DNA of 64,000 bases from NCBI RefSeq assembly GCF_963853765.1, contig NC_088855.1, forward strand, positions 40,052,001 through 40,116,000, in the 5' to 3' direction. Of the stretch, positions 1-64,000 are shown in pieces. The notes under the pieces are model-generated. The model had not been told where the DNA came from and did not search any database. It was given only the letters and a program-made list of their open reading frames with translations. The DNA is from Magallana gigas. Lineage: Eukaryota. The first letter of the stretch is position 1, and each line of letters begins with the position of its first letter. The position numbers and the translations under genes are program-made.

Positions 1-289
1 GATCACATTTGAACTTTATACAAAAAATGTTATTTTTAAATAGTGGGCTTTATTTTCTAATTTTATTCTTTAAAAATTAAATTAAAGTAATAAATTTAAG
101 TTATACAAGAGTAACAATAACTAATCTAAGTCAACTTAATATGACAAAAATAAATGTACATGTATATTCTTTAGCACCCAATTAATCTGATTAAAATTAG
201 ACTTTTAGGATCACTCTTCTATGATATACTACAGCAATTCTCAGAGCAGTAGATTTATTAGTTTTATTTTAATTAAGATTGTTTATTAC

Positions 290-438
290 CCAACAAAAGA
301 TTCAATTTCTTCCTCTTCATCAGATCCTAGGTCCAGATTATCATCTCCATCATCATAATCCAAAATGGCTTCATCTTCCAGGCCAATGTCTCCCATGAAA
401 TCCTCTCCTCCGAACATCTGTCCATAGTCATCATCCAT
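290..438 (-). CDS. First coding exon of an unidentified gene; acidic N-terminus MDDDYGQMFGGEDFMGDIGLEDEAILDYDDGDDNLDLGSDEEEEIESFVG
   Basis: Open frame from ATG at 438 with an in-frame TAA six codons upstream; GTAATA donor at 289; TTTGCAG acceptor near 486; purine-rich coding-like composition in an AT-rich background. The gene continues left of the window. Confidence 0.65.
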
Positions 439-1643
439 TTTTTTCCTCAATAATTAAGGGAACACCTTAAAATGATGGCAAATCTGCAAATACATGTATA
501 TATGTCAAAATATTGAATTGTTTCAATTTCAACATTTTAATTACACCAAAAATACACCCCAAAAATGCACCAACGTATGAAGAAGACAAGCTGTCTAAAG
601 TCAAGTGCACTCAAATTAGACTCTGCCTATACTATGTCAGAAGTTATCCTAGATTCATATTTCTTAATTACCTGGTATTCATATATATACCCCAGGGTTC
701 AAATGATGTTCATAAAAAGGATGAAAAAATTCCCAAGATTTCTCTTTTGAAATTCCAGCTCTAGCTTATCAGGTTTAAATACACGGCTAAAAATGCACTG
801 CAAAAGATTTGAAAGTACCTGAATGATAACAATGAAAATTGTGCACGGTATTCTGTGCGACTTCCAAATCTTAGAAAGAAATATGTTTCCTGTGCATTTC
901 TCAGAGTAAAAAATGATAATGGTAAAATGAAGATAGCTTGTATATTTTCCCTTCCACTGATTAAAAATTCAATTCTTTTACAAATATGTGTATTTTTTTT
1001 TACCAAAAACCATCCAAATGTGCAGTAAACAATGACTTGGAACAAAGTATAGTTAAGTATATTGAGCAAGGATTCAGTGGGCATGAATAAGACATAATTT
1101 TATATATAAAGACAATTTAATTTTAATGATTTATTCTGAGTATTATCAGGTTTCATTTCTCCAAAGTATTGAGCATTGATGTAACTCAAACCAAATATCT
1201 GTATAATAATATCATGAGGGCCTAAATTAAGCAATGGACGGCAACAGCCACTGACAGTAGTTTGTTTTTGTATCTTTATTTTTTTATTGGCATTATCATT
1301 TTTGTAAGAAGCCACACTTAAAAATCATTTCAAGTTTTAAAAAAAATATAATCTCATTCGACTAATTCAAATTAAATTTTTTTACCAAACACAGTCATGT
1401 ACAAAAAACTAATCTCACGAGCTCATAGCTGAACAAATTCGGAAACAATTTACAGTTCTTACAGTAATTTAGCTTATATATTAACAACATGCATCGTAAA
1501 AAGTACTTGTTTTACTGAAATTTGTTTCAATGCCGAAGAAACATTGTATTCACTTACAAATACAACGCAGACTATGAGAAATATCCAGTAGACGCGATCG
1601 TAAACATTCAAATTTTGTATACGTCGTCCATGTCTAGCAACAA

Positions 1644-1657
1644 ATTCTCGCGAGAAT
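1644..1657. promoter_or_regulatory. Palindromic ATTCTCGCGAGAAT containing the TCTCGCGAGA (CGCG/Banp-type) promoter motif; candidate promoter of the minus-strand gene
   Basis: Perfect 14-bp palindrome in a locally CpG-rich patch. A minus-strand GTAAGT donor near 1556 could end a non-coding first exon. Confidence 0.3.
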
Positions 1658-1735
1658 CTCGAAGCGGGCACCTTGGATTAGCTCGTACTTAGTATAAGTC
1701 GTTTAACTATTATACGACTTCATGTCACTTTCATT

Positions 1736-1861
1736 CACAGGGGCTCGTCACGAAGTTTTTTCAACCTTTTATATATACCACCTCTATACTATAAAATACA
1801 TTTTATAGTATAGAGGTGTTATATATAAAAGGTTGAAAAAACTTCGTGACGAGCCCCTGTG
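1736..1861. mobile_element. 126-bp near-perfect palindromic MITE/foldback with 7-bp TSD (TTTCATT)
   Basis: Arms CACAGGGGCTCGTCACGAAG...CTTCGTGACGAGCCCCTGTG of ~62 bp with one mismatch and a 2-nt loop; TTTCATT at 1729-1735 and 1862-1868. Confidence 0.8.
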
Positions 1862-2160
1862 TTTCATTCTGATATCACACAACGAGGATGTCGCGGAGAC
1901 ATGCAATATAGAATTGATTTTTTTACTTTAGATATATTTTGTGGTTTGTTTGTTTTGTGCATTGTATTGGAGAAAAATCACCTATTGTTGATCCCTAACT
2001 TGATTTGACATGGTTGTTAATGAATACAATTCCCCCCCCCCCTAAAAAAATAGTTAGAATTTATGGAACGGTAGAATATTTGGTGTAGTACGCATGACAT
2101 GGCATGAAATAGCAAATATACATATACGAACGTATAATTTTACTATGTAGTGTGGTTTAC

Positions 2161-2410
2161 CAGGCACGTAGCATCGATTTTGGAAGGGGGGCAGCAGACT
2201 TATTCAAAAATCTTGACAAGCAAAAAAAAAAAAGAAAAAAAAAAAGCAACTTTCCATAATTAATCTTTAAAAATCCTAATCGGGGGGGGGGGGGGGGGTA
2301 CATACTCCCAAAAATGTGGGGAGGGCCAACTCCATTATAATTTTCGATATGTAAATTGAAGAAAATTAGTTGCTGCCCCCCCCCCCCCCCCCCCCGATGA
2401 TACGTGCCTG
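2161..2410. mobile_element. Short non-autonomous TIR element (MITE)
   Basis: Terminal CAGGCACGTAGCATCG / CGATGATACGTGCCTG (15/16 inverted match); internal poly-G, poly-C and poly-A runs; no clean TSD. Confidence 0.6.
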
Positions 2411-5400
2411 TTTAATATCCAACAAACCTACTAGCTGTTACAAATCATAGCACAACATAGCAAAGCATATAATTGCAAAGAATATTGGAAAAACGTGGCA
2501 CGGCACAACACAGTACGGATGAACTCCATTTTCGACGATTTGCCTTGGTCTCCTATTAAAGATTAACGTGTCTCGAAAAATTATTCAGGAACATTAGTCT
2601 AGGTGATATATTTTTTGGGAGGATGGATTATCTGGGGCACCGTCTTCTCTCCGTCATACGTACTTTTCGTTTAGCGCATATTCATAATCACTTGCTCTAG
2701 ATATTTCCCTAAATCTTTACACAAGGATGCGTATTGTACAGATTAATTCATTTAACCAATGGTTTTCATTTTGGCCAATCACTGAAACGTGATTTCAACA
2801 TTCCCAAAGGTACGTTTCACAAACTGTTAAAAATAGTTTTATCAAACATTGTTTACTGATATTAAATCGGCAAAACACAACTAACAAAAAGGTATTCCTT
2901 TATTCATCATGCTAACAACTCAGAATGGTGCGAAGAAACAAGGTGCCTCTTACTTCATCAGGTTGCAAAACGAATGTACCTTAAGCCGGGAATTCTTGTC
3001 CTGTGAATATCATTTTTGTTTTTGTTTGTTTTTGTAAATTGCATATTGTCTTTTATTTAAAAACCAATGATCATTGAGACATTGCTATTGATATAGATTA
3101 ACGATTCTTATTTTACACTTCGCAAGCATATTAGCTAATGCGCAATATAACGCTAAAACATCAGTTAGATCCTGTATGCTCGATTTTTTTCTTCTTATCA
3201 ATTTCATTGCATGTTATTACTTCATGTTAGTTTGGAATTAATGCGTGCAGGCACCTACGCTGGGTTTGCTATATTTGCGTCAACAGGTGTCTTGTGTCAG
3301 ATATTGATGCTGCAGAGATTCAATTAGCAAGCAATGTTCTCACCTTATACTTACAGGATGTTATAAGGAAAGAATTTCCATTCAGACATCAAATAGATAT
3401 TAATTAGGTATTTCAAGGATTCTTGTTTCTTCTCGAGACATTGACCCTTTTTTTTTTTAAAAAAAACTACACCGCAGTTTTAGGAGACAGAAAAGCTCCG
3501 GCTTTCAACCTTCTGTAGTTCGGTTCGAACTAGAAAACACCCTGAAAACACACGTCGGGATTTGTTCGAATTGTTCCCCAAGTAGCCGACGACAGCTTTA
3601 TGCATTTCTGATCACCCATGTCACCCACAACGCACTGTGAACGAAGCACTTGTTTTTATTTCATCGTCTATTTAAAGAATTAGACCGCTTGCTAGGATAA
3701 TACGCTGTCAATGGTTTTTTCTTCTCTTGAAGGAATATCGGATATCAATTAACTGTAATAACGCACATTTTAACTTTCCTACAATAATTTTACGACTGAG
3801 CTAATGAGGAAAAGTTGCAGTGTATGACGTACTTAGGGTAAATTTGTATCTCGAGGGGGCAGCGTTTTCATTGATACACGAGCGACCATATCTCCTGCTA
3901 AGATGTACCAAATCTTCCAAGAATGTACTTTGACAAGGTTAACGATTTTCAATGCTTGCCTACCATCATTAAAGGCTATTTTCATTTTTTTCATAATCAA
4001 GTCCGCAATAGCCTGATAGCATGATATATGTGTCAGATGGAAATTCTTTAGTAATAGTTTGATAAAAAAAACCTCGTATAATGTGTAAACATCATATTAG
4101 ATAAACAAAAAAGGTACTTTATGCCATAGTCTGTAGAAAAAAAGTCATAATATTTAAGTATCGACATATGATTTAAAGGGCGCAAGACTTTATCTATTAA
4201 AAAAAAATTAACACCCGCCCCGAAAAACTCCAATCCCCAAGAAAAACCCAAAGGAAAAAAAATAAATAAAAATAAATAGATATATAAATTAATTAATAAA
4301 ATTAAATACAACAACACCCCCCCCCCCCCAAAAAAAAAAGACAGCAAAAGGAAATAAAAAAAGAAAAAAAACCCAAACGCACAATCAGAATTACAACTTT
4401 CTCATTTTAATTATTCTGAAGAAATCTGGGATTAAAATAAAATTCCCCAAACACTTATTAGCCCAGTAACCTATATCCAACGGACTTACAAACTAAAGGT
4501 TCGATTATCTTAATCTCTCTCTGATCATATACAGTGTCTAAAATATACAAGTTATAGTAGAAAACAGTATATAAATTGTCTTAATGGAAAACCTTTCAAC
4601 CTAGGGACGTCTTACTTGATCATGATGGCGCTATTATAAATTTAACTCAGCTCTAACATCAAAGGAATTCAATGGGACAAAAAGCCTCTAAGCAAAGGCT
4701 CTCTATCTATAATTCTATCGTTGTATGCGGATAATGGAGGATGTCAAGAAGGTTATATTTCCATAAACCGGATATATTCAAAGATGCACCACCTTTTCAG
4801 ACTTGCCAATTTTGTGAAAAGTGGGACGGTGCCCAACAGAGAACAGATTACTTTGTATGGTATTTATACCATACAAAAGCGGGTATTTCTTTGATTGGAT
4901 TGGAATCTGAATCCCTATACAATATTACAGGCTGCTACAACTGAAGGAAGAATCTAGGACTTTGCCAGATCAATAGGATATATAATTCTTGTAGTTCGGA
5001 ACAGATTGCTGTGTCACTTTCATCATTGAGACGAAAATCGAGACGAACAAATCCCCACCAACCAAACTTAATTGATTTTATGGGGCATTACATGGCGAAT
5101 AGTTATCACTTTTACCGGTACATTTTTACTGAAGTAGATTGTACATGTACATGGCGGAAACACTACACTCTCAATTTGGTTATATATTTTTAAAACAAAA
5201 ACAATATAGTAAACAATCTTGATTTTGTTGTAAAATTTGTTACGTTAAAAAATACTTAAAGACCCTTTCTTACTTCTACGATTTGTGTTATCTTATTCGC
5301 TCATGCTCTTTATAAAGAATAATTGATGTTACAAAACGCAAGTAAGGTATTTTTCAATAATTTGATTCAAGACCTTGCATGTCGACAGTATGCGGAGTGG

Positions 5401-6053
5401 GAAGATATGCTTCTTCAGAAACTAGACTAATCAATGTTACCTTTATAAGTACACCATTTTAGCTGTTTAACTTTTTAGTACCATAAAACGTCTAGTTCTT
5501 AAAAAGCATTTACAGATATTATTATGGCTCTTAAAGTGTCATTTGCCGCACTTTTGTAAATTCTGTTGTCTTTTTTTTCTTGAACTCAGAGAGATTAGCC
5601 GTGCACGCTTCACTGTATGACACACCCCTTTAATCCCTATGGATTTTAGGTATTGGGCTAGTTGCAGCAAGGAAATTAAACCTCAGTCTGGATTAAACCT
5701 GGATGATCATACAGACAATTATCGAACGAAATTCCACCAACAGTGCCCTAGAAAATAATGTGTTACAATGACAATGGCTTCCGAAAATAACATAAAGTTG
5801 GTTTCTCTCTTTCTTCTTTTTTTTTCTTTTTTCAAATGATCGCTGATGATTAGTTATTTTTTAAAATGTAACTTTAAATAAGAATAACGACCATGAAAAA
5901 GATGATGATGAGACTAAATATTGCCATTTTTTCTACAATTATTCAATATAGTAGGAGAATAAGAAAAAATAAATTAACTAACTGAATGTCCCACAAATTT
6001 TTAAAAATAGAATTAAATGAGACGTTGATACCGCCTTTAACGACTTAAGTCAA

Positions 6054-6119
6054 ATATGTTTCATTGATGTCGTTTTATGGAACCGTATATGTTTCATTGA
6101 TGTCGTTTTATGGAACCGT
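6054..6119. repeat. 33-bp tandem duplication
   Basis: ATATGTTTCATTGATGTCGTTTTATGGAACCGT twice, exact. Confidence 0.9.
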
Positions 6120-6635
6120 GATCATTCATATGCTTATGGAACAACCATTTAAAGATGTTCACCAGATGGGATAATCGTTTGTTCTGCACTATATATATCA
6201 GGCAAGTTTTATTCTGGTAGATTATAAGCCGGGATTAATACACATGACTTGCTATTGGACGCTCAACAATAGAACACAAATGAGATTTCGTTAATAGAAA
6301 ACAGCTATAATCTTGTATGTGGGATGACTATATGATTCATTCACATTCTCGAATAGAAAAACACAAATTTGCTTGTAAAACACATATGCCCCCGGTTGTT
6401 ACAGAAATACCACAGCAAATATAAAACAAAATACAATGGTTGACACGGTATTACGAAATCTGAAAATAAAAATAAAAAAAAAGTTAATAAGAATGAACAA
6501 ATTCTGATCTAAATCAATAAACAAACAAGAGATCCTCATTGCTAATCTGAGCAACAATGTTCGACGTTAATGCAGTTTATAAGTTCTGACATCAGTCAAA
6601 ATGAATACACATCATATTTTGTATGATATATACTT

Positions 6636-6766
6636 NNNNNNNNNNNNNNNNNNNNNNNNNNNNNNNNNNNNNNNNNNNNNNNNNNNNNNNNNNNNNNNNN
6701 NNNNNNNNNNNNNNNNNNNNNNNNNNNNNNNNNNNNNNNNNNNNNNNNNNNNNNNNNNNNNNNNNN
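6636..6766. other. Assembly gap (131 N)
   Basis: Run of n bases. Confidence 1.
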
Positions 6767-8039
6767 TTATTGCTTGTAGCCAAAAGAACGAAAGGCTGTC
6801 CTGGGCAGACAAAATTGCTCATTAATGATACTAGTTAAATCATAATTCGGTTTTGTTAATTACTGCATGAACACAATCGATTTTCTTCAGATATATAAAA
6901 AAAATAGTAGATATAAATACTACCTTTCAGTAAATTATTTGAATTAACAATAGAACTTATGATTTAATTATTGACAAATTAATTAACATCTTTTAACTCG
7001 CACTAAATATGTATATAGATTTATATCCATTTAATTTGTAAAAAAACATTTTGCAAATTTTAATGAAAAAAAATATGAACCAATTGGGTTGCATCCATAT
7101 CATACTTCACAAATTTAAAAACAGTCATCTTTGGTTATGAAGTATGAAAAACCTTTTTTTTTTAAGAAGAACTTTTTTAATTGTAGTATGAAGTTTATTA
7201 GTAATTAAACTTAATTTAAATTATTTGGTCAACCATCGCTCCACAACTGTATTTCTATAGTAAACGAATATCAAATACCCCTACCAGCTGGAGACGTTCT
7301 GAGTTAGTTTGCTGTAGAGTCTAGAGAAGCTACATGTATAATTAAAGTGCCCGAGCGGGTAATACATAAAAGTTTGAATCCCAACAAAGGGACTCTTGAT
7401 TTAGTGCGGAGGAAACCAAACTGTCGCAGATAATGGTTTCTATCTGTCCGCGAGTATAAAACAGAGTTCACGGAGACACAAACTTATTCGGCTGTCGCCG
7501 CACTAAATATTGATATCGATACACTGTACTTTCTGCAGTATATTATATAAAATTCGTCATCCTTTCTATTTAACCCTTTCTTGCATTTATATCCATACAC
7601 GTATAAGCAAGTACTATATTTTTGAAAGAGTATTTGCAACGAAGAAAACCTTAGCGTAAGTACTTAGTGCTAAGCATCATTTTCAAAATGATGACAAACT
7701 TTACACAATTTATGATATTTATATTCTTTGTTGAACTATTTCTTATCGCTTAGAACTTTAGACAATATATTTTTTTGTGTACAAAGGTTTAATATATAAA
7801 TTTTTTAAAGATATATTTGCTCTCTCACTTCTCACATACTCATATTTTCATCCCATATTGTAATATAAATAAAGAGTAGGATAGTTGCTTGTGATATTTA
7901 TGAAACAGAATGCCTAGGAAGTAAAACTACAATCCATGAAAAACAGAAAACAAAAAACAAAAAGCCAAAAACAAAACACAAGAAATACTAAAGTGATGTA
8001 TTATTGTACACGTCACATCTTAACTACCAGATGATTAAT

Positions 8040-8640
8040 AAAATCATTCCATGGAGATCATGCTTTTTCAAATTCTTCAACTTCTGATTTTTGAATATAA
8101 ATATACTTTTCAATCTTGTATCTTTGATTTAAATAATGTAAAAGCCCTAAAAAAGGGGGGGGGGTCTTTTTTTTATTTTGAACATGGAAATATATATTGC
8201 TTTGTATATAGGATTACAAAGTTTAGAATTCTGTTCTCCCAATCAAGGGGATCAACGCCAAATAATACATTACAGACATCAAAACTAACATTTTTGTAGC
8301 ATTTCTCATATAAGTATACTAAGTGCGTTCCAAAGAGGTAGTATTTTCTTGCATGTTGCAAAAACATGTTGTATAGTTTCAAGCGTATCATTACAAAAAG
8401 TACAGCAGTCAGAGGTAGTAATTCTGATTTTCATGACATAATATTTATCAGGAAGAATTCTATGGAGAATTCTAAATTGTAACCAGTTAACAGTTGAATC
8501 GTTGGATGTTCTAAAACATATTTTAAAAACATCCTGTACACAGAGATCATTTGGCAAACTATCACATAGCTCAGCATTCCATTTAATGATAGCTGTAGGT
8601 ACACAATCATTGGAGGTTAAACATATATACATGTATATAT
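8040..8640 (-). mobile_element. Decayed 3' fragment of a Tx1/L1-clade LINE ORF2 (zf-RVT region)
   Basis: Minus ORFs 8306-8632 (WLQFRILHRILP...CTFCNDTLETIQHVFATC) and 8173-8391 (LFG...NFVILYTKQYIF) resemble the C-terminus of the ORF at 16107-18476; frameshifted. Confidence 0.8.
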
Positions 8641-9039
8641 GCTTTGTTACTTTTCTTTAAAAAAAAAATCATAAAAAATGGCATAAATGTAGTGCAGTCT
8701 CTCTTCAAAGTAGACTTATCAATGAACAAATATGTCAAGTACTTTGATATTGCACATATTACACTATTATATAAACATTGGAGGTATATAGACAATTTTT
8801 TGCTATTTATGATAAAACAGTTTACTATTTACGTTTTCTTTCACAACAATCTTACAATAATAATTTATTTTTAGAAATACACATCAGATGAAAAATCATT
8901 TTTAGGTATTTTTACATTGCAAAAATCAGAACGATTGATAAAAAATGTAACATATTTCCGACAAAAGCCCCAACTACAGCATATAACAATTTTACATGTA
9001 CATCGTATAAAACCACAAAAAGCAAAGGCATGACGTATA

Positions 9040-9093
9040 TACTAATGTTGAAATGATGTACTAATGTTGAAATGATATACTAATGTTGAAATG
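9040..9093. repeat. 19-bp minisatellite, ~3 copies
   Basis: TACTAATGTTGAAATGAT(G/A) repeated. Confidence 0.85.
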
Positions 9094-11239
9094 TAAGGGC
9101 CCTTTTTATGCATTAAAAAACGGAAACAATAAGTCAAATGCAAAACATTGATCTATGGCTTTGGCTTTACATGATGACGTAAAACAGTATGTTAAATTGG
9201 TGTAGTAGACTAGAACGTTATACAGTAATATGGACCTGTAAAGCTCCATCATACATATGGAACTCTTATTATCAAATAATTTGACGTCTACAGTATCTAT
9301 AGTCGTCAAATTATAAGATAATAATTAAATTATTAGAAATCTTCTTTAACAGAAACTAAAATTAATATAATGACAGTGTAGTTACATCTGATTGGCAACA
9401 TGCCAATGCAAAGTACATTTATAACGATGAATCATTTAATATAATTTAACACGACTACATTGAGTAAAATTCATACACTTCACTTAAAATTGTGTACTTT
9501 AGACCATTACATTTTTAAATTTAACTTTTCTCCGTCGTTTATACTTAACAAGGAAAAAGTAGAGTTCAGCAAAAATAGAAATACCCTCTTCAGTAACAAG
9601 CAAGACAGCACTTAACGGATCGTTAGAGGTTATTTTTGATCGTCCAATCTTCTCCCTCAAATTGTTTTCTGGCAAAATTTAGCAACCAATGCAACACTTT
9701 TAATCACAGATATTTATGTACATAAACTAAAGCTGAACTAAAAAGGATATTGTTGTAATAAATTAAGTAATATCTAGTTATTTATAAGATGTAAACCTGG
9801 AAGACAATAACCAAACTCGGCCAAACTATCATTTAAAAAAACCAACTATGATTTCAGTGACAAATATCAACTCAAAACACCATATATCAATCTTATTTTA
9901 TTCCTCGGGATCGGCAACGACTGCGTTGAAATATTTTCTTAATTATTTCCCGTCGTTTTCTACACAATAACACCATTATAATTTCTGTAATCAGATTGTT
10001 CCCTTCTATAACAATTACTTTACTGTCAGTCATATCCGCCTGGGCATTACTGTATATTTCTCCCCGATTGTTACAAAAATAATACAATCAATAGGCATTT
10101 ACTTTGCTTTACATTTTACTGATCAAAGTATGTAAAAATATTTTTAAAAATATATTTTTTTTAATTCTATTGTAAAGTTTTTTTCTATTCTATATTTCTA
10201 TATGAAAATAAAAAGAAGCCTTATCTACAATTTTTCAGAAAAAGATATAAATCAATGGTTGTTCAAACTCACCAGGAAGATAGGCAAGCAAATTTTTAAA
10301 TAGATATTAAAGTAATTTAGAATCAATCAGAGTAAATCATAGGCTACAATTAAAAGTCCACAGAATATGAGAAAACATGGTTTTCATTGATGCAAAATTA
10401 AAAAAAAACAGTTTATAGAATCTAAAATAAACATACGTTCCAGTGTTACGTAAATGTTAGGAACTTAATTAAAAAAGATTTTGTACGATGCATAATTTCA
10501 AACATGGTATTAAAACTTTTAACAGTTTTGGTATATATAATTCCAATTATACGGAAACGATGAAGTGCTAAGAGAAAGCAAGAATATTGAAGAATAACAT
10601 TTTACTTAAATGAAATACTAGTACACAAAATTAACAGAAAAATGTCTTATAAAAAGCGGAGGGGATTAATCAGTCAAAAACTGTCACTGCAATGTTCAAC
10701 ATGAGAGAAAATTATACTGCTATTCTAATAGAAACATTAAAATTTTCAAACAACGGAAACAACATTGCCTTTGATAAGTAAGGAATTCCATATACGACAA
10801 CCACCTGTCAGCTGCCAACTGCTGACTATTAGTGCAAACTGCTTTCTGCTTACTGCCGAAATGCATTTGCGCATGTGCTAAAAATGTTATATAAGCACTG
10901 GTATCGACTATTTGGTTATTTGACGCGCAACATGCTTTGGTTAAGATATATAGAAAGAAGCACTGTGGCTAAAAGCAGCTGAGAAAAATAATACACAAAG
11001 TATATACAAAGATGCATCCACTGGTTCATATATCACATTAAATCATACAAATGTATATTTTTTACATATTTAAGATCAAAATTATAAAACAACTCCACAA
11101 CAGACAGTTTACATTTAAAATAAAATTGAAATATTTTGTGTTATTGTTAATAATTTCGTTTTAATAGATAACTAGGAAATCTGGCAATCCATATAACAAA
11201 CATGATACTAGTGCAGATATACCAAAAAAAATCATTAAC

Positions 11240-11301
11240 TTTCATCTTCAAATGTTTTACAACTACCACCTCGGTTAGTTGTAAAACATCTGAAGATGAA
11301 A
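11240..11301. repeat. 62-bp hairpin (26-bp arms, one mismatch)
   Basis: TTTCATCTTCAAATGTTTTACAACTA / TAGTTGTAAAACATCTGAAGATGAAA with a 10-nt loop. Confidence 0.85.
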
Positions 11302-11397
11302 ATGAAAGCGCTTATGTTTTTCTCGGACATTGTGTTTTTATTCATTTAAGTTTTCTATATTTAATCAGACCACTGTGACTTTTTTTCTGGATTTACC

Positions 11398-11398
<1 letters not shown>

Positions 11399-11457
<59 letters not shown>

Positions 11458-11468
11458 GAGAGAGAGAG
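11399..11468. repeat. Compound (TA)n(GA)n microsatellite
   Basis: Directly visible dinucleotide runs. Confidence 0.95.
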
Positions 11469-14368
11469 ATTAACGCTTATTACATATATCTAGACCATAG
11501 ATTTTCTGTTTTAGAATTACCCCCTCGAAGCGGAAAGTTATTGAGCTTGAATGTATGAAAAATGTTACTGAATCTTTTTTCGACCATTTTGAATTCTTCT
11601 CGATAATTTTTTCTCATTAAGTCTAACCTGCGTTATAAAAAGAAGCTATAAATGATACATGCAAAAACAAAATTATTTCATTTTATCCCTAACAAAACAT
11701 TAGGAAGTGATGCTGGTGCAGTTTCATAACAAAATTATTTCTGTAATTTTTCTAGTATGCCGACATGCTTTGACAATAATAGATTACAAAAATATTGCAG
11801 GGCTGTTTTAAAGTGTGTCATGGAACATATTTGTGTATAACATTAATCCCCATCATTTGGTACATAGGGAGGAATGCTTTAGTTTTTTGTGAAAATGACA
11901 TAATTATGATGCTTAAATAACACCCGCTTTCAAATAGACTGGTTATGTTTTATTGTAATTGCATCTAATACACTATACAAATATTTGGATATAAATATGC
12001 AAAGGTAACAGGGTACAAAGTGTTTTTAATAATTTAACCAAGGTTGATTTAGTTTATGATCTCAATAATCAGAGTCATAAAACTCTTTGAGCCAAAACTC
12101 AGTTCCTGAAAGTAGAGTATCACTTATTTTATTTAATTCTTTGAAAGAATTTTTTTTGCAAATGTCAAATTTAATATGCTGATAAAAACTTCCATAACAT
12201 GTCTAAATAGAATTGCTCACCTTTTTGTGCTGAGCAATTTATCAAATCGTTTAGGGGGCGTAAATACTTATAACGGTATACATATAACGTTCGGTCAATC
12301 GATTAATATTGTACACTTAACAATAGTTTTGCAAAACTTGGCTAATATAGAAAAATGAGATACCCAGTCTAGATACTCTGAATTCGTTTAATTACCAGAA
12401 AATGACTTTAAACCTGCTGACAAATATAATTCTTGGTTATGGTGTCTGAGTCCTTGGGACAAATTCTGCTATTTCGGTTTTAAAGTTGGTGTTAATTATA
12501 TTCAATTTCTCTACATGGATAAGATAAATGAACACTATAACTGTGCATCGGTATTTCTCTTTCAGCAATTATGTCTTCAATACGGCAGTCTGGATCAGAA
12601 GAAATGTTCAAGATAAAAGGTACTAGCGATACATATTCTCCAATAGCACATTTCTGAAATTCTTGTAACATTTTTGTACCATTAAAAAATTCTCTAAAAT
12701 AAATGTTAAAATTCAGATGAGATGATAAAAATAATTGTAACAGGTTTTAAAGAATTTTGGTATACACACATGCAGGTACATTTTTTTTTTAATAATTATG
12801 GATTTTTTCTTAGCATGTTTCACCATTACTGTATTATGACAAGTTTCAAAAAGGAAATGAAATTTGGAGAGGTTCAAACCGATATGTCAAATAACCGGAT
12901 CTAAAATATCAGAAGTAAGCTAGCTTCTACTTTGTAGAAATATTGAACAATACGACATCCTCCAAGCCAGTGCCAATATCAATGAAATGTTGTGCAGTAT
13001 AGCACATCCAGTTTTCATAAGATATGGTTTGTACGGATACAGTACTAATTTTTATCAAAATAGATTTTTTTGTACCATAAAAATTCATAGAATAATCACA
13101 CAACAATTACTTAGTGAGTTTATTGTAATGAAATCAAAAATCAAAATAACCATACACTACGATAAACGTTTAAGAAACAATTGGTATGATAGCACTAAAC
13201 ACAGAACTAGTATCTAATTTCTTACGTTCTGTATTTGTAATCTCGACGGTATTAATGAAAAAAATCTGAATTGAAATACACATTTGTTAAATAACAACGG
13301 TATTATTATATTTTTTTATGTGTACATAAACTTCCTTAGTACTATTGTCAAGTTAATTTACCCTAACTGCTGCCTCATTGTTTTTGTTTTAAAAATAATA
13401 AGTCTTTTCCAATATTTTATGGTTTATAACTTCTGTAATGGATGAAACAAAAGATGAATAAATAAATAAAGCTTACAATTGATTAAATCAATTTATAATT
13501 TACTTAAGAGATGAACTCAAAGTCTACCCAAGTTATACAGGTTTAATCTGAGTTTGGAAAGTTTACGCTTTATAATTTGCGAAGCGGATTATAAAAAAAA
13601 AACGTAAATTGATCCAACCCACTTACACGAGTACAACTTGGGTAGATATTGAGTTCATTCCTTATAGTTTAATTTTCTGTAATTTACTGTCAAATTTGAG
13701 TGAGTTTTACCTTTAAAAATGACATTAATCTGTTCAAAATTCAAACGTAACGTCAAGCGGATTTCTACGTTTTTGACGTTAGTGCATTGTGACGCATCCT
13801 GTGATGTGCAAACCAGGTTATACAAATTTTTTTTTCTATCTAATCATTAGTCGCGTTACAACCAGAATTAAATTATATATAATTTAAAAAAAAATTATGT
13901 TATGTAATTGATAGTAATGTGTTATCGGGTACACTTTTAGTTAAACAGTTTACTGATAAATATCAAGAGGAGTTCAGCTTTATCGTTAGAAAAAGTAATT
14001 AATATACACATTATCTTTAAAATTTAAATTTTTTAAAGAAAATAAGCTTTAAGGTAGGCGTGATTAAACCATGCATCGGACACATACCTTGGATCGGACA
14101 ACTTTGTTTATAAATATACAAATAAATGTGCATGCGCTCATGTGTTGTTTCGTATATTCCTGAATTAGAACAAATGAACTTTATCATTATTAAGAATTTG
14201 ACAGTCACATTGTCAAAGAAATAGCAATATAGACATCGTAAAATGACATCAAATACGCCATTATTGAAAATTTAGTTACGAAGATTTTACACTAAAACAT
14301 TATTTGAATGTTGTGCGTTTGATTGTGAATTATTGAAAATGCACTCTCTGCCTAAAATAATTAGAAAG

Positions 14369-39123: not shown

Positions 39124-40091
39124 CGGAACACTCCGGCGGCTGATACATTTTTATCCTTTTGAATAATTGATGACCTCTTGGACATAAAATATGAGACCAA
39201 AATAAAAGATTGACTTGGATGCTGTAAATTTTCATTGAGAATCTGAAGGAGAATCCAAATGGTAAGCTCAATCATTGATTCAGATTTGGAAGCCTCAAAT
39301 GTTGATCAGTTCTCAGCGACATGACGATGCCAATATTGTTACTGAATAAATCGGCTGTGGCAAAGCTGTAAATGTAAGTAACTTTACAGTATGCCTTCAA
39401 ATAGCTTGATGGCTCCAGCGTTATAGTAATAGACTGACGATCGTAAAACCTTAACTCCAAGCAAATAAACTTCTTCAAGATATTTTATCGTTTTAATTAA
39501 ATAAATGCAAAAGCCTATGAAAATTGCAGATACATGTACAGTTCTGAAAGACAGTTCTGTCATATCTTGACATAAAACACGATCTGATGAAAAACACGCA
39601 AATGAAATGTCAAAATGGACCCTTTTGCAGTTTGCTTGCATCGTTCATTAGGGTTACCAAAATGTGTTCCGTTTTGATTATCTAAAATAAAAATCCACAA
39701 GAACTTCTGGTGGCTCGGGATGGTATTCTAGTTGTATTGTATGCCCGCTCTTGCTTTCAAAGGATCCAAATGGACTGTTACGCAGTTTGTTTTCTTTGCA
39801 CATTTGCCTTATTTTTAATATGTTCCGTTTTCTTGATCTAGACGAAAGTGTCAACCTCAAGTTTTCTCATTACATTTCAAAATGTTGAGAGTGTTTGACA
39901 TGTTTTTCTTGTTTTTGTTCAAGTATAACGACACAAGGCAACTGTCTGGAAGCATAAACATTATGATGGAAATACAGTCAATCATCGATCCAGATTATTG
40001 GTGAAACAATATCAGGTTATAGAATACATTTCTTGATCATTTGAAGTATTGGTTTTTCACCTGTTTTGATCCCGTTTCCAGGTGAGTATCA

Positions 40092-40163
40092 GCCGGAATA
40101 GCTCAGTTGGGAGAGCGTTAGACTGAAGATCTAAAGGCCCCCGGTTAATCCCGGGTTCCGGCA
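40092..40163 (+). pseudogene. tRNA-Phe copy 9 with C56 deleted (B-box lesion)
   Basis: T-loop reads CCGGTTAATCCC. Confidence 0.85.
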
Positions 40164-41138
40164 CGGAACACTCCGGCGGCTGATACATTTTTATCCTTTT
40201 GAATAATAGATGACCTCTTGGACTAAAAATTTGAGACCAAAATAAAAGATTGACATGGATACTGTAAATTATCATTGAGAATCTGAAGGAGAATCCAGAT
40301 GGTAAGCTCAACCATCGATTCAGATTTGGAAAGTTCAAATGTAGATCAGTTCTCAGCGTCATGACGATGCCAATATTGTTACTGAATAAATCGGCTGTGG
40401 ACAAGCTGTAATTGTAAGTAACTTTACAGTATGCCTTCAAATAGCTTGATGGCTCCAGCGTTGACTGAAATAGTAATAAACTGACGATCGTAAAACCTTA
40501 ACTCCAAGCAAATAAACTTCTTCAAGATATTTTATCGTTTTAATTAAATAAATTCAAAAGCCTATGAAAATTGCAGATACATGTACAGTTCTGAAAGACA
40601 GTTCTGTCATATCTTGACATAAAACACGATCTGATGAAAAACACGCAAATGAAATGTCAAAATGGACCCTTTTTCAGTTTGCTTGCATCGTTCATTAGGG
40701 TTACCAAAATGTGTTCCGTTTTGATTATCTAAAATAAAAATCCACAAGAACTTCTGGTGGCTCGGGATGGCATTCTAGATGTATTGTATGCCCGCTCTTG
40801 CTTTCAAAGGATCCAAATGGACTGTTACGCAGTTTGTTTTCTTTGCACATTTGCCTTATTTTTAATATGTTCCGTTTTCTTGATCTAGACGAAAGTGTCA
40901 ACCTCAAGTTTTCTCATTACATTTCAAAATGTTGAGAGTGTTTGACATGTTTTTCTTGTTTTTGTTCAAGTATAACGACACAAGGCAACTGTCTGGAAGC
41001 ATAAACATTATGATGGAAATACAGTCAATCATCGATCCAGATTATTGGTGAAACAATATCAGGTTATAGAATACATTTCTTGATCATTTGAAGTATTGGT
41101 TTTTCACCTGTTTTGATCCCGTTTCCAGGTGAGTATCA

Positions 41139-41211
41139 GCCGGAATAGCTCAGTTGGGAGAGCGTTAGACTGAAGATCTAAAGGCCCCCGGTTAAATCCC
41201 GGGTTCCGGCA
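41139..41211 (+). pseudogene. tRNA-Phe copy 10 with C56A (B-box lesion)
   Basis: T-loop reads CCGGTTAAATCCC. Confidence 0.8.
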
Positions 41212-42187
41212 CGGAACACTCCGGCGGCTGATACATTTTTATCCTTTTGAATAATAGATGACCTCTTGGACTAAAAATTTGAGACCAAAATAAAAGATTG
41301 ACATGGATGGTGTAAATTTTCATTGAGAATCTGAAGGAGAATCCAGATGGTAAGCTCAACCATGGATTCAGATTTGGAAGCTTCAAATGTAGATCAGTTC
41401 TCAGCGACATGACGATGCCAATATTGTTACTGAATAAATCGGCTGTGGACAAGCTGTAATTGTACGTAACTTTACAGTATGCCTTCAAATAGCTTGATGG
41501 CTCCAGCGTTGACTGAAATAGTAATAGACTGACGATCGTAAAACCTTAACTCCAAGCAAATAAACTTCTTCAAGATATTTTATCGTTTTAATTAAATAAA
41601 TGCAAAAGCCTATGAAAATTGCAGATACATGTACAGTTCTGAAAGACAGTTCTGTCATATCTTGACATAAAACACGATCTGATGAAAAACACGCAAATGA
41701 AATGTCAAAATGGACCCTTATTCAGTTTGCTTGCATCGTTCATTAGGGTTACCAAAATGTGTTCCGTTTTGATTATCTAAAATAAAAATCCACAAGAACT
41801 TCTGGTGGCTTGGGATGGCATTCTAGATGTATTGTATGCCCGTTCTTGCTTTCAAGAGATCAAAATGGACTGTTACGCAGTTTGCTTTCTTTGCACATTT
41901 GCCTTATCTTTAATATGTTCCGTTTTCTTGATCTAGACGAAAGTGTCAACCTCAAGTTTTCTCATTACATTTCAAAATGTTGAGAGTGTTTGACACGTTT
42001 TTCTTGTTTTTTGCTCAAGTATAACGACACAAGGCAACTGTCTGGAAACATAAACACAATGATAGAAATACAGTCAATCATTGATCCAAATTATTGGGGA
42101 AACAATATCAGGTTATAGAATACATTTCTTGATCATTTGAAGTATTGGTTTTTTACCTCTTTTGATCCCATTTCCAGGTGAATATCA

Positions 42188-42245
42188 GCTGGAATAGCTC
42201 AGTTGGGAGATCGTTAGACTTAAGATCTAAAGGCCCCCGGTTCAA
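42188..42245 (+). pseudogene. tRNA-Phe copy 11, 5' part (nt 1-58), split by a 4.4-kb insertion
   Basis: GCTGGAATAGCTCAGTTGGGAGATCGTTAGACTTAAGATCTAAAGGCCCCCGGTTCAA followed by unrelated sequence; extra substitutions C3T, G24T and G34T. Confidence 0.93.
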
Positions 42246-42491
42246 AAGGTGGGGGCAGTTTCAGTTTCTGAATCTTCCAGAAATCAACAGTGCATCAGTC
42301 TTTAATTGATTATTATTTAAAGAATTTGCCACAAATCAATGCATAATTTTGACACATTAAACTTACATATAAGTATTTATAATTATTATTTGTTATTGCG
42401 ACATGTTATCACTTAAATTATCTAAAAAATTATACATTTTTGATATTAAATATAAATGTTTAAATGAATTATATCACTTTTGTCACTATTA

Positions 42492-42562
42492 TATACCCAC
42501 TAGGGTTCGAACCCGGATCTTTTGTCAAAAAGACAAGTATGCTTCTATTGCACCATGGGAAT
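42492..42562 (-). ncRNA. tRNA-Gln-like cloverleaf module inside the transposon
   Basis: ATTCCCA TG GTGC AATAGAA GCAT A CTTGT CTTTTTG ACAAA AGAT CCGGG TTCGAAC CCTAG TGGGTAT; A box TGGTGCAATAG, B box GGTTCGAACC; four stems with few mismatches. Confidence 0.6.
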
Positions 42563-42792
42563 TTTAAGTGACAGAAAGCAAAGTCCTAATTAGGCATTAT
42601 TAAAGATACCAAAAAACTTTCCCTCTGCTTTATGAGACATACAGTATTCTTACTATATGTCTCCAAGGGCTTCGACCTTCTAGTTAAGCAGTTAGCTAAA
42701 CTAGGCAGCATTAAAAGGTTTTTTTACAATGTTTTTTGGGGGGTTTTTTTTTGGGGGGGGGGGTCTTCAAATTTTGGTTTCGGTGAAGACTC

Positions 42793-45700
42793 TCACTTGT
42801 CATCTGAAGAGAGATCTTCTTTTGCAGTCTTCTCAACAGGCATGCAGGTCTTGTCTGCCTTCGCTTTCCTTTTGCCATATCCTTTTTCTCTCAACTCCTC
42901 TTCCAAGCATCATATGATATGGCAGTCTTTGAGGGACAGTAAATAATTCCAAACTACTGCTGATGACCTCCTCCTGACTTGTCCTCTCCACATTTACTAT
43001 AAGAAGTGACAAAGGCCTTTCGAACATAGGGTCTTGAAGTTGAAGTTCCCTTCCTCCACTGACTGCTGTTTCTTCTTCTGGTAGTGCTTGGTAGAGTATG
43101 GTATTAAGGGAACCTGAGATGGCACTGGGACTATTTTCACTGGAGGAATGTTGTTGATTGGCACGGGTTGGACAAACACTGGTTGCTCTGGAAAAATCCT
43201 CCGTCTTCCTTTGGTGCCTTGTCCAACAGTGGATAGATTCACTGTGAATCCATGGGGGTCTGGTGTTCCAGTCTCTAAGGCCTTTGGTTTTAGCATTGGA
43301 AGGGGTAGTGACTGGGCCGCAACAGACGTTAATAAATTCCTTAATAAATCCCTTACAAGTTTGGTTGATTGATATCGCTAATTTTCACACAGGGTCCTAA
43401 TAAATCCCTTACAAGTCTGGTTGATTGATGTCGCTAATTTTCACACATGAGCTGGGCCTGGGGGGATCGTACCACAGGTGGTCTATTTTCCTGTCATCCA
43501 GCTCAGGCTTACCCTTGGCATTGAAAGAGAACAGAGCCTTAGATATCCAAGGAATGTCCTCTGGAGGCAGACATGATTTCCAGCTATCTATGATAGGATA
43601 CTCTCTAAAAAAGGATAAATAATGCAAATGAAAAAAGGCAACTCACCCAGTCACAGGCAATATCATCTTAAAAATTTCATTAATTCTCATTCTAGTTTAA
43701 AAAATTACCATATATAACTGGTTGAAGGTTCAGAGTCTGCGTTTGTGGTGTAGCTGTCACTGATGAAGTCGATGACGAAGCTGATGGTAGCCTTGTTGAC
43801 GTAGCCGGTGGTGGCAGTGTCACTGAGGTAGCGGATGGTGGCAGAGTAACTGACGAAGCTGGTAGTGGCAGTGTCACTGACAGAGTTGGAGTTGGAGGTA
43901 ACACTGATGGAGTCGGAGTCGGAGAGAGGCGACACTGACGGACTCACTGGTGGAGGTGACACTGACATACTCACTGGTGGAGGCGACAAGGACGGAGTCA
44001 CTGGTGGAAGCAACACTGACAGACTCGCTGGTGGAGGCGACATTGACGGAGTCACTGGTGGAAGCAACTCTGAAGGAGTCACTGGTTGGGGTGACATTGA
44101 CGAAGTCTCTAGAAGAGGCGACACTGACGGAGGCAACATTGACGGACTCACTGACGGAGGCAACACTGACGGAGTCACTGTAGGAGATTACGATGATAAT
44201 CCAGAACTCACTGAGATCTATGAAGCTTCCACAACTACCACTGCAACAGGATGCAAAATCAAAGTAATTGTTTGAAGATCATACTATATGGTATTAAATA
44301 AAAGAGCTTTATTTTCAGTTGTGTCGTGTACTTACCATTTTTTGTTGGTTTACTTGGCTTGGCTGATCTTTGTCGACTCGGAGCCAAGGTGTCCTTTGCC
44401 GTCAGAAGATGGGGGCGGGTCTTCTGAGGGCTTTTGACATTGCGAAGATCTGAAAGGAAAACAAGTAGTGTAAATAAATGAGCTTATCTAAAACAATATA
44501 TGCGATCGAAGAGAAATATCAGTTTCGCTTACTGACCTTTCTGTCGAGGAGGCACTGTTGAAAGAGGCTTGGTCTAGCTTGGCGATCTTGTCGGTGCAGA
44601 GGATTCTACAATGCATTACATTGCAATCAATCACAAGTTTTATTTTCTGTTAATCAACTATACCAAATTTAATTCACCGAAAAAAGTCAAAAATGATATT
44701 TTTATACTCCACGCCACACCTCTGACTAATTACACTTACCATAATTTGCTGAAGTCTATATAGAGCTAATACGGAAGTTTAACACAATATATATAATTTA
44801 CTATTTATATGAAACTAAAAGAGGACACAATATCAGTTACTTTTTAATTTATATATAGATATTGATATGAAATTATGCTTTATGAAAAATCAATTGATTC
44901 ATTTAAATTTAAAAGCTTTGTTTTTATATACTTTAAACAAATCTTACAGTGTTTATAGATAGACTTATTTGACGAATAAAACTGAAGAATTGAATAAAAA
45001 TTAAAAAATTACCTTTCAACAGATTGCTTTCTATTTTTTCTACTTCTCCTTATAACGCAATATCTGAAAAATCATCCACAGACATCTTCCTTGGACTCAG
45101 TATGTTTGGTTTAACAACCGGCCGAGATCTGGCAGCTTCCTCATGCTGTACTTTTCTTGCCTCCGCAGCAGGAAGATGTGAAAATAAGAACTCTGGTGTT
45201 AAAGGAGGCCTTTTCTTTTCCTCTTCTTTCACTTCGCTGCTGCTTTTTCAATTTGACAACTTCTCGACCCAGGATATTAAATCAATTTTAGACATAGTAA
45301 CCTATTAATTATCAAGTAACATCAAGTTTAATGAATTTTTAATTTTATGATTCAAATATTAAGAAGAATGAAAACTTCTATATTTATCGTTTGTTATTAG
45401 TATATTTACGACATGATTATATATATGTTACCGACGTTTTGTTTAATTTATCACAAATGAATATATAAGGCATTACTTACCTTCAGGGAAAGAGAGTAGG
45501 TAATCCTTAAACGCATGCTTGTTCTCTCTCTCCTCATTGCATCCCTAAGCCAGCCCGCATAACTGAGGCAGTTTTCCACCATCCATAAAAATGTCTGACC
45601 CTGATATTTACCAAATTAGGTTGGGATTTGTCCATGAAGAATTTGGAAATTCTTCGGATCACCATTTTTGGATTTTACAGCCCTAACTGCTTGGCTTTGA

Positions 45701-45815
45701 CTTGTGACGGCTGCTCACATAATCCCGGCATAGACTTGACTAGGCCTTTCTCTGCCTCTTCCCTCCCGTACAACAGGAGGTCTCCATTTCTTGTTCGCCG
45801 GAAATGAGACAACAT
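42793..45815 (-). pseudogene. Multi-exon transposase-like pseudogene (DUF6729/Dada-type N- and C-terminal regions; catalytic core missing)
   Basis: GT-AG exons at ~45481-45816 (MLSHFRRTRNG...GDPKNFQILHGQIP*FGKYQGQTFLWMVENCLSYAGWL), ~45013-45270, ~44538-44607, ~44336-44450, ~43709-44240 (Pro/Ser/Thr repeats) and 43604 downward (WKSCLPPEDIPWISKALF...GKPEL...LWYDPPRP, then a junction, then C-terminal KCGEDK...GH...FG..YCP...YDAWK); stops and frameshifts present. Confidence 0.7.
43342..43447. repeat. Two 50-bp direct repeats at the internal deletion junction of the transposase
   Basis: 43342-43391 and 43398-43447, 2 mismatches, 6-bp spacer GGGTCC. Confidence 0.9.
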
Positions 45816-46686
45816 GCTGTAGATTTGGTGGATGATCAAACAAAATTGGATGAAAGTTAAGGCTATCAAAAGTCTTGCTGCATGAATGTGAATCTCAATA
45901 ATGTTGTTCTTAGAATATTTACATTGTGCCTCACTCTTAATTAATATAATAAAGATAATTTTGATACTCATATCACCTGTTACAAAGGTGTGCAAAACAG
46001 TTGGATATTTACATGAATTAATTACAGATGCAAGATGTAAATTCAAAATATTTCCAAAGCACGTGGTACTGATTATAAACACGGTCTTATCTACCTATGT
46101 TCGTCTCTTATTATACACCACGGAGAGTTGAAAAGTCATAAATTAAAGTTGCTGAAAAAGGTGTATGAGGATGAGGGGGTCAGGTCATGTTGTTGATAAA
46201 TACCGGCTAAAACCCATTAAGATAAGCGTGAAAACCTAATAAGATAATAACATTAAGTTACAAGCATTCATTCATATATGCCAATAATTAATTATGCGCA
46301 GTTAATTGCTAGAAAAAGCGATTGAACTTAAATAGGTCATGTCGTACATCAAAGCAGAGAAAAGGGGGGGGGTGTAATAAAATGGCTACTTACATGTTTT
46401 TGTTCCTTTGTATGTCCAAACAATCACTTGCACGGAAACAAATCCACTAAAAGCTATACAATCTAGGCGATCACTAACTTAAATATCACTATTTTCATAC
46501 ACGATTTTCACAAAACCACTATATTGACAACCGGTAAATATCACATCCAATATGGCGGAATAATCAGGGGCAGATAACTCCAATATTTACTCTCCTCGGC
46601 AGCAGCATCTCATTGGTCAATTTATGATTGATTTGTGGTAGATTTGCCATGGAACTGAGGTCACTGATTGGCTGGCTGGAGTGCAA

Positions 46687-46701
46687 TCCCGGGTTCCGGC
46701 A
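46687..46701 (+). pseudogene. tRNA-Phe copy 11, 3' part (nt 59-73)
   Basis: TCCCGGGTTCCGGCA followed by the standard trailer CGGAACACTCCGGCGGCTGATACATTTTT. Confidence 0.93.
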
Positions 46702-47675
46702 CGGAACACTCCGGCGGCTGATACATTTTTATCCTTTTGAATAATTGATGACCTCTGGGACATAAAATTTAAGCTCAATATAAAAGATTGACATGGATGC
46801 TGTAAATTGTCATTGATAATCTGAAGGAGAATCCAGATGGTGAACTCAACCATGGATTCAGATTTGGAAGCTTCAAATGTTGATCAGTTTTCGGCAACAT
46901 GACGATGCCAATATTGTTACTGAATAAATTGGCTCTGGCAAAGCTGTTATTGAACGAACATTTACGGTATCCCTTCACATAGCTTGATGGCTCCAGCGTT
47001 GAACGAATTGATGATAGACTGACGATCGTAAAACCTTAACTCCCAACAAGAAAACTTCTTAAAAGACATTTAAACTTTATAATTAAATAATTGCACAAGC
47101 CTATGAAAATTGCAGATACATGTACTGTTCTGAAAGATAGTTCTGTCAAATCTCGCCATAAAACACGATCTGATGATGAACACGCAAATAAAATGTCAAA
47201 CTGGACCCTCTTGCAGTTTGCTTGCATCGTTCATTAGGGTTACCAAAATGTTCCGTTTTGATTATCTAAAATAAAAATCCACAAGAACTACTAGTGGCTT
47301 GGGATGGCATTCTAGATGTATGCCTGTTCATGCTTTCAAGGGATCAAAATGGATTGTTACGCAGTTTGCTCTCTTTGCACAATCGCCTTATCCTTAATGT
47401 GTTCCGTTTTCTTGATCTAGACGAAAGTGTCAATCTCAAGTCTTCTCATTACATTTCAAAATGTTGAGAGTGTTTGGCGTGTTTTTCTTGTTTTTGATCA
47501 TGTATAACGACACACGGCAACTGTCTGGAAGCATAAACATTATGATGGAAATACAGTCATTCATCGATCCAGATTATTGGGGAAACAATATCAGGTTTAC
47601 TTATAGAATACATTTCTTGATCATTTGAATTATTGGTGTTTCACCTGTTTTGATCCCGTTTCCAGGTGAGTATCA

Positions 47676-47737
47676 ACCGGAATAGCTCAGTTGGGAGAGC
47701 GTTAGACATAAGATCTGAGCAATCCCGGGTTTCGGCA
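47676..47737 (+). pseudogene. tRNA-Phe copy 12, degenerate, variable loop and T-stem deleted
   Basis: ACCGGAATAGCTCAG...GACATAAGATCT GAG CAATCCCGGGTTTCGGCA; AAAGGCCCCCGGTT is missing. Confidence 0.9.
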
Positions 47738-48309
47738 CCGAACACTCCGGCGGCTGATATATCTTTCTTTGTTTACTCATAATAATAGATTGATATGTAT
47801 ACTGTGAATTGTTAGTTAGAATCTGAAGGAGATTTCAGATTATGTACATATCTTTTTTCATTCTTTTCTAACTTCAGCACTCAACAATTTTTTTCAGTGG
47901 TTGTTTAAATTCGAAGCTACAATGCCAATCAACCAACAATTATGTTATAGGGTTTCAAATATCTTAATTTAGTGTATATGTTTTTCCATCGAGAGGCATC
48001 CATTCAGATTCAAATCACGGCGCTGTTTTGATGTTTTTTCCTCTAATAAGACCATTGTCTGAGATACAATGTTAGGTCAGTCATTGACTTCGTCAGATTT
48101 ACAGTAAAAGATGATATTTTTTAAAGAGTCAAAGAGTTAAGGGTCAATACGTTCTGGAGATAAAAGAAACAAACAATAGAAGTCAATTTGGAGAAATTTG
48201 TTTATAATGCACAATTGACCTATATAGATTTGAATTCAATTTCCAAAGGATACAATTTCATAGTATATATGACTATTTTGCTTAGAAACAATATGAAGTG
48301 ATTTAATTG

Positions 48310-64000: not shown

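Follow-up and report, generated by a model that had tools for sequence, protein, structure and literature searches.

Insertion in a tRNA-Phe array

The window analysed here, a stretch of 64,000 nt from Magallana gigas contig NC_088855.1 (positions 40,052,001 to 40,116,000), contains nine intact tRNA-Phe(GAA) genes at 27186-41212, which were identified in the window using ARAGORN and Rfam and are spaced approximately 1040 bp apart. A BLAST search of the window with one array unit identified an interrupted unit, with unit nt 1-58 aligning to 42188-42245 and unit nt 53-1040 to 46681-47675. The insert has a length of 4435 bp (42246-46680) and splits the tRNA between nt 58 and 59, and the 6 nt present on both sides, GTTCAA before the insert and GTGCAA after it, represent a 6-bp target-site duplication (TSD). 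The breakpoint is located in the T-loop/B box, as the intact gene reads CCCCCGGTTCAATCCCGGG, and the insert is positioned exactly between the GGTTCAA and TCCCGGG sequences of the T-loop. Its extreme ends lack terminal inverted repeats (TIRs). Logan contigs bridge both junctions, covering for example 42147-42726 and 42124-42429 at the left one and 46345-46713 at the right one. A preliminary description of this locus had reported a split after nt 58 by 4435 bp, with a GTTCAA/GTGCAA TSD and without TIRs, which was confirmed by the unit BLAST and the bridging contigs. The features of the locus are listed in Table 1.

The probability of a random landing in a tRNA-Phe gene is about 2e-6 (approximately 17 genes of 73 bp in 564 Mb), with only 14 exact tRNA-Phe T-arms present in the genome, and no second split tRNA-Phe gene was found in the assembly.

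Table 1. Features of the split tRNA-Phe gene and of the inserted element (window coordinates)
Feature	Position	Strand	Evidence and remarks
5′ part of split tRNA-Phe(GAA), tRNA nt 1-58	42188-42245	+	Unit BLAST, pattern search; 3 mismatches compared to intact copies
Left TSD, GTTCAA, last 6 nt of the tRNA-Phe 5′ part	42240-42245	+	
Predicted Dada-1_CGi copy, internally deleted and decayed, 4435 bp	42246-46680	-	DNA identity to L076, L077 and L081
Left terminus, begins AAGGTGGGGGC; sub-terminal motif mutated (TTCTTCAGTCT in intact copies)	42246-42285	+	Compared with L077 and L076
Left arm of imperfect 31-bp sub-terminal inverted repeat	42323-42353 (partner 46616-46645)		Local alignment of left end with reverse-complemented right end
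tRNA-Lys(UUU)-like internal sequence, 3′ untranslated part	42492-42562	-	ARAGORN; Rfam
Last transposase exon remnant, frameshifted	42793-43328	-	Matches Dada-1_CGi C-terminus (Dataset S1); 88-89% identical to L077 3980-5119
Original transposase stop codon	42793-42795	-	
Breakpoint filler, approximately two units of a 56-bp dispersed repeat	43329-43446	.	Occupies the place of L077 465-3979 (3515 bp)
Exon remnant with LPPEDIPWISKALF...LWYDPP (43460-43570)	43447-43853	-	93.6% identical to L077 56-464
Ser/Thr/Pro-rich region, 27-nt tandem repeats, N-terminal coding	43708-44187	-	Same region in Dada-1_CGi and P0002
Exon remnant with FGKYQGQTFLWMVEN, Dada N-terminus motif (45571-45615)	45454-45615	-	tblastn matches by long Dada-like proteins
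Right terminus, ends GATTGGCTGGCTGGA; 22 bp with sub-terminal motif AGACTGAAGAA gone compared to intact copies	46616-46680	+	Junction table
Right TSD, GTGCAA	46681-46686	+	Followed by tRNA-Phe 3′ part TCCCGGGTTCCGGCA to 46701; array unit runs on to 47675

Assignment of the insert to Dada-1_CGi

The window DNA is 88.6-93.6% identical to three public contigs (L076, L077 and L081) over 42214-43328, 43447-43853 and 44141-46677, and the only part of the element without identity to these contigs is 43329-43446. A full-length copy with D, D, DxxH and E residues, for which the preliminary description had suggested a search, is present in L077, a contig outside the assembly, which matches DUF6729 at E 2e-57. 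The ORFs of L077, compared by eye, reproduce the Dada-1_CGi protein, including the CCCC finger (KCPICTK...HCSSCKK), the D, D, DxxH and E residues (MDSTKK, YVDSHCC, LDIWHF and STSLESFH) and the CCHC finger. Dada-1_CGi is a Crassostrea gigas family with AFTI01018005 30202-24790 as representative, which was published without a named target and without a consensus (Kojima & Jurka 2013, PLoS One 8:e68260).

The earlier assignment to the Dada superfamily via DUF6729-type motifs was borne out, as the FGKY.GQTF.W..EN and LP.ED..WI...LWY.PP motifs both occur in the published Dada alignment (Dataset S1), and the 43412-43642 piece matches DUF6729. The Dada-1_CGi row of this alignment matches the window remnants piece by piece, with the QCQKPSEDPPPSSDGKGHLGSESTKISQA region, the Ser/Thr-rich repeats and YPII.SWKSCLPPEDIPWISKALFSFNAKGKPELDDRKID..WYDPP in common, together with RIFPEQPVF...CGKCGE...GHQQYFGNIYCP...KGYGKRKAKADKTCMPVEKTAKEDLSS.DK in the C-terminal region. 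The FGKYQGQTFLWMVEN-type motif was also detected in Dada-U6_CGi, Dada-U6_SS and an intact ORF of L081, and the piece with the LPPEDIPWISKALF motif was matched by 67 representative database proteins, including Dada-like proteins of 1046-1207 aa. The left terminus, consisting of AAGG and a G-run, has the same start as Dada-tA_DR, Dada-tA_OL and Dada-U6 in published figures. As judged from nucleotide identity, the window element is a copy of Dada-1_CGi and not a new family by the usual 80% rule (≥80% identity over the shared length, with L076, L077 and L081 rather than a Repbase nucleotide entry as reference), and the undescribed tRNA-Phe-targeting family suggested previously is thus replaced by one that was already listed in 2013.

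Decay of the window copy

The tRNA-Phe gene is on the plus strand and the transposase remnants are on the minus strand, and no intact transposase gene is present in the insert, which has only end fragments with frameshifts and stops. What had been described as an intron-containing transposase-like gene does show its motifs on the minus strand, but 3.5 kb are lost and fragments are all that is left. Compared to L077, the window copy has one gap of 3515 bp, which removes the CCCC finger and the entire DDE/DxxH core. Consistent with this, long Dada-like proteins aligned to no part of the window other than its two N-terminal exons, with nothing past the first ~260 residues, and the Pfam match to DUF6729 (PF20499, E 4.7e-7) in the 43412-43642 piece covers profile positions 1-44 of 229, so that neither the core of the DDE transposase, in which Dada elements have DxxH behind the second D, nor the N-terminal CCCC finger is present. 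The remaining ORF pieces of the element gave no Pfam match, and neither did the DDE-core ORF of L077.

The breakpoint filler contains a repeat of which a 55-bp unit is 100% identical at many genomic sites, and a loss of 1 nt in the exon remnant at 43447-43853 shifts the frame just ahead of the breakpoint. The C-terminal C..C...H...C pattern reported earlier is recognisable at 42936-43001, but is broken, with Tyr in place of the first Cys, followed by C, 9 residues, H, a stop after HQQ, and C. The Cx2Cx9Hx8C finger is intact in L002 and L077, and a regular expression for the unbroken CCHC pattern gave only a spurious match in the window. The internal tRNA-Lys-like sequence is conserved across Dada-1_CGi copies, with Rfam tRNA scores of 38.7 bits in the window, 48.5 bits in L002, and 51.5 bits in L076 and L077. 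We also considered region 42383-43328, which matched two loci on contig C1, as captured filler DNA, but this was rejected, as it consists of the last transposase exon and 3′ region, and is shared with L002 and L003. These two C1 loci are partial family copies truncated at both ends, and are uninformative on the target.

The window element is a non-autonomous derivative and still a member of the Dada superfamily. It integrates nothing today because the CCCC finger and the DDE/DxxH core were lost with the deleted 3.5 kb, and is presumably permanently immobile. Elsewhere in the assembly the N-terminal exons do not recur and a catalytic core of the same family is absent; the sequences most similar to the Dada-1_CGi core are only 57-61% identical and belong to other Dada families. 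The window copy is the only one in the assembly with both ends.

Other copies and their junctions

The 3′ end of the full-length copy in L077 adjoins tRNA-Phe nt 24-52 and GCGCAA, at the same nucleotide as in the window, in agreement with the earlier expectation of further copies at this site; the GCGCAA hexamer corresponds to a "replaced" TSD. The sequence-specific integrator proposed in the preliminary description is consistent with this coincidence of L077 and window, but not with the window copy as a present-day integrator. Fixed insertion into a small-RNA gene, a feature of the Dada superfamily, was thus found for both the window element and L077, in a target with at least 14 exact T-arm copies. 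The TSDs also agree with the 6-7 bp of Dada elements, being GTTCAA/GTGCAA in the window, GCGCAA in L077 and GTTCAA between tandem copies. Junctions with a right end, GTTCAA and a left end were present in contigs from five runs; these could represent a circular form instead of a tandem.

A diverged solo right end adjoins GCAATTCCCGGG, 1.4 kb from one exact tRNA-Phe T-arm. The relic L025 has unrelated flanks and no left-end homology was detected in it, the alignment score being equal to the maximum obtained from shuffled sequence. The window copy, L083 and L086 constitute a sub-lineage with a shortened right end, of which L083, a contig from another run, has the same right end and junction as the window. 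Among full-length copies, none was recovered with its right junction to the 3′ part of tRNA-Phe, contig P0001 ends short of any terminus, and no tRNA or Rfam genes were detected within the 3-kb loci of other DUF6729 matches. The target specificity is deduced from few junctions, several of them in short, unplaced public contigs.

With few junctions known, these data could also be explained by one ancient chance insertion, from which all tRNA-Phe-flanked copies (window, L077 and the L025 relic) would have arisen as array units or segments were duplicated. Units are readily duplicated in tRNA arrays, such as the 1.04-kb array described here, and the window junction is old and inherited, since it is shared with L083, which is only 95.6% identical. 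However, such descent is not easily reconciled with the different left hexamers (GTTCAA in the window, GCGCAA in L077), with the different junctions of L076 and L077, which are 99% identical to each other and 6-11% diverged from the window copy, or with the unrelated flanks of L025, and we consider it unlikely. A separate, as yet undescribed tRNA-Phe-specific family ("Dada-tF"), with no more than a resemblance to Dada-1_CGi, is very unlikely as the source of the insert; the divergence of 6-11% from the canonical contigs and the sub-lineage with shortened right end would fit such a family, but the DNA identity of 88.6-93.6% and the shared exon remnants, termini and internal tRNA-like sequence argue against it, as does L077, a canonical Dada-1_CGi copy that is itself located in tRNA-Phe. 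Finally, tandem arrays are easily misassembled, but the split can hardly be an assembly artefact or chimeric join, because the Logan contigs that bridge both junctions come from four public oyster runs (at least three studies), and L083, from a further run, shows the same right junction.

A motif shared by element ends and target

Intact Dada-1_CGi copies contain an 11-bp sub-terminal inverted repeat at 13 nt from each end, with the sequence TTCTTCAGTCT on the left and AGACTGAAGAA on the right. The same motif is found in the anticodon arm of tRNA-Phe, where 13 nt separate AGACTGAAGAT from the GTTCAA downstream of it, and the motif common to target and element ends is AGACTGAAGA. The sharing of sub-terminal repeats between element and target, at the same distance, is a published Dada trait (Kojima & Jurka 2013, PLoS One 8:e68260), as are a left terminus of AAGG and a G-run, GCGCAA-type TSDs and TSD replacement (Kojima & Jurka 2013, PLoS One 8:e68260; Kojima 2022, Biology 11:166). 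In the window copy the 11-bp motif has been mutated at the left end and deleted at the right end, and only a 31-bp imperfect sub-terminal repeat remains.

Taken as a whole, the insert is very probably a fossil Dada-1_CGi copy, with its targeting modelled on Dada-U6 and Dada-U1. By this analogy, the Dada-1_CGi transposase would bind the 11-bp motif (AGACTGAAGAA) 13 nt inside each end, find the same motif in the tRNA-Phe anticodon arm and insert the element at GTTCAA, 13 nt further downstream, with the target hexamer sometimes being exchanged for GCGCAA, the canonical Dada sequence. Since the right end together with the duplication copies the target, new copies could land beside resident ones, which would give rise to head-to-tail tandems, and the multicopy tRNA-Phe genes may serve as a low-cost landing site. 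After insertion, the window copy was reduced by the 3.5-kb deletion, at whose breakpoint ~118 bp of unrelated repeat DNA were added, and its right end was shortened by 22 bp; it also acquired frameshifts and stops. We think it fairly likely that Dada-1_CGi is a tRNA-Phe-specific Dada of the T-loop/B box, which is motif-guided, tandem-seeding and carries a conserved tRNA-Lys-like sequence.

Few DNA transposons are target-specific, Dada being the main example, and the present analysis assigns a precise target (tRNA-Phe nt 53-58) and full termini to a family published without either. It strengthens the published idea that the same short motif is read in the ends and in the target, which becomes testable with an 11-bp motif and a 6-bp site. 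For the genome annotation, it means that one tRNA-Phe gene out of approximately 17 has been inactivated by a dead element, in an assembly without a catalytic core of the family.

Comparison with published Dada elements

The nt 53-58 target of Dada-1_CGi seems to be new, for an otherwise known family. No tRNA-Phe T-loop target of a Dada element was described in the papers searched, a set that did not extend to Repbase, and the name "Dada-tF" and a discussion of DUF6729 were both absent from the literature searched. The earlier statement that this insertion site is not known to have been described holds for these papers. Relative to the published entry of Dada-1_CGi, the present description adds the insertion site in tRNA-Phe and the two termini, and the window copy differs from that family by the missing 3.5 kb, the broken CCHC finger, the added filler DNA and the shortened right end.

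The Dada-U6 and Dada-U1 elements of zebrafish, Daphnia, Capitella and oyster resemble the window family in their 6-bp TSDs of the GCGCAA/GCGAAA type, the lack of TIRs, a left end beginning with AGG and tandem copies separated by the TSD alone, and Dada-U6_DR also has its transposase opposite to the target gene. They differ in targeting U6 and U1 snRNA genes, with motifs of 9 bp or 7 bp, whereas the motif described here is 11 bp long, located 13 nt from the ends and shared with tRNA-Phe. The fish tRNA families Dada-tA_DR/OL and Dada-tL_DR (Kojima 2022, Biology 11:166) likewise insert specifically within tRNA genes, and Dada-tA shares with L077 the replacement of the target hexamer by GCGCAA and a left end of AAGG followed by a G-run. 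The sites of these fish elements are around the anticodon arm and in the A box (nt 8-13), in contrast to nt 53-58 in the T-loop/B box, which would add a third region to the known targets within tRNA genes. The only published Dada found in tRNA-Phe-GAA genes is Dada-tY_CaAu of goldfish, with two cases, but there the insertion is at TAGCTC in the A box, a different site that is used as a side target by a vertebrate family directed at tRNA-Tyr.

Structure of the tRNA-Phe array and its split copy

The tRNA-Phe(GAA) genes of the window form a tandem array with a unit of ~1040 bp, with nine intact genes at 27186–41212, and one copy is interrupted by 4435 bp (42246–46680). BLAST of one array unit placed the break after unit nt 58, and unit positions 53–58 are present on both sides of the insert as a 6 nt target site duplication (TSD), of which the left copy is GTTCAA and the right copy GTGCAA. 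Given the sequence of the intact gene (CCCCCGGTTCAATCCCGGG), the break falls in the T-loop, within the B box. There were no inverted repeats at the extreme ends of the insert, the sole inverted repeat near them being imperfect, sub-terminal and 31 bp long (42323–42353 versus 46616–46645). Both junctions are crossed by contigs of four public oyster sequencing runs, and the right junction was also found in a contig of a fifth run (L083), the labels of these runs being oyster or oyster metagenome. The split-tRNA structure is thus real, and the insertion and its site in tRNA-Phe are as the preliminary description had them.

The second array unit is rearranged (27776–28111), with unit positions 844–935 and 548–802 in the wrong order and only the 3′ half of the tRNA present (at 28138), seemingly through reshuffling within the array long ago. 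The last unit contains a tRNA-Phe pseudogene (47677–47766) with an internal deletion (…GATCTGAGCAATCCCGGGTTTCGGCA), which has no variable loop and no 5′ T-stem; GCAA precedes TCCCGGG, as at Dada right junctions, and either simple decay at the edge of the array or a footprint left by a transposon could explain it. Downstream of the tRNA-Phe at 32253, at a distance of 77 bp, the array spacer contains another insertion (32403–37116, 4714 bp). This DIRS-like retrotransposon has an open ORF of 894 aa, with a zinc knuckle, a reverse transcriptase and a weak match to a Dam-like methyltransferase, and another of 326 aa for a tyrosine recombinase. Its copies are numerous genome-wide at non-tRNA sites (94–99% identity), and the family seems to be young and dispersed, showing no sign of tRNA targeting.

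Features of the array, the insert and related Dada sequences (window coordinates unless a contig is named)
Feature	Position	Strand	Remark
Array unit nt 1–58	42188–42245		BLAST of one array unit against window
Array unit nt 53–1040	46681–47675		BLAST of one array unit against window
Open reading piece with FGKYQGQTFLWMVEN	45571–45615	minus	
Open reading piece with LPPEDIPWISKALF...LWYDPP	43460–43570	minus	
QCQKPSEDPPPSSDGKGHLGSESTKISQA stretch	44353–44442		common to window and Dada-1_CGi row
Ser/Thr-rich repeats			common to window and Dada-1_CGi row
Exon YPII.SWKSCLPPEDIPW...			common to window and Dada-1_CGi row
C-terminal exon (RIFPEQPVF..., CCHC finger, ...KGYGKRKAKADKTCMPVEKTAKEDLSS.DK)	42793–43328		common to window and Dada-1_CGi row
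Broken CCHC finger	42936–43001		Tyr replaces first Cys; stop after HQQ
Filler in deletion gap	43329–43446		~118 bp; two units of genome-dispersed 56-bp repeat
tRNA-Lys(UUU)-like sequence	42492–42562	minus	also L077 4765–4835; L076 4752–4822; L002 (locus on assembly contig C1) 1610–1680
Other Dada/DUF6729 loci	Assembly G000, C3:53.53 Mb; C3:27.42–27.45 Mb; C3:1.03 Mb; C9:30.22 Mb; C4:19.0–19.13 Mb; several on C1		two copies, 10 kb apart, at C3:53.53 Mb

The insert is very probably a derivative of Dada-1_CGi

The open reading piece ending in LWYDPP matches Pfam DUF6729 over profile positions 1–44 of 229 only. The motifs of the insert are present in the full-length Dada protein alignment (Kojima & Jurka 2013, PMC3706591, Dataset S1), and the window remnants agree piece by piece with its row for Dada-1_CGi, a family from Crassostrea gigas. 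Public contigs were retrieved via the C-terminal exon, including L077 (5120 bp), the ORFs of which matched the published protein of Dada-1_CGi in every part compared by eye and encode a CCCC finger, two D residues, DxxH, E and a CCHC finger. The L077 N-terminal ORFs match DUF6729 (E 2e-57), and DUF6729 is therefore the zinc-finger region preceding the catalytic core in Dada transposases. Identity of the window element to the public contigs L076, L077 and L081 was 88.6–93.6% over all shared parts, which by sequence places the insert in the known family Dada-1_CGi. The earlier assignment to Dada and the association of DUF6729 with Dada were thus correct, and the suggestion of a new family does not hold.

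Relative to L077, the window copy is without 3515 bp (L077 465–3979), a stretch reaching from just past LWYDPP halfway into the last exon; this takes away the CCCC finger and the entire DDE/DxxH core, and the gene is not intact. In a representative search, long Dada-like proteins matched only the two N-terminal exons of the window copy, its last exon is frameshifted, and its right end is short of 22 bp. The N-terminal exons are present only once in the assembly, contig C1 has two partial copies of the 3′ part, both truncated at each end, and the best match in the assembly to the Dada-1_CGi core comes from other Dada families (57–61% identity). The window copy, an immobile fossil that lacks any helper from its own family, is very probably a dead deletion derivative of Dada-1_CGi. 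Contig L083 is only 95.6% identical to it and has the same shortened end and junction, which suggests that the insertion is old and inherited.

The 56-bp unit of the filler (TAATAAATCCCTTACAAG...TTTTCACACA; window 43342–43447, loci L004–L030) occurs at many genomic sites with 96–100% identity, singly or as short arrays, with a regular 3636-bp spacing on contig C6 near 35.35–35.37 Mb. A full-length tRNA-Lys(UUU)-like sequence is conserved in Dada-1_CGi ~250–320 bp inside the 3′ terminus, in transposase orientation; its B box is perfect and its D-arm poor (38.7–51.5 bits with the Rfam tRNA model). It is not the head of a high-copy SINE, and may have originated as a captured gene, serve as a Pol III unit or be the relic of an earlier target. 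Other Dada/DUF6729 families were found at ~12 loci (protein identity to Dada-1_CGi 43–61%), some with long open frames.

Evidence for targeting of the tRNA-Phe T-loop

The published listing of Dada-1_CGi (Kojima & Jurka 2013, PMC3706591) has one representative and names no target. No split tRNA-Phe other than the window copy was found in the assembly, and hence this genome alone cannot show specificity, for which there is other support. The 3′ terminus of the canonical copy L077 adjoins tRNA-Phe nt 24–52 at exactly the same nucleotide as the window copy, with GCGCAA rather than GTTCAA as hexamer at the junction; in Dada-tA, too, the canonical Dada TSD is described as taking the place of the target hexamer (Kojima & Jurka 2013, PMC3706591), and the right hexamer of the window, GTGCAA, is intermediate between the two. 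A right end-GTTCAA-left end junction was present in contigs of five runs (L076, L081, L084, L085, L087); tandems with the TSD alone between copies are known for Dada-U1 (Kojima & Jurka 2013, PMC3706591), and a circular form may also give such junctions. L076 and L077 are 99% identical yet differ in their junctions, and the family has therefore been recently active in the animals behind these runs. On the same chromosome as the window, locus L025 (contig C3, 14.67 Mb) has a diverged solo right end followed by GCAATTCCCGGG; an exact tRNA-Phe T-arm, of which 564 Mb contain only 14, is 1.4 kb away. At L025 1501–1700 (C3:14.667 Mb), the sequence after this relic of a related right end forms a perfect 18-nt palindrome (CTTAGACTGAAGAATGAA ... 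TTCATTCTTCAGTCTAAG) around GCAATTCCCGGGCACCGATATCG, which appears to be two right-end tips face to face with a tRNA-Phe T-arm fragment between them.

Intact copies have a motif in common with the target: it reads TTCTTCAGTCT near the left end and AGACTGAAGAA near the right, in each case 13 nt in from the terminus, and the tRNA-Phe anticodon arm has AGACTGAAGAT followed by 13 nt and GTTCAA. The left end begins with AAGGTGGGGGC, like those of Dada-tA (AAGGAAGGGGCG, AAGGCGGGGGG) and Dada-U6 (AGG...). We consider true specificity of Dada-1_CGi for the tRNA-Phe T-loop reasonably probable.

Beyond the site, TSD, termini, motif geometry and core loss, all directly observed, we propose, by analogy with published Dada families, that the 11-bp motif may be read by the transposase at either end of the element and also in the anticodon arm of tRNA-Phe, with joining of the element at GTTCAA, 13 nt downstream. 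Together with its TSD, the right end would be a copy of the target, able to receive another element, and further insertion there would account for the tandems. Splitting of the B box should silence the tRNA copy hit, probably at small cost because the gene is multicopy.

Comparison with known Dada elements

The Dada superfamily, its habits and the family Dada-1_CGi have all been published. Among searchable papers, which do not include Repbase, the tRNA-Phe T-loop target was not found, nor was anything further on 'Dada-tF' or on Dada in bivalves. The result is of use for annotation and adds a third case to the motif-at-equal-distance rule, but is no surprise. In the work on fish families (Kojima 2022, Biology 11:166), tRNA-Phe is a Dada target only secondarily, for a goldfish tRNA-Tyr family, which hits it at the A box, whereas the Dada-1_CGi copies are located at the T-loop/B box.

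Follow-up and report, generated by a model that had tools for sequence, protein, structure and literature searches.

Self-cleaving ribozymes in the mobile DNA of eukaryotes are tied to retroelements, namely R2 and other LINEs, Penelope-like elements and retrozymes. The twister ribozymes cut themselves near their 5′ edge and, to our knowledge, their roles in eukaryotes are largely open. tRNA-like folds are used as 3′-end processing signals in Pol II transcripts, as in the mascRNA of MALAT1 and the MEN-beta tRNA-like sequence, and RNase P and RNase Z recognize the fold formed by the acceptor and T arms. The schistosome Sm-alpha is a SINE-like repeat that bears a ribozyme. The Dada superfamily comprises DNA transposons with multicopy small-RNA genes as their targets (Kojima & Jurka 2013, PMC3706591; Kojima 2022, PMC8869645). 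Most of the known targets are Pol III genes, the transposases carry a C-terminal CCHC finger of the form C-x2-C-x9-H-x8-C, altered target-site duplications are on record for Dada-tA, and the published site of Dada-U6 is position 70 of U6, after GCGCAA (PMC3706591). In the accessible parts of both papers, the tRNA sites of fish Dada lie in the anticodon arm or the A box, with a single tRNA-Phe case at TAGCTC (PMC3706591, PMC8869645). Dada elements are reported as 40-fold enriched in the class 1 piRNA clusters of oyster (PMC6128900), and some RTE retrotransposons reportedly bear a twister at the 5′ end (PMC7761336).

The window, the whole stretch of 64,000 nucleotides of oyster DNA that was analyzed, contains a tandem tRNA-Phe(GAA) array with a unit of 1045 bp, which spans 27-48 kb. 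The array is interrupted twice, by a DIRS-like retroelement of 4.7 kb (32406-37116) and by a Dada insertion of 4.4 kb (42246-46680), the borders of which were set by comparing both junctions with the intact array unit. On the left, the 5′ part of a tRNA-Phe gene (42188-42245, plus strand), whose anticodon is mutated to TAA, runs to the T-loop and closes with the hexamer GTTCAA (42240-42245); the array unit matches to 42242-42245. On the right, GTGCAA (46681-46686) is followed by the 3′ part of the gene (together 46681-46701, plus strand), and the array unit resumes at 46685. The two hexamers are a 6-bp target-site duplication, identical at five of six positions. The tRNA-Phe is split at tRNA position 55-58, in the T-loop, and the array unit picks up exactly afterwards. 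A related remnant elsewhere adjoins the same tRNA-Phe site, CAAT(T)CCCGGG.

The insertion, recognized by its junctions and its gene remnants, is a Dada-type DNA transposon of the first of four lineages considered here (A to D). It is internally deleted and decayed, and its gene remnants lie on the minus strand, where the order from 5′ to 3′ is a CCAAT module, an exon with the motif FGKYQGQTF, a Ser/Pro-rich repeat, a DUF6729 exon, the 56-bp repeats and the C-terminal exon. The exons were searched one by one. The 5′-terminal module (46534-46680) contains CCAAT-box-like motifs and may represent the promoter; a solo remnant, 74% identical to this module, adjoins a tRNA-Phe 3′ remnant on the same chromosome. 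The FGKYQGQTF exon (45454-45615) gives a weak ExoX-like_C match (E 0.35) and has a counterpart in the N-terminal part of the amphioxus Dada-U6 protein. An exon fragment at 43412-43642 holds positions 1-45 of DUF6729 (Pfam PF20499, E 4.7e-7), the remainder of the domain being missing, and a Pfam search of all open frames of the element gave nothing significant besides this fragment. Two copies of the 56-bp repeat, which is foreign to the element and frequent elsewhere in the genome, sit at the internal deletion junction (43342-43447, no strand assigned). The C-terminal exon remnant with the CCHC zinc-finger region (42836-43384) was compared with a copy on chromosome 1, from which it differs by a 4-bp insertion, a Cys-to-Tyr change at the first cysteine of the finger and a premature stop that follows the histidine.

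Beyond the coding remnants, and on the same minus strand, are a twister-P1-like ribozyme with a damaged core (42617-42717), a non-conserved spacer of 54 nt (42563-42616; 67-220 nt in other copies), a tRNA-like cloverleaf of 71 nt (42492-42562) and an AT-rich trailer (42246-42491) that leads to the 3′ terminus of the element. This terminus reads ...CCTT on the gene strand, and those of lineages C and D read ...CCT. A block of 946 bp (42383-43328) has an 88% identical copy on chromosome 1, the sister copy of lineage A, and a shorter piece has a third copy; the trailer part at 42383-42491 is 90% identical to the chromosome-1 copy. The whole 4.4-kb element was also considered as a multi-copy repeat and rejected as such, for only parts of it recur in the genome.

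A DDE transposase with the C/DxxH motif is not present in the window copy, whose catalytic part is deleted. Genome searches with DUF6729 and with the C-terminal block place the former 4-6 kb upstream of the latter, in one gene, in several intact-looking oyster paralogues, and both occur in full-length proteins of a goby (1231 aa) and of GCA_001625305.1 (1340 aa), which we take to be an amphioxus assembly. A finger of the form C-x2-C-x8-H-x8-C is found at the C-terminus in lineages A (chromosome-1 copy), B, C and D. Lineage C lies in a U1-U6 tandem array, where it adjoins a U6 gene interrupted behind GCGCAA (position 70); its transposase and U6 are on opposite strands. The amphioxus relative adjoins U6 at the same site and carries the published subterminal motif TCTTCTCTG. 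Given the insertion at a fixed site, the 6-bp duplication, the combination of DUF6729 with the CCHC block and the position of lineage C at the Dada-U6 site, the family of the window element is Dada, and the element is a member that targets the T-loop of tRNA-Phe. The window copy is a dead relic, because DUF6729 and the catalytic part are deleted and the C-terminal exon is frameshifted. Its twister and cloverleaf are also damaged, in the ribozyme core and in three cloverleaf pairs.

The first-pass annotation had described a cloverleaf with an A box, a B box and four stems near the element end, on the transposase strand and downstream of the transposase, and had likened it to tRNA-Gln. The description holds. 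The four-arm fold at 42492-42562 lies 246 bp inside the left end of the element, and the mapping of the gene remnants places it on their strand and downstream of them. It consists of the acceptor stem ATTCCCA/TGGGTAT (six of seven pairs), the D stem GTGC/GCAT, the anticodon stem CTTGT/ACAAA (four of five pairs) with the loop CTTTTTG, of which the center is TTT, and the T stem CCGGG/CCTAG with the T-loop TTCGAAC inside the palindrome GGGTTCGAACCC; the acceptor, anticodon and T stems have one mismatch each. ARAGORN calls a tRNA-Lys(TTT), the Rfam tRNA model (RF00005, gathering score 29) gives 38.7 bits with an E value of 1.3e-4 over the whole 64-kb window, and R1, a covariance model of the cloverleaf, gives 79.5 bits. 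In a canonical tRNA the anticodon loop has 7 nt, a purine at position 37 and a conserved anticodon. The window loop, CUUUUUG, has 7 nt and U at position 37, and the loops of lineages B, C and D have 8, 9 and 6 nt and unrelated sequences. Since the loop varies in length (6-9 nt) and in sequence, decoding is not the function of the cloverleaf.

Among the genuine tRNA genes that were fetched, those that score best with R1 are tRNA-Gln(TTG) and tRNA-Gln(CTG), at 58-61 bits, in agreement with the proposed likeness. The window module is 58-60% identical to tRNA-Gln genes, and the lineages overall are 52-61% identical to oyster tRNA-Gln. Two traits derived with respect to tRNA-Gln are common to all lineages, ACTT after the D arm and an A/U-rich anticodon stem, and the D-loop is one base shorter than that of tRNA-Gln in A, B and C. 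Given these shared derived traits and the constant ribozyme neighbor, the simplest history is that an ancestral bivalve Dada captured a tRNA-Gln-like sequence once. The cloverleaf was also considered as a copy of the target gene. This was rejected: the target is tRNA-Phe, the module is tRNA-Gln-like, and R1 has no match to the window tRNA-Phe at E values up to 1.

The twister of the window is matched by RF03160 at 31.9 bits (E 7e-5, in a focused 758-nt search). It keeps the core UAAUGCUGCC ... GGUC ... UAAAGCAGAGGG and has an extra hairpin at the position of an optional stem. The core lesion consists of a change of the consensus GGUCCCAAGCCC to GGUCGAAGCCC, with CC replaced by G in GGUCCC; in the chromosome-1 sister, GAGGG reads GAGAG. 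Their common ancestor had a consensus twister core, and the decay of both copies is neutral. In lineages B, C and D the core is intact except for one possibly compensating pair, and the P1, P2 and P4 helices are present. These three lineages share a GGUC-to-GGUU and a GAGGG-to-GAGGA change, which would involve pseudoknot partners and may compensate each other. The P3 helix covaries, with CUAAUGCA in B and C, CUACUAUAU in D and CUAGUU in A. All the scores are below the RF03160 gathering score of 67.2, with 30.1-31.9 bits in A and 54.8-61.7 bits in B, C and D, where the E values are about 1e-10 to 1e-12. An A-run upstream and a U-run downstream flank every twister, and their pairing would extend helix P1. 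The A-run was also regarded as an encoded poly(A) tail, a reading that was set aside in favor of the simpler extension of P1 by pairing with the U-run. The Dada twisters have a common core and are distinct in sequence from the LINE-type twisters of the same genome; these other oyster twisters open LINE-like repeats and are immediately preceded by poly(A) tracts.

The twister followed by the cloverleaf, on the same strand and 3′ of the transposase stop, is found in all four Dada lineages. In the window copy of lineage A, at the T-loop of tRNA-Phe, the twister (31.9 bits) and the cloverleaf (38.7 bits) are 54 nt apart. The chromosome-1 sister has a twister of 30.1 bits 57 nt from the stop codon, followed after 67 nt by a cloverleaf of 48.5 bits. 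Lineage B, with five copies in the oyster that are 97-100% identical, has twisters of 55.6-61.7 bits and a cloverleaf of 54.2 bits, with 880 nt from stop to twister and 91 nt from twister to cloverleaf. In lineage C, the oyster Dada-U6, the scores are 59.5 and 53.3 bits and the distances 139 and 220 nt. Lineage D, from the scallop Ylistrum balloti, has its terminus at the A box (TAGCG) of a tRNA-Arg(TCT) gene. The twister of this lineage (54.8 bits) begins about 1300 nt from the stop codon and the cloverleaf follows after 122 nt (L067 6406-6479); this cloverleaf is homologous, gets no Rfam call because of its weak T stem, and scores 77 bits with R1, a model in whose building the lineage D sequence was included.

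The hosts of the cassette belong to two bivalve orders, and the cassette appears, from these sequences, to be carried by a bivalve Dada clade whatever the small-RNA gene that is targeted. Neither twister nor cloverleaf was found in the 3′ regions of the goby element, which lies in a tRNA-Met array, of two fish-like elements or of the amphioxus Dada-U6; the two further elements look fish-derived, since they contain UnaL2 LINE 3′ elements. The cassette is apparently dispensable for the Dada elements of goby, other fish and amphioxus, a point that counts against the RNA mechanism discussed below. The oyster paralogues that lack the cassette are truncated within 40-180 nt of the stop codon or inside the coding part (L053, L057, L044) or have a 685-bp deletion (L052). 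A deletion removed the cassette from one copy of lineage B.

The search of the 564-Mb genome with R1 gives eight copies of the cloverleaf, at 79-87 bits and all in Dada 3′ regions: five in lineage B, one in lineage C, the window copy and the chromosome-1 sister. About 20 bits separate them from the next matches, which are genuine tRNA genes. A DNA search with the cloverleaf gives two copies. The module was therefore rejected as the head of a tRNA-derived SINE, given two copies by DNA search, eight by R1 and no dispersed ones.

In the sequence 3′ of the stop codon, just two segments can be aligned among lineages B, C and D, the twister (75-95% identity) and the cloverleaf (77-85%), and lineage A aligns with the other three at the 5′ core of the twister alone. 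The protein block beside the cassette is 37-40% identical between lineages. The cloverleaf stems pair in 93% of the cells, compared with 44-51% (about 47%) when the partners are slid by 1-3 columns. Compensatory double changes are seen at 11 of the 21 pairs, distributed over the acceptor stem (five of seven), the D stem (two of four), the anticodon stem (two of five) and the T stem (two of five). The covariation score was reached by none of 500 shuffles, for an alignment of five distinct cloverleaves from four lineages that amounts effectively to three or four independent contrasts (an earlier version had four sequences); the signal is nevertheless consistent in each of the helices. Since the acceptor and anticodon stems are under selection, what is kept is the RNA fold, beyond the A and B boxes of the DNA. 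Two further suggestions of the first-pass annotation gain from these results. The hint of selection on the fold is borne out by the pairing of 93% against about 47% and by compensation that includes five of the seven acceptor pairs, which an A/B-box role in the DNA does not require. The view of the module as integral, instead of a SINE inserted by chance, agrees with its presence in the other lineages and with the eight genomic copies, all in Dada. The module is, in all probability, an integral and selected part of the bivalve Dada elements.

The same data bear on two simpler explanations. One holds that the module arose by chance or is a decayed tRNA pseudogene of the ordinary kind, without relation to the element. 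The modest score of the window cloverleaf (38.7 bits) and its three mismatched pairs would fit such an origin, as would the comparison within lineage A, in which the two copies have diverged alike and the cloverleaf (89% identity) is no better conserved than the flanks (90%); the twister is at 93%. The sister cloverleaf on chromosome 1 is better preserved, with all T-stem and anticodon-stem pairs intact and A at position 38. However, homologous modules occupy the corresponding place in all four lineages, across two bivalve orders, which makes this explanation scarcely credible. The other is a neutral passenger, a retroelement fragment, for instance the 5′ twister of a LINE plus a tRNA-derived SINE head, which landed once in the 3′ region of an ancestral Dada. 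Molluscs are rich in tRNA-derived SINEs. Other oyster repeats begin with a twister placed immediately behind a poly(A) tract, twisters are also on record for RTE 5′ ends (PMC7761336), and the cassette could be deleted from one lineage B copy. On the other hand, the modules are islands of similarity in DNA that is otherwise unalignable, beside a protein block of 37-40% identity, their stems covary, the Dada twisters share a core that differs from the LINE-type twisters, and the genome search with R1 found no free cloverleaf copies outside Dada. A neutral passenger is accordingly very improbable.

The promoter elements raise another possibility, close to an idea of the first-pass annotation, of a module that acts at the DNA level through Pol III or TFIIIC. 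The A and B boxes would bind TFIIIC, and this would drive a small Pol III transcript, serve the transposase gene as a chromatin boundary, or keep the element close to Pol III clusters and thereby assist it in reaching tRNA or U6 targets; the twister would be a separate neighbor. The B box is perfect in the window (GGTTCGAACC) and B-box-like sequences are found in B, C and D (GTTCAAATC, GTTCAAGTC, TTCAAAC), as is an A-box-like TAGTTCAAnGG; the T-loop and the D-arm are the most invariant parts of the cloverleaf, and the known Dada targets are mostly Pol III genes (PMC3706591). The intact A and B boxes likewise speak against a reading in terms of RNA only. However, double changes at 7 of the 12 pairs preserve the pairing of the acceptor and anticodon stems, which promoter boxes would not require. 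No Pol III terminator is found near the 3′ end of the cloverleaf in any lineage, where the first run of at least four T lies 58-88 nt downstream, unlike in true tRNA genes. The linkage to a ribozyme, which is able to act in RNA only, is constant in strand and order, and fish and amphioxus Dada reach the same kinds of target without the module. A role confined to DNA is thus rather unlikely. The constant presence of the twister 54-220 nt upstream points instead to a role at the level of RNA.

RNA was mapped on lineage B only, with the contigs of two libraries and the raw reads of two more, of which about 1 in 100 reads was sampled. Coverage begins at a splice acceptor (L047 1379), takes in the last exon and the 3′ UTR and ends at ~2625-2643, with AATAAA at 2620, so that the lineage B cassette lies ~200 nt past the poly(A) site of the message. 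At this low depth neither the twister (2836-2911) nor the cloverleaf (3003-3074), some 200-430 nt beyond, is covered, and standard libraries lose structured RNAs of 70 nt. A stable 240-nt RNA from ribozyme to cloverleaf should have shown in the random-primed run. The missing cover fits an unstable by-product, a small stable RNA or no transcription alike. Between the stop codon and the ribozyme, lineages A and C have no canonical poly(A) signal; AATAAA occurs 21-40 nt after the cloverleaf in B and C. Beyond the 3′ end of the element begins the host array, which is antisense to the transposase gene in the window and in Dada-U6.

An RNA-processing and termination cassette is favored, because both modules get RNA cut and because they stand in fixed order, on the sense strand, between the message and the 3′ end of the element. 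We infer the following course. Sense transcription would run past the transposase reading frame, or past its poly(A) site, into the cassette. The ribozyme would cut the transcript near its own 5′ edge, and the host RNase P and RNase Z would cut at the cloverleaf. By this double cutting, the transposase transcript would have its 3′ end defined or secured, read-through into the flanking tRNA or snRNA gene array would be stopped, and the small tRNA-shaped RNA would be released as a by-product, or possibly as the point of the process. The securing of the 3′ end is hard to reconcile with lineages A and C, where an efficient ribozyme would remove the tail of the message. As the best explanation of the whole, an integral bivalve Dada cassette that acts in RNA has a somewhat better than even chance of being right; the more specific cis-acting mechanism of processing and termination, set over its rivals, has about an even one.

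The released product may itself be the function. A tRNA-shaped RNA of ~72 nt could act in trans, for instance as a cofactor or regulator of the transposase or as a decoy for small-RNA defence; the 5′-OH left by the ribozyme would shield the downstream RNA from 5′-3′ decay after cleavage at the poly(A) site, and RNase P and RNase Z would release the product. All four arms are kept, beyond the acceptor-T minihelix that RNase P and RNase Z need, the length of the anticodon loop changes freely between lineages (7, 8, 9 and 6 nt), which is what a non-decoding RNA would show, and the enrichment of Dada in piRNA clusters makes small-RNA pressure plausible (PMC6128900). Against this stand the lineage B data, in which no RNA of the module was seen (though standard libraries lose such RNAs), the lack of a conserved single-stranded segment for specificity, the non-conserved spacer, and the fact that no trans target is known. 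Such a function is unlikely.

The first-pass annotation had also connected the module with the target, by restoring a B box to the disrupted locus or by a small RNA linked to targeting. The restoration is unlikely, because the module also serves an element that targets U6, a non-tRNA gene, and lies far from the junction (250-1000 bp); moreover, both in the window and in Dada-U6 its strand is opposite to that of the target gene. A link with the targeting of tRNA genes in particular is not supported, given that the oyster Dada-U6 carries the same module. A broader version would be a unit for small-RNA production whose tRNA-shaped product, or TFIIIC bound to its DNA, together with the Dada transposase, guides the element to Pol III and snRNA clusters or licenses integration. 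This version is improbable; if true, it would amount to a nucleic-acid-assisted choice of site by a eukaryotic DDE transposon.

The Dada elements and their site specificity, the oyster Dada-U6, the twister class and the twisters at RTE 5′ ends are already published. In the searchable open-access literature, no link of Dada to a twister or to an internal tRNA-like sequence was found. The new elements are the cloverleaf as the constant partner of the twister, its covariation, its tRNA-Gln origin, the scallop case and the apparent absence from the examined fish and amphioxus elements. A twister and a tRNA-shaped fold form a conserved, covarying cassette in a family of cut-and-paste DNA transposons that resides inside tRNA and snRNA arrays. 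If confirmed, the cassette would give twisters a defined eukaryotic context, provide a natural counterpart of the ribozyme/tRNA processing cassettes of genome engineering, and offer a handle on how the Pol II gene of Dada can be expressed amid Pol III arrays that stay undisturbed.

Compared with the described Dada (PMC3706591, PMC8869645), the oyster and scallop elements share the single fixed site inside tRNA, U6 or U1 genes, the 6-7-bp duplication without long terminal inverted repeats, the intron-containing transposase with a C-terminal CCHC finger and, for the oyster Dada-U6, the insertion behind GCGCAA at U6 position 70, the transposase and U6 being on opposite strands. The window element differs in its T-loop site of tRNA-Phe, which is not among the sites found described in the accessible parts of these papers, and the elements in general differ in the internal tRNA-like sequence and ribozyme, neither of which is mentioned there (PMC3706591, PMC8869645); the window copy differs also by its missing catalytic region. 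With respect to the RTE twisters, the Dada twister is located in the 3′ region of a DNA transposon and not at the 5′ end of a retroelement (PMC7761336).

The type-P1 twister (RF03160) and the Dada ribozymes have in common the core UAA-GC-GCC ... GGU(C/U)CCAAGCCC ... AAA-GC-GAGG and the P1, P2, P3 and P4 helices with variable optional stems. The Dada versions differ by scores below the gathering score, by the C-to-U change in GGUC and the G-to-A change in GAGGG in B, C and D, and by the cloverleaf that always follows. With tRNA-derived SINEs and Sm-alpha, Dada shares a tRNA-derived sequence with A and B boxes linked, in a repeat, to a small self-cleaving ribozyme. However, the Dada cassette is not dispersed, its eight copies being all inside Dada, it has neither a tail nor signs of retroposition, the order is ribozyme and then tRNA-like sequence, and the ribozyme is a twister instead of a hammerhead. 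With mascRNA and MEN-beta, it has in common that a cloverleaf without decoding function lies 3′ of a long Pol II transcript and keeps intact the acceptor and T arms, at which RNase P and RNase Z could cut. In Dada, where no upstream triple-helix stabilizer was identified, this cloverleaf is paired with a ribozyme and is carried in a mobile element.

The tRNA-Phe array of the window has been entered by two mobile elements and its genes are not uniform. The 5' part of the copy interrupted by the decayed Dada-tF element (42246-46680, minus strand) lies at 42188-42245 and carries the anticodon TAA instead of GAA. The array copy at 40092-40164 has a T-loop one base short (GGTTAATCC) and a length of 72 nt. 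The second insertion is a DIRS-like retroelement of 4.7 kb (32406-37116), placed downstream of a tRNA-Phe gene at a distance of about 80 bp. Its first ORF (894 aa) combines a zinc knuckle with a reverse transcriptase, weakly matches a Dam-like methyltransferase as well, and is followed by a second ORF of 326 aa encoding a tyrosine recombinase.

Where the Dada element has suffered its internal deletion, the junction holds a 56-bp unit in two copies (43342-43447). A 55-bp word of this unit recurs at dozens of genomic sites with 100% identity, some of those on C6 being spaced by about 3.6 kb, and the unit is probably a piece of another repeat family.

The 5' end of Dada-tF also survives as a solo remnant, 74% identical, at C3:14666950-14667270 of the oyster genome (locus L025, 1400-1720). 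The remnant adjoins a degenerate 3' part of tRNA-Phe (CAATTCCCGGG), and its terminal 40 nt are repeated after it in inverted orientation. Within this terminal stretch, TTAGACTGAAGA is identical to the tRNA-Phe anticodon arm.

The oyster Dada-U6 element resides in a different array. At C4:18997000-19002900, the U1 and U6 snRNA genes form a perfect tandem array of 2103-bp units that are 100% identical, and the final U6 is interrupted at position 70 by Dada-U6. Several more Dada fragments are found at C4:19.00-19.09 Mb.

Exonuclease domains are reported in the Dada elements of fungi and of a brown alga. An open frame on the minus strand (L035 6669-7214; C1:29409668-29410213), upstream of the sister that the window's C-terminal block has on chromosome 1, shows a DEDD-type exonuclease-like motif (GHNIKRLD...) and is a candidate part of the element.

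The cassette of twister-P1-like ribozyme and tRNA-like cloverleaf is not carried by every Dada copy. A lineage B copy (C1:10635277-10638708), 94% identical, has lost precisely the twister and cloverleaf stretch through a 685-bp deletion. A tRNA-Met(CAT) array of the goby Mugilogobius chulae (GCA_016735935.1) harbours a full-length DUF6729 (Dada) gene. Some 940 bp past the gene the array picks up again, from about tRNA position 7; neither twister nor cloverleaf was found in this interval.

Compact twister-P1 matches (45-56 bits) occur outside Dada, at C1:59928975, C10:20849877 and C5:39317479. Their sequences are unrelated to those of the Dada twisters, and they are positioned immediately 3' of long poly(A) tracts, where LINE-like sequence begins. 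This placement is consistent with the twisters mentioned at RTE 5' ends (PMC7761336).
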